NCBI RefSeq assembly: GCF_055900595.2
Contig: NZ_CM148325.1
DNA length: 64,000 nt
Reading direction: 5' to 3' (one strand)
Translations under genes and position numbers: made by a program
Notes under the pieces: generated by a model
Told to the model about the DNA's origin: nothing
Databases searched by the model: none
What the model saw: the letters and a program-made list of their open reading frames with translations, nothing else
Shown: positions 1 through 64,000 of the stretch, in pieces
Position numbering within the stretch: position 1 is the first letter of the stretch
How the letters are laid out: the number at the start of each line of letters is the position of its first letter

Positions 1-57
1 CGTGGTGGCGTTTCTGGTTTCTTTGATGCTACATCGCAAAGGGAAGGGGATGCGCCT

Positions 58-381
58 TTAATTATGCGCCAACTGCCAGACGGTATAGCCAGTAGTTGCA
101 CCGGCGACATCCCAGGTAAAATCTTTCCAGCTCCAGCCGCTCCCCTCGGGGCGGCTATCCCAAAGTTCTTTTGACGCGCCCAGCCCAACAGAGAACATTA
201 GCCCGAAAGTGGCACTGCGATCGCGACTCATCCCCTGATGCTGTGAATATTCATTTCCGGCAGCGGAAAGCATCGCCGAGGCGATAAAGTGTTGAGCTTT
301 ATCCTGCCCGCTCCAGCTATCGTTAGCCATATGGCTGCATCCAGAAAGTAACAATAGCGAACAGACAAAAAGAATACGCAA
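58..381 (-). CDS. yfiM: Putative lipoprotein YfiM (107 aa) with lipobox-like N-terminus (LLLLSGC)
   Basis: ORF of expected length; signal peptide plus Cys lipobox; position next to pssA as in E. coli. Confidence 0.8.
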
Positions 382-425
382 AACGTGGCCTCCAAAAACA
401 AACCCCGTACAGGACGGGGTTGTGA

Positions 426-1781
426 TTACAGGATGCGGCTAATTAATCGGTCGATGCGGATACGGCGCAAACGGCGAATGAGTTTACGAACCTTCACCGG
501 ATAATCGGCAATACTTTGCAGATCGCGATAGTGCTTAACGATGGTGGTATGCTCGCGGATCAGCTCCAGTTCTTTCTCTCGCTGTGGCGCAAGCTCCAGT
601 TGCGGATCGTGAATCAAAATGGCGTTTTCCAGATCCAGACGCCAGGCGCGTGGGTTCAGGTTATTGCCGGTGATCAGCATCCACTTATCATCAACCCACA
701 TCCCTTTCAGGTGATAGGTGTTGTCGTCGTCTTTCCATAACCGAACCACTAACTGGTCAGTGTTGACGTAATACTGTAAACGGCTCAGGAAACGACGCAG
801 ATTGATCTCATAGAGATAAGGCAATGCGCCAATTATCTTGAAAGGTTCATCTTCCGGAATGTAGAAGTCATTCGCGGTTTTATCACCAACAATAATTTCG
901 ACCTTTTTCCCTTCGCGCAGCAACTGGATGATATTGCGCACAAGGATTGCTGGCAGGTTGAAGTATGGCGTACAGATGGTTAGTTTCTGCTCGGCACAAG
1001 GCATAAGGTGGAAAATGGTCTTGTTCAACAGACTCGATTTCCCCAGACCTACCAACGGCGTTACGGAAAGCTGATCGTTGTCAGCATCGCCCTGGAAATG
1101 ATAAGCGGCATCACGCAGCTCCTGGCGGAACAGACGAATATCGTTCTTGATTTCCGGGCTTTTTGGCCGATTAACATCATCCAGACGATTAACGCCGCGG
1201 CCATTCATAATATTCTGTGTAACCCATTCAAACATAATGTCTGACATCTTACGGTTACGGATCAGATGATAACGGTCGTAGCGATATTTATCGTGCTGAT
1301 GCAGGTAAACATCGTTCAGGCTGGCACCGCTATAAAGTACGCTATCGTCGATGATAAAGCCTTTAAAGTGCAGAACACCAAGGGCCTCACGGGTATTGAT
1401 TGGAACGCCATAAACTGGAACATCTACGCCCGGATTTTCCTGTGCCATGCGGCAGTACCAGTCAGCGTTAGTGTTAGATGCCGCAGCGCCAATGCGTCCA
1501 CGTTGTGCACGATGCCAGTCGACCAGCACCCGTACATCCAGTTCCGGACGCTGCCTTTTAGCCTCATACAACGCGTTCAGAATGCCTTTGCCACCGTCAT
1601 CCTGTTCGAGATACAGGGCGACAATGCAAATGCGCTGCTTCGCGCTGGCTATTTTTTCCAGCAGCGTCTCCCGGAAGTCGGCGGGAGCGTAAAAGAAATC
1701 GACATCATCAACTGATTGAGAAATCTTGGGTAGTTGGGCAAGGTGTTGTTGATGTTTATTACGCTTAAATTTTGACAACAT
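426..1781 (-). CDS. pssA: Phosphatidylserine synthase (CDP-diacylglycerol--serine O-phosphatidyltransferase), PLD-like
   Basis: 451-aa product from second Met; two HKD-type motifs ([18 protein letters not shown]); synteny. Confidence 0.93.
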
Positions 1782-1894
1782 CACAGTGCATTTCTTCTCT
1801 GTTCATTGAAGGGTCCTCTGTGCAATGCAGACGACATAAGCGGGCAATAATAACACCAGTCCCGATTAAGTGGTCAACATTTCCAGTACCTTAC

Positions 1895-4555
1895 TCATGA
1901 TTCCTCGCGCTGGGCAAGATTTAGCGTAAGCCCAACGATCCCCTCTTCGAGCTGGATATCAACGTTAAACCCGAGCTTGCGGGCCAGCGCCACCATGCCA
2001 CGATTGTTTGGCATCGTAATACCATTCAGACGTTGCAGTCCGTGATCTCGCGTATAGGTAATCAACTTTTCCATTAAGCGTCGACCTAAGCCTAACCCTT
2101 TGAGATCCGAGCGAACCAGCACGGCAAATTCGGCATCGATGTTATCAGGATCGGAGATCGCACGCGTGACGCCGAGGATCTCTTCCGTTTGATCAATACG
2201 TCGTACCGCTACAAACGCCATTTCCCGATCGTAGTCGATCTGCGTCATGTTGGCTAAATCTTCATGGGTAAATTCGTTGATCTCGCTAAAGTAGCGGTAA
2301 TAAAGATCTTCTTTGGTGACTCGCGAAATGAATTGCTGAAGCTGTGGCTCATCTTCCGGCAAAATCGGGCGGAACAAGCAACGTTCGCCGTTTTTCAATT
2401 CTACCCATTCTTCCAGCTGATGAGGATAAGGGCGCACAGCCAGGCGACTCTCGTTATCGCCTTCAAACGGAGCGATATCCAGCGTGACATCAAGCGCGGT
2501 AAATTCATTGCCGGAAGCCAGCAAAGGATGAATATCCAGCCTCTGAATCTCCGGACAATCAACAATCAAGTTAGAAACCTGCACCAGTAACTGGCTTAAT
2601 CCCGCCACATCCAGCGGGCGTAGCGCACTACGCGCACGAATCTTTTTACTTTTGATCCCCTGAATGACCAGATAACGTGCCAGGTTCATGTTCAGCGGCG
2701 GTAGTGCGACGACGGCTTGATCTTCAGGACGCCACTCCACACCGCCTTCGCCCAGCATGATCAACGGTCCGAAAACCGGATCGTGCTCAACCACTACTCG
2801 CAACTCCTGAGCGCCAGCACGGTTAGCCATACTTTGTACCAGCAGGCCGTGGATACTCGCCTGCGGCCAGGCCATTTTTACGCGATCGAAAATAGCATTT
2901 GCGGCTTGCTGGACTTCATTGGCTGTACGCAAGTAGAGCATGACGCCCTGAACTTCTGATTTATGTGGAATATCCGGCGAGCGTAATTTTAGTGCCACCG
3001 GATAACCAATCTGTTCGGCAATATGCACAGCCTCGGTGCTGTCAGTGGCAATCCAGGTGGGGAGTGTGTTCATGCCGTACGCTTGCAGGATAGGCTGAAC
3101 TTCATGGGTATCGAGCGACGTTGCCCCTTCGACAATGGCCTGTTGCAACAGAAGATGCGCTTCTGCGGTATTAGAGGTCAGATTGCTGGGCAACGCCGGC
3201 GTTTCGCGTAGTTGCTTCTGATTACGCCGGTACTCCACCATATGCATAAAAGCGGTGATGGTTCCTTCCGGGGTGCGGTAGGTCGGCAGCCCGGCTTCGC
3301 TGAATAAACGTCGTGCCTCTTGCGAGGAGTGCTCGCCGCACCAGTTCGTCAGCAGAGAAACATACTTGCTGCGGGGATGATGCTTTACCGCTTCAATTAA
3401 TGCATGTGCGCTTTCTGTTGCGGGGGCAGCGGCGCTGGGCGAATGAATAACCATCAGCGCATCAAAATCCTGACTGTGGAGCAGAATATCCAGCGTTTTA
3501 ATATAATGCTCACTACTGGCGTCATCACGAAGATCGAGCGGGTTAGAGATTGCCACATGTTCTGGCAGTGCATCGCGCAATTTTTGGCAGGTTTCTTCAC
3601 TGAGCGTAGCCAGCTTGCCATTGCGTGACCATAAGGCATCCAGCGCCAGTGCGGCAGGTGCTGCACCGTTGCTGATAATCATCAGCCGCTCTCCACGTAG
3701 CGGGCGCATATGGCTAAGGGTTTCGACTGCCGAAAACAGCTCGTGGGTATCCTGTACTCGCAACAAACCGGCGCGCTGAATAGCTGCATCCCAAGCAGGA
3801 TCCATTCCTGCCGTGGTGTTCAGTAGTCGTTGCGCCGCCGGGCTACGTCCACTTTTAATCACCAGAATCGGTTTATTACGTGAGGCGCTACGTGCAGCCG
3901 AAACAAAACGTCGCGCATCACTTAATTGTTCGAGGTAGAGCAGGATTGCACTGGTTTTGCTGTCGCGCGCCAGATAATCGAGCAATTCATCAACGTCGAT
4001 ATCCAGGCTGTCGCCGAGAGCAATAAAGTAGGAAAAGCCCATTTCCCGCTGTTGTGCCCAGTCGAGGATGGTATTGGAGACGGCGGCAGACTGCGAAATA
4101 AACGCCAGTTTGCCGCGTTTAATCGGTACCGGCGAAAAGCTGGCATTCAGGCCTTGCCAGGGGGCCAGTAATCCCAGACTGTTTGGCCCCAGCAGACGCA
4201 TGTTATGGCGCAGGGCGCAGGCACGGAGATCTTCGTGCTGCGATGCCGGGGCGGAAAGAATAATGCAGGTTTTACAGCCTTTCTCGCCGAGCTCTTCCAG
4301 AAGAGTAAGATTGCGGCTGGCATTGGTACATAAAACCGCAAGATCGGGTGTAAAGGGCAGGCTGGCAATATCCGGCCAGGCCAACACACCCAACACCGCT
4401 TTCCAGGCAGGCGTCACCGGGAGTACCGGCCCGTTAAATCCCCCCGCCAGCAGGTTACGCATCATCAGATAACCTGCGCGATTGGGTTTCATCGATGCGC
4501 CAATTACCGCAATCGATTTTGGTCGCAGTAATGCTTCCAGTCCTCGCTGACTCAT
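1895..4555 (-). CDS. patZ: Protein lysine acetyltransferase PatZ/Pka (acyl-CoA synthetase-like N-terminal region plus C-terminal GNAT domain)
   Basis: 886-aa ORF; CoA-binding/ATP-grasp-like N-terminal region and GNAT-like C-terminus; synteny with pssA. Confidence 0.9.
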   Translation of the reverse strand: MSQRGLEALLRPKSIAVIGASMKPNRAGYLMMRNLLAGGFNGPVLPVTPAWKAVLGVLAWPDIASLPFTPDLAVLCTNASRNLTLLEELGEKGCKTCIILSAPASQHEDLRACALRHNMRLLGPNSLGLLAPWQGLNASFSPVPIKRGKLAFISQSAAVSNTILDWAQQREMGFSYFIALGDSLDIDVDELLDYLARDSKTSAILLYLEQLSDARRFVSAARSASRNKPILVIKSGRSPAAQRLLNTTAGMDPAWDAAIQRAGLLRVQDTHELFSAVETLSHMRPLRGERLMIISNGAAPAALALDALWSRNGKLATLSEETCQKLRDALPEHVAISNPLDLRDDASSEHYIKTLDILLHSQDFDALMVIHSPSAAAPATESAHALIEAVKHHPRSKYVSLLTNWCGEHSSQEARRLFSEAGLPTYRTPEGTITAFMHMVEYRRNQKQLRETPALPSNLTSNTAEAHLLLQQAIVEGATSLDTHEVQPILQAYGMNTLPTWIATDSTEAVHIAEQIGYPVALKLRSPDIPHKSEVQGVMLYLRTANEVQQAANAIFDRVKMAWPQASIHGLLVQSMANRAGAQELRVVVEHDPVFGPLIMLGEGGVEWRPEDQAVVALPPLNMNLARYLVIQGIKSKKIRARSALRPLDVAGLSQLLVQVSNLIVDCPEIQRLDIHPLLASGNEFTALDVTLDIAPFEGDNESRLAVRPYPHQLEEWVELKNGERCLFRPILPEDEPQLQQFISRVTKEDLYYRYFSEINEFTHEDLANMTQIDYDREMAFVAVRRIDQTEEILGVTRAISDPDNIDAEFAVLVRSDLKGLGLGRRLMEKLITYTRDHGLQRLNGITMPNNRGMVALARKLGFNVDIQLEEGIVGLTLNLAQREES

Positions 4556-4586
4556 ATCGGTCTCCCGCAGAAGTGACCGAATGATT

Positions 4587-5285
4587 TTAAACGCTTTCTA
4601 ACTGTTCTGCTGTGATGCTACCCAGATGTTGCGTTTTTCCTGCCAGATAGCGTGTTTTAAAGCGGGTGAAATGCTCGCCTAGACCTGCCGCCGCTTCGGT
4701 ATCGCCGGCCATATCTAACAGTGCGATGGCAACTTCGGCAGTGCAGTATTGGCCTTCAGCCTGGGCTTCACGCAGGCGATAGGCAGATAGCCGGGAAAGA
4801 TCGACGGAAATGACGGGAAGATTATCCAGATAAGGACTTTTACGAAACATCTTGCGAGCTTCCGGCCAGGTACCATCGAGCATGATAAACAGCGGTGGCT
4901 TACCAGCAGGTGGTGTAAAAATCACTTCCCGTTGTTCATTAGCATATGAGGCAGGGAAGACCACCATCGGTTGATAATCCGGGTTTTGTACCAGAGCTAG
5001 CAAATCCTGCGAGGGTTCGGTACGGGACCATTGAAACGCGACGGTATTTGGCAAGATATCGGCAATCAGACGCCCGGTGTTACTGGGCTTCATTGGCTCG
5101 GTGTCGAACATCAGCAAACAAAAGCGACTTTTAGCTTCCGCTGGAGTAATTGTCGAACAGAGACATAATTTCTCTGGCAAAAGACAGCGTTGGCAGCGAC
5201 GAACGCGATTACCGCGGGCAAGAAAAGGACGTGTTGCGCGCGCAATACGCTCGGCGCGTAACTGGAGAACAACGTTTTCGGTCAT
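4587..5285 (-). CDS. tapT: DTW-domain tRNA-uridine aminocarboxypropyltransferase (YfiP/TapT)
   Basis: 232 aa from internal Met (MTENVVLQ...); DGTW motif; six-frame ORF has 22-codon N-terminal extension judged non-coding. Confidence 0.8.
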   Translation of the reverse strand: MTENVVLQLRAERIARATRPFLARGNRVRRCQRCLLPEKLCLCSTITPAEAKSRFCLLMFDTEPMKPSNTGRLIADILPNTVAFQWSRTEPSQDLLALVQNPDYQPMVVFPASYANEQREVIFTPPAGKPPLFIMLDGTWPEARKMFRKSPYLDNLPVISVDLSRLSAYRLREAQAEGQYCTAEVAIALLDMAGDTEAAAGLGEHFTRFKTRYLAGKTQHLGSITAEQLESV

Positions 5286-5353
5286 AAGAGAGCGTCGAAA
5301 AAACGCCATTGTCGCAGAGGAGAAAACGGGGCACAAGATGCACCCCGACAAGA

Positions 5354-5773
5354 TTAAAGCGATTCGTTCAGCCAGCTATCGAAAGGTGCTTTTGGTACTG
5401 CGCCATTAAGCATGTCGACAACCTGACCGTTTTTGAAAATCATGATTGTCGGAATGCTACGAATACCAAAGCGGCTGCTTAATTCACGTTCAGCTTCGGT
5501 ATTCACTTTCACAAAGCGCACTTTACCGCTACGCTCTTGCGCAACATCTTCAAAAATTGGTGCGAAATTACGGCAGGGGCCGCACCACGGCGCCCAGAAG
5601 TCGATCACCACAGGCAGATCATCTTTCAGCAATTTGTCGAGCATTTCACCGGTCGCATTAATCACCTCTCCGTCAAACAAGTCGTGACCGCAGCGTCCGC
5701 ATTTTGCCGCATCTTCGAGCCGATCGTCGGGAATGCGATTGATGGCCTGACAATGGGTACAAACGGTATTCAT
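5354..5773 (-). CDS. trxC: Thioredoxin 2 (N-terminal zinc-binding CxxC pairs plus WCGPC active site)
   Basis: 139 aa; CTHC...CGRC N-terminal motifs and WAPWCGPC redox site. Confidence 0.95.
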
Positions 5774-5979
5774 AACTAACCTCGGGATGAGTAAGGAGAC
5801 TTATCGGCAACGACGCCGGTATGTTTCTAATATGTTACATATTATCGGGGACATTGTTCCAGACAACAATCTGTTTTATTCAATAGGTATGATAGTCGCA
5901 GGCTTTGGTACGAAATCATGGCGAACCGCGCGCACTTCGGGTAATCTGCGCGCTTCGCGCAGCGCTGGTGGAGAAAAGC

Positions 5980-7017
5980 ATGAACGATGAGATGAAAGGT
6001 AAAAGCGGCAAGGTCAAAGTGATGTATGTCCGCAGTGATGATGATTCTGATAAACGTACCCATAACCCGCGTACCGGGAAAGGGGGCGGGCGTCCAGGAA
6101 AATCTCGTGCCGACGGTGGCCGTCGCCCCGCCCGCGATGACAAACAAAGTCAGCCCCGTGACCGCAAGTGGGAAGAGTCTCCGTGGCGCACGGTTTCCCG
6201 CGCGCCGGGTGATGAGACGCCGGAAAAGGCCGATCACGGTGGCATCAGTGGTAAAAGTTTTATTGATCCGGAAGTTTTGCGTCGTCAGCGTGCGGAAGAA
6301 ACCCGCGTCTACGGCGAAAACGCCTGTCAGGCACTGTTCCAGAGCCGCCCCGAAGCGATTGTTCGCGCTTGGTTTATTCAGAGCGTAACGCCACGTTTTA
6401 AAGAAGCATTGCGCTGGATGGCGGCAAACCGCAAAGCGTATCATGTGGTGGATGAAGCGGAACTGACCAAAGCGTCAGGCACGGAACATCACGGCGGCGT
6501 TTGCTTCCTGATCAAAAAGCGTAACGGTACAACCGTGCAGCAGTGGGTAAGTCAGGCAGGTGCGCAGGATTGTGTACTGGCACTGGAAAACGAATCTAAC
6601 CCGCATAACCTGGGCGGCATGATGCGCAGTTGCGCACACTTCGGCGTGAAAGGCGTTGTGGTGCAGGATGCGGCGTTGCTGGAATCCGGTGCGGCTATCC
6701 GTACCGCAGAAGGCGGTGCAGAGCATGTCCAGCCGATTACTGGCGACAACATTGTTAACGTGCTGGATGACTTCCGTCAGGCGGGTTACACCGTAGTGAC
6801 CACTTCCAGCGAGCAGGGTAAACCGCTGTTCAAAACCAGTCTGCCAGAGAAAATGGTGCTAGTGCTGGGTCAGGAATATGAAGGGTTACCGGATGCCGCA
6901 CGCGATCCGAACGATTTGCGCGTGAAGATTGACGGAACTGGCAATGTTGCCGGGCTGAATATCTCTGTTGCAACCGGCGTTTTGCTTGGCGAATGGTGGC
7001 GTCAGAACAAAGCCTGA
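5980..7017 (+). CDS. yfiF: SpoU/TrmH-family RNA 2'-O-methyltransferase YfiF with basic N-terminal extension
   Basis: 345 aa from Met at 5980; Lys/Arg-rich N-terminus, SpoU-type C-terminal domain; synteny. Confidence 0.85.
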
Positions 7018-7064
7018 TAAATCAGCCGGGTGGCAATTCTGCCATCCGGCGTTTTCCCTCAAAT

Positions 7065-7754
7065 TTACTCACTCTCTGCCGGTAATACTGGCATCCAGTC
7101 AATCGGTTTCTCGCCACGTTGTTCCAGCCACTGATTTGCCAGCACAAAATGATTGCAGCCAAAGAATCCACGATGTGCAGAAAGCGGCGATGGATGCGGC
7201 GCTTTCAGTACGTGATGGCGTTGCTTATCTATAATCGCTCCTTTCTTTTGCGCATGTGATCCCCACAACAAAAACACCACGCCTTCGCGGTGCTGGTTAA
7301 TCAGGCTGATGACTTTGTCGGTGAAGGTCTCCCAACCGAGGCTGGCGTGGGAATGCGCCTGACCTGCGCGAACCGTCAAGACGGTATTGAGCAGCAGAAC
7401 GCCCTGACGCGCCCAGCTTTCAAGATAACCATGATTAGGGCGGGTGAAGCCGGGAATAGTATTTTCGAGCTCTTTATACATATTCAGCAGTGACGGCGGT
7501 GTCGCAATGCCGGGGCGAACGGAAAATGCCAGACCATGCGCCTGTCCCGGTCCGTGATAAGGATCCTGACCGAGGATCACCACTTTAACGTCACCCAACT
7601 CTGTAAAGCGGAAGGCGTTAAAGACATCTTTTTGTGGTGGATAGATAGTGACGCCGGACTGCCGCTCGCTGGCGACGGTCTGAAGGGTATTAAGAAAATA
7701 GGGTTGCTGCTTCTCTTCAGCCAGCACATCATGCCAGGTTAATTCGTTAGCCAT
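7065..7754 (-). CDS. ung: Uracil-DNA glycosylase
   Basis: 229 aa; conserved GQDPYH active-site motif. Confidence 0.96.
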
Positions 7755-7884
7755 CTCGCTCTCCTGCGAATCTTCAATCCGCCTAGCTTAACTGCTTCTT
7801 TCTACAGAACAAAACCAAGCTCATTTTTTAGACTTTAATGAGTGCAAAAAAATGTAAATTGGTAAAATTTCACACCCGTATAAG

Positions 7885-7951
7885 TTGATGTAAAACAATA
7901 AAATCCATTTGCGAGCACACTTGATGCGTGGTTTTTATTGATTTAAATCAA
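7885..7951 (+). promoter_or_regulatory. grcA promoter region with two FNR/CRP-type boxes: TTGAT-gtaa-AACAA (7885..7898) and perfect TTGAT-ttaa-ATCAA (7938..7951)
   Basis: Sequence match to FNR consensus TTGAT-N4-ATCAA; centres 53 bp apart as described for the yfiD/grcA promoter. Confidence 0.7.
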
Positions 7952-8058
7952 AGAATCAAGGGTGTTTGAGGAGTATATATACACTCAAGCAACAATGGTT
8001 TTACCAATTGGCCGCGACAGGCTAAACAAATCAAATAATTTTGCCGGGGAGGCATCAC

Positions 8059-8442
8059 ATGATTACAGGTATCCAGATTACTAAAGCTGCTAATGACGAT
8101 CTGCTGAACTCTTTCTGGCTGCTGGACAGCGAAAAAGGCGAAGCGCGTTGCATCGTTGCGAAAGCAGGTTTTGCAGAAGACGAAGTGGTTGCAGTAAGCA
8201 AACTGGGTGACATTGAATACCGTGAAGTTCCAGTAGAAGTTAAACCAGAAGTTCGCGTTGAAGGTGGTCAGCACCTGAACGTAAACGTTCTGCGTCGTGA
8301 AACTCTGGAAGATGCAGTTAAGCATCCGGAAAAATATCCGCAGCTGACCATCCGTGTATCCGGTTATGCAGTTCGCTTTAACTCTCTGACTCCGGAACAG
8401 CAGCGCGATGTTATCGCTCGTACCTTTACTGAAAGCCTGTAA
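8059..8442 (+). CDS. grcA: Autonomous glycyl radical cofactor GrcA (YfiD)
   Basis: 127 aa; C-terminal glycyl-radical motif RVSGYAV; strong similarity to PflB C-terminus. Confidence 0.95.
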
Positions 8443-8463
8443 GGTTTAAGTAGCAAGTTACTA

Positions 8464-8495
8464 AGCGGAAGAGGGCGACCTCTTCCGCTTTTTTT
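8464..8495. terminator. Bidirectional rho-independent terminator between grcA and eamB
   Basis: GC-rich hairpin AGCGGAAGAGG-n-CCTCTTCCGCT followed by T7 run. Confidence 0.75.
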
Positions 8496-8497
8496 CA

Positions 8498-9085
8498 TTA
8501 ACAGAAAATGCGCACCGCGCAATAGACCAGCAACAACGCCAGCACGATATTTAACTGGCGACCATACTGGCGAAACAATCGCTGAAACAGGTGCCCCGCC
8601 AGCGCCCAGCACACATTGCCAAAGGTCCCAATCATTGCCAGCAAAACGCTGACGCCAATCACCCAGCTTAACGCCTGCGTTTGTGGCAGGACAAATGTCG
8701 ACAGTGCTGTAATGCCGTACAAAATAATTTTGACGTTCACAAACTGCAAAGCAAAGCTGGCCCAAAAGCTGATCGGTTTGGCCTGAAGTCCGTCTTCCTT
8801 GGTTGGACTGGTAGCGATTTTCCACGCCAGCCAGACAATATATGCTGCTCCTGCCCAACTCAAAAGGTGCACCGCTGCCGGGTCGATAACAGCCAGTGAA
8901 AATGAAATTCCTGCACACAGTAACATCACAATCAAAAATCCCAGACTCATCCCTGCCAGCACGCGGGTACTCCGACGAAATCCATGCGACGTGGCAGAGC
9001 TAAGAGCGAGTATATTGTTTGGTCCTGGCGTCAGGGCGGTAATCAGGGTGTAGGTCCAAAAAGCACTTAAAAGGGTCGGTGTCAC
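8498..9085 (-). CDS. eamB: LysE/RhtB-family cysteine/O-acetylserine exporter EamB (YfiK)
   Basis: 195 aa multi-pass hydrophobic protein; synteny. Confidence 0.85.
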   Translation of the reverse strand: MTPTLLSAFWTYTLITALTPGPNNILALSSATSHGFRRSTRVLAGMSLGFLIVMLLCAGISFSLAVIDPAAVHLLSWAGAAYIVWLAWKIATSPTKEDGLQAKPISFWASFALQFVNVKIILYGITALSTFVLPQTQALSWVIGVSVLLAMIGTFGNVCWALAGHLFQRLFRQYGRQLNIVLALLLVYCAVRIFC

Positions 9086-9187
9086 TTGTTATCTCCTCTG
9101 TTTTGGTAGACAGTACCCGACACGAAACATTTAAAAAAATGAATGTTTTCACATTCTAAATTCGATATTTTCGATAGGTTTGGAGTT

Positions 9188-10069
9188 ATGGATCTGCGCC
9201 GTTTTATTACGCTTAAAACCGTGGTGGAAGAGGGTTCCTTTTTGCGAGCTTCGCAAAAATTGTGTTGCACACAATCGACGGTGACTTTTCATATTCAGCA
9301 GCTTGAACAGGAGTTCTCAGTACAATTGTTTGAGAAAATTGGCCGACGGATGTGCCTCACTCGCGAAGGCAAAAAGTTGCTGCCGCACATCTATGAACTC
9401 ACCAGAGTGATGGATACGCTTCGTGAGGCTGCCAAAAAAGAGTCTGATCCGGACGGAGAACTGCGCGTTGTTTCAGGCGAAACGCTGCTCTCTTACCGAA
9501 TGCCGCAGGTGTTGCAGCGTTTTCGGCAACGTGCACCAAAAGTGCGTTTATCACTGCAGTCGCTGAACTGTTACGTGATCCGTGATGCTCTACTGAATGA
9601 TGAGGCCGATGTCGGTGTTTTTTATCGCGTAGGAAATGATGATGCTCTGAATCGACGAGAATTGGGTGAACAATCGCTGGTGCTGGTGGCTTCACCGCAA
9701 ATTGCAGATGTCGATTTTACTCAGCCTGGAAGACATAACGCCTGTAGCTTTATTATCAACGAACCACAATGTGTCTTCCGGCAGATATTTGAGAGCACGC
9801 TGCGCCAGCGGCGGATCACGGTGGAAAATACCATTGAGCTTATAAGCATTGAAAGCATCAAGCGTTGTGTCGCGGCGAATATCGGGGTCAGTTACCTGCC
9901 GCGCTTTGCAGTGGCAAATGAACTTGCGAGTGGCGAATTAATCGAATTGCCTTTTGGCGAACAGTCGCAGACCATTACGGCAATGTGCGCTCACCATGCC
10001 GGGAAAGCGGTTAGCCCGGCGATGCACACTTTTATTCAGTGTGTTGAAGAGTGTTTTTTGCCGGGATAA
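9188..10069 (+). CDS. yfiE: LysR-family transcriptional regulator YfiE
   Basis: 293 aa from Met at 9188; N-terminal LysR HTH (MDLRRFITLKTVVEEGSFLRASQKL). Confidence 0.85.
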   Translation: MDLRRFITLKTVVEEGSFLRASQKLCCTQSTVTFHIQQLEQEFSVQLFEKIGRRMCLTREGKKLLPHIYELTRVMDTLREAAKKESDPDGELRVVSGETLLSYRMPQVLQRFRQRAPKVRLSLQSLNCYVIRDALLNDEADVGVFYRVGNDDALNRRELGEQSLVLVASPQIADVDFTQPGRHNACSFIINEPQCVFRQIFESTLRQRRITVENTIELISIESIKRCVAANIGVSYLPRFAVANELASGELIELPFGEQSQTITAMCAHHAGKAVSPAMHTFIQCVEECFLPG

Positions 10070-10120
10070 AAATAATGCCGGGCTTAAACCCGGCACCTAA
10101 CTTGTCGACGAAGTGCGTTT

Positions 10121-10238
10121 TGTTCATGCCGGATGCGGCGTGAACGCCTTATCCGGCCTACAAGATCGTGCAAATTCAATATATTGCATGAGCCATGTAG
10201 GCCTGATAAGCGTAGAGCATCAGGCAGTTTTGCGTTTG
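10121..10238. repeat. REP/BIME (RIP-like) element: two inverted REP palindromes flanking an AT-rich spacer
   Basis: GCCGGATGCGGCGTGAACGCCTTATCCGGCCTACA ... GTAGGCCTGATAAGCGTAGAGCATCAGGCA; near-identical copy at 41201..41318. Confidence 0.85.
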
Positions 10239-10277
10239 CCAGCACTTTTAATTCCGGGCTTAAACCCGGAATTAAGA

Positions 10278-11612
10278 TCACTCTTCTGTCGTTTGCGGTG
10301 GCACGCCCGTTCCGCTTGGTTTACGGCGCTTACCAATATTTTTGGTGTCGCGATGGCGTTTTTTCACCCGCGGCTTCTCTTTCTCTTTAGCCTTTTTCTT
10401 CTCGGCGCGTTTTGCCAGTACTTTCTTCGATGGCTTGCCGGTCTGCTTCTCACTTGGCGCACGCGTTTTCGGGCGTAACTCATCAATTACGCGAGCTTTA
10501 ATTGGCTCTTCAATATAACGGCCTACTTTGCCCAGCAGCAGATGGTCATGAGCTTCAACCAGTGAAATCGCGGTTCCCTTACGACCAGCGCGAGCAGTAC
10601 GTCCGATACGGTGTAAATAAGTATCGCCACTGCGTGGCATATCGAAGTTAAAAACATGGCTGACATCCGGAATGTCGATACCGCGCGCGGCAACATCGGT
10701 GGCAACCAGTACGTTTACGCGACCTTCGGTCAGACGTTTAATCGCTTCGTTACGCTTACCTTGTACCATCTCGCCTTCGAGATAGCAGTTGTTGATGCCC
10801 GCTTCGCGCAGCCAGTTTGCCAGCTCATGCACACGCTCACGCTTACGCACAAATACGATTGAGCGAGTCGCTTCCGGCTGTTTTAACAGGTGCACCAGCA
10901 ACGCGGTTTTATGTTCCAGGTCATCGGCGCGGTAATACCACTGATGAATCTTTTTGCGCTCACGGGTGGATGGATTCGCAGAAACTTCCACCGGATCTTC
11001 AAGCAGACGCTCGGCAAAATCCTGAATGGCATCGCCTTCAAGCGTTGCCGAGAAGAGCAGGGTCTGTTTACGCCAGCGCGTTTCGCCTGCAATATGTTCG
11101 ATATCCTGAGCAAAACCCATATCCAGCATACGGTCTGCTTCGTCGAGGATCAGCGTTTCAACCGCGCGGCAATCGAAGTTCTCTTCTTTTATGTATTGCA
11201 GCAGACGTCCGGTCGTGGCAACCACGATATCCTGGTTTTCGCTGAATACTTCCGCGTGGTTCATATAGGCTACGCCGCCGGTGATGGTGGCGATATCCAG
11301 ATGCGTATGTTTCGCCAGTTCGCGGGCATGATCGGCCACCTGCATCGCCAGTTCGCGAGTCGGGGTGAGGATCAAAATACGCGGCGGACCGGATTTCTTA
11401 CGGGGGAAATCGAGCAGGTGCTGCAACGCTGGCAGCAGATACGCCGCCGTTTTACCGGTGCCTGTCGGCGCAGAACCGAGTACATCACGGCCATCGAGCG
11501 CAGGCGGAATGGCGGCAGCCTGAATGGCGGTCGGGCGAGTGAAACCTTTATCCTGGAGGGCTTCCAGCAGGCTTTCGTCGAGTTCAAGTTCGGAAAAAGT
11601 CGTTACAGTCAT
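10278..11612 (-). CDS. srmB: DEAD-box ATP-dependent RNA helicase SrmB
   Basis: 444 aa; Walker [13 protein letters not shown] box (LILDEADRM), [13 protein letters not shown] motifs; Lys-rich C-terminus. Confidence 0.95.
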
Positions 11613-11743
11613 GTTCTACCTCTGTGTGGGGCGCTGATTATAGACGTTACGGCTGCAATCTTCATCTGTTTGTATGGATATCGCTTCTCGGGTATTGTTC
11701 TCACCCGGTGCTATCGCCGTTTTTCCTGCAAGGTTTTATTTTC

Positions 11744-14130
<2,387 letters not shown>

Positions 14131-14384
14131 TCATGTTGTGCGATTAAACACCTGCTATTTTAATTTTTGTTACAGAGGCTAAACAGACCGAATCACGGCG
14201 ACGAGAAAACGAGAAGTTACTGGCTGGCGAAGGATTATGTGGTGAAATAAAAAGGCCGTTGGGTTACTCTTCAGGCAGTTAAATGGGCATTTCTACACAG
14301 ATAATGCGATGTTCAGATTCTGTAGACTTATAATGATAGATAATGATCCGTCTACAGCATGACAAACAAAAACAGATGCGTTAC

Positions 14385-14412
14385 GGAACTTTACAAAAAC
14401 GAGACACTCTAA
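14385..14412 (+). promoter_or_regulatory. SigmaE-dependent promoter upstream of rpoE (GGAACTT-N16-TCTAA)
   Basis: Exact match to sigmaE -35 GGAACTT and -10 TCTAA with 16-bp spacer, about 85 bp upstream of rpoE start. Confidence 0.8.
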
Positions 14413-14494
14413 CCCTTTGCTTGCTCAAATTGCAGCTAATGGAGTGGCGTTTCGATAGCGCGTGGAAATTTGGTTTGGGGAGACTTTACCTCGG

Positions 14495-15070
14495 ATGAGC
14501 GAGCAGTTAACGGACCAGGTCCTGGTTGAACGGGTCCAGAAGGGAGATCAGAAAGCCTTTAACTTACTGGTAGTGCGCTATCAGCATAAAGTGGCGAGTC
14601 TGGTTTCCCGCTATGTGCCGTCGGGTGATGTTCCCGATGTGGTACAAGAAGCTTTTATTAAAGCCTATCGTGCGCTGGATTCGTTCCGGGGAGATAGCGC
14701 TTTTTATACATGGCTGTATCGGATTGCTGTAAATACAGCGAAAAATTACCTGGTTGCTCAGGGACGCCGTCCACCTTCCAGTGATGTGGATGCCATTGAA
14801 GCTGAAAACTTCGAAAGTGGCGGCGCGTTGAAAGAAATTTCGAACCCTGAGAACTTAATGTTGTCAGAAGAACTGAGACAGATAGTTTTCCGAACTATTG
14901 AGTCCCTCCCGGAAGATTTACGCATGGCAATAACCTTGCGGGAGCTGGATGGCCTGAGCTATGAAGAGATAGCCGCTATCATGGATTGTCCGGTAGGTAC
15001 GGTGCGTTCACGTATCTTCCGAGCGAGGGAAGCTATTGATAACAAAGTTCAACCGCTTATCAGGCGTTGA
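14495..15070 (+). CDS. rpoE: RNA polymerase sigma factor sigmaE (sigma-24, ECF family)
   Basis: 191 aa; sequence recognised (MSEQLTDQVLVERVQKGDQKAFNLLVVRYQHKV...). Confidence 0.97.
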   Translation: MSEQLTDQVLVERVQKGDQKAFNLLVVRYQHKVASLVSRYVPSGDVPDVVQEAFIKAYRALDSFRGDSAFYTWLYRIAVNTAKNYLVAQGRRPPSSDVDAIEAENFESGGALKEISNPENLMLSEELRQIVFRTIESLPEDLRMAITLRELDGLSYEEIAAIMDCPVGTVRSRIFRAREAIDNKVQPLIRR

Positions 15071-15102
15071 CGATAGCGGGATACTGGATAAGGGTATTAG
15101 GC

Positions 15103-15753
15103 ATGCAGAAAGAACAACTTTCCGCTTTAATGGATGGCGAAACGCTGGATAGTGAGCTGCTTAACGAACTGGCTCATAACCCAGAAATGCAGAAAACCTG
15201 GGAAAGCTATCACTTAATCCGTGACTCAATGCGGGGTGATACTCCCGAGGTGCTCCATTTCGATATCTCTTCACGCGTAATGGCCGCCATTGAAGAAGAG
15301 CCAGTACGTCAACCGGCGACACTGATCCCAGAGGCCCAGCCTGCGCCGCATCAATGGCAGAAAATGCCATTCTGGCAGAAAGTACGTCCATGGGCAGCAC
15401 AGCTTACCCAAATGGGCGTAGCAGCATGCGTATCGCTTGCAGTTATCGTTGGCGTCCAGCACTATAATGGGCAATCTGAAACGTCCCAGCAGCCCGAAAC
15501 GCCAGTATTTAATACACTGCCGATGATGGGTAAAGCCAGCCCGGTTAGCCTGGGAGTACCTTCTGAAGCGACTGCAAATAATGGTCAACAGCAGCAGGTA
15601 CAGGAGCAGCGTCGTCGCATTAATGCAATGTTGCAGGATTACGAACTGCAACGTCGACTCCACTCTGAACAGCTTCAGTTTGAGCAGGCCCAAACACAGC
15701 AAGCCGCTGTACAGGTGCCAGGAATTCAAACTTTAGGAACGCAATCGCAGTAA
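15103..15753 (+). CDS. rseA: Anti-sigmaE factor RseA
   Basis: 216 aa; N-terminal anti-sigma domain, single TM segment, Gln-rich periplasmic tail; overlaps rseB start (TAATG). Confidence 0.95.
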   Translation: MQKEQLSALMDGETLDSELLNELAHNPEMQKTWESYHLIRDSMRGDTPEVLHFDISSRVMAAIEEEPVRQPATLIPEAQPAPHQWQKMPFWQKVRPWAAQLTQMGVAACVSLAVIVGVQHYNGQSETSQQPETPVFNTLPMMGKASPVSLGVPSEATANNGQQQQVQEQRRRINAMLQDYELQRRLHSEQLQFEQAQTQQAAVQVPGIQTLGTQSQ

Positions 15754-16709
15754 TGAAGCAACTTTGGTTTGCCATGTCATTAGTGACAGGTAGCCTGTTA
15801 TTCTCTGCTAACGCCTCGGCCACTCCCGCGTCCGGGGCGTTATTACAGCAGATGAACCTGGCCAGTCAGTCACTGAATTACGAGCTGTCATTCATCAGCA
15901 TCAATAAACAGGGTGTTGAGTCTCTGCGTTATCGACATGCACGCCTCGATAACCGTCCTCTTGCACAATTGTTGCAAATGGATGGCCCGCGCCGGGAAGT
16001 GGTACAGCGCGGCAATGAAATCAGCTACTTTGAACCGGGCCTTGAACCGTTCACGCTTAATGGCGATTACATTGTTGATTCTCTGCCATCGCTCATCTAT
16101 ACCGATTTCAAACGCCTTTCTCCTTACTACGACTTTATCTCCGTGGGACGCACGCGTATTGCTGATCGTCTTTGCGAAGTCATTCGCGTGGTGGCCCGTG
16201 ATGGCACACGCTACAGCTACATCGTGTGGATGGACACCGAATCGAAATTACCGATGCGGGTTGATCTCCTTGATCGCGATGGTGAAACGCTGGAACAATT
16301 TCGCGTGATTGCTTTTAACGTTAATCAGGATATCAGCAGCAGTATGCAGACGCTGGCGAAAGCAAATCTGCCGCCGCTGCTTTCTGTTCCTGTAGGTGAA
16401 AAAGCTAAATTCAGCTGGACGCCAACCTGGTTGCCACAGGGGTTTAGTGAAGTTTCCAGCAGCCGACGTCCGTTACCGACGATGGACAACATGCCTATCG
16501 AATCACGTCTCTATTCCGACGGATTATTCAGCTTCTCGGTAAACGTTAACCGCGCTACGCCATCGAGCACCGATCAGATGTTGCGCACCGGACGCAGAAC
16601 CGTCAGTACAAGCGTACGTGATAACGCCGAAATCACCATTGTCGGCGAACTGCCGCCGCAAACGGCGAAACGCATTGCCGAGAATATTAAGTTCGGGGCA
16701 GCGCAATGA
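15753..16709 (+). CDS. rseB: SigmaE regulatory protein RseB (periplasmic)
   Basis: 318 aa with signal peptide; operon position. Confidence 0.95.
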   Translation: MKQLWFAMSLVTGSLLFSANASATPASGALLQQMNLASQSLNYELSFISINKQGVESLRYRHARLDNRPLAQLLQMDGPRREVVQRGNEISYFEPGLEPFTLNGDYIVDSLPSLIYTDFKRLSPYYDFISVGRTRIADRLCEVIRVVARDGTRYSYIVWMDTESKLPMRVDLLDRDGETLEQFRVIAFNVNQDISSSMQTLAKANLPPLLSVPVGEKAKFSWTPTWLPQGFSEVSSSRRPLPTMDNMPIESRLYSDGLFSFSVNVNRATPSSTDQMLRTGRRTVSTSVRDNAEITIVGELPPQTAKRIAENIKFGAAQ

Positions 16710-17185
16710 TCAAAGAGTGGGCTACGGTCGTCTCCTGGCAAAACGGGCAGGCGCTGGTCAGTTGTGATGTTAAAGCCTCATGCAGCAGCTGTGCTTCCCG
16801 TGTCGGTTGCGGTAGCCGCGTGCTGAATAAACTTGGCCCACAAACCACGCATACCATTGTCGTACCCTGTGATGAACCGTTAGTACCGGGGCAAAAAGTG
16901 GAATTAGGAATCACCGAAGGCAGCCTGCTTAGCTCCGCATTACTGGTTTATATGTCGCCGTTGGTGGGATTATTCCTCATCGCTTCGTTATTTCAGCTAC
17001 TCTTTGCTTCAGATCTTGCAGCATTATGCGGTGCGATTCTCGGCGGCGTTGGTGGATTCCTGATTGCACGCAGCTACTCGCGAAAGTTTGCTGCCCGGGC
17101 AGAATGGCAACCGATCATCTTAAGCGTGGCATTGCCGCCAGGCCTTGTGCGATTTGAAACATCTTCGGAAGACGCGAGCCAGTGA
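16706..17185 (+). CDS. rseC: SigmaE regulatory protein RseC
   Basis: 159 aa membrane protein; 4-bp overlap with rseB. Confidence 0.92.
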   Translation: MIKEWATVVSWQNGQALVSCDVKASCSSCASRVGCGSRVLNKLGPQTTHTIVVPCDEPLVPGQKVELGITEGSLLSSALLVYMSPLVGLFLIASLFQLLFASDLAALCGAILGGVGGFLIARSYSRKFAARAEWQPIILSVALPPGLVRFETSSEDASQ

Positions 17186-17382
17186 TTTCACTGGCTTTGT
17201 TGCATTTTGCATAACAAATGCGAGGACGTTTCCAGATACCACAATCCATACCGTATGAACATTTCCTCGCCTCAATGTTGTAGTGTAGAATGCGGCGTTT
17301 CTATTAATACAGACGTTAAGCTCAGAACAGCGACTTCTAAAAGCCTGGTTAACCGGGCATTAAGGCACAATAATCATACTTT

Positions 17383-19182
<1,800 letters not shown>

Positions 19183-19197
19183 CCCTTAGGAGTTGGC

Positions 19198-20172
19198 ATG
19201 GCGAATATGTTTGCCCTCATTCTGGTGATTGCCACACTGGTGACGGGCATTTTATGGTGCGTGGATAAATTCTTTTTCGCACCTAAGCGACGGGAACGTC
19301 AGGCAGCGGCTCAAGCGGCTGCTGGTGACTCACTGGATAAAGCAACGCTGAAAAAAGTTGCACCGAAGCCAGGTTGGCTGGAAACCGGGGCTTCTGTTTT
19401 TCCAGTGCTGGCTATTGTATTGATTGTGCGTTCGTTTATTTATGAACCGTTCCAGATCCCGTCAGGTTCGATGATGCCGACTCTGTTAATCGGTGACTTT
19501 ATTCTGGTAGAAAAGTTTGCTTACGGCATTAAAGATCCTATCTACCAGAAAACGCTGATCGAAACCGGTCATCCGAAGCGTGGCGATATCGTGGTCTTTA
19601 AATACCCGGAAGATCCAAAGCTTGATTACATCAAGCGTGCGGTGGGTTTACCGGGCGATAAAGTCACTTACGATCCGGTTTCAAAAGAGCTGACGATTCA
19701 GCCGGGATGCAGTTCCGGTCAGGCGTGTGAAAACGCGCTGCCGGTCACCTACTCAAACGTGGAACCGAGCGATTTCGTTCAGACCTTCTCGCGCCGTAAT
19801 GGTGGGGAAGCAACCAGCGGATTCTTTGAAGTGCCGAAAAACGAAACCAAAGAAAATGGAATTCGTCTTTCCGAGCGTAAAGAGACTCTGGGTGATGTGA
19901 CGCACCGTATTTTGACAGTGCCGATTGCGCAGGATCAGGTGGGGATGTATTACCAGCAGCCAGGGCAACAACTGGCAACCTGGATTGTTCCACCGGGCCA
20001 ATACTTCATGATGGGTGACAACCGTGACAACAGCGCGGACAGCCGTTACTGGGGCTTTGTGCCGGAAGCGAATCTGGTAGGTCGGGCAACGGCTATCTGG
20101 ATGAGTTTCGATAAGCAAGAAGGCGAATGGCCGACTGGTGTGCGCTTAAGTCGTATTGGCGGCATCCATTAA
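19198..20172 (+). CDS. lepB: Signal peptidase I (leader peptidase)
   Basis: 324 aa; catalytic Ser region GSMMPTL and Lys region; two N-terminal TM segments. Confidence 0.96.
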   Translation: MANMFALILVIATLVTGILWCVDKFFFAPKRRERQAAAQAAAGDSLDKATLKKVAPKPGWLETGASVFPVLAIVLIVRSFIYEPFQIPSGSMMPTLLIGDFILVEKFAYGIKDPIYQKTLIETGHPKRGDIVVFKYPEDPKLDYIKRAVGLPGDKVTYDPVSKELTIQPGCSSGQACENALPVTYSNVEPSDFVQTFSRRNGGEATSGFFEVPKNETKENGIRLSERKETLGDVTHRILTVPIAQDQVGMYYQQPGQQLATWIVPPGQYFMMGDNRDNSADSRYWGFVPEANLVGRATAIWMSFDKQEGEWPTGVRLSRIGGIH

Positions 20173-20185
20173 TAGCTTATCTTCG

Positions 20186-20220
20186 TTCACGTTGTCGCCG
20201 TTATGGCGACAACGTGAATT
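20186..20220 (+). terminator. Rho-independent terminator after lepB
   Basis: Hairpin TTCACGTTGTCGCC-gtta-TGGCGACAACGTGAA followed by T-rich tract. Confidence 0.7.
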
Positions 20221-20414
20221 ATTTATGAGATAAATCCCCCGTGGCTAACGACATCCCCCGTCGTTGTGTATAGAATATTCCCCCGAAGTTTAAGGTTGGC
20301 ACCTCCAGGTTGCCACGGCACACGAAACAGCGTTGGTCCCCATATACCGGTAAACTGAAACTGCAGCGAAGCAGTTAGCAGAGCCATGTATATCAGGTCT
20401 GTTTCGTGTGCTGA

Positions 20415-22027
<1,613 letters not shown>

Positions 22028-22158
22028 TTAGCATACTCTATGACTTTCGAGGTGCAGGAAGGCGGCAAGACCGTGAATCCCTGGGAGCTTACTAAAGTAA
22101 GTGACCAGGGTGAACGGGTGCAGCCAAGGCACCTGCAACTTGAAAGGCGACGAGTATG

Positions 22159-22887
22159 ATGGAAGGCTGGCAGCGCGCATTCGTATTGCATAGTCGCCCG
22201 TGGAGCGAAACCAGCCTGATGCTGGACGTCTTCACGGAGGAATCGGGTCGCGTGCGTCTGGTTGCCAAAGGCGCACGCTCTAAACGCTCTACTCTGAAAG
22301 GTGCATTACAGCCTTTCACCCCTCTCTTGCTACGTTTTGGCGGGCGTGGCGAAGTCAAAACGCTGCGCAGTGCCGAAGCTGTCTCGCTGGCGCTGCCATT
22401 AAGCGGTATCACCCTTTACAGTGGTTTGTACATTAACGAACTTCTCTCCCGCGTGCTGGAATACGAGACGCGCTTCTCTGAACTCTTTTTCGATTACTTG
22501 CACTGCATTCAGTCTCTTGCAGGTGCCACTGGTACGCCAGAACCCGCGCTGCGCCGCTTTGAACTGGCACTGCTCGGTCATCTGGGTTATGGCGTCAATT
22601 TTACCCATTGTGCGGGTAGCGGCGAGCCGGTAGATGACACCATGACGTATCGTTATCGCGAAGAAAAAGGGTTTATCGCAAGCGTCGTTATCGACAATAA
22701 AACGTTCACTGGAAGGCAGTTAAAAGCGTTAAACGCGCGGGAATTTCCTGACGCAGACACACTACGCGCCGCGAAACGCTTTACCCGTATGGCGCTTAAG
22801 CCGTATCTTGGCGGTAAACCATTAAAGAGCAGGGAACTGTTCCGGCAGTTTATGCCTAAGCGAACGGTGAAAACACATTATGAATGA
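22159..22887 (+). CDS. recO: DNA repair protein RecO
   Basis: 242 aa from second Met; operon position. Confidence 0.93.
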
Positions 22888-22898
22888 TGAGGATTGTC

Positions 22899-23630
22899 AT
22901 GGCTGAATTACTGTTAGGCGTCAACATTGACCATATTGCAACGCTGCGTAACGCACGTGGTACTGCTTACCCGGATCCGGTGCAGGCGGCGTTTATTGCT
23001 GAGCAGGCGGGGGCGGATGGCATTACCGTGCATCTACGTGAAGATCGTCGCCACATTACCGACCGCGACGTGCGCATCCTGCGTCAGACGCTGGATACCC
23101 GCATGAATCTGGAGATGGCGGTGACCGAAGAGATGCTGGCGATCGCCGTTGAAACAAAGCCGCATTTTTGCTGCCTGGTACCGGAAAAGCGTCAGGAAGT
23201 AACAACCGAAGGCGGCCTGGACGTCGCTGGACAGCGTGAAAAAATGCGCGATGCCTGCAAACGTCTGGCGGAGGCCGGGATCCTGGTTTCTCTGTTTATC
23301 GACGCCGATGAAGAGCAGATCAAAGCTGCGGCAGAGGTTGGCGCACCGTTTATCGAGATCCACACCGGTTGCTATGCTGATGCCAAAACTGACGCCGAAC
23401 AGGCGCAAGAGCTGGCGCGTATCGCCAAAGCCGCGGCCTTTGCCGCAAGTCTCGGTCTGAAAGTTAACGCTGGTCACGGTCTGACCTATCACAACGTGAA
23501 AGCCATTGCCGCCATTCCTGAGATGCACGAACTGAATATCGGTCATGCCATTATTGGTCGTGCAGTGATGACCGGACTGAAAGATGCGGTGGCAGAAATG
23601 AAGCGTTTGATGCTGGAAGCGCGTGGCTAA
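22899..23630 (+). CDS. pdxJ: Pyridoxine 5'-phosphate synthase PdxJ
   Basis: 243 aa from Met at 22899 ([21 protein letters not shown]...). Confidence 0.95.
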
Positions 23631-24010
23631 TGGCAATATTAGGTTTAGGCACGGATATCGTGGAGATCGCTCGCATAGAAGCGGTGATCGCCCGATCCGG
23701 TGAGCGCCTGGCTCGCCGCGTATTAAGCGATAACGAATGGGAAATCTGGAAAACGCACCACCAGCCAGTGCGTTTTCTGGCGAAGCGCTTTGCCGTAAAA
23801 GAAGCCGCAGCAAAAGCGTTTGGCACCGGGATCCGCAATGGTCTGGCGTTTAATCAGTTTGAAGTATTTAACGATGAGCTTGGTAAGCCACGGCTGCGAC
23901 TGTGGGGCGAGGCATTAAAACTGGCGGAAAAGCTCGGCGTTGTAAATATGCATGTAACGCTGGCAGATGAACGCCACTATGCTTGCGCCACGGTAATTAT
24001 CGAAAGTTAA
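23630..24010 (+). CDS. acpS: Holo-[acyl-carrier-protein] synthase
   Basis: 126 aa; 1-bp overlap with pdxJ stop. Confidence 0.95.
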
Positions 24011-24033
24011 AATAATACCGTTCTCTTTAAAAA

Positions 24034-24070
24034 GTAAAACCCCCGAACTGGTAAGGAACGGGGGTTTTAC
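24034..24070. terminator. Rho-independent terminator after acpS
   Basis: Hairpin AAAACCCCCG-n-CGGGGGTTTT followed by T-rich tract. Confidence 0.75.
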
Positions 24071-24429
24071 TTTACAACTTTAATTTTGTGCAGCACACGA
24101 TTCCAACAAAAATGATTATGGATCAATTTAGTTATCCTGTACAAGCAACTTGCAATCTTTAGCATAAAAACTCGAGCCTTTACGAAGAAATCGATATTGA
24201 TGAAAAGATTAACGTGACCGCTTTTTGATAAGTACATTAGAATCGGCGTCGTTATTGGATATTTTGCTGTGTTCTACGCCATGCCACTGAATTCCCCCAT
24301 TGAAACGAGTGGTGTCGTCAAAGCTCTGGTGTGGAGTGCGGCACTCGATTCCAATAACTCGCACGTTCAGTTTTGGGGAGATGTAAGGGCTAATCTGAAC
24401 GGCTGCATTCCTTGTTTAAGGAAAAACGA

Positions 24430-24510
24430 ATGACTGATTGCCGATACCTGATTAAACGGGTCATTAAAGTCGTCATTGCTGTTTTACAGCTGATCCTTCT
24501 GTTCTTGTAA
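24430..24510 (+). CDS. shoB: Type I toxin ShoB-like small hydrophobic peptide (26 aa, MTDCRYLIKRVIKVVIAVLQLILLFL)
   Basis: Short ORF with SD (AGGAAAAACG) in the acpS-yfhL intergenic region; peptide matches ShoB as I recall it. Confidence 0.75.
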   Translation: MTDCRYLIKRVIKVVIAVLQLILLFL

Positions 24511-24703
24511 CACCAGGAAACGTACTTAAGGCGCGTCAGGTTAACCAGCCAGGCGCGCCTTTAATAATTATAAATAAATGTCTGGGCAGATATTATATAA
24601 ATTCATTTGGTGAATAATTATGCTAATGTCATCAATTAAATAAATATAATGGCGTTAAGGCTTTCCTGTAAAATATTTAATACTCTACTTCCAGAGCAAA
24701 ATA

Positions 24704-25000
<297 letters not shown>

Positions 25001-25129
25001 TTATACGCGCATTCTTTACTCAAACCAGTTTTTTCACCAACGCTTCACTATGACGAATACGTTCTGGTGCCAGCTCCAGATCCTGCTGAATCAGCGCAAT
25101 GAACAGTAAATCCGGGTAATGACTCCAAC

Positions 25130-25633
25130 TTATTGATAGTGTTTTATGTTCAGATAATGCCCGATGACTTTGTCATGCAGCTCCACCGATTTTGAGAACG
25201 ACAGCGACTTCCGTCCCAGCCGTGCCAGGTGCTGCCTCAGATTCAGGTTATGCCGCTCAATTCGCTGCGTATATCGCTTGCTGATTACGTGCAGCTTTCC
25301 CTTCAGGCGGGATTCATACAGCGGCCAGCCATCCGTCATCCATATCACCACGTCAAAGGGTGACAGCAGGCTCATAAGACGCCCCAGCGTCGCCATAGTG
25401 CGTTCACCGAATACGTGCGCAACAACCGTCTTCCGGAGCCTGTCATACGCGTAAAACAGCCAGCGCTGGCGCGATTTAGCCCCGACATAGCCCCACTGTT
25501 CGTCCATTTCCGCGCAGACGATGACGTCACTGCCCGGCTGTATGCGCGAGGTTACCGACTGCGGCCTGAGTTTTTTAAGTGACGTAAAATCGTGTTGAGG
25601 CCAACGCCCATAATGCGGGCAGTTGCCCGGCAT
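25130..25633 (-). CDS. insB: IS1 InsB (C-terminal part of InsAB' transposase, made by -1 frameshift)
   Basis: 167-aa ORF overlapping insA in the -1 frame; typical IS1 organisation. Confidence 0.95.
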
Positions 25634-25827
25634 CCAACGCCATTCATGGCCATATCAATGATTTTCTGGTGCGTACCGGGTTGAGAAGCGGTGTAAGTGA
25701 ACTGCAGTTGCCATGTTTTACGGCAGTGAGAGCAGAGATAGCGCTGATGTCCGGCGGTGCTTTTGCCGTTACGCACCACCCCGTCAGTAGCTGAACAGGA
25801 GGGACAGCTGATAGAAACAGAAGCCAC
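25552..25827 (-). CDS. insA: IS1 InsA (transposition inhibitor / N-terminal part of InsAB' transposase)
   Basis: 91 aa, [37 protein letters not shown]... zinc-finger motif. Confidence 0.97.
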
Positions 25828-25877
25828 TGGAGCACCTCAAAAACACCATCATACACTAAATCAGTAAGTTGGCAGCA

Positions 25878-26645
25878 TCACCGTAAATCCGTTAACATTC
25901 CCTGAGCGTGACAAGCAGAGATTGCAGCACTGTTTGTCGCTTGTTCTTCGGCAATGGTATACAGGCAATGAGAAGCACGCTGTTGCAGGGCATTGGGAGT
26001 AAAGCCGGTAATCGCCAGCACTTTTCCGCCCACTCGCAGCATCTCATCTGCCGCCAGGTTTAACTCGCGTCGTACACCGGTGTAGGAAATGGCTAATAAC
26101 AGATCGTCAGGGGACGACGCCTGTACTGTAGCGAGTAGCGCATGCATATCGCGCACTGCGGCAGCATTGAAGCCAATCTTCATCAGCTTCCAGGCAAAGT
26201 TTTGCGCCACCAGACCCGAAGCGCCAATACCGGTCAGAATTATCCGCCGTGCAGAGCGCAACATTGTTACGCATTCATGCAGTTTCTCTTCACTATTAAC
26301 ATTTAGCGTTGCGTACATAGCGGCAGTATTTTCTTTAATCAGTTTTTCGCCGACCAGCCGTAACGGATCATCACCGCGGATTTGGTTATGAATGGGCACG
26401 GAGGGAGATTCCGGCTGGCTTGCCAGCGCTTCACTCAACGCCAACTTAAGTGCCGGAAAACCTTTATAGCCGAGTTTTTGCGCGAACTTCACGACGCTGG
26501 ACTGACTGACTCCGGCTTCGTTGGCCAGTTGCTGAGAGCTTAAATGGCGCGCCGTATCAGGTTGTAGCAGCAGATAGTCCGCCAGTTTTTTATCACTCTG
26601 GGCAAGCCCCTGGTAACGCTGACGGATACGAAGTAAGCCGTTCAT
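25878..26645 (-). pseudogene. yfhH: RpiR/MurR-family regulator YfhH (HTH + SIS domain), 3' end interrupted by IS1: native last 28 codons replaced by a single Arg codon plus stop inside the IS1 end
   Basis: Reading frame runs from Met at 26645 into the IS1 terminus; the displaced native 3' remnant (25020..25105) lies on the other side of IS1 in the same frame. Confidence 0.8.
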
Positions 26646-26853
26646 ATCTTTCCTCGCGATGAAATAGTGGCGACAACAGGCAATATGAGACAAACGCGGG
26701 TGAATTTTATATTCCATTGCCGCTAATTGCCATGAATTAAAAATTCCAGTTAGCCATGATGCGGTCGATTGTTGCCGGAAAAGTGATGATCTATCTGTTA
26801 GGCTATGTAGTAGCGAAAATTAATCAGGATGTTTCAGTCCAGAGGAGTATGGT

Positions 26854-27489
26854 TTGGCAACTCACGAGCGTCGTGTGGTGTTTTTTGACTTAGATGGAAC
26901 ATTGCATCAGCAGGATATGTTCGGCAGTTTTATGCGTTATTTACTGCGTCGCCAACCGCTGAATGCATTACTTGTCCTGCCGTTGTTGCCGGTCATTGCC
27001 ATCGCGTTATTGATAAAAGGTCGTGCAGCACGATGGCCGATGAGTCTGCTTCTTTGGGGATGCACTTTTGGTCACAGTGAAGCGCGTTTACAGGCGTTGC
27101 AGGCCGATTTTGTGCACTGGTTTCGCGACAATGTTACCGCTTTTCCGCTTGTCCAGGAGCGTTTGACTACCTACCTGTTAAGTTCCGATGCGGATATTTG
27201 GTTGATCACAGGCTCTCCGCAGCCGCTGGTTGAAGCGGTTTATTATGATACGCCCTGGTTGCCGCGGGTTAATCTTATTGCCAGTCAGATCCAGCGGGGT
27301 TATGGCGGTTGGATATTGACGATGCGTTGTCTGGGACATGAAAAGGTCGCACAACTGGAGCGCAAAATTGGCACGCCGCTGCGGCTGTACAGTGGCTATA
27401 GCGACAGTAATCAGGACAACCCGCTGCTTTATTTCTGCCAGCATCGCTGGCGGGTAACCCCGCGTGGTGAACTCCAGCAACTGGAATAG
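26854..27489 (+). CDS. pgpC: Phosphatidylglycerophosphatase C (HAD-like), PgpC/YfhB
   Basis: 211 aa; HAD motif I FFDLDGTL; synteny. Confidence 0.88.
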   Translation: MATHERRVVFFDLDGTLHQQDMFGSFMRYLLRRQPLNALLVLPLLPVIAIALLIKGRAARWPMSLLLWGCTFGHSEARLQALQADFVHWFRDNVTAFPLVQERLTTYLLSSDADIWLITGSPQPLVEAVYYDTPWLPRVNLIASQIQRGYGGWILTMRCLGHEKVAQLERKIGTPLRLYSGYSDSNQDNPLLYFCQHRWRVTPRGELQQLE

Positions 27490-27501
27490 AGTAAAGCATA
27501 G

Positions 27502-29603
<2,102 letters not shown>

Positions 29604-29768
29604 TTAGTTAATTCTCTGTGTCGTGCGCATCCCAGCTTGAAAAAACGTAATAATAGTGAAAGGTTTACTCATAAATGAGCGGCATTTTGCGTAAACCAGC
29701 GCCAGTTGGCAACTTATTACAGCCATTGGCGGCACGCGTTGCTAATTCACAATGGTGATTTTATTTCC

Positions 29769-29784
29769 ACGCAAACGGTTTCGT
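29769..29784 (+). promoter_or_regulatory. PurR operator (pur box) in the purL leader: ACGCAAACGGTTTCGT
   Basis: Close match to PurR consensus ACGCAAACGTTTGCGT, about 80 bp upstream of purL start. Confidence 0.8.
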
Positions 29785-29860
29785 CAGCGCATCAGATTCT
29801 TTATAATGACGCCCGTTTCCCCCCCTTGGGTACACCGAAAGCTTAGAAGACGAGAGACTT

Positions 29861-32800
29861 ATGATGGAAATTCTGCGTGGTTCGCCTGCATTGTCGGCAT
29901 TCCGAATCAACAAACTGCTGGCACGTTTTCAGGCTGCCAGGCTCCCGGTTCACAATATTTACGCCGAGTATGTCCATTTTGCTGACCTCAATGCGCCGTT
30001 AAACGATGATGAGCACGCACAACTTGAACGCCTGCTGAAATATGGCCCGGCACTCGCCAGCCACGCCCCGCAAGGCAAACTCCTGCTGGTGACTCCGCGT
30101 CCTGGTACCATCTCTCCCTGGTCTTCGAAAGCGACCGATATCGCCCATAACTGCGGGCTGCAACAGGTAAACCGCCTTGAGCGCGGCGTTGCTTACTATA
30201 TAGAAGCCGGTACGCTGACCCATCAACAATGGCAGCAGGTGACCGCTGAACTGCACGACCGCATGATGGAAACGGTCTTTTCTGCTTTAGATGATGCAGA
30301 GCAGCTGTTTGCACACCATCAACCGACTCCGGTCACCAGCGTTGATTTGCTGGGGCAGGGCCGTCAGGCGCTAATCGACGCTAACCTGCGTCTTGGCCTG
30401 GCACTGGCGGAAGATGAAATTGACTATCTGCAGGATGCGTTCACAAAGCTGGGTCGTAACCCGAACGACATCGAGCTGTATATGTTCGCCCAGGCGAATT
30501 CTGAGCACTGCCGCCACAAAATTTTTAACGCCGACTGGATTATCGACGGAGAACAACAGCCGAAATCGCTGTTCAAGATGATCAAAAACACCTTCGAAAC
30601 CACGCCGGATCACGTTCTCTCGGCTTATAAAGATAACGCCGCCGTAATGGAAGGTTCTGAAGTGGGCCGCTACTTTGCTGACCACGAAACGGGCCGCTAC
30701 GATTTCCATCAGGAACCGGCGCACATTCTGATGAAAGTCGAAACCCACAACCACCCAACGGCGATTTCTCCGTGGCCGGGCGCAGCTACCGGTTCCGGCG
30801 GTGAAATTCGCGATGAAGGTGCCACCGGCCGCGGCGCGAAGCCGAAAGCTGGCCTGGTCGGTTTCTCCGTATCCAACCTGCGTATTCCTGGCTTTGAACA
30901 ACCGTGGGAAGAAGATTTCGGTAAGCCTGAGCGCATTGTCACCGCGCTGGACATCATGACAGAAGGTCCGCTGGGCGGCGCGGCATTTAACAACGAATTT
31001 GGTCGTCCGGCACTGAACGGCTACTTCCGTACCTATGAAGAAAAAGTGAACAGCCACAACGGCGAAGAGCTGCGCGGGTATCACAAACCGATCATGCTGG
31101 CGGGTGGGATCGGCAACATTCGCGCCGATCACGTACAAAAAGGTGAGATCAACGTCGGTGCGAAACTGGTCGTTCTCGGCGGCCCGGCAATGAACATCGG
31201 TCTTGGCGGCGGCGCGGCGTCTTCCATGGCGTCTGGTCAGTCTGATGCCGACCTCGACTTTGCTTCCGTACAGCGCGATAACCCGGAGATGGAGCGTCGC
31301 TGTCAGGAAGTGATCGACCGTTGCTGGCAGCTTGGTGATGCTAACCCAATTCTGTTTATCCACGACGTCGGCGCAGGCGGTCTTTCTAACGCGATGCCGG
31401 AACTGGTGAGCGACGGCGGACGCGGCGGTAAATTCGAACTGCGCGATATTCTGAGCGACGAACCGGGCATGAGCCCGCTGGAAATCTGGTGTAACGAATC
31501 CCAGGAACGCTACGTGCTGGCGGTTGCTGCCGATCAGTTACCGCTGTTTGACGAACTGTGTAAGCGTGAACGCGCGCCCTACGCGGTGATTGGTGAAGCG
31601 ACCGAAGAACTGCATCTTTCTCTGCACGATCGTCATTTTGATAATCAGCCGATCGATCTGCCGCTGGACGTCCTGCTTGGTAAAACGCCGAAGATGACCC
31701 GCGATGTGCAAACGCTGAAAGCGAAAGGCGACGCGCTGGCCCGTGAAGGGATCACCATTGCAGACGCGGTGAAACGTGTGCTGCATCTGCCGACTGTGGC
31801 GGAAAAAACCTTCCTGGTGACCATTGGCGACCGCAGCGTAACCGGTATGGTGGCGCGCGATCAGATGGTGGGGCCGTGGCAGGTGCCGGTCGCTAACTGC
31901 GCGGTCACTACCGCCAGCCTCGACAGCTACTACGGCGAAGCGATGGCAATTGGCGAACGTGCGCCGGTTGCACTGCTGGATTTCGCCGCCTCTGCCCGTC
32001 TGGCGGTCGGTGAAGCGTTAACCAATATTGCCGCAACGCAGATTGGCGATATCAAACGCATTAAACTTTCCGCCAACTGGATGGCGGCGGCAGGCCACCC
32101 TGGTGAAGATGCAGGCCTGTATGAAGCCGTTAAAGCGGTGGGCGAAGAGCTTTGTCCGGCGCTGGGCCTGACGATTCCGGTGGGTAAAGACTCCATGTCG
32201 ATGAAAACCCGCTGGCAGGAAGGTAGCGAAGAGCGCGAAATGACCTCGCCGCTTTCGCTGGTGATTTCTGCATTTGCCCGCGTGGAAGATGTACGTCACA
32301 CCATCACGCCGCAGCTTTCTACCGAAGATAACGCACTGCTGCTGATTGATTTAGGCAAAGGCAATAACGCGCTGGGCGCAACGGCGCTGGCGCAGGTTTA
32401 TCGTCAGCTTGGCGACAAACCGGCAGATGTACGCGATGTCGCGCAACTGAAAGGCTTCTATGACGCGGTTCAGGCGCTGGTAGCACAGCGTAAGCTGCTC
32501 GCGTACCACGACCGCTCTGATGGCGGCCTGCTGGTAACGCTGGCGGAAATGGCCTTTGCTGGTCATTGCGGCATTGACGCGGATATCGCCACTCTGGGTG
32601 ACGATCGCCTGGCGGCGTTGTTTAACGAAGAACTGGGTGCGGTGATTCAGGTTCGAGCCGCTGACCGTAAAGCAGTTGAAGCGGTACTGGCACAGCATGG
32701 GCTTGCTGATTGCGTCCATTATGTTGGCCAGGCGGTTTCCGGTGACCGTTTTGTGATTACCGCCAACGGGCAGACTGTATTCAGCGAAAGCCGCACTACG

Positions 32801-33748
32801 TTGCGTGTCTGGTGGGCAGAAACTACCTGGCAGATGCAGCGCCTGCGTGACAATCCGGAGTGTGCCGATCAGGAACATCAGGCGAAATCTAACGACGCCG
32901 ATCCGGGCCTGAATGTGAAACTGTCGTTTGATATCAACGAAGATGTGGCAGCACCGTATATTGCCACTGGTGCGCGTCCGAAAGTTGCCGTGCTGCGTGA
33001 GCAGGGGGTGAACTCGCATGTTGAAATGGCGGCAGCTTTCCACCGTGCAGGCTTCGATGCAATCGATGTGCATATGAGCGACCTGCTGGCTGGACGCACG
33101 GGCCTGGAGGATTTCCACGCTCTGGTAGCGTGCGGCGGTTTCTCCTACGGTGATGTGCTGGGTGCTGGTGAAGGTTGGGCGAAGTCTATCCTGTTCAATG
33201 ACCGTGTACGCGATGAGTTTGCAACCTTCTTCCACCGTCCGCAAACGCTGGCGCTGGGGGTATGTAACGGTTGCCAGATGATGTCTAACCTACGTGAACT
33301 GATCCCAGGTAGCGAGTTGTGGCCACGTTTCGTGCGTAACACCTCCGATCGCTTTGAAGCGCGTTTCAGCCTGGTAGAAGTGACACAAAGCCCGTCGCTG
33401 CTGTTGCAAGGGATGGTGGGTTCGCAGATGCCGATTGCTGTCTCTCACGGCGAAGGACGCGTGGAAGTGCGCGATGCGGCGCATCTGGCGGCACTGGAAA
33501 GCAAAGGGCTGGTGGCACTGCGCTATGTCGATAACTTCGGCAAAGTCACTGAAACCTACCCGGCTAACCCGAACGGTTCTCCGAATGGTATTACGGCGGT
33601 CACGACTGAAAATGGTCGAGTCACCATTATGATGCCGCACCCGGAACGTGTTTTCCGTACTGTCAGTAACTCCTGGCATCCGGAAAACTGGGGCGAGGAT
33701 GGCCCATGGATGCGTATTTTCCGCAATGCGCGTAAGCAGTTGGGGTAA
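29861..33748 (+). CDS. purL: Phosphoribosylformylglycinamidine synthase (FGAM synthase, large single-chain form)
   Basis: 1295 aa; C-terminal glutamine amidotransferase domain with catalytic Cys (GVCNGCQ). Confidence 0.97.
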
Positions 33749-33825
33749 GTCGTCAAGCTATTGGTTTTGCTGCCTGGCTGTGGCATTCACGCCGCATCCG
33801 GCATTAAACGCCAACCACTATCATA

Positions 33826-33851
33826 AGCTCCCAGCTCCGGGAGCTTTTTTT
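33826..33851 (+). terminator. Rho-independent terminator after purL
   Basis: Hairpin AGCTCCC-n-GGGAGCT followed by T7. Confidence 0.75.
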
Positions 33852-33852
33852 G

Positions 33853-33966
33853 TGTCTGTAAATCACGACAATGGGTGGTTTACCGTGTCGCTTTTTGACG
33901 ACATTTTATTGATTGATTTTATTGTAATTTAATAAGTTTATCTTAAGTTGTCTCTTTTTGGCGACA
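33853..33966 (+). promoter_or_regulatory. Three GlrR (QseF) activator sites TGTC-N10-GACA upstream of glmY (33853..33870, 33886..33903, 33949..33966)
   Basis: Three exact TGTC-N10-GACA motifs upstream of a sigma54 promoter. Confidence 0.8.
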
Positions 33967-34055
33967 CAATGGCTGATTTACAGCCAAATAGCGAAGAAGT
34001 CATTAACCCATCAAAACAACGTATAATCAGTACGTTACCAAACTATTTTATTTAT

Positions 34056-34071
34056 TGGCACAGTTACTGCA
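34056..34071 (+). promoter_or_regulatory. Sigma54 promoter of glmY (TGGCAC-N5-CTGCA)
   Basis: -24 GG / -12 GC elements with canonical spacing immediately upstream of the glmY 5' end. Confidence 0.8.
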
Positions 34072-34082
34072 TAATAGTCATC

Positions 34083-34268
34083 AGTGGCTCATTCACCGAC
34101 TTATGTCAGCCCCTTCGGGACGTGCTACATAAAATTCGAATGACGCACAACAAGGTGCCTGCCGTCCAACTTCTGATATCAGCTTAGCTATATCAACCCT
34201 CGGGCGAAACGTCGAGTTAGGCACCGCCTTATTCCATAACAAAGCCGGGTTATTCCCGGCTTTGTTGT
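34083..34268 (+). ncRNA. glmY: Small RNA GlmY (controls GlmZ/glmS via RapZ)
   Basis: Sequence recognised (AGUGGCUCAUUCACCGACUUAUGUCAGCCCCUUCGGGAC...); ends in terminator AAAGCCGGG-n-CCCGGCUUUGUUGU; lies between purL and glrK. Confidence 0.85.
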
Positions 34269-34324
34269 ATCTGAACTTCCCCTCGGTTAGCATCAGGCTA
34301 TTCGCGTCTGACGAGAGTAACACC

Positions 34325-35752
34325 TTGAAACGCTGGCCCGTTTTTCCCCGCTCATTACGACAACTGGTAATGCTGGCATTTTTGCTGATTCTGCTACCCC
34401 TGTTGGTGCTGGCATGGCAAGCCTGGCAAAGCCTGAATGCGCTTAGCGATCAGGCGGCGCTGGTTAACCGCACTACGCTTATTGATGCCCGGCGCAGTGA
34501 AGCGATGACCAACGCGGCGCTGGAGATGGAGCGTAGCTACCGTCAGTATTGCGTGCTGGACGACCCAACTCTGGCGAAGGTTTATCAAAGCCAGCGCAAG
34601 CGTTACAGCGAAATGCTCGATGCCCACGCAGGCGTACTGCCGGACGATAAACTTTACCAGGCATTGCGTCAGGATTTGAACAATCTGGCTCAACTTCAGT
34701 GTAACAACAGCGGTCCCGATGCTGCTGCCGCCGCGCGTCTGGAAGCCTTTGCCAGTGCCAATACCGAAATGGTACAGGCCACGCGCACAGTGGTGTTCTC
34801 TCGCGGACAGCAGCTTCAGCGTGAAATCGCCGAACGTGGGCAATATTTTGGTTGGCAATCGCTGGTGTTATTTCTGGTAAGTCTGGTGATGGTACTGCTC
34901 TTCACGCGGATGATTATCGGCCCGGTGAAAAATATTGAACGGATGATCAACCGTCTGGGGGAAGGGCGTTCTCTGGGCAATAGCGTTTCGTTCAGTGGAC
35001 CGAGTGAGTTACGCTCGGTTGGGCAACGTATTCTCTGGTTAAGCGAACGCCTGTCATGGCTGGAATCCCAGCGCCATCAATTTTTAAGACATTTATCTCA
35101 TGAATTAAAAACGCCGCTGGCGAGTATGCGCGAGGGCACTGAATTACTGGCTGACCAGGTTGTCGGGCCGCTTACGCCCGAGCAAAAAGAGGTGGTGAGC
35201 ATCCTTGATAGCAGCAGCCGCAATTTGCAAAAACTGATCGAACAACTGCTTGATTACAACCGTAAACAGGCGGACGGCGCGGTGGAACTGGAGAGTGTAG
35301 AGCTGGCACCGCTGGTGGAAATGGTGGTTTCTGCTCATAGCCTGCCCGCACGGGCTAAAATGATGCATACCGACGTCGATCTCAAAGCAACTGTTTGCCT
35401 GGCGGAGCCAATGCTGCTGATGAGCGTACTGGATAATCTTTACTCCAATGCGGTGCACTACGGGGCTGAATCCGGTAACATTTGCCTTCGCAGCAGTTTA
35501 CATGGCGCGCGGGTTTATATTGATGTCATCAATACAGGCACACCCATTCCGCAAGAGGAACGCGCCATGATCTTCGAACCCTTTTTTCAGGGAAGCCACC
35601 AGCGAAAAGGGGCGGTGAAGGGCAGCGGTCTGGGATTAAGCATTGCCAGGGATTGTATTCGCCGTATGCAGGGGGAACTGTATCTGGTCGACGAGAGCGG
35701 GCAAGAGGTTTGCTTCCGCATTGAATTACCGTCGTCGAAAAACACGAAATAA
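34325..35752 (+). CDS. glrK: Sensor histidine kinase GlrK (QseE/YfhK)
   Basis: 475 aa if started at TTG 34325 (MKRWPVFPRSL...); H-box HELKTPL; HATPase domain. Confidence 0.88.
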   Translation: MKRWPVFPRSLRQLVMLAFLLILLPLLVLAWQAWQSLNALSDQAALVNRTTLIDARRSEAMTNAALEMERSYRQYCVLDDPTLAKVYQSQRKRYSEMLDAHAGVLPDDKLYQALRQDLNNLAQLQCNNSGPDAAAAARLEAFASANTEMVQATRTVVFSRGQQLQREIAERGQYFGWQSLVLFLVSLVMVLLFTRMIIGPVKNIERMINRLGEGRSLGNSVSFSGPSELRSVGQRILWLSERLSWLESQRHQFLRHLSHELKTPLASMREGTELLADQVVGPLTPEQKEVVSILDSSSRNLQKLIEQLLDYNRKQADGAVELESVELAPLVEMVVSAHSLPARAKMMHTDVDLKATVCLAEPMLLMSVLDNLYSNAVHYGAESGNICLRSSLHGARVYIDVINTGTPIPQEERAMIFEPFFQGSHQRKGAVKGSGLGLSIARDCIRRMQGELYLVDESGQEVCFRIELPSSKNTK

Positions 35753-35916
35753 TGTTAAGAGCCTATCCCATCAGGCTATTTTATTTGCCAGTTTGGCCCC
35801 GTGCAGTGCGCGAAATCATTACGTACTACGTGTACGCTCCGGTTTCTCCGCGCTGTCCATGTCCAAACTGCCTGCAACAATTACGCCCACTGGGGTAGGT
35901 TTTAAGTCTGGTGAAT

Positions 35917-36630
35917 ATGCGACACATTTTTCAACGATTATTGCCCCGACGGCTATGGCTGGCAGGGCTGCCATGTCTGGCATTGCTGGGTTGCGTGCAG
36001 AGTCACAATAAGCCAGCTATTGATACGCCAGCAGAAGAAAAAATTCCGGTTTATCAACTGGCTGACTATCTTTCTACTGAATGTAGCGACATCTGGGCAC
36101 TGCAAGGTAAGTCAACCGAAACCAATCCGCTTTACTGGCTGCGGGCGATGGATTGTGCTGATCGTTTAATGCCTGCGCAGTCGCGGCAGCAAGCCCGCCA
36201 ATATGACGACGGCAGCTGGCAAAATACCTTCAAACAAGGGATTTTGCTCGCCGACGCCAAAATTACGCCTTATGAGCGCCGCCAGCTGGTCGCGCGCATT
36301 GATGCGTTAAGTACCGAGATCCCGGCACAGGTTCGCCCACTGTATCAACTCTGGCGCGACGGTCAGGCGCTGCAACTGCAACTGGCGGAAGAGCGCCAAC
36401 GCTACAGCAAACTCCAGCAGTCCAGCGACAGCGAACTGGATACTTTGCGCCAGCAACATCACGTTCTACAGCAGCAACTGGAGCTCACCACCCGCAAGCT
36501 GGAAAATCTGACCGATATTGAACGTCAGCTCTCTACCCGCAAACCGGCTGGCAATTTCTCGCCGGATACGCCGCACGAGAGTGAAAAGCCCGCGCCATCT
36601 ACCCATGAGGTCACTCCTGATGAGCCATAA
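35917..36630 (+). CDS. qseG: Lipoprotein QseG (YfhG/GlrP), accessory to the GlrK-GlrR system
   Basis: 237 aa; signal peptide with lipobox LLGC; Gln-rich coiled-coil region; 11-bp overlap with glrR. Confidence 0.85.
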   Translation: MRHIFQRLLPRRLWLAGLPCLALLGCVQSHNKPAIDTPAEEKIPVYQLADYLSTECSDIWALQGKSTETNPLYWLRAMDCADRLMPAQSRQQARQYDDGSWQNTFKQGILLADAKITPYERRQLVARIDALSTEIPAQVRPLYQLWRDGQALQLQLAEERQRYSKLQQSSDSELDTLRQQHHVLQQQLELTTRKLENLTDIERQLSTRKPAGNFSPDTPHESEKPAPSTHEVTPDEP

Positions 36631-37954
36631 ACCTGCGCATTTATTACTGGTCGATGACGATCCAGGATTGCTGAAACTGCTTGGTCTGCGTCTGACCAGC
36701 GAAGGTTATAGCGTGGTTACGGCGGAAAGTGGAGCTGAAGGATTGCGGATACTGAATCGTGAAAAAGTAGATTTAGTCATCAGCGATCTGCGGATGGATG
36801 AAATGGATGGTATGCAACTGTTTGCCGAAATCCAGAAAGTGCAGCCAGGTATGCCAGTAATCATCCTCACCGCGCATGGTTCCATTCCCGATGCCGTTGC
36901 CGCGACACAGCAGGGCGTGTTCAGTTTCCTCACCAAGCCTGTCGATAAAGACGCGCTGTATCAGGCAATTGACGATGCGCTGGAGCAATCAGCCCCCACT
37001 ACCGACGAACGCTGGCGCGAGGCGATTGTCACCCGCAGCCCGCTGATGCTGCGTTTGCTGGAACAGGCGAGGCTGGTGGCGCAGTCAGATGTTAGCGTTT
37101 TGATTAACGGTCAGAGCGGTACCGGGAAAGAGATTTTTGCCCAGGCGATCCACAACGCCAGCCCGCGCAACAGCAAACCGTTTATTGCTATTAACTGTGG
37201 CGCATTGCCCGAGCAATTGCTGGAGTCAGAGCTGTTTGGTCATGCGCGTGGCGCGTTTACTGGCGCTGTCAGCAATCGTGAAGGTTTATTCCAGGCGGCG
37301 GAAGGCGGTACGCTGTTTCTCGATGAGATTGGCGACATGCCCGCACCGTTGCAGGTCAAACTGCTACGCGTGTTGCAGGAGCGCAAAGTGCGCCCGCTGG
37401 GCAGCAACCGCGATATTGATATCGACGTGCGGATTATTTCCGCCACTCACCGTGACCTGCCAAAGGCGATGGCGCGCGGGGAATTCCGTGAAGATCTCTA
37501 CTATCGCCTCAACGTTGTCAGTCTGAAAATTCCGGCATTGGCGGAGCGCACAGAAGACATTCCGCTACTGGCAAACCACTTATTGCGCCAGGCGGCAGAG
37601 CGACATAAACCGTTTGTCCGCGCATTCTCCACCGATGCAATGAAACGACTGATGACCGCGAGCTGGCCGGGTAATGTGCGCCAGTTGGTCAACGTGATTG
37701 AACAGTGCGTGGCGCTAACATCATCTCCGGTGATTAGTGATGCGTTAGTCGAGCAGGCGCTGGAGGGCGAAAATACGGCTCTGCCAACCTTTGTTGAGGC
37801 GCGTAATCAGTTTGAACTCAACTACTTGCGTAAGCTGCTGCAAATCACCAAAGGGAATGTCACCCACGCGGCGAGAATGGCGGGGCGCAACCGGACAGAA
37901 TTTTATAAACTGCTTTCCCGACACGAGCTGGATGCAAACGATTTCAAGGAATGA
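36620..37954 (+). CDS. glrR: Sigma54-dependent response regulator GlrR (QseF/YfhA)
   Basis: 444 aa; receiver domain, AAA+ sigma54-interaction domain ([15 protein letters not shown]), C-terminal HTH. Confidence 0.93.
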
Positions 37955-37978
37955 ATCGGCGTAATGTGTTACGTTTAG

Positions 37979-38353
<375 letters not shown>

Positions 38354-38365
38354 ACCGCGTCAGGG

Positions 38366-38390
38366 TTGCCGGATGTCTCCATCCGGCAAC
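38366..38390. terminator. Shared hairpin terminator between convergent glnB and hmp
   Basis: GTTGCCGGATG-n-CATCCGGCAAC inverted repeat. Confidence 0.65.
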
Positions 38391-38396
38391 CTCAAA

Positions 38397-39587
38397 TCAC
38401 AGCACTTTATGCGGGCCAAAGCATTCGTAATGAATGTTTTCCTGTTTCACACCCAGGTCCACTAACTGTTTCGCGGCAAACTGCATGAAGCCAACCGGGC
38501 CGCAGAGATAGAACTGCATTGTCGGATCGCTGAACGCACCTTCCAGTTTGCTCAAATCCATCAGACCTTCGCTATCAAACTGACCTTTAGCGCGATCGGC
38601 TTCGCTTGGCTGACGATACCAGGTGTGCGCGGTAAAGCGCGGCAGTGCTTGCCCCAGTTCCTTAACTTCATCGGCAAAGGCGTGAACATCGCCATTTTCT
38701 GCCGCATGGAACCAGTTCACTTGTGCGGTGTGGCCTGCTTTTGCCAGCGTGTCGAGCATTGCCAGCATTGGCGTCTGGCCGACACCGGCAGAGATTAACG
38801 TCACTGGTGTGTCATCTGCGACAGCCATAAAGAAATCACCTGCCGGAGCGACCAGTTTCACGACATCGCCAACATTGGCGTGATTGTGCAGCCAGTTGGA
38901 TACCTGCCCGCCATCTTCGCGTTTCACCGCAATACGATAGCCTTTGCCATCCGGTTTGCGAGTCAAAGAGTACTGACGAATTTCCTGATGCGGGAAACCT
39001 TCCGGCTTCAGCCAGACGCCGAGATATTGCCCCGGACGGTATTCTGCCACTGCGCCACCGTCGACCGGCTCCAGTTCGAAGCTGGTGATAAGCGCGCTGC
39101 GCGGTGTTTTAGCCACAATGCGGAAATCGCGAGTACCTTCCCAGCCACCGGCTTTGCTGGCGTTTTCGTTATAGATTTCCGCCTCGCGATTGATAAATAC
39201 ATTAGCCAGTACGCCATAGGCTTTACCCCACGCGTCCAGCACTTCCTGGCCCGGGCTGAACATTTCGTCCAGCGTCGCCAACAGGTGTTCGCCGACAATG
39301 TTGTACTGTTCCGGTTTGATCTGGAAACTGGTGTGCTTCTGGGCGATTTTTTCTACCGCTGGCAGCAGCGCAGGCAGGTTTTCAATATTACTGGCGTAGG
39401 CGGCAATAGCGTTAAACAGGGCTTCACGTTGATCGCCATTACGCTGGTTACTCATGTTAAAAATTTCTTTGAGTTCTGGGTTATGAGTAAACATACGGTC
39501 GTAGAAATGGGCGGTTAACTTTGGCCCTGTTTCCACCAGTAAAGGGATGGTGGCTTTTACTGTAGCGATGGTTTGAGCGTCAAGCAT
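38397..39587 (-). CDS. hmp: Flavohemoglobin (nitric oxide dioxygenase)
   Basis: 396 aa from Met at 39587; N-terminal globin domain, C-terminal FAD/NAD-binding reductase. Confidence 0.95.
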
Positions 39588-39615
39588 ATGGTCTTCCTTT
39601 TTTTGCATCTTAATT

Positions 39616-39636
39616 GATGTATCTCAAATGCATCTT
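39616..39636 (-). promoter_or_regulatory. NsrR operator in the hmp promoter (AAGATGCATTTGAGATACATC palindrome)
   Basis: Inverted repeat matching the NsrR 11-1-11 consensus, about 30 bp upstream of hmp start. Confidence 0.75.
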
Positions 39637-39914
39637 ATAAAAAATAGCCCTGCAATGTAAATGGTTCTTTGGTGTTTTTCAGAAAGAATGTGATGAAGTG
39701 AAAAATTTGCATCACAAACCTGAAAAGAAATCCGTTTACGGTTGCAAGCTCTTTATTCTCCAAAGCCTTGCGCAGCCTGAAGGTAATCGTTTGCGTAAAT
39801 TCCTTTGTCAAGACCTGTTATCGCACAATGATTCGGTTATACTGTTCGCCGTTGTCCAACAGGACCGCCTATAAAGGCCGAAAATTTTATTGTTAGCTGA
39901 GTCAGGAGATGCGG

Positions 39915-41168
39915 ATGTTAAAGCGTGAAATGAACATTGCCGATTATGATGCCGAACTGTGGCAGGCTATGGAGCAGGAAAAAGTACGTCAGGAAGAGCA
40001 CATCGAACTGATCGCCTCCGAAAACTACACCAGCCCGCGCGTAATGCAGGCGCAGGGGTCTCAGCTGACCAACAAATATGCTGAAGGTTATCCGGGCAAA
40101 CGCTACTACGGCGGTTGCGAGTATGTTGATATCGTTGAACAACTGGCGATCGATCGCGCGAAAGAACTGTTCGGCGCTGACTACGCTAACGTCCAGCCGC
40201 ACTCCGGCTCCCAGGCGAACTTTGCGGTGTACACCGCGCTGCTGGAACCCGGCGACACCGTTCTGGGTATGAACCTGGCGCATGGCGGTCACCTGACTCA
40301 CGGTTCTCCGGTTAACTTCTCCGGTAAACTGTACAACATCGTTCCTTACGGTATCGATGCTACCGGTCATATCGACTACGCCGATCTGGAAAAACAAGCC
40401 AAAGAACACAAGCCGAAAATGATCATCGGTGGCTTCTCTGCATATTCCGGCGTGGTTGACTGGGCGAAAATGCGTGAAATCGCTGACAGCATCGGTGCTT
40501 ACCTGTTCGTTGATATGGCGCACGTTGCGGGACTGGTCGCTGCTGGCGTCTACCCGAACCCGGTTCCTCATGCTCACGTAGTGACTACCACCACTCACAA
40601 AACCCTGGCGGGTCCGCGCGGCGGCCTGATCCTGGCGAAAGGCGGTAGCGAAGAACTGTACAAAAAACTGAACTCTGCCGTTTTCCCTGGTGGTCAGGGC
40701 GGCCCGTTGATGCACGTAATCGCTGGTAAAGCGGTTGCTCTGAAAGAAGCGATGGAACCTGAGTTCAAAACTTACCAACAGCAGGTCGCGAAAAACGCTA
40801 AAGCGATGGTAGAAGTATTCCTGGAGCGCGGCTACAAAGTGGTTTCCGGCGGTACTGATAACCACCTGTTCCTGGTTGATCTGGTTGATAAAAACCTGAC
40901 CGGTAAAGAAGCTGACGCCGCTCTGGGCCGTGCTAACATCACCGTCAACAAAAACAGCGTACCGAACGATCCGAAGAGCCCGTTTGTAACCTCCGGTATT
41001 CGCGTGGGTACTCCGGCGATTACACGTCGTGGCTTTAAAGAAGCCGAAGCGAAAGAACTGGCTGGCTGGATGTGTGACGTGCTGGACAGCATCAATGATG
41101 AAGCCGTTATCGAGCGCATCAAAGGTAAAGTTCTCGACATCTGCGCACGTTACCCGGTTTACGCATAA
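39915..41168 (+). CDS. glyA: Serine hydroxymethyltransferase
   Basis: 417 aa; PLP-lysine motif [14 protein letters not shown]. Confidence 0.97.
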
Positions 41169-41200
41169 GCGAAACGGTGATTTGCTGACAATGTGCTCGT

Positions 41201-41318
41201 TGTTCATGCCGGATGCGGCGTGAACGCCTTATCCGGCCTACAAATTATTGCAAATTCAAGATATTGCAATCTCCGTGTAGGCCTGATAAGCGTAGCGCAT
41301 CAGGCAATTTTTCGTTTG
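41201..41318. repeat. REP/BIME (RIP-like) element, near-identical copy of the one at 10121..10238
   Basis: Same two inverted REP palindromes around an AT-rich spacer. Confidence 0.85.
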
Positions 41319-41365
41319 TGATCATCAAGGCTTCCTTAGGGAAGCCTTGTTACGTTATCGCGCCA

Positions 41366-42559
41366 TCAAATCTGTCGTAACTGCGCCTCAACATACAAAT
41401 AGCCAATCCCCAGCACCTGCTGTGCGCGGCTTAATTGCCCAAAGCCAATTTGCGTCGATTTCACGCTCGGTCCTTCGTCACGGTCGAACGGGTTAAATCC
41501 TGTCTGGCGAATAATGGAATTAAGCCAGTTCTCACCAAAGGCGCAGCTGCGACCATACAGCCAAATCTGATTAATATTGAGGATGTTGAGGAAGTTATAC
41601 AGACTCAAACCAATGGCGTTGGCACTGCGGTCAACCCAGCTGGTGATCCACGGTTCTCCACTCTGCCAGGCAGCGATTAATTGTGCGGTTGTCAATTTTT
41701 CAGGATCAAGCTGAGTATTCACCGGTTGTGATTTTAGCCATACTCGCGCCTGTTTTTTTAATGCGCTTAACGAGGCGACGGTTTCCAGGCAGCCATAATG
41801 TCCGCAGTCGCAGACGACACCATCCGGATTAACGATGGTGTGACCAATCTGTCCGCTACCATACAAACTGCCGCGATAAATTTGCTCGTTAATCACGAAC
41901 GACGAGCCAATACCGTAATCAACGTTGATCACGCAGAAATCCCGTCCTTGCGAATTATTTTGCCATTTCTCCGCCAGCGCCAGCATCACGCAGTCATTAT
42001 CGACCATCACCCGAATGCCCAGCTTCTCTTCCAGCAGATACTTCACCTCAACCGGCGTTGTCCACGGCGCTTGCGGCATGGTTTGCGACACGCCAGTCAC
42101 TGGATCAACCTGACCGTGGATTGCCAGCGCCAGGTTGATAGTACGGTCCGGCCACAGTTTACGATGACGATGCCAGCATTTTTCGATTTCGGACAACAGA
42201 GCCTGCGGTGTCGGTGCATCAATCTGAAAATACTCAAATTCGCCTTTCGGACTTAAACAGGCATTAGCGACCTGACACTCAATGCTGGTGGGCGTCACGT
42301 TCAGGCACAGCGTCCAGTCACCTTCCGGCGCGATCAGCCATGTACCGCTACTGTGCCCGCGCGTCTGGCTTTCATCGTCGATATTCACCACCCGTTTTTC
42401 GCTTTCCAGCTCCTGCAAAATATTACTGACTGCCGGAATCGAAATTTGCGCCAGCCGGGCCAGCGTTGATTTATTGGCGCGCTTTTGCCGGTACAGCAGT
42501 TCCAGAATCACGCATTTGTTATGGTGGCGAATCTGTTGATTATTAATGCAGGCTCTCAT
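41366..42559 (-). CDS. yphH: ROK-family (NagC/Mlc-like) transcriptional regulator YphH
   Basis: 397 aa; N-terminal HTH, ROK sugar-kinase-like fold with Cys/His cluster (CDCGHYGCLE). Confidence 0.85.
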   Translation of the reverse strand: MRACINNQQIRHHNKCVILELLYRQKRANKSTLARLAQISIPAVSNILQELESEKRVVNIDDESQTRGHSSGTWLIAPEGDWTLCLNVTPTSIECQVANACLSPKGEFEYFQIDAPTPQALLSEIEKCWHRHRKLWPDRTINLALAIHGQVDPVTGVSQTMPQAPWTTPVEVKYLLEEKLGIRVMVDNDCVMLALAEKWQNNSQGRDFCVINVDYGIGSSFVINEQIYRGSLYGSGQIGHTIVNPDGVVCDCGHYGCLETVASLSALKKQARVWLKSQPVNTQLDPEKLTTAQLIAAWQSGEPWITSWVDRSANAIGLSLYNFLNILNINQIWLYGRSCAFGENWLNSIIRQTGFNPFDRDEGPSVKSTQIGFGQLSRAQQVLGIGYLYVEAQLRQI

Positions 42560-42676
42560 CTTCACTAAACCTTGTTTAGTTAATTGCGTGATTATTCCGC
42601 GAAAACATTGCCAGATTGTTCAATACACTGCCACAAATCTTTTAATTCAGTATGTCTTGTTAATATTGAGGGCACC

Positions 42677-45600
42677 ATGACTCCAGTAAAAGTGTGGCAA
42701 GAGCGCGTTGAGATCCCGACTTATGAAACAGGTCCGCAGGATATACACCCTATGTTCCTGGAAAATCGCGTTTATCAGGGATCGTCCGGTGCGGTTTATC
42801 CCTACGGCGTGACCGATACGCTGAGCGAGCAGAAAGTCCTGAAATCCTGGCAAGCGGTGTGGCTGGAAAACGACTATATCAAAGTGATGATCCTGCCGGA
42901 GTTGGGCGGTCGGGTGCATCGCGCTTGGGATAAAGTGAAACAGCGCGATTTTGTCTATCACAATGAAGTCATTAAACCGGCGCTGGTGGGGCTGCTGGGG
43001 CCGTGGATCTCTGGCGGGATTGAGTTTAACTGGCCACAACACCATCGCCCAACCACCTTTATGCCCGTCGATTTCACCATCGAAGCCCATGAAGACGGCG
43101 CACAAACTGTGTGGGTTGGCGAAACGGAGCCGATGCACGGTTTACAGGTGATGACCGGTTTCACACTACGCCCTGACAGGGCGGCGCTGGAGATTGCCAG
43201 CCGCGTCTATAACGGCAATGCCACGCCGCGTCATTTCTTGTGGTGGGCCAACCCGGCAGTGAAAGGTGGCGAAGGGCATCAGAGCGTTTTCCCGCCGGAT
43301 GTAACGGCGGTGTTTGATCACGGCAAACGGGCTGTTTCAGCTTTCCCTATCGCTACCGGCACTTACTACAAAGTGGACTACTCCGCCGGAGTGGATATTT
43401 CTCGCTATAAAAATGTGCCAGTGCCGACTTCGTATATGGCCGAAAAATCGCAGTACGATTTTGTTGGCGCATGGTGTCACGATGAAGATGGCGGTTTGCT
43501 ACACGTTGCCAACCACCACATCGCGCCAGGTAAAAAACAGTGGAGCTGGGGACACAGTGAATTCGGCCAGGCGTGGGATAAGAGCCTGACCGACAATAAC
43601 GGCCCGTATATCGAACTGATGACGGGTATTTTTGCCGATAACCAGCCCGATTTTACCTGGCTTGATGCTTACGAAGAGAAGCGTTTCGAGCAGTATTTCC
43701 TGCCTTATCATTCTCTGGGCATGGTGCAAAACGCCTCCCGCGATGCGGTGATTAAACTCCAGCGTAGCGAGCGGGGGATTGAGTGGGGGCTGTATGCCAT
43801 CTCCCCGTTGAAAGGATGCCGCCTGGCGATCCGCGAAATCGGCAAATGCAACGCGTTGCTCGACGATGCCGTGGCTCTGACGCCAGCGACCGCCATTCAG
43901 GGCGTGTTGCATGGTATCAATCCTGACAGACTAACCATTGAACTCTCCGATGCCGATGGCAATATCGTACTGAGTTATCAGGAACATCAGCCACAAGAGT
44001 TGCCGTTGCCGGACGTCGCCAAAGCGCCACTGGCAGCACAAGAGATTACCAGTACAGATGAAGCCTGGTTTATCGGTCAGCATCTGGAGCAATATCATCA
44101 TGCCAGCCGTTCCCCCTTCGATTACTACCTGCGCGGCGTGGCGCTGGACCCGCTGGATTATCGCTGTAACCTGGCGTTGGCGATGCTGGAATATAACCGC
44201 GCCGACTTCCCGCAAACGGTGGCGTATGCCACTCAGGCGCTAAAACGCGCACATGCGTTGAACAAAAACCCGCAGTGCGGACAGGCGAGTTTAATTCGCG
44301 CCAGTGCTTACGAACGTCAGGGGCAATATCAACAAGCCGAAGAGGATTTCTGGCGTGCGGTCTGGAGCGGAAACAGTAAAGCCGGTGGCTATTATGGTCT
44401 GGCACGGCTGGCGGCGCGTAATGGTCACTTCGACGCGGGTCTGGATTTTTGCCAACAAAGTCTTCGCGCCTGCCCAACCAATCAGGAAGTGCTTTGCCTG
44501 CATAACCTGCTGCTGGTGTTAAGTGGTCGTCAGGACAACGCGCGTTTGCAGCGAGAGAAGTTGCTGCGTGATTATCCGCTGAACGCCACTCTGTGGTGGC
44601 TGAACTGGTTCGATGGTTGTAGCGAATCTGCCCTCGTACAGTGGCGAGGTCTGTGTCAGGGACGCGACGTTAACGCTCTGATGACCGCCGGGCAACTGAT
44701 TAACTGGGGCATGCCCGCTCTGGCGGCAGAGATGCTGAACGCACTGGACTGTCAGCGCACGCTACCGCTTTACCTGCAAGCCAGTTTGCTGCCAAAAGCT
44801 GAACGCGGAGAACTGGTCGCAAAAGCTATTGATGTCTTCCCGCAGTTTGTCCGTTTCCCTAATACGCTGGAAGAAGTGGCGGCGCTGGAGAGTATCGAAG
44901 AGTGCTGGTTTGCCCGGCATTTACTGGCCTGTTTCTACTACAACAAACGCAGCTACGGCAAAGCAATTGCCTTATGGCAACGTTGCGTTGAGATGTCGCC
45001 GGAGTTTGCCGACGGATGGCGTGGGCTGGCAATCCATGCGTGGAATAAGCAGCATGATTATGAACTGGCTGCGCGTTATCTTGATAATGCTTATCAACTT
45101 GCGCCGCAGGATGCACGTTTGCTATTCGAACGGGATTTGCTGGATAAGTTAACCGGTGCTGCACCAGAAAAACGTCTGGCGCGTCTGGAAGCTAATCTGG
45201 AAATCGCCCTGAAGCGTGATGACATGACCGCAGAATTGCTCAATTTGTGGCATCTCACTGGTCAGGCCGACAAAGCGGCAGAGATTCTCGCCACGCGTAA
45301 ATTCCATCCGTGGGAAGGCGGAGAAGGGAAAGTCACCAGTCAGTTTATCCTCAACCAGTTGTTACGCGCCTGGCAATACCTTGATGCCAGACAACCGCAG
45401 CAGGCCAGCGAACTGCTTCATGCCGCGCTGCACTATCCGGAGAATTTAAGCGAAGGCCGTTTACCGGGGCAAACTGACAACGACATCTGGTTCTGGCAGG
45501 CGATATGTGCCAAAGCCCAGGGCGATGAAACTGCAGCGACGCGTTGTTTACGTCTGGCGGCGACGGGTGATCGCACCATTAACATCCACAGTTATTACAA

Positions 45601-45958
45601 CGATCAACCGGTTGATTATCTCTTCTGGCAAGGGATGGCGTTGCGATTACTGGGCGAACAACAAACCGCACAGCAACTGTTTAGTGAAATGAAACAGTGG
45701 GCGCAAGAGATGGCGAAAACCAGTATCGAAGCGGATTTCTTTGCCGTCTCGCAGCCTGACTTGTTGTCGCTGTATGGCGATTTACAACAGCAGCATAAAG
45801 AAAAATGCCTGATGGTGGCGATGCTGGCGGCCGCGGGATTAGGCGAGATTGCGCAATACGAATCTGCTCGCGCTGAATTGACGGCGATTAATCCGGCCTG
45901 GCCGAAAGCGGCATTACTCATCACCGTGATGCCTTTTATTTTTAGCTACGTTCACTAA
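42677..45958 (+). CDS. yphG: Large uncharacterised protein YphG (1093 aa), helical-repeat (TPR-like) C-terminal half
   Basis: ORF with SD (GAGGG) upstream of Met 42677; divergent from yphH; K-12-like length. Confidence 0.8.
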   Translation: MTPVKVWQERVEIPTYETGPQDIHPMFLENRVYQGSSGAVYPYGVTDTLSEQKVLKSWQAVWLENDYIKVMILPELGGRVHRAWDKVKQRDFVYHNEVIKPALVGLLGPWISGGIEFNWPQHHRPTTFMPVDFTIEAHEDGAQTVWVGETEPMHGLQVMTGFTLRPDRAALEIASRVYNGNATPRHFLWWANPAVKGGEGHQSVFPPDVTAVFDHGKRAVSAFPIATGTYYKVDYSAGVDISRYKNVPVPTSYMAEKSQYDFVGAWCHDEDGGLLHVANHHIAPGKKQWSWGHSEFGQAWDKSLTDNNGPYIELMTGIFADNQPDFTWLDAYEEKRFEQYFLPYHSLGMVQNASRDAVIKLQRSERGIEWGLYAISPLKGCRLAIREIGKCNALLDDAVALTPATAIQGVLHGINPDRLTIELSDADGNIVLSYQEHQPQELPLPDVAKAPLAAQEITSTDEAWFIGQHLEQYHHASRSPFDYYLRGVALDPLDYRCNLALAMLEYNRADFPQTVAYATQALKRAHALNKNPQCGQASLIRASAYERQGQYQQAEEDFWRAVWSGNSKAGGYYGLARLAARNGHFDAGLDFCQQSLRACPTNQEVLCLHNLLLVLSGRQDNARLQREKLLRDYPLNATLWWLNWFDGCSESALVQWRGLCQGRDVNALMTAGQLINWGMPALAAEMLNALDCQRTLPLYLQASLLPKAERGELVAKAIDVFPQFVRFPNTLEEVAALESIEECWFARHLLACFYYNKRSYGKAIALWQRCVEMSPEFADGWRGLAIHAWNKQHDYELAARYLDNAYQLAPQDARLLFERDLLDKLTGAAPEKRLARLEANLEIALKRDDMTAELLNLWHLTGQADKAAEILATRKFHPWEGGEGKVTSQFILNQLLRAWQYLDARQPQQASELLHAALHYPENLSEGRLPGQTDNDIWFWQAICAKAQGDETAATRCLRLAATGDRTINIHSYYNDQPVDYLFWQGMALRLLGEQQTAQQLFSEMKQWAQEMAKTSIEADFFAVSQPDLLSLYGDLQQQHKEKCLMVAMLAAAGLGEIAQYESARAELTAINPAWPKAALLITVMPFIFSYVH

Positions 45959-45975
45959 ACACTATTAACTGTAAT

Positions 45976-46010
45976 ATTTGAGCGGCACGCGCTGCCGCTC
46001 ACGCTCAAAT
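45976..46010 (+). terminator. Hairpin terminator between yphG and yphF
   Basis: TTTGAGCGGCA-n-TGCCGCTCACGCTCAAA inverted repeat in AT-rich context. Confidence 0.55.
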
Positions 46011-46054
46011 AATTAAAATAAGCCGTTGTAAATAAAAACCCTACAGGAGGCACT

Positions 46055-47038
46055 ATGCCTAAAAAAATGAGAACAACCCGTAATCTATTATTAATGGCTA
46101 CGCTATTAGGTAGCACACTATTTGCCAACGCTGCGGAAAAAGAAATGACCATTGGTGCAATATACCTTGATACCCAGGGATATTACGCTGGAGTGCGCCA
46201 GGGCGTTCAGGATGCGGCAAAAGATTCTTCAGTACAGGTACAGTTAATTGAAACTAACGCCCAGGGCGATATTTCGAAAGAAAGTACCTTTGTTGATACC
46301 CTCGTGGCGCGTAATGTCGATGCCATTATTTTGTCGGCAGTGTCTGAAAATGGCAGTAGCCGCACCGTTCGCCGCGCCAGTGAGGCGGGTATTCCGGTGA
46401 TTTGCTACAACACCTGTATTAATCAAAAGGGTGTCGATAAATATGTCTCGGCATATCTGGTTGGCGATCCGCTGGAATTTGGTAAAAAACTGGGTAACGC
46501 TGCCGCCGATTATTTTATTGCTAACAAAATTGACCAGCCGAAAATTGCTGTCATCAATTGCGAAGCCTTTGAAGTTTGTGTGCAACGACGTAAAGGGTTT
46601 GAAGAAGTATTAAAAGCCCGCGTTCCCGGCGCGAAAATTGTCGCTAATCAGGAAGGGACTGTTTTAGATAAAGCGATTTCTGTTGGTGAAAAACTGATTA
46701 TCTCCACGCCAGATCTCAATGCCATTATGGGGGAATCGGGTGGAGCGACACTCGGCGCGGTAAAAGCGGTACGTAATCAAAATCAGGCTGGAAAAATTGC
46801 CGTTTTCGGTTCGGATATGACCACTGAAATTGCACAGGAACTGGAAAATAACCAGGTGCTGAAAGCGGTAGTGGATATTTCCGGTAAGAAAATGGGCAAT
46901 GCTGTTTTCGCGCAAACATTGAAGGTTATCAATAAACAAGCCGACGGTGAAAAAGTGATTCAGGTGCCAATCGATCTCTATACCAAAACGGAAGACGGTA
47001 AACAGTGGCTGGCAACGCACGTTGATGGTCTGCCCTAA
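46055..47038 (+). CDS. yphF: ABC transporter periplasmic sugar-binding protein (RbsB-like) YphF
   Basis: 327 aa; signal peptide MPKKMRTTRNLLLMATLLGSTLFANA; periplasmic binding protein type 1 fold. Confidence 0.85.
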   Translation: MPKKMRTTRNLLLMATLLGSTLFANAAEKEMTIGAIYLDTQGYYAGVRQGVQDAAKDSSVQVQLIETNAQGDISKESTFVDTLVARNVDAIILSAVSENGSSRTVRRASEAGIPVICYNTCINQKGVDKYVSAYLVGDPLEFGKKLGNAAADYFIANKIDQPKIAVINCEAFEVCVQRRKGFEEVLKARVPGAKIVANQEGTVLDKAISVGEKLIISTPDLNAIMGESGGATLGAVKAVRNQNQAGKIAVFGSDMTTEIAQELENNQVLKAVVDISGKKMGNAVFAQTLKVINKQADGEKVIQVPIDLYTKTEDGKQWLATHVDGLP

Positions 47039-47060
47039 TCGCTGATTCGCAGAGGTCCCT

Positions 47061-48572
47061 ATGTTCACGGCAACAGAGGCAGTTCCGGTAGCAAAAGTGG
47101 TGGCAGGAAATAAGCGTTACCCCGGTGTCGTTGCGCTGGATAACGTTAACTTCACGCTCAATAAAGGCGAAGTTCGCGCGCTGTTAGGTAAAAACGGTGC
47201 GGGAAAATCGACCCTCATTCGAATGCTTACCGGTAGCGAACGTCCGGATAGCGGTGATATCTGGATTGGCGAGACGCGACTGGAAGGCGACGAAGCTACG
47301 CTGACTCGCCGTGCCGCTGAACTGGGGGTACGCGCGGTTTATCAGGAATTAAGTCTGGTGGAGGGGCTGACGGTGGCGGAAAACCTCTGCCTCGGTCAGT
47401 GGCCCCGCCGCAACGGCATGATTGATTACCTGCAAATGGCGCAGGATGCCCAACGTTGCTTACAGGCGCTGGGCGTTGACGTTAGTCCTGAACAACTTGT
47501 TTCGACACTAAGCCCGGCGCAAAAGCAACTGGTGGAAATTGCGCGGGTGATGAAAGGCGAGCCGCGCGTGGTCATTCTTGATGAACCTACCAGTTCGCTT
47601 GCCAGTGCGGAAGTTGAACTGGTGATCAGCGCTGTGAAAAAGATGTCGGCACTGGGCGTGGCGGTGATTTATGTCAGCCACCGGATGGAAGAAATTCGCC
47701 GCATTGCCTCCTGTGCCACCGTTATGCGCGATGGTCAGGTGGCGGGCGATGTGATGCTCGAAAACACCTCTACGCATCATATTGTGTCGCTAATGCTCGG
47801 GCGCGATCACGTTGATATTGCGCCGGTTGCCCCTCAGGAAATTATGGATCAAGCCGTGCTGGAAGTCCGTGCGTTACGCCATAAGCCCAAGCTGGAGGAT
47901 ATCAGCTTTACGCTACGTCGCGGCGAAGTGCTCGGCATTGCTGGCCTGCTGGGGGCAGGGCGCAGTGAATTGCTGAAGGCGATTGTTGGGCTGGAGACGT
48001 ATGAACAGGGCGAAATTGTTATCAACGGCGAGAAAATCACGCGCCCCGATTACGGCGAGATGCTGAAACGCGGCATTGGCTATACGCCAGAAAACCGCAA
48101 AGAAGCGGGGATCATTCCCTGGCTGGGCGTTGACGAAAATACGGTACTGACCAATCGGCAAAAAATCAGCGCCAACGGTGTGCTGCAATGGTCCACCATC
48201 CGCCGCCTGACCGAAGAGGTGATGCAGCGGATGACGGTCAAGGCAGCCAGTAGCGAAACGCCTATTGGCACGCTTTCTGGCGGCAATCAGCAAAAAGTGG
48301 TGATCGGTCGTTGGGTCTATGCCGCCAGCCAGATTTTATTGCTCGACGAGCCAACGCGCGGCGTCGATATCGAAGCCAAACAGCAGATTTACCGTATTGT
48401 CCGCGAGCTGGCTGCCGAAGGGAAAAGCGTGGTGTTTATCTCCAGTGAAGTGGAGGAGTTGCCGCTGGTGTGCGACCGCATCCTGTTATTACAGCACGGT
48501 ACGTTCTCGCAGGAGTTTCACTCGCCGGTCAATGTGGATGAGCTGATGTCCGCCATTCTGTCTGTGCACTGA
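47061..48572 (+). CDS. yphE: Sugar ABC transporter ATP-binding protein YphE (two fused ABC cassettes)
   Basis: 503 aa; Walker A GKNGAGKST plus second cassette LLGAGRSEL and signature LSGGNQQK. Confidence 0.9.
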   Translation: MFTATEAVPVAKVVAGNKRYPGVVALDNVNFTLNKGEVRALLGKNGAGKSTLIRMLTGSERPDSGDIWIGETRLEGDEATLTRRAAELGVRAVYQELSLVEGLTVAENLCLGQWPRRNGMIDYLQMAQDAQRCLQALGVDVSPEQLVSTLSPAQKQLVEIARVMKGEPRVVILDEPTSSLASAEVELVISAVKKMSALGVAVIYVSHRMEEIRRIASCATVMRDGQVAGDVMLENTSTHHIVSLMLGRDHVDIAPVAPQEIMDQAVLEVRALRHKPKLEDISFTLRRGEVLGIAGLLGAGRSELLKAIVGLETYEQGEIVINGEKITRPDYGEMLKRGIGYTPENRKEAGIIPWLGVDENTVLTNRQKISANGVLQWSTIRRLTEEVMQRMTVKAASSETPIGTLSGGNQQKVVIGRWVYAASQILLLDEPTRGVDIEAKQQIYRIVRELAAEGKSVVFISSEVEELPLVCDRILLLQHGTFSQEFHSPVNVDELMSAILSVH

Positions 48573-48596
48573 TGAATTTTACCGAGGAACCTGAAG

Positions 48597-49595
48597 ATGT
48601 CTGCTTCGTCATTACCATTGCCGCAGGGCAAGAGCGTCTCGCTCAAACAATTTGTCAGTCGCCATATTAATGAGATCGGTTTGCTGGTGGTAATCGCCAT
48701 TCTTTATCTGGTCTTCTCCCTGAATGCGCCTGGCTTTATCTCATTGAATAACCAAATGAACGTGCTGCGCGATGCTGCCACCATCGGGATCGCCGCCTGG
48801 GCGATGACGCTGATTATTATCTCCGGTGAAATTGATGTCAGCGTTGGACCGATGGTGGCTTTTGTCTCGGTGTGCCTGGCATTTTTGCTGCAATTTAACG
48901 TTCCGCTGGCGATTGCTTGTCTGCTGGTGTTGCTGTTAGGCGCGCTGATGGGGACGCTGGCCGGCGTGCTGCGCGGCGTGTTTAACGTGCCCAGTTTCGT
49001 TGCCACGCTGGGGCTGTGGAGCGCCCTGCGCGGAATGGGGCTGTTTATGACTAACGCCCTGCCAGTGCCGATTGACGAAAACGAGGTACTGGACTGGCTG
49101 GGGGGACAATTTCTCGGTGTGCCAGTATCCGCGCTGATCATGATGGTGTTGTTTGCGCTGTTTGTGTTCATCAGCCGCAAAACCGCCTTCGGGCGCTCGG
49201 TTTTTGCTGTTGGCGGTAATGCGACGGCAGCGCAGTTGTGCGGTATCAACGTTCGTCGGGTGCGCATTCTTATTTTTACCCTTTCGGGATTATTAGCGGC
49301 GGTGACCGGCATTTTGCTGGCAGCTCGCCTCGGTTCTGGTAACGCAGGTGCGGCAAACGGTCTGGAGTTTGACGTCATCGCTGCGGTCGTGGTCGGCGGT
49401 ACGGCACTTTCCGGCGGTCGCGGTTCCTTGTTCGGTACGTTGCTTGGTGTGCTGGTGATTACGCTAATCGGTAACGGTCTGGTGTTGCTCGGGATTAACT
49501 CTTTTTTCCAGCAGGTGGTGCGCGGCGTCATCATCGTGGTGGCGGTTCTGGCGAATATCTTGCTGACCCAGCGAAGCAGTAAAGCGAAACGCTAA
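48597..49595 (+). CDS. yphD: Sugar ABC transporter permease YphD
   Basis: 332 aa polytopic membrane protein of the RbsC/AraH permease type. Confidence 0.88.
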   Translation: MSASSLPLPQGKSVSLKQFVSRHINEIGLLVVIAILYLVFSLNAPGFISLNNQMNVLRDAATIGIAAWAMTLIIISGEIDVSVGPMVAFVSVCLAFLLQFNVPLAIACLLVLLLGALMGTLAGVLRGVFNVPSFVATLGLWSALRGMGLFMTNALPVPIDENEVLDWLGGQFLGVPVSALIMMVLFALFVFISRKTAFGRSVFAVGGNATAAQLCGINVRRVRILIFTLSGLLAAVTGILLAARLGSGNAGAANGLEFDVIAAVVVGGTALSGGRGSLFGTLLGVLVITLIGNGLVLLGINSFFQQVVRGVIIVVAVLANILLTQRSSKAKR

Positions 49596-49660
49596 ACCTT
49601 AACGCCCCTGGCGCGGGTGCGGCAGGGATGAAAATTAATCGTATTGTTAATGAGGGAATT

Positions 49661-50722
49661 ATGAAAACGATGCTGGCAGCTTATTTACCAGGAAATTCGA
49701 CCGTCGATCTGCGGGAAGTTGCGGTGCCGACACCGGGGATTAACCAGGTACTGATTAAAATGAAATCCTCCGGGATTTGCGGAAGCGATGTCCACTATAT
49801 CTATCATCAACACCGCGCCACAGCGGCGGCTCCCGATAAACCGTTATACCAGGGATTTATCAACGGTCATGAACCGTGCGGGCAAATTGTGGCGATGGGG
49901 CAAGGTTGTCGCCATTTTAAAGAGGGCGACCGCGTGCTGGTGTATCACATTTCTGGCTGTGGTTTTTGCCCGAACTGCCGTCGCGGTTTTCCTATCTCTT
50001 GTACTGGCGAAGGAAAAGCCGCTTACGGCTGGCAGCGTGACGGCGGTCATGCCGAATACCTGCTGGCGGAAGAAAAAGATCTGATCCTCCTGCCGGACGC
50101 GCTGAGCTATGAAGATGGTGCGTTTATCAGTTGCGGCGTTGGTACAGCGTATGAAGGGATTTTGCGCGGCGAAGTTTCCGGCAGTGATAACGTGCTGGTG
50201 GTCGGTCTGGGGCCGGTCGGGATGATGGCGATGATGCTGGCGAAAGGTCGCGGTGCAAAAAGGATCATCGGCGTTGATATGCTGCCGGAACGTCTGGCGA
50301 TGGCGAAACAGTTAGGGGTGATGGATCACGGCTATTTAGCAACGACCGAAGGTCTGCCGCAGATTATCGCCGAACTCACCCACGGTGGCGCGGATGTTGC
50401 GCTCGATTGTTCCGGTAATGCCGCAGGTCGCTTACTGGCGTTGCAATCCACTGCTGACTGGGGACGGGTGGTTTACATCGGGGAAACCGGAAAAGTGGAG
50501 TTCGAGGTTAGCGCTGATCTGATGCATCATCAACGGCGGATTATTGGCTCCTGGGTGACCAGTCTGTTCCATATGGAAAAATGCGCCCACGATTTAACGG
50601 ACTGGAAACTGTGGCCGCGTAATGCCATTACCCATCGCTTCTCACTGGAACAGGCAGGAGATGCCTATGCGCTGATGGCGAGCGGTAAATGCGGGAAAGT
50701 TGTGATTAACTTCCCGGATTAA
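49661..50722 (+). CDS. yphC: Zinc-dependent alcohol/polyol dehydrogenase YphC (MDR family)
   Basis: 353 aa from Met 49661; catalytic zinc motif GHEPCG and structural zinc Cys cluster (CGFCPNCRRG). Confidence 0.88.
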   Translation: MKTMLAAYLPGNSTVDLREVAVPTPGINQVLIKMKSSGICGSDVHYIYHQHRATAAAPDKPLYQGFINGHEPCGQIVAMGQGCRHFKEGDRVLVYHISGCGFCPNCRRGFPISCTGEGKAAYGWQRDGGHAEYLLAEEKDLILLPDALSYEDGAFISCGVGTAYEGILRGEVSGSDNVLVVGLGPVGMMAMMLAKGRGAKRIIGVDMLPERLAMAKQLGVMDHGYLATTEGLPQIIAELTHGGADVALDCSGNAAGRLLALQSTADWGRVVYIGETGKVEFEVSADLMHHQRRIIGSWVTSLFHMEKCAHDLTDWKLWPRNAITHRFSLEQAGDAYALMASGKCGKVVINFPD

Positions 50723-50733
50723 GGAGTCAGCGG

Positions 50734-51606
50734 ATGACCATCTATACCTTATCTCACGGGCCGCTAAAGCTGGACGTTTCTGACCGGGGCGGCGTCATCG
50801 AAGGCTTCTGGCGTGACGCGACGCCGCTCTTACGTCCCGGTAAAAAAAGCGGTGTGGCAACCGATGCCTCTTGTTTTCCGCTGGTGCCGTTTGCAAACCG
50901 GGTGAGCGGCAACCATTTTGTCTGGCAGGGGCGTGAGTATCAACTGCAACCGAATATTGAATGGGATGCGCACTATCTGCACGGCGACGGCTGGCTGGGC
51001 GAGTGGCAATGTGTCTCGCGCAGCGATGAAAGCTTGTGTCTGGTATATGAACATCGCACAGGTATTTATCAGTATCGGGTAAGTCAGGCGTTTCATTTAA
51101 CGGCAGATACGCTGACGGTGACGCTCTCTGTCACCAACCAAGGGACAGAGACGCTGCCATTTGGTACCGGCTGGCATCCTTATTTTCCGTTGTCACCACA
51201 AACGCGGATTCAGGCGCAGGCGAGCGGTTACTGGCTGGAGCGGGAGCAGTGGCTGGCGGGTGAGTTTTGCGAGCAGCTACCGCAGGCGCTGGATTTCAAC
51301 CAGTTCGCGCCGTTGCCGCACCAGTGGGTGAACAATGGCTTTGCCGGATGGAATGGTCAGGCCCGCATCGAGCAGCCGCAGGAGGGTTACGCTATCACTA
51401 TGGAAACGATGCCGCCCGCGCCGTGCTATTTCATCTTTGTCTCCGACCCCGCGTTTGATAAAGGGTACGCGTTTGATTTCTTCTGTCTGGAGCCGATGAG
51501 TCATGCGCCGGATGACCATCATCGCCCGGAAGGGGGTGATCTCATTGCGCTTGCGCCGGGGGAATCAACAACCTCAGAGATGTCGTTGCGGGTGGAGTTG
51601 CTGTAA
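50734..51606 (+). CDS. yphB: Aldose 1-epimerase-family protein YphB
   Basis: 290 aa; operon position after yphC. Confidence 0.8.
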   Translation: MTIYTLSHGPLKLDVSDRGGVIEGFWRDATPLLRPGKKSGVATDASCFPLVPFANRVSGNHFVWQGREYQLQPNIEWDAHYLHGDGWLGEWQCVSRSDESLCLVYEHRTGIYQYRVSQAFHLTADTLTVTLSVTNQGTETLPFGTGWHPYFPLSPQTRIQAQASGYWLEREQWLAGEFCEQLPQALDFNQFAPLPHQWVNNGFAGWNGQARIEQPQEGYAITMETMPPAPCYFIFVSDPAFDKGYAFDFFCLEPMSHAPDDHHRPEGGDLIALAPGESTTSEMSLRVELL

Positions 51607-51616
51607 TTTATAAAAT

Positions 51617-51705
51617 GCCTGATGCGACGCTTGCCGCGTCTTATCAGGCCTACAATCGGTGTTGGAACGGTAGGCCGGATCTGGCGTTCACGCCGCATCC
51701 GGCAT
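51617..51705. repeat. REP/BIME element (two inverted REP palindromes) between yphB and yphA
   Basis: GCCTGATGCGACGCTTGCCGCGTCTTATCAGGCCTACA ... GTAGGCCGGATCTGGCGTTCACGCCGCATCCGGCA. Confidence 0.85.
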
Positions 51706-51710
51706 CTTTC

Positions 51711-52133
51711 CTAACGTCGATCGAGAGAAATCGCTCCAGGCCCGGTAATTGCCAACAGCAGGAATGCGCCAGCGATACTGACATTCTTCCAGAAATTAAT
51801 CATATTTGGCCCAACCGCATCGCCGGTCATATCCCAGTAATGGTGACCAATCACCGCCGTACCCAGCGTGTAGAAAATAAACAGCACCGCCAGCGGACGG
51901 GTGAAAAAGCCAAGCACGATTAAAATCGCGGCGGGCACTTCCATAACTACCGCAATAATCGCTGCCAGCATCGGCATTGGCGCGCCCAGCGAGGCCATAT
52001 ATTGGACCGTACCGTCAAAGCCCATCATTTTGGGAAAACCAAAAATAATGAAAATTAAGACCACGGCGATACGGGCAATTAATAACAAAACGGGGCGGGC
52101 AGCACCAAAATCAAAATAACGTAGTGTGTTCAT
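51711..52133 (-). CDS. yphA: DoxX-family inner membrane protein YphA
   Basis: 140 aa from Met at 52133; four hydrophobic segments. Confidence 0.8.
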
Positions 52134-52229
52134 AACCAATCCCTTTGCAAGATAATGTGATTTAAACGTAATACACACTCTGGTACCTCGCCACGCCCCA
52201 GGCGTTGAGATATTCGCTAATTATCCTGG

Positions 52230-53441
<1,212 letters not shown>

Positions 53442-54254
53442 TTAAAGATCCAGCCCAGCCGCTACGTGGCGAATGCCGCGAATCGCTAAACCCGCATCAG
53501 CGTTGATCATCACACCGCTTAATGCGCGATTATTGCGCCGCGATGCCAACATCACATACGGACCCGTAAAATCCGCCGGTTGCGGGAAAAATTGCAGCGG
53601 TAATATGGCGGCAATTTTCTCCGGCGTCAGAGACTGCATTATCGAGGTTTCACTTTGCCCGAGCGCCTGTGGGCCGCGTAGATCGCTGGCCATACCGCAT
53701 GGCCCAACGCCATTCACCCGTACTTTAGGTGCCAGTTCATAGGCCAGTTGGCGAATAAGTCCGGTTGCGGCATGTTTACTGGCGGTGTACAGCGGGCCAC
53801 CGCCGCCGGGATACCAGGCAGCATTGGACAGGGTGAAAATCATGCTGCCTTCACTGGCGATTAACGCCGGAGCGCAGGCTTTTGCGCCCAGCAGGTAACC
53901 GAGTACGTTGACGTTAAACAGCTCGTGGAAGCCGGTTTCGAGCGTCTCTGCGGGAGTATTAACCAGTGAGGCATTGTGATCCCAGATGCCCGCATTGCCG
54001 ATAAAACAATCCAGCTTGCCAGAACGAGTCAGGATCTGATCGACCGCGCGTTGATAATCGGCATAGCAGGTCACGTTACCTTCCACCGCCAGAATATGTT
54101 CGCCAAATCGCTGACGCAGACTGGCGACTTTTGCCGCCGACAGTTCCAGCGTGGCAACCTGCGCACCTTCTTCGATAAATCGCTCGACCAGTGCCAGTCC
54201 TAATCCCGATCCGCCACCAGTAATAAAGATGGACTCGTTATGCAGATCGCTCAT
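53442..54254 (-). CDS. hcaB: 2,3-dihydroxy-2,3-dihydrophenylpropionate dehydrogenase (SDR family)
   Basis: 270 aa; SDR motif [11 protein letters not shown] and YxxxK. Confidence 0.92.
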
Positions 54255-54570
54255 GGCTGCGCCTCCGGTAAGTCGATGAAGATATCACCACCTTCAACGT
54301 GTACTGGATAAGTGGTTAGCGGATCGGTGGCGGGCAGGCATAACGCTTTCCCCGTTTTCAGGCAAAAACTGGCGGCGTGCAGTGGGCACTCTACCGTAGC
54401 ATCATCTTCCAGATACCCTTCTGACATCGACGCATTACCATGACTGCAACGATCGTTAATGGCATAAAACTCGCCGCCAACGTTGAACAGGGCGATGACG
54501 GGCGAGGTATCGATCCGGAGAGCCTCACCCTCCGGCACATCCGCAACGGGACACGCATAAATTCGATTCA

Positions 54571-54571
<1 letters not shown>
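54251..54571 (-). CDS. hcaC: Rieske-type ferredoxin of 3-phenylpropionate dioxygenase
   Basis: 106 aa; Rieske motif CSHGN...CPLHAASF. Confidence 0.93.
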
Positions 54572-56483
<1,912 letters not shown>

Positions 56484-56582
56484 CTATTTTTGTGCCATAA
56501 GGATGTTGCTGGTTGGTTGCTGATATGTGAAATAGTTAATTTCTACCAACTGAGACGTTTTTTCGATAACAGGGGGAAGGTG

Positions 56583-57473
56583 ATGGAACTACGGCATTTA
56601 CGCTATTTCGTCGCAGTGGCGCAGGCACTGAACTTTACCCGTGCGGCGGAAAAACTGCATACCTCACAGCCTTCGTTAAGCAGCCAGATCCGCGATCTCG
56701 AAAACTGTGTTGGTGTTCCGCTACTGGTACGTGATAAACGTAAAGTCGCGTTGACGGCGGCGGGAGAATGTTTTCTCCAGGACGCGCAGGCAATCCTGGA
56801 ACAAGCGGAAAAGGCCAAACAACGAGCGCGGAAAATTGTTCAGGAAGATAAGCATTTAATCATCGGTTTCGTTCCATCGGCGGAAGTGAATTTACTGCCA
56901 AAAGTATTGCCCATGTTCCGACTGAAACAGCCAGAAACTTTGATCGAATTGGTGAGTTTAATTACCACGGAACAGGAAGAAAAAATTCGCCGTGGTGAAC
57001 TGGATGTCGGCTTAATGCGCCATCCTGTTTATAGCCCGGAGATTGATTATCTGGAACTTTTTGACGAACCATTAGTGGTGGTGTTGCCGGTTGATCATCC
57101 TTTAGCACAAGAAAAAGAGATCACCGCCGCGCAGCTGGATGGCGTGAATTTCGTTAGTACCGATCCGGCGTATTCCGGTTCGCTTGCGCCGATCGTTAAG
57201 GAGTGGTTTGCGCAAGAAAACAGCCAGCCGAATATCGTCCAGGTGGCAACCAATATTCTGGTAACGATGAATTTGGTGGGGATGGGGCTTGGCGTAACTT
57301 TGATACCCGGTTATATGAATAATTTTAATACCGGGCAGGTGGTATTTCGGCCAATTGCCGGAAATGTGCCTTCCATTGCCCTACTAATGGCGTGGAAGAA
57401 AGGCGAAATGAAACCGGCATTACGAGATTTCATCGCCATTGTGCAGGAACGTTTGGCAAGCGTAACGGCATAA
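56583..57473 (+). CDS. hcaR: LysR-family activator of the hca operon
   Basis: 296 aa from Met 56583 with strong SD (AGGGGGAAGG); LysR HTH; divergent from hcaE. Confidence 0.9.
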   Translation: MELRHLRYFVAVAQALNFTRAAEKLHTSQPSLSSQIRDLENCVGVPLLVRDKRKVALTAAGECFLQDAQAILEQAEKAKQRARKIVQEDKHLIIGFVPSAEVNLLPKVLPMFRLKQPETLIELVSLITTEQEEKIRRGELDVGLMRHPVYSPEIDYLELFDEPLVVVLPVDHPLAQEKEITAAQLDGVNFVSTDPAYSGSLAPIVKEWFAQENSQPNIVQVATNILVTMNLVGMGLGVTLIPGYMNNFNTGQVVFRPIAGNVPSIALLMAWKKGEMKPALRDFIAIVQERLASVTA

Positions 57474-57633
57474 ATACGCAATAATTTTGCAAGGTGCGTT
57501 GTGGGGCGCAGCTTTTTTAGTGCTTGCGAACAGGCGTTACAGACATCGGGAAGCAGGCTCGAATATTCTTATTTTTCAACTTGCACCAACATTCGATTAA
57601 CCCCAGACTAACGCCTCCTGACGGGAGGGACTC

Positions 57634-58773
57634 ATGGTTTTGCAATCCACGCGCTGGTTGGCGCTCGGTTATTTCACATACTTTTTTAGTTACGGCATTT
57701 TTCTACCTTTCTGGAGCGTCTGGCTTAAGGGGATTGGCTTAACGCCAGAAACTATCGGCCTGTTATTGGGGGCTGGTCTGGTTGCCCGTTTTCTCGGGAG
57801 TTTGATCATCGCGCCCCGCGTTAGCGATCCTTCCCGCCTGATTTCCGCCTTGCGCGTACTGGCACTGCTGACACTTCTCTTTGCTGTCGCCTTCTGGGCG
57901 GGGGCGCATGTAGCGTGGTTGATGGTGGTGATGATTGGCTTTAACCTCTTTTTCTCACCGCTGGTACCGTTGACCGATGCACTGGCGAATACATGGCAAA
58001 AACAGTTCCCGCTTGATTACGGCAAAGTGCGACTGTGGGGCTCGGTGGCGTTTGTCATTGGCTCGGCGCTGACAGGCAAACTGGTCAGTATGTTGGATTA
58101 TCGGGTGATCCTCGCGCTGTTGACGTTGGGCGTGGCGTCCATGCTGCTCGGATTTCTCATTCGTCCAACGATTCAGCCACAAGGGGCTAGCCGTCAGCAG
58201 GAGAGCACGGGAGGGCCAGCCTGGCTGACACTGGTCCGCCAGAACTGGCGCTTTCTGGCCTGCGTTTGTTTATTACAGGGAGCGCATGCAGCCTATTACG
58301 GTTTTAGCGCTATTTACTGGCAGGCAGCTGGGTATTCTGCTTCAGCGGTGGGCTATTTGTGGTCGCTGGGCGTGGTGGCAGAAGTCATTATTTTTGCGCT
58401 GAGTAATAAACTTTTCCGCCGTTGTAGTGCACGCGATATGCTGCTGATCTCGGCAATTAGCGGCGTAATGCGCTGGGGAATTATGGGAGCAACGACGGCG
58501 TTGCCGTGGTTGATAGTAGTGCAAATTCTGCATTGCGGCACCTTCACGGTCTGCCACCTGGCGGCCATGCGTTATATTGCCGCCCGCCAGGGTAGCGAAG
58601 TCATTCGTTTGCAGGCGGTTTACTCTGCCGTTGCAATGGGCGGTAGTATCGCCATCATGACCGTCTTCGCCGGTTTCCTGTATCAATATCTGGGCCACGG
58701 CGTGTTCTGGGTGATGGCGCTGGTGGCGCTTCCGGCAATGTTCTTGCGCCCGAAAGTTGTTCCCTCATGCTGA
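57634..58773 (+). CDS. hcaT: MFS transporter HcaT (putative 3-phenylpropionate transporter)
   Basis: 379 aa, 12-TM-type hydrophobic profile; synteny. Confidence 0.88.
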   Translation: MVLQSTRWLALGYFTYFFSYGIFLPFWSVWLKGIGLTPETIGLLLGAGLVARFLGSLIIAPRVSDPSRLISALRVLALLTLLFAVAFWAGAHVAWLMVVMIGFNLFFSPLVPLTDALANTWQKQFPLDYGKVRLWGSVAFVIGSALTGKLVSMLDYRVILALLTLGVASMLLGFLIRPTIQPQGASRQQESTGGPAWLTLVRQNWRFLACVCLLQGAHAAYYGFSAIYWQAAGYSASAVGYLWSLGVVAEVIIFALSNKLFRRCSARDMLLISAISGVMRWGIMGATTALPWLIVVQILHCGTFTVCHLAAMRYIAARQGSEVIRLQAVYSAVAMGGSIAIMTVFAGFLYQYLGHGVFWVMALVALPAMFLRPKVVPSC

Positions 58774-60045
58774 TTCGAGCATTTTGCGGATCTGCTCCTG
58801 TTGGTGTGTTGTCAGCGTCAGATCTGTGTAGATCAGCGGTGGTGAAAAGAGCGGTAACGGCGTGGTGTAAGGCGCAATAATCAGTGCCGCGCCGCGTGGA
58901 GCACCTCTCTGCAAAAATGCTTTTACCGACATATGCTTAATGTTGAGCGGCAGTAACGTTAGTTCACGTAACTGCTGCTCAATCTGCGCTTCACGCTCGC
59001 TATCATTCCCGGTCAGTAGAATAATCTGTTTTTCATGCAGGTCGTTTTCCTGCATTAGCCAGGCACCGAAAATCACCGCGACCAGACCGCTTTCCTCATC
59101 AGAAAGATGGACGCTGTATTCACTTTCAAATCCGGTCAGCGCCGCGCGGGTGGTGCGCACCAGGCGTGGGTACAGTCTGGAGAACTCTTCTGGCAGGGTG
59201 TTATCAATACCGATGGCAAACAAACTGCGATTTAACGCCTGGGCGAGGTGAGTATAAAGCTGATCTAATAACCCCTGTTCATCATAAAAACGAACATTTC
59301 CCAGCTCACGAAAATGGTTTACCAGACGTTTGATAGACTGACGCAATTGTCTATCCCGCTGATGCGCATCCCGAATTGGATCGGGAACTCGCAACATGGA
59401 AAAAAGTAATGCCATAAATAGTGGCTCATCAGGCGGTACAGGCTGGAGCGCCCGACGCTGCCAGTGGCGTCCAATTTCCTGCGCTACCTGAAATTCCAGG
59501 CAGGATTCTGCCCAGCGACGTTGGAGCGGATTAAACTGAGGCGTAATGCCAGCGTGGTGTTGCAGCAAGCAATATTGCAGATACAGACACAGGAAATGAA
59601 TATCGCGCGATTCAAAGCGTTTTTGTAGCCGTCGAGAGCAGAGATTCACTAACGCTTGTAGATTGGTATCGTCGTAAAAGTTACGCGAAATTCCGCGCCG
59701 CTTTAGTTCACTCTTCAGAGCAGGTGTGAATTGGCTGGTAATAAATGACGGACACAGACGGAAACCACGTCGTAGCCAATGAAATAAACACAAACGTTGG
59801 TTAAGCACTGTGCCTTCAACCCGGTAGCTACCGTCATAACCAGTAGTCAGTGTGAGTTGATGATAGCGCAGGATCTCCCGTCCTGTTTCGCTGATATCAA
59901 GACAGGCAATATCATCATCCACACCATTAAGCTCGCTGAAAGTTGCCGTGGTGGCGGTCAACCCCGGCTGAAAGAGTGTCAGCAAGATCTGGCAGCGGCG
60001 CTGGGGAGCCGAAAGGACAGATGGTGAAGCAAGCGTAGGCATCAT
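58765..60045 (-). CDS. csiE: Stationary-phase inducible protein CsiE
   Basis: 426 aa from second Met; synteny between hcaT and yfhR. Confidence 0.85.
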   Translation of the reverse strand: MMPTLASPSVLSAPQRRCQILLTLFQPGLTATTATFSELNGVDDDIACLDISETGREILRYHQLTLTTGYDGSYRVEGTVLNQRLCLFHWLRRGFRLCPSFITSQFTPALKSELKRRGISRNFYDDTNLQALVNLCSRRLQKRFESRDIHFLCLYLQYCLLQHHAGITPQFNPLQRRWAESCLEFQVAQEIGRHWQRRALQPVPPDEPLFMALLFSMLRVPDPIRDAHQRDRQLRQSIKRLVNHFRELGNVRFYDEQGLLDQLYTHLAQALNRSLFAIGIDNTLPEEFSRLYPRLVRTTRAALTGFESEYSVHLSDEESGLVAVIFGAWLMQENDLHEKQIILLTGNDSEREAQIEQQLRELTLLPLNIKHMSVKAFLQRGAPRGAALIIAPYTTPLPLFSPPLIYTDLTLTTHQQEQIRKMLESA

Positions 60046-60235
60046 CTGTAGATCTCCCATAAGCATAATTGATAAGAATAGCTAAAGTTTGCCCAGGGAA
60101 ATGGCGAAGGGAATGCTAATCATCAGAAATGTTGGCAAGCGTCACAGAATTTTTCTCATCTTAAACTGTTCTGACCAGTGGATTAGCTCGTCTAAAGGTG
60201 GATTTGTGAATGATTATCGCGCTAGCGATCATGGG

Positions 60236-61090
60236 TTAGTTGTGCGGATTCAACGTGCTAAGGATAAAATCCACTATTTGTTCGCGATAAACATCACCGT
60301 GACGATCGGAAAAAGCATCAATGTGTTCGCCGTCAGGGATTAAGATTAAACGTTTTGGCTCTTTTGCCAGATCATACAACTTTTGGCTGTGCTGCCATGG
60401 GATAACGTGATCGGCCTTACCGTGAATGAGTAAAACTGGGATCGGGCTGACGCTGGCGATGTAATTTTCGCCGCTGTAACTCTCATCAAGTAAGTAGCCA
60501 CTGCCGGGGATCATCTGGTTGGCAATGGTTGCATAAGAGGCAAATGTGGAGTCGAGGATCACTGCACGTATGCCCTCACGATCACCCTGACCAACAACAT
60601 CAAGAATATTCGCCCCGCCAATACTCTGCCCGAACAGTACCAGTCGTTGTGGGTTTACATCACTGCGATGGCGCACCACATTGATGGCACTTAGCGTATC
60701 GTCCAGCAATCCGGCCTGAGACGGCGTGCCTTTTGATTTACCAAACCCGCGATAATCAAACATAAAAACGTTGAAATTACGCTCAGGTAACCAACTGACC
60801 AGCGGCCAGTGGGCGGACATATTTCCGGCATTGCCGTGAGCATGAATGATGGTTGCGATGGCGTTGTCAGCGGGGCCTGTCGAAGAAGGGATAAACCAGC
60901 CTTGCAGACGAGTACCGTCCTTAGCTGTAAATTCGACGGATTCCGCCGACCAGGGGTCGGGACCGTAAATTTTGTCGTCGGGATAATAGAAGAAGTTGAT
61001 GGCAACGCGCGGCACTAAATAAACGCAGAAGGCAACAACAAAGAGAATAAACAGAATTTTGAGAACGCGTGTGTTCACTGGCAGTGCCAT
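60236..61090 (-). CDS. yfhR: Alpha/beta-hydrolase (S9 peptidase-like) membrane-anchored protein YfhR
   Basis: 284 aa from Met at 61090; N-terminal TM helix; nucleophile elbow GQSIGG. Confidence 0.85.
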   Translation of the reverse strand: MALPVNTRVLKILFILFVVAFCVYLVPRVAINFFYYPDDKIYGPDPWSAESVEFTAKDGTRLQGWFIPSSTGPADNAIATIIHAHGNAGNMSAHWPLVSWLPERNFNVFMFDYRGFGKSKGTPSQAGLLDDTLSAINVVRHRSDVNPQRLVLFGQSIGGANILDVVGQGDREGIRAVILDSTFASYATIANQMIPGSGYLLDESYSGENYIASVSPIPVLLIHGKADHVIPWQHSQKLYDLAKEPKRLILIPDGEHIDAFSDRHGDVYREQIVDFILSTLNPHN

Positions 61091-61234
61091 AACCTTTCCT
61101 TGCGACTTCTTTATCATCCATTAATCGGGGAAAGATGGTGGGAGAGTGACGAAAGAAAGTAAAGCAGAGCGGAAGCATTTCGGAATAGCGCCTGAAAGGC
61201 GAGGGCGGGTGAGAGAAATCACCCGCCAGAGAAA

Positions 61235-62038
61235 TTAACGCTTCAGGGCGTCGCTTAACTCGTCACGCATGTTCGCCAGCATGGCTTTAACAACGCGCGG
61301 GTTACCGGCAACGATGTTACCGGTCAGCATGTAGTTATGACCACCGTTGAAGTCGCTGACGATGCCGCCCGCTTCACGAACCAGCAGCTCACCTGCGGCG
61401 AAATCCCACGGACGCAGACCGATTTCAAAGAAACCGTCAACGCGACCCGCAGCAACGTAAGCCAGATCCAGCGCCGCAGAACCGGTACGACGGAAGTCTG
61501 CACATTCGTTGAACAGTTTGCCGACGATGTTGATGTAGGTGGTGGCGTACTGTTTTGCTTTGAACGGGAAGCCGGTCGCCAGAATAGTACCGTCGAGATC
61601 GCGAGCGGTGCTGCCGCGCAGACGGTAGCCGTTCAGCTGTGCGCCCTGACCGCGAGTCGCGGTGAACAGTTCGTTACGCATAGGATCATAAACCACAGCA
61701 ACTTCAGTGCGGCCTTTGATACGAACGGCAATAGATACCGCGAAGTGCGGCAGGCGTTTGATAAAGTTGGTAGTGCCATCCAGTGGATCGATAACCCATT
61801 GAACATCCTGATCGGTACCTTCAAGTTCACCGCTTTCTTCGGTGATGATGGTGTGCTGTGGGTAAGATTTACGAATCGTGTCGATAATCACCGCTTCGGC
61901 AGCTTTATCTACGTTGGTCACGAAATCGTTACTGCCTTTCTGGCTCGCTTCTACAGCGTCCGGGGTTTCATAGTTTTTGGCAATTAAATTACCCGCCTTG
62001 CGCGCTGCGCGCACGGCGATGTTCAGCATCGGATGCAT
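61235..62038 (-). CDS. suhB: Inositol monophosphatase SuhB
   Basis: 267 aa; IMPase motif WVIDPLDGTTNF. Confidence 0.96.
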   Translation of the reverse strand: MHPMLNIAVRAARKAGNLIAKNYETPDAVEASQKGSNDFVTNVDKAAEAVIIDTIRKSYPQHTIITEESGELEGTDQDVQWVIDPLDGTTNFIKRLPHFAVSIAVRIKGRTEVAVVYDPMRNELFTATRGQGAQLNGYRLRGSTARDLDGTILATGFPFKAKQYATTYINIVGKLFNECADFRRTGSAALDLAYVAAGRVDGFFEIGLRPWDFAAGELLVREAGGIVSDFNGGHNYMLTGNIVAGNPRVVKAMLANMRDELSDALKR

Positions 62039-62156
62039 CGGTCTCTCTCACTGGATGTTAAAGAACGGGAAAACGGCGCAGAGTATAGCAGCGAGATCGG
62101 CATCTGTCTTCGTTTTATGATAAGATGCGCAAATAATCTTTAGACGAAGAAAGACA

Positions 62157-62897
62157 ATGCTGCAAAATATTCGAATTGTGCTGGTGGAGACGTCACACAC
62201 CGGCAATATGGGTTCTGTTGCCCGTGCCATGAAAACAATGGGCTTAACCAATCTGTGGCTGGTTAATCCATTGGTGAAACCTGACTCCCAGGCGATTGCT
62301 CTGGCAGCAGGGGCCAACGATGTGATTGGTAATGCTCACATTGTCGATACGCTCGACGAAGCGTTAGCCGGTTGTAGCCTGGTGGTTGGCACCAGCGCAC
62401 GTTCCCGCACGCTGCCGTGGCCGATGCTCGACCCGCGTGAATGCGGTTTGAAAAGCGTCGCTGAAGCGGCAAATACGCCGGTGGCACTGGTTTTTGGTCG
62501 TGAGCGCGTTGGCTTGACCAATGAAGAGTTGCAAAAGTGCCATTATCATGTCGCCATTGCCGCTAATCCGGAATACAGTTCGCTGAACCTGGCGATGGCT
62601 GTTCAGGTTATTGCCTATGAAGTGCGCATGGCCTGGCTGGCGACTCAGGAGAACAGCGAGCAGGTTGAACATGACGAGACGCCGTATCCGCTGGTCGATG
62701 ATCTGGAACGTTTTTACGGTCATCTTGAACAAACGCTGCTGGCAACCGGCTTTATCCGTGAAAACCATCCGGGGCAGGTGATGAATAAGCTGCGTCGTCT
62801 GTTTACCCGTGCGCGCCCGGAAAGCCAGGAGTTGAATATCCTGCGCGGGATTCTGGCTTCTATTGAGCAGCAGAATAAAGGTAACAAGGCCGAATAA
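62157..62897 (+). CDS. trmJ: tRNA (cytidine/uridine-2'-O)-methyltransferase TrmJ (SpoU family)
   Basis: 246 aa; SPOUT fold N-terminal domain; synteny with iscR. Confidence 0.92.
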
Positions 62898-63029
62898 CCG
62901 AGGTTGCCTGATACGGCGCTTAACGCGTCTTGTCAGGCCTACATTGTACTGAACCCCTGGTCGGATAAAGTGTTTACGCCGCACCCGACAACAGGTACAA
63001 ACGCCACGATAAAAAAATGGCACTGAAGG

Positions 63030-63110
63030 TTAAATACCCGACTAAATCAGTCAAGTAAATAGTTGACCAATTTACTCGGGAATGTCAGACTTGACCCTGC
63101 TATGCAATAC
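63030..63110 (+). promoter_or_regulatory. iscR promoter region with IscR autoregulatory sites
   Basis: Sequence ATAAATACCCGACTAAATCAGTCAAGTAAATAGTTGACCAATTTACTCGGGAATGTCAGACTTGACC resembles the type-1 IscR sites and sigma70 -35/-10 of the isc promoter. Confidence 0.6.
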
Positions 63111-63166
63111 CCCCACTTTTACAATAAAAAACCCCGGGCAGGGGCGAGTTTGAGGTGAAGTAAGAC

Positions 63167-63655
63167 ATGAGACTGACATCTAAAGGGCGCTATGCCGTGA
63201 CCGCAATGCTTGACGTTGCGCTCAACTCTGAAGCGGGCCCGGTACCGTTGGCTGATATTTCCGAACGTCAGGGAATTTCCCTTTCTTATCTGGAACAACT
63301 GTTTTCCCGTCTGCGTAAAAATGGTCTGGTTTCCAGCGTACGCGGACCAGGCGGTGGTTATCTGTTAGGCAAAGATGCCAGCAGCATCGCCGTTGGCGAA
63401 GTGATTAGCGCCGTTGACGAATCTGTAGATGCCACCCGTTGTCAGGGTAAAGGCGGCTGCCAGGGGGGCGATAAATGCCTGACCCATGCGCTGTGGCGTG
63501 ATTTGAGCGACCGCCTCACCGGTTTTCTCAACAACATTACTTTAGGCGAACTGGTTAATAACCAGGAAGTGCTGGATGTATCTGGTCGTCAGCATACTCA
63601 CGACGCGCCACGCACCCGCACACAAGACGCGATCGACGTTAAGTTACGCGCTTAA
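63167..63655 (+). CDS. iscR: Fe-S cluster regulator IscR (Rrf2 family)
   Basis: 162 aa; Rrf2 HTH and three-Cys cluster ligand motif [16 protein letters not shown]. Confidence 0.97.
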
Positions 63656-63896
63656 TTTAACCGTCCTGTTTCGTGTTGCATCTGCGTTGACTGTACATAC
63701 TCACTCCGGTCACTTACTTATGTAAGCTCCCGGAGATTCGTAAGTTTGTCAACTTGCTGAAACCCGAAACAGTTAGGTTAAAGATAACAAGATATTAGAA
63801 TCAGGCCGGGGCGTCTCGCGCTCCGTAAACACGGTCGTACATCCAGCCGGTAGCCTGGTTCCTTGCATTGAGTGATGTACGGAGTTTATAGAGCAA

Positions 63897-64000
63897 TGAA
63901 ATTACCGATTTATCTCGACTACTCCGCAACCACGCCGGTGGACCCGCGTGTTGCCGAGAAAATGATGCAGTTTATGACGATGGACGGAACCTTTGGTAAC
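63897..64000 (+). CDS. iscS: Cysteine desulfurase IscS, 5' fragment (runs off window end)
   Basis: [35 protein letters not shown] matches IscS N-terminus. Confidence 0.93.

Follow-up and report, generated by a model that had tools for sequence, protein, structure and literature searches.

Which regulators are served by the short region between the divergent genes hmp and glyA, and whether the NO-sensitive repressor NsrR has its operator across the hmp promoter, is the question raised by this locus. We addressed it in a 64,000-nucleotide stretch of DNA, which was analysed as a whole and is referred to here as the window. Its source is the E. coli chromosome; a 901-bp query spanning the spacer between the two genes was 100% identical to several RefSeq genomes. 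Mapped by offset from the RefSeq annotation of an identical locus, the gene order is glrR-glnB-hmpA(-)-glyA(+)-yphH(-). The coding sequence of hmpA (hmp), for the NO-inducible flavohaemoprotein, occupies 38397..39587 on the minus strand with its ATG at 39587, and that of glyA, for serine hydroxymethyltransferase, occupies 39915..41168 on the plus strand with its ATG at 39915. Both assignments come from the ORF list and the RefSeq annotation, and these also bear out the divergent arrangement with a 327-bp spacer (39588..39914) that had been proposed in an earlier, sequence-only reading of this DNA. The hmpA-glyA locus was found in 5425 of 5426 complete E. coli genomes. Compared with typical E. 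coli, the spacer of this strain shows no more than three rare SNPs (39738, 39773 and 39880) and a one-T difference in the T-run of the leader near 39597, all of them outside the regulatory boxes. The exact sequence of 39730..39799 is common to just 16 of 5311 matching genomes. An Rfam search of the region returned only a sub-threshold miRNA match and hence no known RNA family or element.

NsrR is an iron-sulfur, NO-sensitive repressor of the Rrf2 family, and hmp repression depends on it (PMC2884951, PMC6950321). The same sources name as regulators of hmp NsrR strongly, as the major one, plus FNR, MetR and Fur weakly. The sequence-only reading had placed an inverted repeat matching the NsrR operator at 39616..39636, and the minus strand of this interval is AAGATGCATTTGAGATACATC, exactly as claimed. 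This 21-mer lies inside the published site, but the full operator is two bases longer. It spans 23 bp (39614..39636, minus strand) and forms an 11-1-11 imperfect inverted repeat that reads AAGATGCATTT-G-AGATACATCAA in the hmp sense. Its plus strand, TTGATGTATCTCAAATGCATCTT, is letter for letter the hmp entry in Table 4 of PMC5320621, where an NsrR ChIP-seq peak in E. coli CFT073 is indicated for it. We found no substantive evidence against the assignment, and 39614..39636 almost certainly serves the E. coli hmp (hmpA) promoter as its NsrR operator.

To score the site independently of its own entry, we used a 23-bp, palindromised matrix derived from the PMC5320621 Table 4 sites after removal of hmp and one duplicate. 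With this leave-one-out matrix, 39614..39636 ranks first of about 64,000 positions at 17.8 bits, the runner-up reaching 12.4 bits. A score of at least 17.8 bits occurred at 3 of 6.4 million positions of first-order Markov sequence, which corresponds to about 5e-7 per position, about 0.03 per 64-kb window and about 1.5e-4 per 327-bp spacer. The independent consensus gATGyAT-N5-ATrCATc, which Rodionov et al. 2005 derived by comparative genomics (PMC1274295), has a single perfect match in the window, at 39616..39634, which takes in both half-site cores; none of 100 shuffles gave one. The operator match claimed from the letters alone thus stands up to formal scanning. It is identical to the published hmp site, carries the top matrix score in the window and also satisfies the consensus.

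The description of the site as an inverted repeat requires more qualification. Its match to the NsrR motif is sound, but the repeat is imperfect, with degenerate outer positions in the right arm, and its palindromy is at chance level. In the 11-1-11 frame, 7 of 11 arm pairs are complementary, and palindromes equally good are found at 590 positions of the window, 5 of them within the spacer. No inverted repeat was detected in the spacer by a repeat finder that used a 6-base seed. We therefore dropped the idea of a significant palindrome; the significance of the site is carried by the motif match. Scored separately with the matrix, the two halves differ strongly: the left 11-mer has 15.9 bits, which is maximal, and the right 11-mer just 2.3 bits, because of deviations at three places, a G at the centre, another at position 14 and AA at the end. 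The NsrR ChIP-seq enrichment in CFT073 is 3.8-fold at hmp compared with 9.7-fold at ytfE (PMC5320621). Taken together, the 7/11 arms, the weak right 11-mer and the modest ChIP-seq peak indicate that the hmp operator may be of relatively low affinity.

The ytfE operator, AAGATGCATTTAAAATGCATCTT, is the best site in Table 4 of PMC5320621 and offers an instructive comparison. It shares with hmp the 11-1-11 layout and the left half-site AAGATGCATTT. Whereas the ytfE operator is a near-perfect palindrome (ln P of -25.1 versus -18.2 for hmp), hmp has the right arm AGATACATCAA and the central G, and this part of the site doubles as an FNR box. Against the hmp promoter of E. coli K-12 and CFT073, on the other hand, the window shows no difference in any regulatory box. 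The 23-bp NsrR sequence is identical, as are its placement upstream of hmp and the presence of glyA as divergent neighbour, and the PurR box of glyA and the spacer length are the same as in K-12. The NsrR site of the E. coli hmp promoter was reportedly described by Bodenmiller & Spiro in 2006 and by Partridge in 2009. Few divergent promoters of E. coli are as well characterised as the hmp-glyA region, and all elements confirmed here were known before. As a discovery, the finding is therefore small. Its value is that of a positive control, in which a reader of raw sequence recognised a real operator correctly.

The position of the operator relative to the hmp promoter suggests how it might act. 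On the hmp strand, the only conserved promoter-like (sigma-70-like) element is TTTACA-N16/18-TATAAGAT. The -35 hexamer TTTACA (39656..39661, minus strand) was picked up by the promoter scan and lies within an invariant footprint block, and the -10 region TATAAGAT (39632..39639, minus strand) is indicated by the promoter scan, direct reading and conservation. Read directly, the -10 is TATAAG (39639..39634) with a 16-bp spacer; the promoter scan gives TAAGAT (39637..39632) with an 18-bp spacer. Both hexamers lie in blocks without variation among 36 distinct Enterobacteriaceae spacers, and the left half-site AAGATGCATTT of the NsrR operator (39636..39626) overlaps the -10 in either reading. We infer a transcription start at about 39625..39627, which the operator would also cover. 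The earlier claim that the NsrR site sits over the hmp promoter is thus borne out by its overlap with the -10 of a conserved promoter. As the operator extends over the -10 and the likely start, this geometry fits repression by promoter occlusion. NsrR bound across both would exclude RNA polymerase from the hmp promoter. Nitrosylation of its iron-sulfur cluster by NO would then release NsrR from the DNA and allow transcription of hmp, whose product is the flavohaemoglobin that oxidises NO to nitrate.

Conservation of the site was examined in a comparative set of 91 loci, with one genome per species, anchored on the Hmp codons HFYDRMFT and hence independently of the operator. With the same leave-one-out matrix, 86 of the 91 loci showed an NsrR site scoring 17.8 bits or more upstream of hmp. 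The five loci of this set without such a site comprise four from Pseudoalteromonas and one truncated contig. Most Enterobacterales have the site between -46 and -54 from the hmp ATG (about -49), and a divergent glyA with a spacer of 302 to 363 bp is present in all but a few Enterobacterales loci. The hmp NsrR sites of other Enterobacterales (Rodionov 2005, PMC1274295) thus resemble that of E. coli in their fixed site-to-start distance and divergent glyA. Within the species, 5094 of 5418 E. coli genomes share an identical 70-bp stretch around the operator.

Several lineages depart from this layout. In Vibrio, Aliivibrio and Photobacterium, the site is found at -37 to -39 from the hmp ATG. Loci of these genera (L013, L014, L019, L078 and others) carry two tandem 23-bp NsrR-type sites between -75 and -15 from the ATG, and a divergent glyA is absent from the Vibrionaceae hmp loci. 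These tandem sites without divergent glyA set the Vibrionaceae apart from E. coli, and the other genera in general show a stronger NsrR match than E. coli does. The site is farther from the ATG in C. freundii M-21 (L037, -105), Serratia DD3 (L040, -186) and S. rubidaea (L051, -138). The spacers of these three loci are longer, at 379 to 557 bp, which would imply either insertions between operator and start codon or a different promoter layout. In Pseudoalteromonas (L006, L044, L056, L091), no NsrR-type site was detected within 500 bp upstream of hmp, the best matches scoring 2 to 7.5 bits, which suggests that hmp may have a different regulator there.

The overlap of operator and promoter also allows the NsrR match to be read as incidental, its bases being conserved merely as the hmp -10 and the initial transcribed region. 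While palindromy that is by itself at chance level and the overlap of half of the strongest half-site with TATAAGAT would suit this explanation, conservation and motif match both reach about 20 bp past the -10 hexamer. Two tandem copies of the motif in Vibrionaceae, a matrix score expected by chance about 1.5e-4 times per 327 bp and the published ChIP-seq peak for NsrR over this exact sequence (PMC5320621) all argue in the same direction, and we regard an incidental match as vanishingly improbable.

A more substantial alternative arises from a second motif embedded in the NsrR operator. The FNR-type box TTGATGTATCTCAA (39614..39627), which is not mentioned in the sequence-only reading, lies inside the promoter-distal operator half and agrees with TTGAT-N4-ATCAA at 9 of 10 positions. 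Over the whole window, matches to the FNR consensus are mildly enriched (5 versus 2.1 expected). The site could accordingly be chiefly an FNR operator just downstream of the start, with anaerobic repression by FNR and induction through inactivation of FNR by NO, which was the interpretation before 2005. Reviews name FNR as an hmp repressor (PMC2884951, PMC6950321), and Myers 2013 (PMC3688515) lists a predicted FNR site at hmp above the matrix threshold together with FNR-dependent expression, yet without an in vivo FNR ChIP-seq peak at the gene. The distribution of the box across our loci speaks against a principal role as well. Escherichia, Citrobacter and one Klebsiella locus match at 8 to 10 of 10 positions, with 10/10 in Escherichia sp. 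MOD1-EC7003 and 8 to 9 of 10 in Citrobacter and the Klebsiella locus. In most other genera the value is 3 to 7 of 10, although nearly all retain the NsrR match. Moreover, invariance is highest in the promoter-proximal NsrR half-site, a block not covered by the FNR box. Across orthologous hmp promoters, the FNR box is thus not generally conserved but good in a few lineages only, and it looks like a lineage-restricted feature. An operator serving chiefly FNR is in our judgement very unlikely; we view FNR as a further input restricted to certain lineages rather than as an alternative to NsrR. From within the promoter-distal operator half, the box would provide extra anaerobic repression of hmp on top of the repression by NsrR.

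The relation between the two motifs takes a particular form in Escherichia. Among the 86 positive loci, the weakest NsrR match is the Escherichia site, with 17.8 bits in four of five Escherichia loci, the E. coli representative among them, and in the window, compared with 21 to 31 bits in other genera. The deviating bases that weaken the right arm (G at the centre and at position 14, AA at the end) also create the FNR box. A restored hmp right arm would read AAAATACATCTT in place of the native AGATACATCAA. A further NsrR half-site-like sequence, AAGATGCAAAA, is a candidate element in the hmp leader (39601..39611, minus strand). Together with the main half-site it forms a direct repeat of TAAGATGCA, 25 bp apart, and PMC5320621 enters it for hmp as a single motif of low score. 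In our comparative set, this leader copy is present only in the Escherichia loci (L002, L030, L066, L068, L080).

We tentatively propose, while considering it the less probable outcome, that an ancestral near-symmetric operator was remodelled in Escherichia, leaving a weaker NsrR match, an FNR box that fits at 9 to 10 of 10 positions and a copy of AAGATGCA 25 bp downstream. The pattern is compatible with a lower-affinity operator and also with masking of the FNR site by NsrR. If the remodelling were functional, hmp of Escherichia would be a low-affinity, easily derepressed NsrR target with overlapping or competing occupancy by FNR and NsrR, and masking by NsrR could account for the absence of an FNR ChIP-seq peak at a good site. 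Parts of this idea have probably been discussed already in the NsrR literature. The combination of lineage-specific weakening of the NsrR match with an FNR box is only a mildly new angle, and offers a small lead on the tuning of operator strength between lineages.

No comparable site was seen for Fur: the 19-mer Fur box consensus has no match with three or fewer mismatches in the window, a result by which weak Fur regulation is neither favoured nor disfavoured.

On the glyA side of the spacer, the sequence-only reading had expected sites for PurR and MetR without locating them, and both expectations can now be tied to positions, with differing certainty. The PurR operator of glyA is AGGTAATCGTTTGCGT at 39781..39796 (plus strand). 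It equals the motif that PMC3159470 (Table 1) gives for glyA beneath a PurR ChIP-chip peak in K-12 and that was bound both with and without adenine. A 16-bp PurR matrix from which glyA and purL had been omitted scores the box at 21.6 bits, a value reached by none of 7.7 million null positions and within the range of the training sites from the pur regulon (PMC3159470). Its core AAnCGTTTGCGTAAA is invariant across genera. Judged from the conserved hexamers, the box appears to lie upstream of the core promoter elements rather than in the interval from -35 to -10. From just upstream of the glyA promoter, it would confer purine-dependent repression on glyA.

The MetR sites are less certain. Two sites with the consensus TGAAnnTnnTTCA have been placed in the hmp-glyA region (PMC5002191), and a 15-bp consensus, ATGAA-N5-TTCAT, is available (PMC4239095). 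In the window, the 13-mer consensus with at most one mismatch shows no enrichment (24 matches versus 27.5 expected); at this background frequency, MetR sites cannot be located by consensus alone. Conservation narrows the search. The longest invariant non-promoter block of the spacer, 39699..39733, holds two TGAA boxes, which fit the published placement (PMC5002191). The probable site 1, GTGAAAAATTTGCAT (39698..39712), matches ATGAA-N5-TTCAT at 8 of 10 positions, that is with two mismatches, and falls in the conserved block. The probable site 2, CTGAAAAGAAATCCG (39720..39734), is weaker, with four mismatches, and its centre is 22 bp from that of site 1. Within site 2, TGAAAAGAA is invariant across genera, and in several genera the box reads TGAAAAGAATTCC, one mismatch from the 13-bp consensus. 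The consensus match is weak: tandems equally good occur 5 times in the window versus 2.0 expected by chance, the latter being about 0.01 per 327 bp. We regard the coordinates 39698..39712 and 39720..39734 as probable, with added support from conservation and from the published placement of two sites in this spacer. A further MetR-like match at 39655, with two mismatches, overlaps the hmp -35 and was judged incidental. DNase I footprints of MetR are said to have been obtained by Lorenz & Stauffer in 1995 and Membrillo-Hernandez in 1998. MetR is a LysR-type regulator, and tandem boxes of this kind could serve both genes, through homocysteine-dependent activation of glyA and modulation of hmp.

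The glyA promoter region extends over 39805..39843 (plus strand) and contains TTGTCA (39805..39810), CCTGTTATC and TATACT (39838..39843), all of which are invariant. TATACT is the likely -10 of glyA. The promoter scan had instead combined TTGTCA, a 16-bp spacer and AATGAT (39827..39832), and we rejected this -10, as AATGAT is not conserved whereas TATACT is. In E. coli, the distance from TTGTCA to TATACT is 27 bp. The two Franconibacter loci (L046, L071) have a 10-bp deletion aligned to 39822..39831, which places TTGTCA 17 bp from the -10 (TACACT). This deletion is relevant to the choice of hexamer for the glyA -35. Downstream, a conserved glyA leader with the Shine-Dalgarno region (GAGTCAGGAGATGCGG) was recovered as a footprint at 39887..39914 (plus strand).

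The scans also returned sites elsewhere in the window. The best PurR matrix score, 22.1 bits, belongs to the purL box ACGCAAACGGTTTCGT (29769..29784), whose reverse complement ACGAAACCGTTTGCGT is the published ChIP-chip motif. It is located 77 bp upstream of the purL ORF (29861..33748, plus strand; 1295 aa) and served as an internal positive control. A weaker PurR-like box of 12.3 bits, TTGAAATCGTTTGCAT (37932..37947, minus strand), is found where glrR ends, some 70 bp upstream of glnB (38015). In the literature, glnB is named as a PurR target missed by ChIP-chip, and this box may be its PurR site. Finally, two FNR boxes, TTGATGTAAAACAA (7885..7898) and the perfect TTGATTTAAATCAA (7938..7951), lie 53 bp apart upstream of grcA/yfiD (ORF 8041..8442, plus strand), adjoining ung (7065..7754, minus strand). 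We take them to be the pair of FNR sites already known from the yfiD promoter.

Follow-up and report, generated by a model that had tools for sequence, protein, structure and literature searches.

Which carbohydrate does the yphH/yphGFEDCB locus of Escherichia coli serve, and what does its largest product, YphG, do to that compound? The locus is an already known y-gene cluster that lies as an intact region of the E. coli chromosome at positions 41366-52133 of the window, i.e., the whole stretch of 64,000 nucleotides that was analyzed, and its RefSeq gene names are yphH, G, F, E, D, C, B, and A. A previous sequence-only reading had described a ROK-family regulator, a protein of 1093 amino acids, a sugar-type ABC importer, a dehydrogenase, and a mutarotase-like protein, and the order, strands, and sizes of these ORFs (including the 1093 aa of YphG) are all present as described, while the families assigned to them were borne out by profile, fold, and PDB matches. 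Its statement that the system has no assigned substrate also stands: None of the curated NCBIfam models scores above its cut-off for the proteins of the locus, no relative of YphG in AFDB or PDB carries a functional name, our literature search found no published substrate, and a 2023 review still lists yphFED as a “putative” sugar ABC transporter (PMC10305011). The genes are arranged as follows:

41366-42559, minus strand: yphH, ROK-family repressor, 397 aa, with N-terminal HTH and ROK zinc motif
42677-45958, plus strand: yphG, 1093 aa, ATG preceded by the Shine-Dalgarno sequence GAGGG
46055-47038, plus strand: yphF, periplasmic sugar-binding protein, 327 aa, signal peptide MPKKMRTTRNLLLMATLLGSTLFANA
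47061-48572, plus strand: yphE, fused double-cassette ABC ATPase, 503 aa (NCBIfam AraG, 455 bits)
48597-49595, plus strand: yphD, single CUT2-type permease, 332 aa (RbsC 225 bits, AraH 221)
49628-50722, plus strand: yphC, Zn-dependent medium-chain dehydrogenase (MDR), 364 aa (profile and PDB matches)
50734-51606, plus strand: yphB, aldose 1-epimerase family, 290 aa (identical to PDB 3NRE, E 2.6e-197)
51711-52133, minus strand: yphA, DoxX-family membrane protein, convergent, with REP elements between yphA and yphB

At least 80% of this stretch is carried by 5370 of 5426 complete E. coli genomes (approximately 99%). The yph genes are strongly conserved under strong purifying selection, and the dN/dS values of 0.006 to 0.155 for all seven genes (compared with E. 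albertii and two Enterobacteriaceae) mark them as functional genes rather than chance ORFs. Intergenic gaps from yphG to yphB are short (11-96 bp), which is consistent with a single yphGFEDCB operon. In relatives, yphA is sited elsewhere or absent beside the operon, and it probably stands outside the system; the sequence-only reading had drawn its boundaries to take in this gene and left it unmentioned.

The regulator YphH is Mlc- and NagC-like, with alignments to both proteins that span residues 9-341. It carries the ROK zinc motif GHxxxxxxGxxCxCGxxGCxE as GHTIVNPDGVVCDCGHYGCLE, and since no DxGxT ATP/kinase motif was found in it, the protein is a regulator and not a kinase. As previously described, its gene is divergent from yphG (minus versus plus strand), and the combination of HTH, zinc motif, divergent orientation, and adjacent palindrome places it among ROK repressors of the NagC/Mlc/XylR type. 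A divergent ROK gene adjoins the YphG ortholog in 12 of 13 loci of Enterobacterales, Aeromonas, and Photobacterium, and YphH has been labeled the “third uncharacterized ROK repressor” (PMC4288165). Three noncoding elements accompany the genes:

42562-42591, no strand assigned: conserved intergenic block TCACTAAAC-CTT-GTTTAGT-TAATTGCGTGA, from an alignment of 11 Enterobacterales/Aeromonas intergenic regions
45952-45973, no strand assigned: TCACTAAAC-ACTA-TTAACTGTA, putative second copy of an operator-like sequence that overlaps the stop codon of yphG
45980-46000, plus strand: GC-rich intercistronic hairpin GAGCGGCA-CGCGC-TGCCGCTC between yphG and yphF

The first block sits immediately upstream of the yphH start codon, and the exact 17-bp palindrome ACTAAAC-N3-GTTTAGT at 42564-42580 (chance expectation of 0.13 per window with up to 2 mismatches allowed) is a candidate YphH operator. 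The second copy is kept in E. albertii and Enterobacter sp. BIGb0383. An equivalent, species-specific hairpin is found 3' of yphG in every Enterobacterales examined, and a conserved motif CCYTACA(A/G) at 46039-46045 lies upstream of the ribosome-binding site of the next gene.

YphG itself is composed of three parts:

42677-43711, plus strand: residues 1-345, N-terminal DUF5107 domain with aldose-1-epimerase (mutarotase) fold
43745-43981, plus strand: residues ~357-435, second small all-beta domain (secondary structure of the AF2 model)
44054-45958, plus strand: residues ~460-1093, C-terminal all-helical TPR solenoid

A longer ORF with a TTG start at 42584 would add 31 residues that are not signal-like. 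The Pfam profile search matched DUF5107 (PF17128; i-E 2.3e-55, residues 39-324) and TPR_16 (residues 499-560 and 754-813), and YphG thereby has the DUF5107-TPR architecture. Its earlier portrayal as a helical-repeat protein is right for the TPR solenoid but not for residues 1-345 with their aldose-1-epimerase fold. Nor does the protein lack recognizable catalytic motifs as had been suggested, given that most of the family-invariant polar residues lie in the N-terminal domain and that the helical part contains conserved loops that are not helical. The family comprises 3927 cluster representatives at E<=1e-3, mostly of ~1050-1150 aa, and around 25 polar residues of YphG are invariant or nearly so among 79 sequences of 25-74% identity. 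These include E64, N65, D85, K86, K100, E116, N118, H122, H123, R124, N179, N192, H215, K286, K287, D306, Y311, E313, N322, Q323, and D325 as well as F876 and E880 in the helical part. Family-invariant motifs of the N-terminal domain are GGIEFNWPQHHRP, FLWWAN, PGKKxWxWG, and GPYxELMxG..DNQPDF, and long conserved loops of the solenoid read FHPWEGGEG (876-884), PENLSEGR (921-928), YYNDQPVDY (973-981), and DFFAVSxPDL (1020-1029); the second beta domain is poorly conserved in family alignments. Together with a dN/dS of 0.05-0.08, this pattern of sequence conservation points to an enzyme. No signal peptide was found in YphG orthologs, which are cytoplasmic, and the FxxWEG loops of the helical domain recur in distant secreted homologs with CBM9 or in PULs. 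The structural-genomics entry PDB 5CD6 (BDI_1685 of Parabacteroides distasonis, a “TPR-domain containing protein”) is only 21% identical to YphG and, at 580 aa, lacks the C-terminal half of its solenoid with the FxxWEG and PxNL loops; a search for its function or a publication on it returned nothing, and the only paper found to mention DUF5107 lists it in a table.

Full-length cytoplasmic orthologs of YphG with ~40% identity are found in Bacteroidota, Bacillota, and Gammaproteobacteria. They are usually accompanied by a transporter, which is either one conserved XylE-like sugar porter or a CUT2-type ABC system, and by a regulator of the AraC or ROK type; a GH2 enzyme is frequently encoded nearby as well. 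The conserved core consists of YphG, a monosaccharide transporter, and a regulator. Loci of Aeromonas and Serratia comprise ROK, YphG, MFS, and YphB genes without the ABC system or YphC, and many Bacteroidota loci are reduced to AraC plus MFS-YphG. The regulator type varies by lineage (ROK, AraC, or LacI), which speaks against YphG as a non-enzymatic sugar-sensing scaffold whose mutarotase-like domain would sense the ligand while the TPR part binds YphH, the transporter, or another partner: The regulator switches while YphG holds ~40% identity over its full length. This idea seems most improbable to us also because yphG heads the induced operon and not the transcript of the regulator, because a sugar-binding fold with so many closely set invariant polar residues typically points to catalysis, and because secreted paralogs occur in PULs.

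What is transported may be narrowed to a class. YphFED is a complete importer, as the sequence-only reading had claimed, and its signal-peptide binding protein, fused two-cassette ATPase, and BPD_transp_2 permease make it a CUT2 system of the ribose/arabinose/galactose type. YphF matches AlsB, MglB, and RbsB, and YphE matches AraG (over residues 17-487), XylG (435 bits), and AlsA (423 bits), all under the equivalog cut-offs; with every such cut-off unmet, NCBIfam assigns no substrate to YphFED. Orthologs at another locus, L005, match Peripla_BP_4, ABC_tran (twice), and BPD_transp_2 in Pfam. A sugar-porter MFS or CUT2 ATPase lies within 4 genes of the YphG ortholog in 52 of 87 loci, and the 35 with neither type at this distance include several that are either Bacillota loci with CUT1 ABC systems or short contigs. 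The partner MFS forms one orthologous group (45-58% identity between Citrobacter and Bacteroidota) with 38-40% identity to XylE and 30-36% to GalP and AraE, and two loci (L010 and L011) have both the ABC system and the MFS. Since these transporter classes carry free monosaccharides, a glycoside substrate is disfavored unless its aglycone is very small, and the closer similarity of the MFS to XylE than to GalP or AraE keeps a pentose or another hexose in play.

The sequence-only reading had envisaged a sugar or polyol pathway, and while the importer upholds the sugar, the polyol part hangs on YphC, which most orthologous clusters lack. With YphC as the key catabolic enzyme of a polyol (or of a sugar that is reduced to a polyol), YphG would be an auxiliary, non-defining component. 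Of all proteins of the operon, YphC is indeed conserved best, with 99.5% identity to E. albertii and a dN/dS of 0.006, and xylitol, sorbitol, and threonine dehydrogenases are among its nearest solved relatives (best PDB matches of ~130 bits). CUT2 systems can also carry polyols. Yet YphC-like genes occur near YphG in just 7 of 87 loci, and the clusters of Aeromonas, Serratia, Citrobacter, and Hafnia lack YphC but retain YphG, the transporter, and YphB. YphC moreover scores below every curated family cut-off, so that it reaches no specific equivalog and its matches place it at the level of the medium-chain dehydrogenase superfamily (Tdh 171 bits with a cut-off of 380; IolM 169 with a cut-off of 450), and the mutarotase YphB would be left without a role. 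A polyol as the defining substrate therefore appears very doubtful, and a free or lightly modified aldose is more likely because most orthologous clusters lack YphC and share the core of YphG and a monosaccharide transporter. YphB is a member of the aldose 1-epimerase family by sequence and structure, its orthologs match Pfam Aldose_epim, and a YphB-like gene follows the YphG ortholog in 8 of 13 Enterobacterales/Aeromonas loci and in L005. YphC and YphB are lineage-specific accessories.

The neighbors of YphG suggest a link to galactose. A GH2 enzyme related to BT4151 (815 bits), which is an exo-beta-1,4-galactosidase (PMC8002723), is encoded in 27 of 87 YphG loci, and further neighbors are GH35 (9 loci), GalM (6 loci), GH42, and alpha-galactosidase-like genes. 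The neighboring GH2 is secreted in Bacteroidota and cytoplasmic in Bacillota and Photobacterium, where a MelB-type glycoside symporter lies beside it. With the exception of Photobacterium, GH2 and GH35 neighbors are absent from all Enterobacterales loci. On these associations, the substrate is probably of galactose type.

What chemistry would YphG perform? All characterized proteins that are equally close in fold are mutarotases, so that plain anomerization is the structural null hypothesis, and the beta-sandwich of the YphG N-terminus is that of the aldose 1-epimerase family. YphG might then be a large plain mutarotase, e.g., for beta-D-galactose from retaining beta-galactosidases, with MFS/ABC-YphG as an “import plus anomerization” module that feeds the Leloir pathway or another part of housekeeping metabolism and with the TPR part for oligomerization or docking. 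We consider this rather unlikely, since a true mutarotase is already encoded beside YphG (YphB in the same operon, an adjacent GalM in 6 loci) and would make it redundant. The mutarotase family (GalM, YeaD, YihR, and YphB; PDB 1L7J, 2HTA, 3NRE, and 3MWX) has no sequence likeness to YphG at the Pfam or profile level: Pfam Aldose_epim (PF01263) does not match YphG even at E<=10, and hhalign gives a probability of 0.1-7%. The invariant YphG motifs HHR, PGKK, and NQPD also differ from those of these mutarotases, and the position of their catalytic His is probably a Gln in YphG, where the conserved Q202 (YQxxFPP versus HpyFnl) aligned to it in three hhalign runs, albeit at negligible confidence; by manual alignment, E313 is a plausible counterpart of their catalytic Glu. 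Finally, YphG is three to four times the size of a mutarotase due to the fused extra beta domain and TPR solenoid, and plain anomerization leaves unexplained both 630 conserved helical residues with invariant loops and the persistence of these loops (FxxWEG) in secreted CBM9 paralogs in PULs.

Neither sequence nor fold searches matched YphG to a family of glycosidases, lyases, or isomerases, and its catalytic domain likewise matched none of the glycoside hydrolase or polysaccharide lyase families of CAZy. Nevertheless, ring opening is already within reach of a mutarotase active site, and an anomer-specific aldose isomerase or epimerase could continue from there via an enediol at C1/C2, with YphB providing the correct anomer and YphC reducing or oxidizing the ketose or polyol so formed. 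H122-H123-R124 and E313, all conserved, may resemble the acid/base sets of cofactor-free isomerases, YphC-like dehydrogenases recur near YphG, and a PfkB kinase adjoins one distant homolog. The fuc and rha operons likewise pair a mutarotase with an enzyme (FucU with FucI, RhaM with RhaA), a logic that the yph operon would mirror. However, every abundant natural aldose already has an isomerase in these organisms, the neighborhoods show no conserved kinase, Photobacterium has a separate AraA/FucI-like isomerase beside YphG, and secreted family members fit poorly with the isomerization of free sugars, which makes this chemistry distinctly improbable.

We therefore favor, with a probability of about 0.4, an operon under ROK repression that scavenges one neutral carbohydrate of monosaccharide size and in which YphG acts at the anomeric carbon. 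YphH would repress yphGFEDCB at the palindromes, and YphFED would import the compound, with the conserved XylE-like proton symporter as an additional route in the closest relatives. YphG would be the pathway-defining cytoplasmic, cofactor-free enzyme, built as a modified aldose-1-epimerase domain that is capped by the TPR solenoid supplying conserved loops. Preferably, it would release or rearrange a galactose-type compound to yield a free common aldose in a single anomeric form, and such compounds may arise where GH2, GH35, and GH42 enzymes of beta-galactosidase type degrade galactans and pectin. YphB would then equilibrate the anomers, in the E. coli lineage YphC would serve as an accessory that carries out an NAD(P)-dependent redox step, and housekeeping pathways would complete catabolism. 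More tentatively, the DUF5107-TPR proteins may form a new family of carbohydrate-active enzymes in which a remodeled mutarotase domain and TPR loops (E313, E880) share an active site for the cleavage or rearrangement of a small molecule containing galactose or of a reducing-end sugar, with cytoplasmic YphG-type members behind a dedicated sugar porter and secreted CBM9/PUL members acting on oligosaccharides.

This layout resembles the E. coli modules for galactose (MglBAC/GalP with GalM), arabinose (AraFGH/AraE), and xylose (XylFGH/XylE), where a high-affinity CUT2 ABC system and a sugar-porter MFS serve one monosaccharide, a repressor or activator of their own controls them, and the genes for the transporters are accompanied by one for a mutarotase. 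Unlike these, the yph system has no kinase, isomerase, or transferase genes, its defining enzyme is an uncharacterized DUF5107-TPR protein, and its partner MFS, which E. coli lost or never had, is an orthologous group separate from XylE, GalP, and AraE. Other precedents are the yih sulfoquinovose operon (transporter, glycosidase YihQ, and mutarotase YihR) and the pairing of LacZ with GalM, where an imported small glycoside is cut in the cytoplasm and a mutarotase equilibrates the released anomer. By analogy, this logic would explain the presence of YphB with YphG, but YihQ belongs to GH31 whereas YphG matches no glycoside hydrolase family, and, apart from the MelB-like gene of Photobacterium, the yph transporters are of the monosaccharide type rather than the GPH type.

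Our analysis supplies a conserved two-gene module (MFS plus YphG) as well as candidates for the catalytic residues, for the operators, and, in a short list, for the sugar. The YphG family, in which no member is characterized, spans thousands of sequence clusters from polysaccharide degraders of gut, soil, and marine habitats, and solving YphG would take six to seven genes off the E. coli “y-ome” and give a function to a large DUF. If the DUF5107-TPR proteins are a new enzyme family, the yph operon would be the route by which E. coli cross-feeds on a compound that Bacteroidota produce when they degrade pectin or galactan. The function of YphG could thus reveal new chemistry on a mutarotase scaffold or a missing step in the bacterial use of galactan- and pectin-derived sugars, including cross-feeding of gut Enterobacteriaceae.

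The sequence-only reading had described a locus in which a ROK-type regulator gene, yphH, diverges from yphGFEDCB, and this locus is real: its ORFs are open, the RefSeq names match, and pairwise comparison with E. albertii and two Enterobacteriaceae gave dN/dS values of 0.006-0.155 for all seven genes, with the strongest constraint on yphC and the weakest on yphB. Open ORFs together with dN/dS values in this range show that these yph genes are functional. RefSeq annotation places glyA and the hca genes at the borders of the locus, and the intergenic gaps of 11-96 bp from yphG to yphB fit a single yphG-yphB operon divergent from yphH. REP/BIME-type palindromic units (GCCGGATGCGGCGTGAACGCCTTATCCGGCCTAC and relatives) are found on both sides.

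Genes and repeats of the yph locus; each gene is an open ORF under its RefSeq name
41209-41306, REP/BIME-type units between glyA and yphH
41366-42559, minus strand, yphH
42677-45958, plus strand, yphG
46055-47038, plus strand, yphF
47061-48572, plus strand, yphE
48597-49595, plus strand, yphD
49628-50722, plus strand, yphC
50734-51606, plus strand, yphB
51617-51704, REP/BIME-type units between yphB and yphA
51711-52133, minus strand, yphA

The window is E. coli chromosomal DNA, and most complete E. coli genomes (5370/5426) align to at least 80% of 41366-52133. Identity over this stretch is 95-99% in 4992 of the 5426 and at least 99% in only 8; the best-matching genomes are mostly human isolates, one of them from stool in Kenya. 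The scarcity of such close matches, together with the 97% identity of the window's YphG to the main E. coli protein cluster, suggests that the window represents an uncommon lineage or a divergent allele of the locus.

None of the eight proteins from YphH to YphA reached the cut-off of a curated NCBIfam model, and the gene families assigned earlier by eye proved correct at family level in NCBIfam and PDB comparisons. YphH is a ROK protein, its residues 9-341 aligning to both Mlc and NagC; it possesses the zinc motif of ROK proteins but no ATP-binding motif, which rules out a kinase and argues for a repressor. The importer comprises a periplasmic binding protein with signal peptide (YphF), an ATPase with two fused cassettes (YphE), and a permease of RbsC/AraH type (YphD). 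YphB is identical to 3NRE, a structural-genomics entry named "aldose 1-epimerase", and YphA, a DoxX-type membrane protein on the opposite strand past the REP cluster, is probably unrelated to the yph system. YphC is an MDR Zn-dependent dehydrogenase with matches at superfamily level only (Tdh, IolM, and xylitol and sorbitol dehydrogenases); that the operon encodes a polyol pathway is highly unlikely in our assessment.

The earlier claim that no substrate had been assigned agrees with the literature on the yph genes, PF17128, IPR033396, 5CD6, and DUF5107, in which we found neither substrate nor function. YphH has been termed "a third uncharacterized ROK repressor" (PMC4288165) and is counted among transcription factors of unknown function (PMC9308461), while a 2023 review enters yphFED as a "putative" sugar ABC transporter (PMC10305011). 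The sole use found for yphG is as a Klebsiella PCR marker (PMC10569728), and the sole paper found to mention DUF5107 has it as a table entry (PMC8163842). In a proteomics study, YphF rose 3- to 4.6-fold on levoglucosan versus fructose (PMC8753852), but MalE, XylF, UgpB, MglA, and YtfQ increased along with it, as did many CRP-dependent binding proteins. The rise therefore looks like general catabolite derepression, not like induction specific to levoglucosan, and we did not count it as evidence for a substrate. The yph locus and its orphan status are already known, and there is nothing unusual about its transporter, regulator, dehydrogenase, or mutarotase; YphG is the part that departs from known kinds, with a familiar fold in a very widespread, uncharacterised architecture.

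Pfam recognizes DUF5107 (PF17128) at residues 39-324 of YphG (2.3e-55) and gives weak TPR matches. An AlphaFold2 model built from an alignment of 79 sequences with 25-74% identity to YphG (pLDDT 95.5, pTM 0.93) comprises a beta domain at 5-345, a second at 357-435, and an all-helical part at 460-1092. The initial view of YphG as a helical-repeat protein with no obvious catalytic motif is incomplete: in the model the N-terminal domain is a mutarotase fold with invariant polar residues, nearer to real mutarotases than to CAZyme accessory domains. Across the 79 sequences, E64, N65, D85, K86, K100, E116, N118, H122, H123, and R124 are invariant or nearly so in this domain, as are N179, N192, H215, K286, K287, D306, Y311, E313, N322, Q323, and D325. 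The helical part has conserved W563, F876, and E880 and long non-helical loops (FHPWEGGEG, PENLSEGR, YYNDQPVDY, and DFFAVSxPDL). Beside this conservation we rate a role of YphG as a non-catalytic sensor as most improbable.

By fold alone, plain mutarotation is the null hypothesis for YphG. Neither Pfam nor hhalign made the N-terminal domain a member of Aldose_epim by sequence; when the DUF5107 domain was compared by hhalign with 21 aligned YphB/GalM-type sequences, local, global, and segment modes all failed to reach significance. Three hhalign runs placed the mutarotase HpyFnl motif with the catalytic His opposite YQxxFPP, which would set the conserved Q202 at the His, with negligible confidence, and manual alignment set Y-I-E313-L-M of YphG opposite mutarotase c-L-E-p with the catalytic Glu; these possible equivalences are leads, not results. 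A role of YphG as an anomer-specific aldose isomerase or epimerase appears quite unlikely to us.

Around YphG orthologues, ORFs were called and neighbours classified in 87 loci, with representatives checked against NCBIfam and Pfam.

Gene types within four genes of a YphG orthologue
Sugar-porter MFS, 44/87 loci
CUT2 ATPase, 9/87 loci
Sugar-porter MFS or CUT2 ATPase, 52/87 loci
AraC-type regulator whose N-terminal domain aligns to AraC too, 42/87 loci
ROK regulator, 13/87 loci
GH2 related to BT4151 (815 bits, full length), 27/87 loci
GH35, 9/87 loci
YphB-like epimerase, 9/87 loci
YphC-like dehydrogenase, 7/87 loci
GalM-type epimerase, 6/87 loci

YphG is thus tightly tied across phyla to one sugar porter or a CUT2 importer plus a sugar-responsive regulator and is frequently found near beta-galactosidase-type exo-glycosidases, while a true mutarotase or Zn-dependent dehydrogenase is only occasionally present. 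Among 150 partners on the same strand, the Pfam counts were Sugar_tr 30, GH2 22-24, GH35 6, sulfatase 6, GDSL 6, Aldose_epim 4, and GH42 4, and no kinase or aldolase is conserved nearby. In its minimal form the neighbourhood reads AraC | MFS-YphG (many Bacteroidota) or ROK | YphG-MFS-YphB (Aeromonas, Serratia, Budvicia, Hafnia, and Citrobacter). The partner MFS forms one orthologous group: each of the 46 copies resembles E. coli XylE (about 38-40% identity) more than it does AraE or GalP (30-36%), and the Citrobacter copy shares 45-58% identity with those of Bacteroidota. Both yphGFEDCB and this MFS occur in the loci most closely related to the E. coli operon outside Escherichia, two loci in which the XylE-like gene directly follows yphB and precedes hcaT (L010:18982-20397 and L011:19130-20566). 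At the counterpart position in E. coli (51607-51710) there are REP elements, followed by yphA and the hca cluster; with the MFS absent after yphB, E. coli has only the ABC route of a system that has dual transporters elsewhere.

[quoted passage not shown] Its GH2 relatives near YphG carry a signal peptide or lipobox in Bacteroidota and neither in Bacillota or Photobacterium. In Photobacterium pectinilyticum, the YphG orthologue lies with a ROK gene, a MelB-type symporter, and a cytoplasmic BT4151-like GH2 (L016:13420-22329). The MelB-type glycoside symporter beside the GH2 scores 564 bits, above cut-off, and the cluster also has a RhaT-family transporter and a divergent AraA/FucI-superfamily isomerase for which no PDB relative was found. 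The cluster is compact, unstudied, and apparently devoted to glycoside catabolism, and it may tell more than any other setting about what YphG does. L-rhamnose was set aside as substrate because RhaT-like, RhaEW, and BT4151 links occur in few loci only, and 3,6-anhydrogalactose or other marine sugars because they leave members in Enterobacterales and gut Bacillota unexplained.

An alignment of 11 yphH-yphG spacers reveals a block that is conserved between E. coli and species as distant as Aeromonas, TCACTAAAC-N3/4-GTTTA(C/G)T-(G)TATTGCGTGA (42562-42591), which in E. coli contains a perfect 17-bp palindrome, ACTAAAC-CTT-GTTTAGT (chance expectation 0.13 matches per window at up to 2 mismatches). 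We propose this palindrome as a candidate YphH operator. A one-mismatch copy inside the nadB coding sequence (ACTAAACACGGTTTGGT, 14104-14120) is probably due to chance; two matches occurred in 1/100 shuffles. A second operator-like copy, TCACTAAAC-ACTA-TTAACTGTA (45952-45973), overlaps the stop codon of yphG, not only in E. coli but also in E. albertii and an Enterobacter. Next come a GC hairpin (45980-46000) and, just upstream of the yphF RBS, a CCYTACA(A/G) motif (46039-46045). In each of the Enterobacterales examined, yphG is followed by a hairpin and the CCYTACA motif, be the next gene yphF or the MFS, and 45952-46045 may be an intercistronic element through which the transporter portion of the mRNA is controlled or processed on its own. 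A terminator-like hairpin lies within the 3' end of yphG (45910-45933). RNAalifold found no meaningful consensus structure in the spacer downstream of yphG, as the hairpins differ from species to species and were misaligned. Scans for consensus promoters and terminators did not exceed shuffled expectation, Rfam had no match in 38000-54000, and no CRP site in the yphH-yphG spacer was convincing by eye.

The DUF5107 family numbers 3927 representatives of 50%-identity clusters at E<=1e-3 and about 900 at E<=1e-30, mostly of about 1050-1150 aa, and AFDB50 gives the relatives of YphG no name other than "DUF5107 domain-containing protein". In species-representative genomes, full-length relatives spanning residues 1 to about 1070 at about 40% identity turned up in Sphingobacteriia, Flavobacteriia, Bacteroidales, Paenibacillus, Lachnospiraceae, Ruminiclostridium, and Photobacterium, as well as in Enterobacterales and Aeromonas. 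No signal peptide was found in these full-length orthologues; YphG itself is conserved, cytoplasmic, and built of two domains. DUF5107 proteins at a greater distance from YphG are secreted, one with a CBM9 and one with an Exo_endo_phos (endonuclease/exonuclease/phosphatase) domain, and others lie in PULs with GH16 and sulfatases or with GH28, GH3, and esterases (fusions and PUL settings exemplified by proteins P0265 and P0239 and loci L091 and L092). By eye, these retain the HHR, PGKK, YxELM, NQPD, and FxxWEG motifs. Secreted members with CBM9 or in PULs indicate that the family is also active outside the cytoplasm, presumably on oligo- or polysaccharides.

Taken together, we consider it probable (roughly 0.8) that the yph operon serves to scavenge a sugar and that YphG is the key enzyme in this. 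We infer a neutral, monosaccharide-sized carbohydrate as substrate; it most likely has galacto configuration, being of D-Gal, L-Ara, or D-Fuc type or else a small derivative. YphG would be the defining enzyme and act at the anomeric carbon, cofactor-free as judged from the same motifs kept in secreted relatives; YphB would equilibrate anomers of its substrate or product, and YphC would add a lineage-specific redox step. A role of YphG as lactonase after YphC was set aside because YphB is still kept in clusters without YphC. With no kinase or aldolase conserved, housekeeping pathways would complete catabolism. Our preferred reading, a tentative one, is that YphG is more than a mutarotase. The null hypothesis of plain mutarotation, natural as it is for this fold, seems unlikely given the true mutarotase encoded alongside, the missing canonical sequence signature, the invariant loops of the helical domain, and the secreted, CBM-bearing, PUL-encoded relatives. 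DUF5107-TPR proteins might, though this is doubtful, even constitute a CAZyme-like family of a new kind, in which mutarotase and TPR parts together form the active site and which would mediate cross-feeding on galactan or pectin products.

Follow-up and report, generated by a model that had tools for sequence, protein, structure and literature searches.

Introduction

Regulators of the ROK family bind 23-bp palindromes or quasi-palindromes (PMC3553997; PMC4288165). The sites of NagC and Mlc are 23-bp quasi-palindromes whose only invariant positions are TT at -6,-5 and AA at +5,+6, with positions +/-11 also mattering, and the nagE operator of NagC depends on cooperative looping to the nagB operator (PMC4288165). 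In Bacillus and Paenibacillus, XylR recognizes GTTT-N7-AAAC within ~25 bp, and its operators are located between the promoter and the regulated genes, which include the regulator's own gene (PMC9104551). The regulons of the Thermotoga ROK regulators XylR, ChiR, IolR, BglR, ManR, TreR and GluR were inferred by comparative genomics, and their motifs were validated by EMSA and their effectors identified (PMC3553997). E. coli encodes a third, uncharacterised ROK repressor beside NagC and Mlc, namely YphH (PMC4288165). In the literature that we searched, neither a YphH motif or regulon nor the function of yphB to yphG or of DUF5107 is described; the kind of element considered here, the operator of a local sugar-responsive ROK repressor, is itself well known.

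The yph locus studied here is part of a 64-kb stretch of E. coli DNA (the window, within which all positions are numbered). The ROK-family gene yphH (41366..42559, minus strand), which encodes a 397-aa protein with an N-terminal winged helix-turn-helix (HTH), is divergent from yphG (42677..45958, plus strand; DUF5107 plus TPR repeats). Further along the plus strand lies yphF (46055..47038), which encodes a periplasmic sugar-binding protein and is the first of the yphFED ABC transporter genes. An inverted repeat, hereafter the H-site, is found directly upstream of yphH. The best explanation of the data as a whole, and one that we regard as likely, is that this repeat forms the core of a 23-bp autoregulatory operator of YphH, and that a second copy of the motif, the F-site, and yphFED belong to the same regulon.

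Results

Sequence and position of the repeat

The repeat, ACTAAACCTTGTTTAGT at positions 42564..42580, reads ACTAAAC-ctt-GTTTAGT; as the initial annotation had described it, its 7-bp arms pair without a mismatch around a 3-bp spacer. Two of the distances given there are each one nucleotide too long. The start codon of yphH appears on the plus strand as CAT at 42557-42559 (ATG at 42559), leaving 4 nt (42560-42563) rather than 5 bp between it and the repeat, and the divergent region measures 117 bp rather than 118 bp, with the ATG of yphG at 42677. The yphG-yphH intergenic region of strain K-12 (2682746-2682862) is also 117 bp long and identical in sequence. The 321 bp around the repeat match 5424 of 5426 complete E. 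coli genomes, where yphG and yphH are annotated, and the 60 nt surrounding the site are unchanged in 5014 of 5422. The yphH reading frame extends upstream to a GTG within the repeat (42563..42565), which would yield a 399-aa protein; the conserved, annotated ATG at 42559, with AAGG or GGAG upstream, is a better start than this GTG at 42565.

A repeat search extends the dyad to 10-nt arms (42561-42570 and 42574-42583, 90% complementary) that flank the 3-nt spacer, such that the full element is a 23-bp quasi-palindrome (42561..42583; minus strand TTAACTAAACAAGGTTTAGTGAA) with T/A-type flanks at +/-10 and +/-11. The repeat had initially been considered shorter than typical NagC/Mlc operators, an objection that falls away when the conserved flanks are included, as the resulting 23 bp are the same size (PMC4288165; PMC3553997).

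Conservation of the half-sites in yphH orthologues

Homologues of YphH are common in Enterobacterales, and a scan of one genome per species yielded 80 yphH loci (1.0 Mb in total). A divergent yphG homologue is present in 75 of them, at a nearly constant spacing of 110-124 bp. We aligned these 75 orthologous intergenic regions, which range from Escherichia to Aeromonas and whose YphH proteins are 57-97% identical. Across the 75 regions, the element is conserved in its position and in its half-sites, a result that answers the question of conservation across Enterobacteriaceae and extends it to Aeromonas, with the proviso that the sites are phylogenetically related and their counts overstate the number of independent events. 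Mean column identity over the 75 loci is 0.93 and 0.87 in the two arms and 0.70 in the spacer, as compared to 0.53-0.58 in most other intergenic DNA of the alignment. Conservation of the arms persists at YphH identities as low as 57%, Aeromonas included.

The orthologous sites define the consensus ASTWAAC-N3-GTTWAST, which the 17-bp core of the H-site (42564..42580) matches with 0 mismatches; with its flanks, the consensus is TWnASTWAAC-nnn-GTTWASTnWA and fits copies at yphH as well as those elsewhere. Positions A(-8), T(-6) and AA(-4,-3) and their mirror positions are invariant in the family, and position +/-5 is W. Within the 17-bp core, positions 2/16 can be either S (G or C) and positions 4/14 either W (A or T), with each arm varying independently, and the commonest orthologous forms are AGTTAAG-gga-GTTAAGT and AGTTAAC-gga-GTTTAGT. 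Perfect arm symmetry, with 7 of 7 positions paired, occurs only in Escherichia and Phytobacter; the nearest outgroups read AGTAAAC-aag-GTTTAGT, and by this comparison the perfect symmetry of the E. coli site corresponds to one G-to-C change at the degenerate position 2. Judging from the alignment, the conserved feature is the sequence of the half-sites and not their complementarity. The independent S/W variation in the arms, the free spacer and the conserved flanks follow the logic of a protein-DNA site.

Recurrence of the motif near yphH and sugar transport genes

The yphH-proximal sites provided a position weight matrix (PWM) of the arms, in which the spacer was neutralised, and all 80 loci (1.0 Mb) were searched with it. 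The search returned 18 further matches at scores of at least 16, as compared to 1.2 in shuffled sequence, and 42 at scores of at least 13, as compared to 5.6. To avoid circularity, the matrix was rebuilt from non-Escherichia sites only and applied to both strands of the window. The repeat at 42564 is the top match (21.8), followed by a site at 45954 (20.7), and shuffled windows contain 0.11 matches at scores of at least 16; these figures describe the specificity of the motif in the 64-kb window and 1 Mb of related loci.

The second match in the window is the F-site (45954..45970; ACTAAACACTATTAACT, in K-12 ACTAAACCCTATTAACT), which scores 20.6 in E. coli with the first matrix, derived from the yphH-proximal sites. 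It overlaps the TAA stop codon of yphG (45956-45958) and is positioned 85-101 nt upstream of the yphF ATG (46055). A copy is present at the same yphG-yphF junction in approximately 14 loci of the E. coli-like group. In Pantoea, Erwinia and Izhakiella, whose yphH orthologues lack a neighbouring yphG, the upstream site scores 24.5 and is located ~35-90 nt from the start codon of the yphH orthologue. Additional copies immediately follow the yphH stop codon in Pantoea dispersa, where they precede a Sugar_tr MFS gene, and in Buttiauxella, where they precede genes for a LacY-type symporter and a GH35 protein. The motif therefore resides in the control regions of yphH itself and of adjacent sugar transport genes, is conserved there in orthologues, and the sole gene common to all of its contexts is the yphH orthologue. 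In the copies away from the yphH start, the T/A-type flanks are also kept, with -11 (T), -10 (W), +10 (A) and +11 (A) conserved besides the arms, and the spacer carries 0.1-0.5 bit of information, i.e. it is unconstrained.

The gene neighbourhoods of the 80 loci are themselves varied. The Pantoea/Erwinia orthologue (loci L076, 2805..5778, and L063, 1898..5819) adjoins genes for an MFS transporter and a GMC oxidoreductase, not yphG, and in L063 a gene for a metallo-beta-lactamase-fold protein is an extra neighbour, an arrangement suggesting that the modules for sugar oxidation or uptake that the regulator controls vary from genus to genus. The yphG-yphH pairs fall into two families, one E. coli-like (L002-L020), with YphG at least 73% identical to the query, and a second (L021-L070) in which identity is ~55%. 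The genes downstream encode an ABC transporter in the former and an aldose epimerase and an MFS protein in the latter. Klebsiella, Citrobacter and Raoultella species are represented in both, which suggests that the two families are paralogous loci sharing one operator type.

YphH as the candidate binding protein

The literature searched reports no binding, expression or transcription start site for yphH; which protein binds, and whether it represses or activates, are inferred here. Most likely, the protein that binds the 23-bp site is YphH. It contains a ROK domain (PF00480, 4e-32), preceded by MarR/HTH_24-like matches at residues 16-54, and the zinc motif CDCGHYGCLE is visible in its translation. 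Residues 9-334 are homologous to Mlc (1Z6R), with which YphH aligns along its whole length, and the protein is also homologous to the ROK repressors Lmo0178 and XylR. It scores 111 and 109 bits against the NCBIfam equivalogs of NagC and Mlc, far under their cut-offs of 650 and 530, respectively. Thus, a ROK protein with an N-terminal winged HTH is encoded beside the site. No variation is seen within the family in the HTH residues S40, P42, A43, S45, I47 and L48, or in R67 and G68 of the linker, and this invariance fits that of a nearly invariant operator. One reading of the repeat in the initial annotation was an operator, with the ROK regulator itself named as a possible binder. Conservation in 75 regions and recurrence in the yph neighbourhood sustain the operator part of that proposal, and the assignment to YphH is probable.

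Alternatively, the motif could be a genuine transcription factor site that serves a global or neighbouring regulator other than YphH. The third match in the window, at 14104 with a score of 16.1, lies upstream of nadB and illustrates this possibility, as it shows that similar TAAAC and GTTTA words occur in a NadR-box-like sequence. The surrounding segment (14094..14120; ACCAAACCGTGTTTAGTAAATTAAACA) is positioned 6-32 nt upstream of the nadB ATG (14088, minus strand) and contains TGTTTA-N6-TAAACA, which resembles the NadR box. We rejected the 14104 match as a YphH site, as it overlaps this sequence and the TAAAC and GTTTA words are probably shared. In a NadR-type box the half-sites are in reverse order, TGTTTA-N6-TAAACA, an arrangement that the H-site does not match. 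More generally, the motif travels with yphH orthologues into neighbourhoods as different as yphG with an ABC transporter, an MFS gene with a GMC oxidoreductase gene, and LacY with GH35, which speaks against another regulator, and the 23-bp dyad has the geometry of ROK operators (PMC3553997, PMC4288165). We therefore consider recognition by a different regulator unlikely.

Promoter-like and other elements of the intergenic region

The intergenic region contains several conserved blocks in addition to the H-site. Its most conserved stretch, with a mean identity of 0.97 across the 75 loci, is a 9-bp block (TCACGCAAT; 42583..42591, minus strand) that, read towards yphH, immediately precedes the site. 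The repeated motif does not include this block, which is missing beside the copies that are not at yphH; it may represent the discriminator and transcription start region of the yphH promoter. Pantoea has a related sequence, TCACAGAAGTC, before its site. Inspection by eye of this block for a CRP site, a PurR-like site or a second, overlapping yph half-site gave no convincing match. There is a candidate -10 hexamer for yphH (AATAAT; 42591..42596, minus strand), which appears as AAtg.T in relatives (identity 0.82), and a candidate -10 hexamer for yphG (TACACT; 42624..42629, plus strand) appears as TAnACT (identity 0.83). These two conserved hexamers suggest back-to-back promoters for yphH and yphG. 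A scan of 42400-42850 and 45850-46100 detected no consensus sigma-70 promoter; for this reason the promoters are placed by the conserved -10-like hexamers, and where the operator lies with respect to the promoter is a guess. Cappable-seq supplements have no entry for the yphH locus.

Near yphG, a conserved block (the G-block, 42646..42665; TTCAGTATGTCTTGTTAATA) abuts the yphG Shine-Dalgarno sequence and forms a 75% direct repeat with the H-site at a distance of 85 bp. The centre-to-centre distance between the H-site and this yphG-proximal block is 84-85 bp, or ~8 helical turns, in 73 of the 75 loci. In the second yphG-yphH family (L021-L072), a recognisable site with scores of 8.1-13.7 occupies the position of the G-block. 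The E. coli G-block was evaluated as a second operator, and its scores of -0.4 and -1.1, i.e. ~0, led us to class it as a degenerate copy; that the block does not score as a site counts against the model with regard to yphG in E. coli.

Other elements in or near these regions were noted. On the minus strand, 42599..42613 (TGGCAATGTTTTCGC) is a sigma-54-like GG-N10-GC in the yphH direction, which some close relatives carry as TGGCAC-TGTTT-TCGC and which does not extend beyond the E. coli-like clade. The part of the window that was examined showed no gene for an enhancer-binding protein, and the element is probably due to chance. The scan of 42400-42850 found no intrinsic terminator, the stem of the H-site being AT-rich with no T-run after it. 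Over both scanned regions (42400-42850 and 45850-46100), the only terminator-like hairpin is one inside the 3' end of yphG (45910..45933; GGCATTAC...GTGATGCC, then TTTTATTTTT), ~25 nt before the stop codon. Directly past the F-site, the yphG-yphF intergenic region contains a stem-loop (45980..46000; GAGCGGCA-cgcgc-TGCCGCTC), whose stem, GAGCGGC/GCCGCTC, is invariant and whose loop is variable in seven E. coli-like loci, with no T-run after it; this structure may serve to stabilise or process the mRNA, or may partially terminate transcription between yphG and yphF.

The centre of the H-site overlaps what is probably the Shine-Dalgarno sequence of yphH, AAGG (42570..42573, minus strand), which comprises the spacer and the first base of an arm and is separated from the ATG by 10 nt. 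A purine-rich centre (AAGG, GGAG or GAGG), 8-11 nt from the ATG, occurs only in the yphH-proximal copies, and it probably represents the yphH Shine-Dalgarno sequence, at operator positions that the protein would not read. These features raise a second alternative, namely that the site is simply the conserved core promoter and ribosome-binding site of yphH, composed of a -10-like TAnAGT and the Shine-Dalgarno sequence, in which the symmetry is incidental and plays no operator role. The left flank and arm (TAnAGT) do resemble a -10 hexamer, the centre is a Shine-Dalgarno sequence, and in most loci the site directly precedes the start codon. However, a promoter of this kind leaves unexplained both the right arm, GTTWAGT, which is conserved at 0.87 downstream of the Shine-Dalgarno sequence, and the dyad symmetry. 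Moreover, the copies of the 17-23 bp pattern that precede transporter genes or lie at the yphG stop codon have no Shine-Dalgarno-like centre, and a transcript beginning 7 nt past TAnAGT would presumably lack the Shine-Dalgarno sequence altogether. A promoter and ribosome-binding site devoid of operator function is thus quite unlikely.

RNA pairing potential of the repeat

The repeat could also act at the RNA level, as a hairpin in the yphH 5'-UTR that holds the AAGG Shine-Dalgarno sequence in or at its loop, ends its stem 4 nt from the AUG, and tunes translation or mRNA stability, a possibility that the initial annotation had raised with regard to yphH translation. In E. coli, the 17-mer forms a perfect 7-bp stem of -3.7 kcal/mol (z = -5.1 versus shuffles), and the hairpin persists when folded in 56- and 81-nt contexts, but those contexts are no more stable than their shuffles (z = -1.1 and -0.5) and the stem is weak. 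To evaluate pairing in relatives, we considered 44 distinct orthologous site variants. In 41 of them the fold is no stronger than -0.4 kcal/mol. Positions 2 and 16 fail to pair (G/G) in 40 variants, positions 4 and 14 in 17, and positions 7 and 11 in 15. Overall pairing amounts to 76.0%, as compared to 74.7% in column shuffles, and is reached by 71 of 500 shuffles. Thus, no stable stem that sequesters the Shine-Dalgarno sequence is kept by covariation in the orthologues, and because 41 of the 44 variants lack the RNA hairpin, a 5'-UTR hairpin is unsupported. The same motif is also found where it could not be a 5'-UTR element, both on the stop codon of yphG and, in Pantoea, ~35 nt before the start. 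A search of 42300-46200 against Rfam gave no match above threshold, its only hit being a sub-threshold one to a eukaryotic scaRNA (E = 0.23), away from the repeat. Taken together, these data make an RNA hairpin in place of an operator very unlikely.

A combination of the two has also to be weighed for Escherichia, as the spacer is the yphH Shine-Dalgarno sequence and the G-to-C change at position 2 completes the complementarity of the arms. In such a two-level element, the DNA would be a YphH operator and the transcript a hairpin with the Shine-Dalgarno sequence in its loop beside the AUG, a lineage-specific layer that tunes translation of the repressor having been added to an ancestral operator; we regard this elaboration as improbable. 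Separately, a 12-nt inverted repeat (AATCACGCATTT at 42506..42517 and AATTGCGTGATT at 42582..42593, 92% complementary) brackets the yphH translation start, with its AATCACGCATTT arm located in yphH codons 14-18. This pairing was discarded as a conserved structure, as it does not extend beyond Escherichia and its closest relatives.

As a bare palindrome, the H-site is unremarkable. When loops of 0-10 are allowed, perfect 7-bp inverted repeats number 82 in the window, as compared to 51 +/- 10 in shuffles, and 8 of the 82 have a loop of 3. One or more such repeats arise in 9.6% of the dinucleotide shuffles made from the 117-bp region, and in 1.3% there is one whose loop is exactly 3. The weight of the finding derives from conservation and recurrence, not from symmetry, and a functionless chance palindrome, common as such repeats are, is scarcely credible, being incompatible with conservation across Enterobacterales and Aeromonas and with 18 as opposed to 1.2 expected matches at scores of at least 16.

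Discussion

A model for regulation by YphH

The inverted repeat upstream of yphH is a real element, and its interpretation as an operator appears well supported by the comparative evidence. In the model that we favour, autoregulation by YphH, a dimer of the protein would bind TWnASTWAAC-nnn-GTTWASTnWA via its N-terminal winged HTH. The H-site would then be positioned between the presumed yphH promoter and the ATG, with the unconstrained 3-bp spacer accommodating the yphH Shine-Dalgarno sequence, and bound YphH would block initiation or early elongation of its own transcript, i.e. it would act by autorepression rather than activation. If the -10 hexamers are right, yphH transcription would start near 42584-42586 and the 23-bp site would span approximately +2 to +24 of the yphH transcript, which is a classic position for the operator of an autorepressor. 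A sugar inducer would release the repressor.

The F-site at the yphG stop codon would place the yphFED transporter genes, and with them the following yphC and yphB, in the same regulon. Its location, on a stop codon 85-101 nt upstream of yphF, is unusual for a simple repressor site. The F-site may serve a promoter of yphF or may be a roadblock; long-range cooperation of the H-site with the F-site, via a 3.4-kb loop or a roadblock, is a possibility. At the other end of the intergenic region, the degenerate G-block beside the yphG Shine-Dalgarno sequence, 84-85 bp from the H-site, could be a weak auxiliary site that needs cooperativity, as described for NagC.

An operator at yph would not surprise a specialist, and its value is that the regulon of this orphan E. 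coli regulator becomes directly accessible to experiment. The two strong E. coli copies of the candidate operator and the family-wide consensus provide concrete probes for studies of YphH, and the minimal predicted regulon comprises yphH, yphFED together with the genes that follow, and probably yphG. The candidate operator is also a handle for finding the inducing sugar of the orphan yph pathway, whose neighbouring genes encode an ABC sugar transporter, a Zn-dependent dehydrogenase, an aldose 1-epimerase and a DUF5107 protein. Finally, it would add a third, sequence-distinct operator type with which to compare how the HTH-plus-linker modules of ROK proteins read 23-bp sites.

Comparison with known ROK operators

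The predicted yph operator most closely recalls those of NagC and Mlc, as it is a 23-bp quasi-palindrome with few T/A-type invariants, located in a divergent region near sugar-utilisation genes. However, the motifs differ, since the yph family has ASTWAAC-N3-GTTWAST with invariant T(-6) and A(+6) but W at +/-5, and the E. coli site presents TA/TA, not TT/AA, at +/-6,5. The presumed reading head differs as well, as the YphH linker contains RG (R67, G68), whereas NagC and Mlc have GR-containing motifs (PMC4288165). The likeness of the H-site/G-block pair to the looped nagE-nagB region is an analogy only. With the XylR sites, the yph site shares GTTT and AAAC words in a palindromic operator of a sugar-responsive ROK repressor, the regulator being predicted in the yph case, whereas the words are in opposite order and closer together (TAAAC-N3-GTTTA). 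Among the systems compared, the Thermotoga regulons share with yph a 23-bp palindrome before the regulator and adjacent sugar transporter or catabolic genes that is conserved in orthologues; the yph motif differs from theirs in its sequence and in being known from comparative evidence alone.

Follow-up and report, generated by a model that had tools for sequence, protein, structure and literature searches.

The two inverted REP palindromes between yphB and yphA are best described as one BIME-2-type unit, in which an inverted z2 REP and a y REP are separated by a 16-nt linker, and which is the remnant of an older cluster and a putative two-way 3'-end element for the convergent genes that surround it (estimated probability of about 0.85). 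The DNA analyzed, hereafter the window, is a stretch of 64,000 nt of contig NZ_CM148325.1 from NCBI RefSeq assembly GCF_055900595.2, read on one strand from 5' to 3'. The initial annotation had placed two inverted REPs at 51617-51705, between the end of the yph operon and the convergent yphA gene. Both the sequence and the repeat search show that these coordinates are exact, with the CTAC of the first REP facing the GTAG of the second, and the gene names and strands of RefSeq agree with this location. The names are backed by the RefSeq annotation of K-12 and of Z0117EC0005, the latter being identical over the stretch. In the RefSeq gene order, yphC and yphB are on one strand and the convergent yphA, hcaD and hcaB are on the other. 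The spacer between the stop codons of yphB and yphA has 104 bp in the window, and its components are listed in Table 1.

Table 1. Components of the yphB-yphA spacer in the window, with the genes on either side.
Feature	Position	Strand	Description	Basis
yphB	50734..51606	+	aldose 1-epimerase family, 290-aa ORF; final gene of the yph operon	RefSeq annotation of Z0117EC0005 and K-12
yphB stop codon	51604-51606	+	TAA	
A/T-rich spacer	51607..51616		10 nt, TTTATAAAAT, from yphB stop to first REP	sequence
z2-type REP	51617..51653	-	37 nt	sequence; length and AA/GC mismatch match published z2 (PMC8266576)
Short linker	51654..51669		16 nt, AATCGGTGTTGGAACG, from CTAC to GTAG	sequence
y-type REP	51670..51704	+	35 nt	sequence; y class of 35 nt (PMC8266576)
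Spacer	51705..51710		6 nt, TCTTTC, from y REP to yphA stop	sequence
yphA stop codon	51711-51713	-	TAG (CTA on the plus strand)	
yphA	51711..52133	-	DoxX-family inner membrane protein, 140 aa, convergent to yphB	ORF; RefSeq WP_001094726.1

When read on the minus strand, the z2 REP is GTAG-GCCTGAT-AA-GACGC-ggcaa-GCGTC-GC-ATCAGGC. Given that it lies on this strand, the plus strand shows an inverted REP (iREP), whose palindrome at 51617-51649, GCCTGATGCGACGC-ttgcc-GCGTCTTATCAGGC, is followed by the CTAC end at 51650-51653. The y REP reads GTAG-GCCGGAT-CT-GGCG-ttca-CGCC-GC-ATCCGGC-A on the plus strand, with GTAG at 51670-51673 ahead of the palindrome GCCGGATCTGGCG-ttca-CGCCGCATCCGGC at 51674-51703. 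In the repeat search, both palindromes have 14-nt arms that are 86% complementary, and their lengths (33 nt and 30 nt) are those of the imperfect stem-loop palindromes of 30-40 nt that characterize REPs. The GTAG located 5' of the stem foot in published REPs (PMC3333891) is found in the y REP on the plus strand and in the z2 REP on the minus strand. The AA-GC mismatch of the stem is present in the z2 REP (GC/TT on the plus strand), whereas the bulge of the y REP is CT/GC in the window, leaving a C-C mismatch and a G-U pair, and AA in K-12, strain E10 and the outgroups. The pair is extragenic, being located between two stop codons, and highly repeated, with a 96-nt query containing the y REP giving a median of 29 matches per genome. 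A REP regular expression with a variable loop retrieved seven canonical REPs and one non-canonical palindrome (7012-7050) from the 64-kb window. This corresponds to 16 matches with both strands counted, whereas 100 first-order Markov simulations gave 0.12 matches on average. The 131-nt junction is predicted to fold into two separate hairpins on either strand, with energies of -55.4 and -56.0 kcal/mol (z = -4.6 and -5.7), and none of 200 shuffled sequences was as stable.

The REPs of E. coli are divided into y (35 nt), z1 (29 nt) and z2 (37 nt) classes, with a GTAG lead and an AA-GC mismatch (PMC8266576). These are combined in BIME-2, with y and z2 REPs, a short linker and a number of units per locus that differs among strains, and in BIME-1, with y and z1 REPs and a long linker (PMC3333891). 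In the window, the y REP of 35 nt and the z2 REP of 37 nt are inverse to each other (tail to tail), and the linker, typed by its length of 16 nt, is short. A y REP, an inverted z2 REP and a short linker make one BIME-2-type unit. The strain-variable number of units is a further likeness to BIME-2 (PMC3333891, PMC8266576), given that an extra decayed unit is present in the 159-bp allele described below. The element differs from BIME-2 in having a single unit in the window instead of the typical tandem copies, and a y bulge of CT/GC instead of AA/GC. An inverted REP pair that includes a y REP is also found in BIME-1, but there the partner is a 29-nt z1 REP and the linker is L, of approximately 35 nt and in published examples often with an IHF site. 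This identity was rejected, given that the partner REP has 37 nt (z2) and the linker 16 nt. A REPIN was likewise rejected because the two REPs are of different classes and, at minimum energy, fold into two hairpins instead of one long hairpin, and mobility of the REPIN kind was rejected because orthologs of the unit are found from E. albertii to E. coli. Comparison with the Rfam family naRNA4 (RF02564) gave best scores of 33.5, 32.1 and 28.7 bits, under the gathering threshold of 59.5 bits. The naRNA4 RNA originates from the REP325 element (bioRxiv 10.64898/2026.03.23.713779), and the resemblance is due to the common REP module only. The MG1655 record has no repeat features at the junction or in the neighboring 24 kb, which is uninformative with respect to the cataloguing of REPs in K-12. 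Two mechanical ORFs run across the REPs, one at 51615-51923 on the plus strand (102 aa) and the other at 51519-51698 on the minus strand (59 aa), with translations such as MPDATLAASYQAY... These are REP-derived translations, of a kind sometimes mis-annotated as proteins, and are not genes.

Alignment of the window with K-12 and strain E10 defined three alleles of the junction, which differ by whole REP units, and their distribution was surveyed with junction-specific 96-nt queries in 5,426 complete E. coli genomes. The one-REP allele, of the K-12 type, has a spacer of 47 bp that contains only the y REP without its GTAG (junction sequence AAAATGCCGGATAAGG). It was found in at least 4,207 genomes, this value being a lower bound because the K-12 query misses one-REP alleles with diverged flanks. 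In evenly spaced samples this allele accounts for approximately 90% of the genomes (26/29 and 52/60). The three-part allele has a spacer of 159 bp and occurs in 469 genomes, which include the B2-like strains ATCC 11775, Nissle 1917, NU14 and E10, while the two-REP allele of the window, with its spacer of 104 bp, occurs in eight. A query for the one-REP junction with B2-type flanks was excluded from these counts, given that the 32-nt flank seeds alone and three-part alleles join to 100% coverage. The y REP is the sole REP kept in every allele, and the z2 REP is missing from the K-12-type genomes. The solitary y REP of K-12 is orthologous to that of the window and has the same spacing to each of the two stop codons as in the window, but it is accompanied neither by the z2 REP nor by the linker and the GTAG. 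Over the 1 kb of 51200-52200, an identity of at least 99% to the window was found in eight of the 5,426 genomes. These are presumably the same eight genomes that carry the two-REP allele, which would make this allele one rare haplotype.

The ancestry of the unit was addressed with a degenerate yphA pattern, which led to 23 loci from a species-representative genome collection. In E. albertii and E. whittamii, yphB and yphA are convergent and separated by a three-part spacer of 159 bp, and for this reason the 159-bp form is regarded as ancestral. In the record of Escherichia sp. E1V33, which stops within this region, the y REP and the linker are present together with at least the end of the z2 REP. 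The 16-nt linker is orthologous in E10, E. albertii, E. whittamii and E1V33, with four variable positions. At this site, then, a partly decayed BIME cluster of 159 bp would already have been present before E. coli, E. albertii and E. whittamii diverged. The leftmost segment of this ancestral form, TGCCGGATGC-aca-GGCCTAC, resembles a y iREP with an internal deletion, and its arms are paired with the y REP in the long allele.

The two shorter alleles are related to the long form by different deletions. The allele of the window differs from the 159-bp form by a deletion of 55 nt, from AAAATGCC|GGATGC to CGATGCC|TGATGC, between repeats that have 5 nt in common (ATGCC) or 11 nt with one mismatch, ATGCC(G/T)GATGC. 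In the lineage of the window, this deletion would have taken out the leftmost decayed unit. The K-12 allele corresponds to a deletion of 112 nt between two perfect GCCGGAT repeats, and in most E. coli this independent event would have left the y REP alone. The REP of K-12 is preceded by AAAT because the 112-nt deletion fused the flank directly to GCCGGAT. Given that the deletions from the long form are different, the short alleles are independent, and the allele of the window is not a step towards that of K-12. In both cases, the deletion resembles an event of the slipped-strand or microhomology type between REP arms. As judged from these comparisons, the unit is an old remnant and not a recent insertion, and the two-REP form is a rare deletion derivative of a longer cluster.

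The junction was also found to be a target of insertion. In two records of the evenly spaced sample, the match stopped or started in the middle of the y REP, and both have an IS1397 in the loop of this REP. The copies at the junction (L008:3808-5243 and L009:2066-3501) have target duplications of at least two kinds, TTAC and TCAC, one insertion being on the three-part background and one on the one-REP background. With a query for the IS/REP junction, IS1397 was detected in the y REP loop of this locus in 59 genomes, including strains 536 and F11, with the right-hand junction of some of them having 98 nt instead of 96 nt, a length difference of 2 nt. This pattern points to several independent insertions of IS1397 into the y REP loop. 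According to Clement et al. (1999), as cited in PMC3333891, IS1397 inserts specifically into the palindromic units of BIMEs. With three length alleles, REP-arm deletions and IS1397 in these 59 genomes, the junction varies across strains, and the invariance that would have contradicted the initial annotation was not observed.

With respect to function, the REP pair would probably provide each of the two convergent transcripts with a hairpin at its 3' end. Each REP would form a stable bulged hairpin in either transcript, and the pair would serve as a two-way 3'-end element for the yphB and yphA transcripts, where the hairpins would stop 3'-to-5' exonucleases and attenuate the read-through of each gene into its convergent partner. 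The hairpins start within 15 nt of the stop codons, at 10 nt from that of yphB and 6 nt from that of yphA. Every deletion spares the outermost arms and, therefore, in all alleles a structure starts 10 nt past the yphB stop and one ends 6 nt before the yphA stop. The flank at 51607..51616 is unchanged across the three alleles and the outgroups. Given that about 90% of E. coli do not have the z2 REP, the second hairpin is dispensable.

Published observations on other REPs bear on this function. A REP within 15 nt of the stop codon is reported to lower the translation of the upstream gene, as the work of Liang et al. (2015) is described in PMC12306157. REPs between convergent genes correlate with raised expression of both genes, 78 REPs are found inside predicted bidirectional terminators, and REP325 is both a terminator and an mRNA stabilizer, with partial termination and protection of the mRNA upstream of it, the effects of REPs being strongly context-dependent and terminal REPs not being generally tied to longer half-lives (bioRxiv 10.64898/2026.03.23.713779). 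REP325, located between yjdM and yjdN, belongs to the same repeat family and is a model for the terminator and mRNA-stabilizer role. It differs from the present element in having multiple units between tandem genes of the same operon, versus a single pair between convergent genes.

A canonical intrinsic terminator was considered and is not favored, given that a simple consensus terminator scan flagged nothing at either REP and the y hairpin on the plus strand has no U-tract, the sequence after it, AUCUUUCC, being a poor tract. The sequence after the z2 hairpin on the minus strand, AUUUUAUAAAUU, is terminator-like by eye, and the minus-strand reading of 51607..51616 is a U-rich tract, AUUUUAUAAA, immediately 3' of the z2 hairpin in the yphA transcript.

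It is unlikely, but with a weight that has to be taken into account, that the pair is neutral debris, i.e., the decaying remnant of a selfish REP/BIME element without any role for yphB and yphA, where the hairpins persist through the rarity of deletion and through gene conversion from other REP copies. Such an explanation is in line with the repeated shrinkage of the cluster, whose 159 bp were reduced to 104 bp in one lineage and to 47 bp in the majority of E. coli, with the leftmost ancestral unit being already an apparently internally deleted REP, with the disruption of the y REP by IS1397 in 59 genomes that keep the flanking genes, and with the mutation of the y REP bulge from AA to CT in the window. 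Nonetheless, every genome examined, across species, keeps at least one intact hairpin at the same distances from both stop codons, and the stems vary far less than the rest of the element. When eight orthologous junctions were compared (window, E10, K-12, DA33135, E69, E. albertii, E. whittamii and E1V33), variation was found in 1/46 stem columns, where the change keeps a G-U pair, versus 14/41 columns of the loops, bulges, tetranucleotides and linker (Fisher p = 8e-5, in a small sample where the structure was derived from the same eight sequences). The conservation of the stems could reflect gene conversion or concerted evolution with hundreds of REP copies, and not selection. The genome-wide association of convergent-gene REPs with higher expression (bioRxiv 10.64898/2026.03.23.713779) also argues against neutral debris.

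A role at the level of DNA, where the pair of y and z2 REPs would act as a DNA gyrase binding and cleavage site that relieves the positive supercoiling between the convergent units, is considered improbable. High-affinity gyrase sites are multi-unit BIME-2 arrays. The location of the element exactly between convergent genes is what this role predicts, and gyrase cleaves BIME-2 in vivo according to Espeli and Boccard (1997), as cited in PMC3333891 and PMC8266576. However, approximately 90% of E. coli keep the y REP alone at this locus, and a single unit may not suffice for gyrase.

The least probable explanation, to which very little weight is given, is a recent mobile insertion in which TnpA-REP (RAYT) placed the z2 REP and the linker beside a solitary y REP, in a REPIN-like manner. 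The two-REP form is indeed restricted to 8/5,426 genomes, and TGCC|TGAT, the published cleavage site of type I TnpA-REP in z iREPs (PMC3333891), is found at the left edge of the z2 REP. Against it, the z2 REP, linker and y REP are orthologous in B2-like E. coli, E. albertii and E. whittamii, with the record of E1V33 also having the z2 end, linker and y REP, so that the unit is old and the one-REP state derived. The change from the ancestral form is a loss of 55 nt with no gain, and a TnpA-REP/RAYT event is unsupported because the left boundary, AAAATGCC|GGAT, has on neither strand the C|T dinucleotide, which is indispensable for cleavage (PMC3333891).

Returning to a two-way 3'-end element retained from an old cluster, the alleles with three, two and one units could be a natural regulatory series, in which the hairpin located 10 nt past the yphB stop and the presence of a gyrase-type site formed by y and z2 would change from one allele to the next; this proposal is regarded as quite doubtful. 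If it is true, the output of YphB and YphA would differ by lineage with no change in coding sequence or promoter. If the one-REP junction arose repeatedly on different flank haplotypes, this would suggest that BIME contraction is selected for or is brought about by a directed mechanism. The polarized series of 159, 104 and 47 bp, together with its outgroups, could be used as a natural test of the recent proposal that the expression of both convergent genes is tuned by the REPs between them. At the junction, a known repeat family is behaving as the literature describes, with respect to the number of units, the deletions between REP arms and the targeting by IS1397. The additions that are specific to this locus are only the polarized allelic series, the rarity of the allele of the window (8/5,426) and the recurrence of IS1397. 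Their significance is small beyond the documentation of known BIME behavior at one locus.

The initial annotation had also stated that gene content tends to vary at such junctions, and its interpretation is supported with one caveat. The REP units and IS1397 vary at the pair itself, but the adjacency of yphB and yphA is near-universal (at least 5,272/5,426 genomes, with E. albertii and E. whittamii showing it too) and the large varying block, hcaR-hcaEFCBD, is located beyond yphA. This block is a presence/absence polymorphism. The yphA-hcaD junction, with hcaR-hcaEFCBD adjoining, is found in 4,342/5,426 genomes and the yphA-hcaT junction in 1,045, the latter arrangement, with yphA followed by hcaT and not by hcaD, being that of E10, BH100 and SK1402. 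In the loci without hca, the segment at 52216-57546 (hcaR-hcaEFCBD) is replaced by approximately 198 bp (L002:2572-2769) that contain a degenerate REP-like palindrome. In the hca-positive form, the REP expression detected no REP at either end of hcaR-hcaEFCBD in the 64-kb window. Beside yphA, hcaD is absent in E. albertii, E. whittamii and E. coli E69, and present in Escherichia sp. E1V33, E. coli SCPM-O-B-8794 and Pseudocitrobacter. The breakpoint at approximately 52216 is on the far side of yphA from the REP pair; for this reason, the variation at the pair concerns REP content and IS, and that of operon content lies one gene further. The proposal of a yphA-hca block is consistent with Pseudocitrobacter vendiensis, where yphA adjoins hcaD and there is no yphB within 1.9 kb on the other side of yphA.

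Separately, the segment of yphC-yphB (49700-51623) was found to be unusually divergent for one species, with an identity of 94.7% to K-12 and of approximately 92% to E10, a B2-like strain. An identity of 99% is reached by 15 genomes on the yphA-hcaD side, where the best match is a different strain from that on the yphB side. This suggests a recombination boundary in the vicinity.

Other repeats were observed in the window. Two near-identical elements with the layout of BIME-1 are located at 10128-10225 and 41208-41305, each with a y iREP and a 29-nt z1 REP separated by a 35-nt linker that contains ...GCAAATTCAAtATATTGCA... At 62906-62990, a second z2 iREP is followed by a decayed y-like REP without GTAG (GTCGGATAAAGTGTTTACGCCGCACCCGAC), this segment being 76% identical to the yphB-yphA unit of E10. 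The palindrome at 7012-7050, GCCTGATAAATCAGCCGGGTGGCAATTCTGCCATCCGGC, is a loose match to the REP expression and not a canonical REP, having no GTAG and a different stem, and it may be a terminator.

Follow-up and report, generated by a model that had tools for sequence, protein, structure and literature searches.

The convergent genes hcaT and csiE share the last 9 bp of their coding sequences. We are confident that two real genes meet here tail to tail in an incidental and ancient junction without a spacer; a strong regulatory effect is disfavoured by the indirect evidence.

The shared coding sequence

In the analysed window, i.e., the whole stretch of 64,000 nucleotides, hcaT encodes an MFS transporter of 379 aa on the plus strand (57634-58773, TGA stop at 58771-58773). 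The stationary-phase inducible PRD-domain protein CsiE (426 aa) is encoded on the minus strand (58765-60045), with a TGA stop that reads TCA on the plus strand (58765-58767). The hcaT coordinates are supported by the ORF list, by RefSeq (the identical strain and K-12), by Pfam and by an exact CDS match; those of csiE by the ORF list, RefSeq and Pfam. TCATGCTGA at 58765-58773 is the exact 9 bp common to both coding sequences. This is in good agreement with the preliminary description, which had reported a 9-bp 3'-end overlap of the two genes on opposite strands. RefSeq gives the same overlap, and both CDS together with their shared 9 bp are annotated identically in E. coli Z0117EC0005 and K-12 MG1655. 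Window genes were located by exact match of the annotated CDS; the record-to-window alignment contains indels.

The overlap has the form TCA-NNN-TGA and the phase 123:321, i.e., codon position 1 of one gene faces codon position 3 of the other, which forces a Ser before both stops. On the plus strand hcaT ends with TCA-TGC-TGA (Ser-Cys-stop), while the reverse complement, TCA-GCA-TGA, ends csiE with Ser-Ala-stop. The TGA stop of hcaT is thus the penultimate Ser codon of csiE, and vice versa. The middle codon differs among species; in other species that carry the 9-bp form it is GGC or GAC in csiE direction. Only the outer TCA and TGA are fixed, since each of them serves one gene as its stop and the other as a Ser codon.

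An overlap of this kind could in principle be an annotation artefact, with one of the two stops not representing the true protein end because of a sequencing error or a mis-called frame. This explanation is effectively refuted. HcaT matches the Pfam family MFS_1_like over its full length (E 5e-55) and CsiE matches PRD (E 3e-25); the Pfam domains are full length, and orthologues with 59-96% identity occur in 35 species. Both C-terminal motifs are kept up to the stop in approximately 12 genera, so that the shared bases and stops belong to real C-termini. The preliminary description had left room for a different true stop or start of either gene; both C-termini are backed by the orthologues in the 35 other species, and the only doubt in the annotation concerns the csiE start, placed at 60066 in the longest ORF and at 60045 by RefSeq, which has no bearing on the 3' end.

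The 60 bases at the junction are identical in the window and in K-12, and a 70-bp probe across the junction reaches 95% identity or more in 5,424 out of 5,426 complete E. coli genomes. Over a 1-kb stretch spanning the overlap, identity amounts to 100% with E. coli Z0117EC0005 and to approximately 94.6% with K-12. The overlap has been annotated in E. coli for decades and is already known as such.

As a side observation, the identity between the window and K-12 is only about 92-97% along 9 kb (54300-63300), and at the csiE-hcaT locus an identity of at least 99% is reached in only 18 of the 5,424 complete 'E. coli' genomes. Together, these values indicate that the window derives from a divergent Escherichia lineage which is filed under E. 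coli.

Frequency and origin of convergent overlaps

The proper yardstick for the overlap is the frequency of convergent overlaps, not a chance expectation as applied to sequence motifs. Eleven convergent gene pairs are located in the 64-kb window, and four of them overlap at their 3' ends, each verified in the window sequence. Besides hcaT/csiE, these are trmN(+)/nadB(-) with 16 bp (12466-12481), tadA(+)/mltF(-) with 4 bp, TTAA (28047-28050), and kgtP(+)/yfiM(-), also with 4 bp, TTAA (58-61), where kgtP is truncated by the window start. All four pairs are present in the published E. coli excludome table (PMC12288877). For E. coli, the survey of Lillo and Krakauer 2007 gives a total of 58 convergent overlaps, and for 58 prokaryotes taken together a total of 1,890 (PMC2174442).

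In the three other pairs, as in hcaT/csiE, real genes of opposite orientation have nothing in common but their stops and a few terminal codons. As a class, short convergent CDS overlaps originate from the loss or shift of a stop codon by mutation, followed by extension into the neighbour (Lillo and Krakauer, PMC2174442; PMC2716372). The commonest class comprises the 4-bp overlaps TTAA, CTAG, CTAA and TTAG, unlike the 9-bp hcaT/csiE overlap of the window. In kind, the hcaT-csiE overlap is ordinary.

Evolution of the junction in Enterobacteriaceae

A single scan of species-representative genomes having CsiE yielded 36 loci from approximately 12 enterobacterial genera. csiE and hcaT are arranged tail to tail in 35 of the 36 species found; among these 35, the genes overlap in 30, abut in two and are separated by a spacer in three. 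The overlap measures 14 bp in seven species (Buttiauxella), 9 bp in ten (Escherichia, the C. amalonaticus/sedlakii group, Pseudenterobacter, Intestinirhabdus), 6 bp in five (Salmonella arizonae, diarizonae and three Citrobacter sp.) and 4 bp in eight (Kosakonia, Leclercia, Silvania, Pseudescherichia, Cedecea colo, Enterobacter sp. R1 and one C. freundii record). The abutting cases (0 bp) are 'E. coli' E69 and Enterobacter soli. In the gene tree, overlap geometry tracks the clades, and the spaced and abutting cases are nested within overlapping clades, so that the spacer-less state is the ancestral one. What is kept across species is the closeness of csiE and hcaT, while overlap length and phase vary.

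The spacers measure 38 bp (locus L025:5237-5274), 89 bp in Dryocola (L024:5237-5325) and 186 bp (L033:4152-4337), and all three represent strongly folding palindromic inserts (z -2.9, -5.6 and -3.3, respectively). Presumably they are similar to REP elements. They may be acquired bidirectional terminators or RNA stabilisers. No such palindrome is found at the junction of the window.

A different kind of exception is 'E. coli' E69 (CP089930.1, L006:3628-3633), which carries a 3-bp TAA insertion just ahead of the shared TCAGCATGA. CsiE thereby becomes two residues shorter and the 9-bp overlap turns into an exact abutment, with hcaT untouched. CsiE can thus do without its last two residues, and the gene pair without the overlap. 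The overlapped codons generally lie in variable tails, ...LES(A/G/D) in CsiE and ...RPKV followed by 3-5 variable residues in HcaT.

The incidental origin that we favour probably took the following course. The csiE-hcaT intergenic spacer would have been lost in an ancestor of the Enterobacteriaceae, after which small indels and point changes would have shifted both stops within C-terminal tails under little constraint, so that the overlap now measures 4, 6, 9 or 14 bp depending on the clade. Such a course corresponds to the origin by stop-codon mutation known for convergent overlaps in general. In Escherichia, this drift would have led to TCA-GCA-TGA (csiE direction), with each TGA doubling as the penultimate Ser codon of the other protein. 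A ratchet could keep the junction spacer-less, as most insertions would disrupt a gene once intergenic DNA is missing. Against an incidental origin speaks the zero or negative spacing in 32 out of 35 species from about 12 genera, a tight packing behind which selection is possible.

Two further records were noted in the course of the comparison. In Citrobacter amalonaticus AUH_CA_2023_1 (L038:5281-6416), hcaT is seemingly disrupted and appears as two tblastn segments (residues 1-217 and 263-378). In E. coli EC77 (NZ_CP196708.1), the match spans query bases 146-1001 only, and the gene is annotated merely as 'MFS transporter'. Occasional loss of hcaT is apparently tolerated.

Termination signals and constraint at the junction

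An mRNA with the complete CDS of hcaT or csiE necessarily covers at least 9 nt of the other CDS. Moreover, there is no space for an intergenic terminator, and hence each transcript must end within the opposite gene. It is therefore relevant whether the coding ends themselves harbour a hidden bidirectional intrinsic terminator, such that both transcripts stop at or near the overlap with minimal antisense RNA. Bidirectional intrinsic terminators between convergent genes were reportedly described by Ju et al. 2019, and they share with csiE-hcaT the situation of two converging units to be ended within a very short distance. A weak hairpin, AUGCU-GAUUCG-AGCAU followed by UUU (58767-58785, plus strand), is indeed located exactly at the hcaT stop; it has a 5-bp AUGCU/AGCAU stem and looks like a terminator. 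In addition, predictions of the TransTermHP type give 'overlapping terminators' in 146 of 165 E. coli excludons generally.

The structure analyses do not agree with this reading. The hairpin has a z-score of -0.77, with 37 of 200 shuffled sequences folding equally well, it is missed by the terminator scan, and it is not conserved. Within 57000-60500, the consensus scan yielded no intrinsic terminator downstream of either stop on the relevant strand: the closest minus-strand site below 58765 lies at 57135, no plus-strand site was found above 58773, and the sole terminator-like site near the junction is located within hcaT, upstream of its stop. Folding of the junction on both strands gave z-scores of -1.15 to +0.53 and thus no stable structure, and RNAalifold found no conserved pairs (0) at the junction in 16 species. 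No GC-rich hairpin with flanking A and U tracts was found at the converging 3' ends. Unlike bidirectional terminators, csiE-hcaT thus has neither intergenic space nor a GC-rich, A/U-flanked hairpin nor a conserved structure. Finally, the measured csiE 3' end in K-12 (see below) lies 57 nt farther on, at a site without hairpin or U-tract. On the scan, the folding z-scores and the RNAalifold result, we reject the hidden terminator as highly improbable.

Synonymous sites were evaluated as a further indication of constraint. The last 20 codons of hcaT show a synonymous-site conservation of 0.448 as compared to a mean of 0.479 (36 orthologues), i.e., no added constraint. For the last 20 codons of csiE (407-426, 58768-58827), four-fold-site conservation is 0.563, with a mean of 0.455 and an sd of 0.059 (about 36-37 orthologues). 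This is a mild excess within the top 3.7% of windows, which are themselves autocorrelated. It counts against the incidental reading and might reflect constraint on the hcaT 3' UTR or chance. The first 20 codons are the most conserved ones in both genes (csiE: 59986-60045), which is the usual pattern. An RNA element embedded in the junction was considered and rejected; with the hcaT end average and the csiE end only mildly high, the signal is too weak.

Transcripts across the junction

All transcript data stem from K-12, to which the lineage of the window is approximately 95% identical. Term-seq by Adams et al. 2021 places a 3' end at MG1655 2666762(+), classified as 'primary' for csiE and 'antisense' to hcaT, and this end is present only in the LB OD600 2.0 sheet (PMC7815308). 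The corresponding 61-nt sequence equals L002:4409-4469(-) and aligns to 58708-58768 of the window. In K-12, the csiE transcript thus extends 57 nt beyond the csiE stop and is antisense to the final 66 nt of the hcaT coding sequence. The inferred csiE 3' UTR of the window (58708-58764, minus strand), whose end at 58708 is homologous to MG1655 2666762(+), is wholly antisense to the hcaT CDS. Occurrence at OD 2.0 only fits the control of csiE by sigma-S, as the csiE promoter is listed in sigma-S ChIP-seq data (PMC4447067).

The Term-seq list of the same study has no entry for an hcaT 3' end (PMC7815308), and neither csiE nor hcaT is mentioned in the SMRT-Cappable-seq supplements. In ExcludonFinder (NAR 2025), 165 convergent excludons recur in half or more of 58 MG1655 RNA-seq sets, and csiE-hcaT is one of them (PMC12288877). 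Overlapping transcripts of the two genes are thus documented for K-12 in two published sources, the Term-seq table and Table 1 of the ExcludonFinder study, i.e., the excludome list of 2025. The preliminary description had stated that transcription of either gene must read into the other. This holds by geometry for both genes and is confirmed by a measured end inside hcaT for csiE; the alternative it had named, that both transcripts end before the overlap, does not apply to csiE.

How the transcripts are terminated can be stated only with reservation. There is neither a hairpin nor a U-tract before the csiE 3' end (fold z -0.5), and with no canonical terminator in K-12, this end may result from Rho-dependent termination or from 3' exonucleolytic trimming. 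The hcaT transcript would end by the same route. The Rho-region table of Adams et al. contains no csiE or hcaT entry, and it was obtained at OD 0.5, when csiE is barely expressed. According to the C/G ratio, C-rich, G-poor stretches follow the csiE stop at a distance of about 220-420 nt and the hcaT stop at about 250-310 nt. As Rho-loading sites they were rejected as the mechanism, because they do not coincide with the csiE 3' end at +57. Head-on collision of RNA polymerases, which has been found to contribute to termination in E. coli, may also play a part at convergent ends (Wang et al., bioRxiv 10.1101/2022.10.23.513370). When both mRNAs are made, they would be complementary over at least about 66 nt.

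Such complementarity raises the question of a functional convergent excludon, in which the junction is kept by selection and transcription of one gene lowers the other. This would work through polymerases colliding head-on, through RNase III cutting the duplex of the 3' ends, or through both; for instance, csiE induction in stationary phase would turn down hcaT. The preliminary description had likewise considered transcriptional interference or antisense effects between the two genes. Like the convergent excludons in the sense of Sesto et al. 2013 and of the ExcludonFinder list (PMC12288877), csiE and hcaT are opposite-strand neighbours with overlapping transcript 3' ends. The listing by ExcludonFinder, the csiE 3' end within hcaT in the OD 2.0 sample, the collisions mentioned above and the tight packing across species are compatible with this view. 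It is also known that over-expression of hcaT alters long-term stationary-phase survival. Furthermore, p19 capture by Huang et al. 2020 recovered RNase III-cut dsRNA on csiE (U00096.2 2663459-2664122; PMC7373196).

The hallmark of an excludon is, however, mutually exclusive expression by interference or RNase III, and here the constant hcaT level and the position of the dsRNA give no pointer to the 3' overlap. The csiE dsRNA clusters correspond to the 5' half of the gene (window approximately 59384-60047) and lie beside three internal antisense start sites on the plus strand (about 59350, 59549 and 59927, mapped from K-12), away from the overlap, while hcaT is not represented among the p19 clusters listed (PMC7373196). 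As a rule, convergent overlaps yield much less p19-captured dsRNA than divergent ones. If csiE is under antisense control at all, this control would be located in the 5' half of the gene and not at the 9-bp overlap; no convincing sigma-70 motif was seen upstream of the antisense start at about 59350. The hcaT transcript is among the three most invariant ones of E. coli and was selected as a qPCR reference for different strains, temperatures and stages of growth (PMC3110127). The gene has its own promoter, in which -10 mutations raise its expression (PMC10249474).

The comparative data point in the same direction. Overlap length and phase differ between clades, the gene pair tolerates hairpin spacers of 38-186 bp as well as loss of the overlap through a 3-bp TAA insertion, and the hcaT 3' end shows no added synonymous constraint. 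A functional excludon is thus unlikely, and we retain the incidental overlap as the best explanation. Interference between csiE and hcaT is probably small, given that expression of both genes is low and that of hcaT remarkably steady.

hcaT and the hca cluster

The preliminary description had addressed hcaT as an aromatic-catabolism transporter. Partial experimental support exists for HcaT as an importer of 3-phenylpropionate, so that this designation stands in part. Its other basis, the location beside the hca genes, is confined to the E. coli lineage: hcaR and hcaE flank hcaT only in the window, in K-12 and in one other Escherichia representative. The gene directly after hcaT is yphA in E. 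albertii, E. whittamii and 'E. coli' E69, and glyA-hmp comes after hcaT in the two Salmonella records and in Intestinirhabdus.

According to the alignment, the 256-bp yphA-hcaT spacer of the hca-less Escherichia is split in the window. The yphA-proximal part adjoins hcaD, the hcaT-proximal part of approximately 85 nt lies upstream of hcaT, and hcaR..hcaD (about 5.3 kb) are located between them. Judged from this arrangement, hcaR-hcaEFCBD looks like a block of about 5.3 kb that was inserted into the ancestral yphA-hcaT intergenic region. The split spacer, together with the hca-less relatives, indicates that the csiE-hcaT pair is older than the link of hcaT to phenylpropionate catabolism, and this makes a name based on the hca neighbourhood less compelling for hcaT. 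The hcaD..hcaR block covers approximately 52230-57550 of the window, with boundaries near 52229 and about 57550, as seen by comparison with loci L005-L007, L012, L013 and L021.

One could go further and suggest that the junction is kept by selection as an antisense coupling between a stationary-phase PRD protein and an MFS transporter that predates hca, that the primary role of HcaT is not phenylpropionate catabolism, and that csiE induction tunes HcaT or the reverse. We consider this combination of assumptions quite improbable.

Practical consequences and further features of the window

The overlap as it stands carries little biological weight and opens no new question. It does matter for strain construction, where deletion or tagging of the 3' end of either gene touches the other gene. 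The original Keio csiE deletion is a case in point: its primer was misplaced and removes the hcaT 3' end including the last transmembrane helix, and correct as well as incorrect csiE mutants exist in the library (PMC9431181). csiE phenotypes from Keio screens may thus be hcaT effects. For hcaT as a widely used qPCR reference, antisense csiE read-through in stationary phase should be borne in mind if amplicon or cDNA priming is not strand-specific. The csiE-hcaT comparison may further serve as a small illustration of how convergent overlaps evolve, being ancient and spacer-less, with a drifting length and an hca cluster inserted later.

The Rfam scan of the whole window gave six matches, none of them within 57000-61000. 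At gathering score, these are AsrC, the antisense of rseC (16670-17501, minus strand), the rncO leader (20285-20499, plus strand), the sRNA GlmY (34083-34230, plus strand), the iscRS stability element (63785-63894, plus strand), OhsC, the antitoxin of shoB (24031-24107, minus strand), and the sRNA ES036 (10162-10204, plus strand). All six are expected for such an E. coli region.
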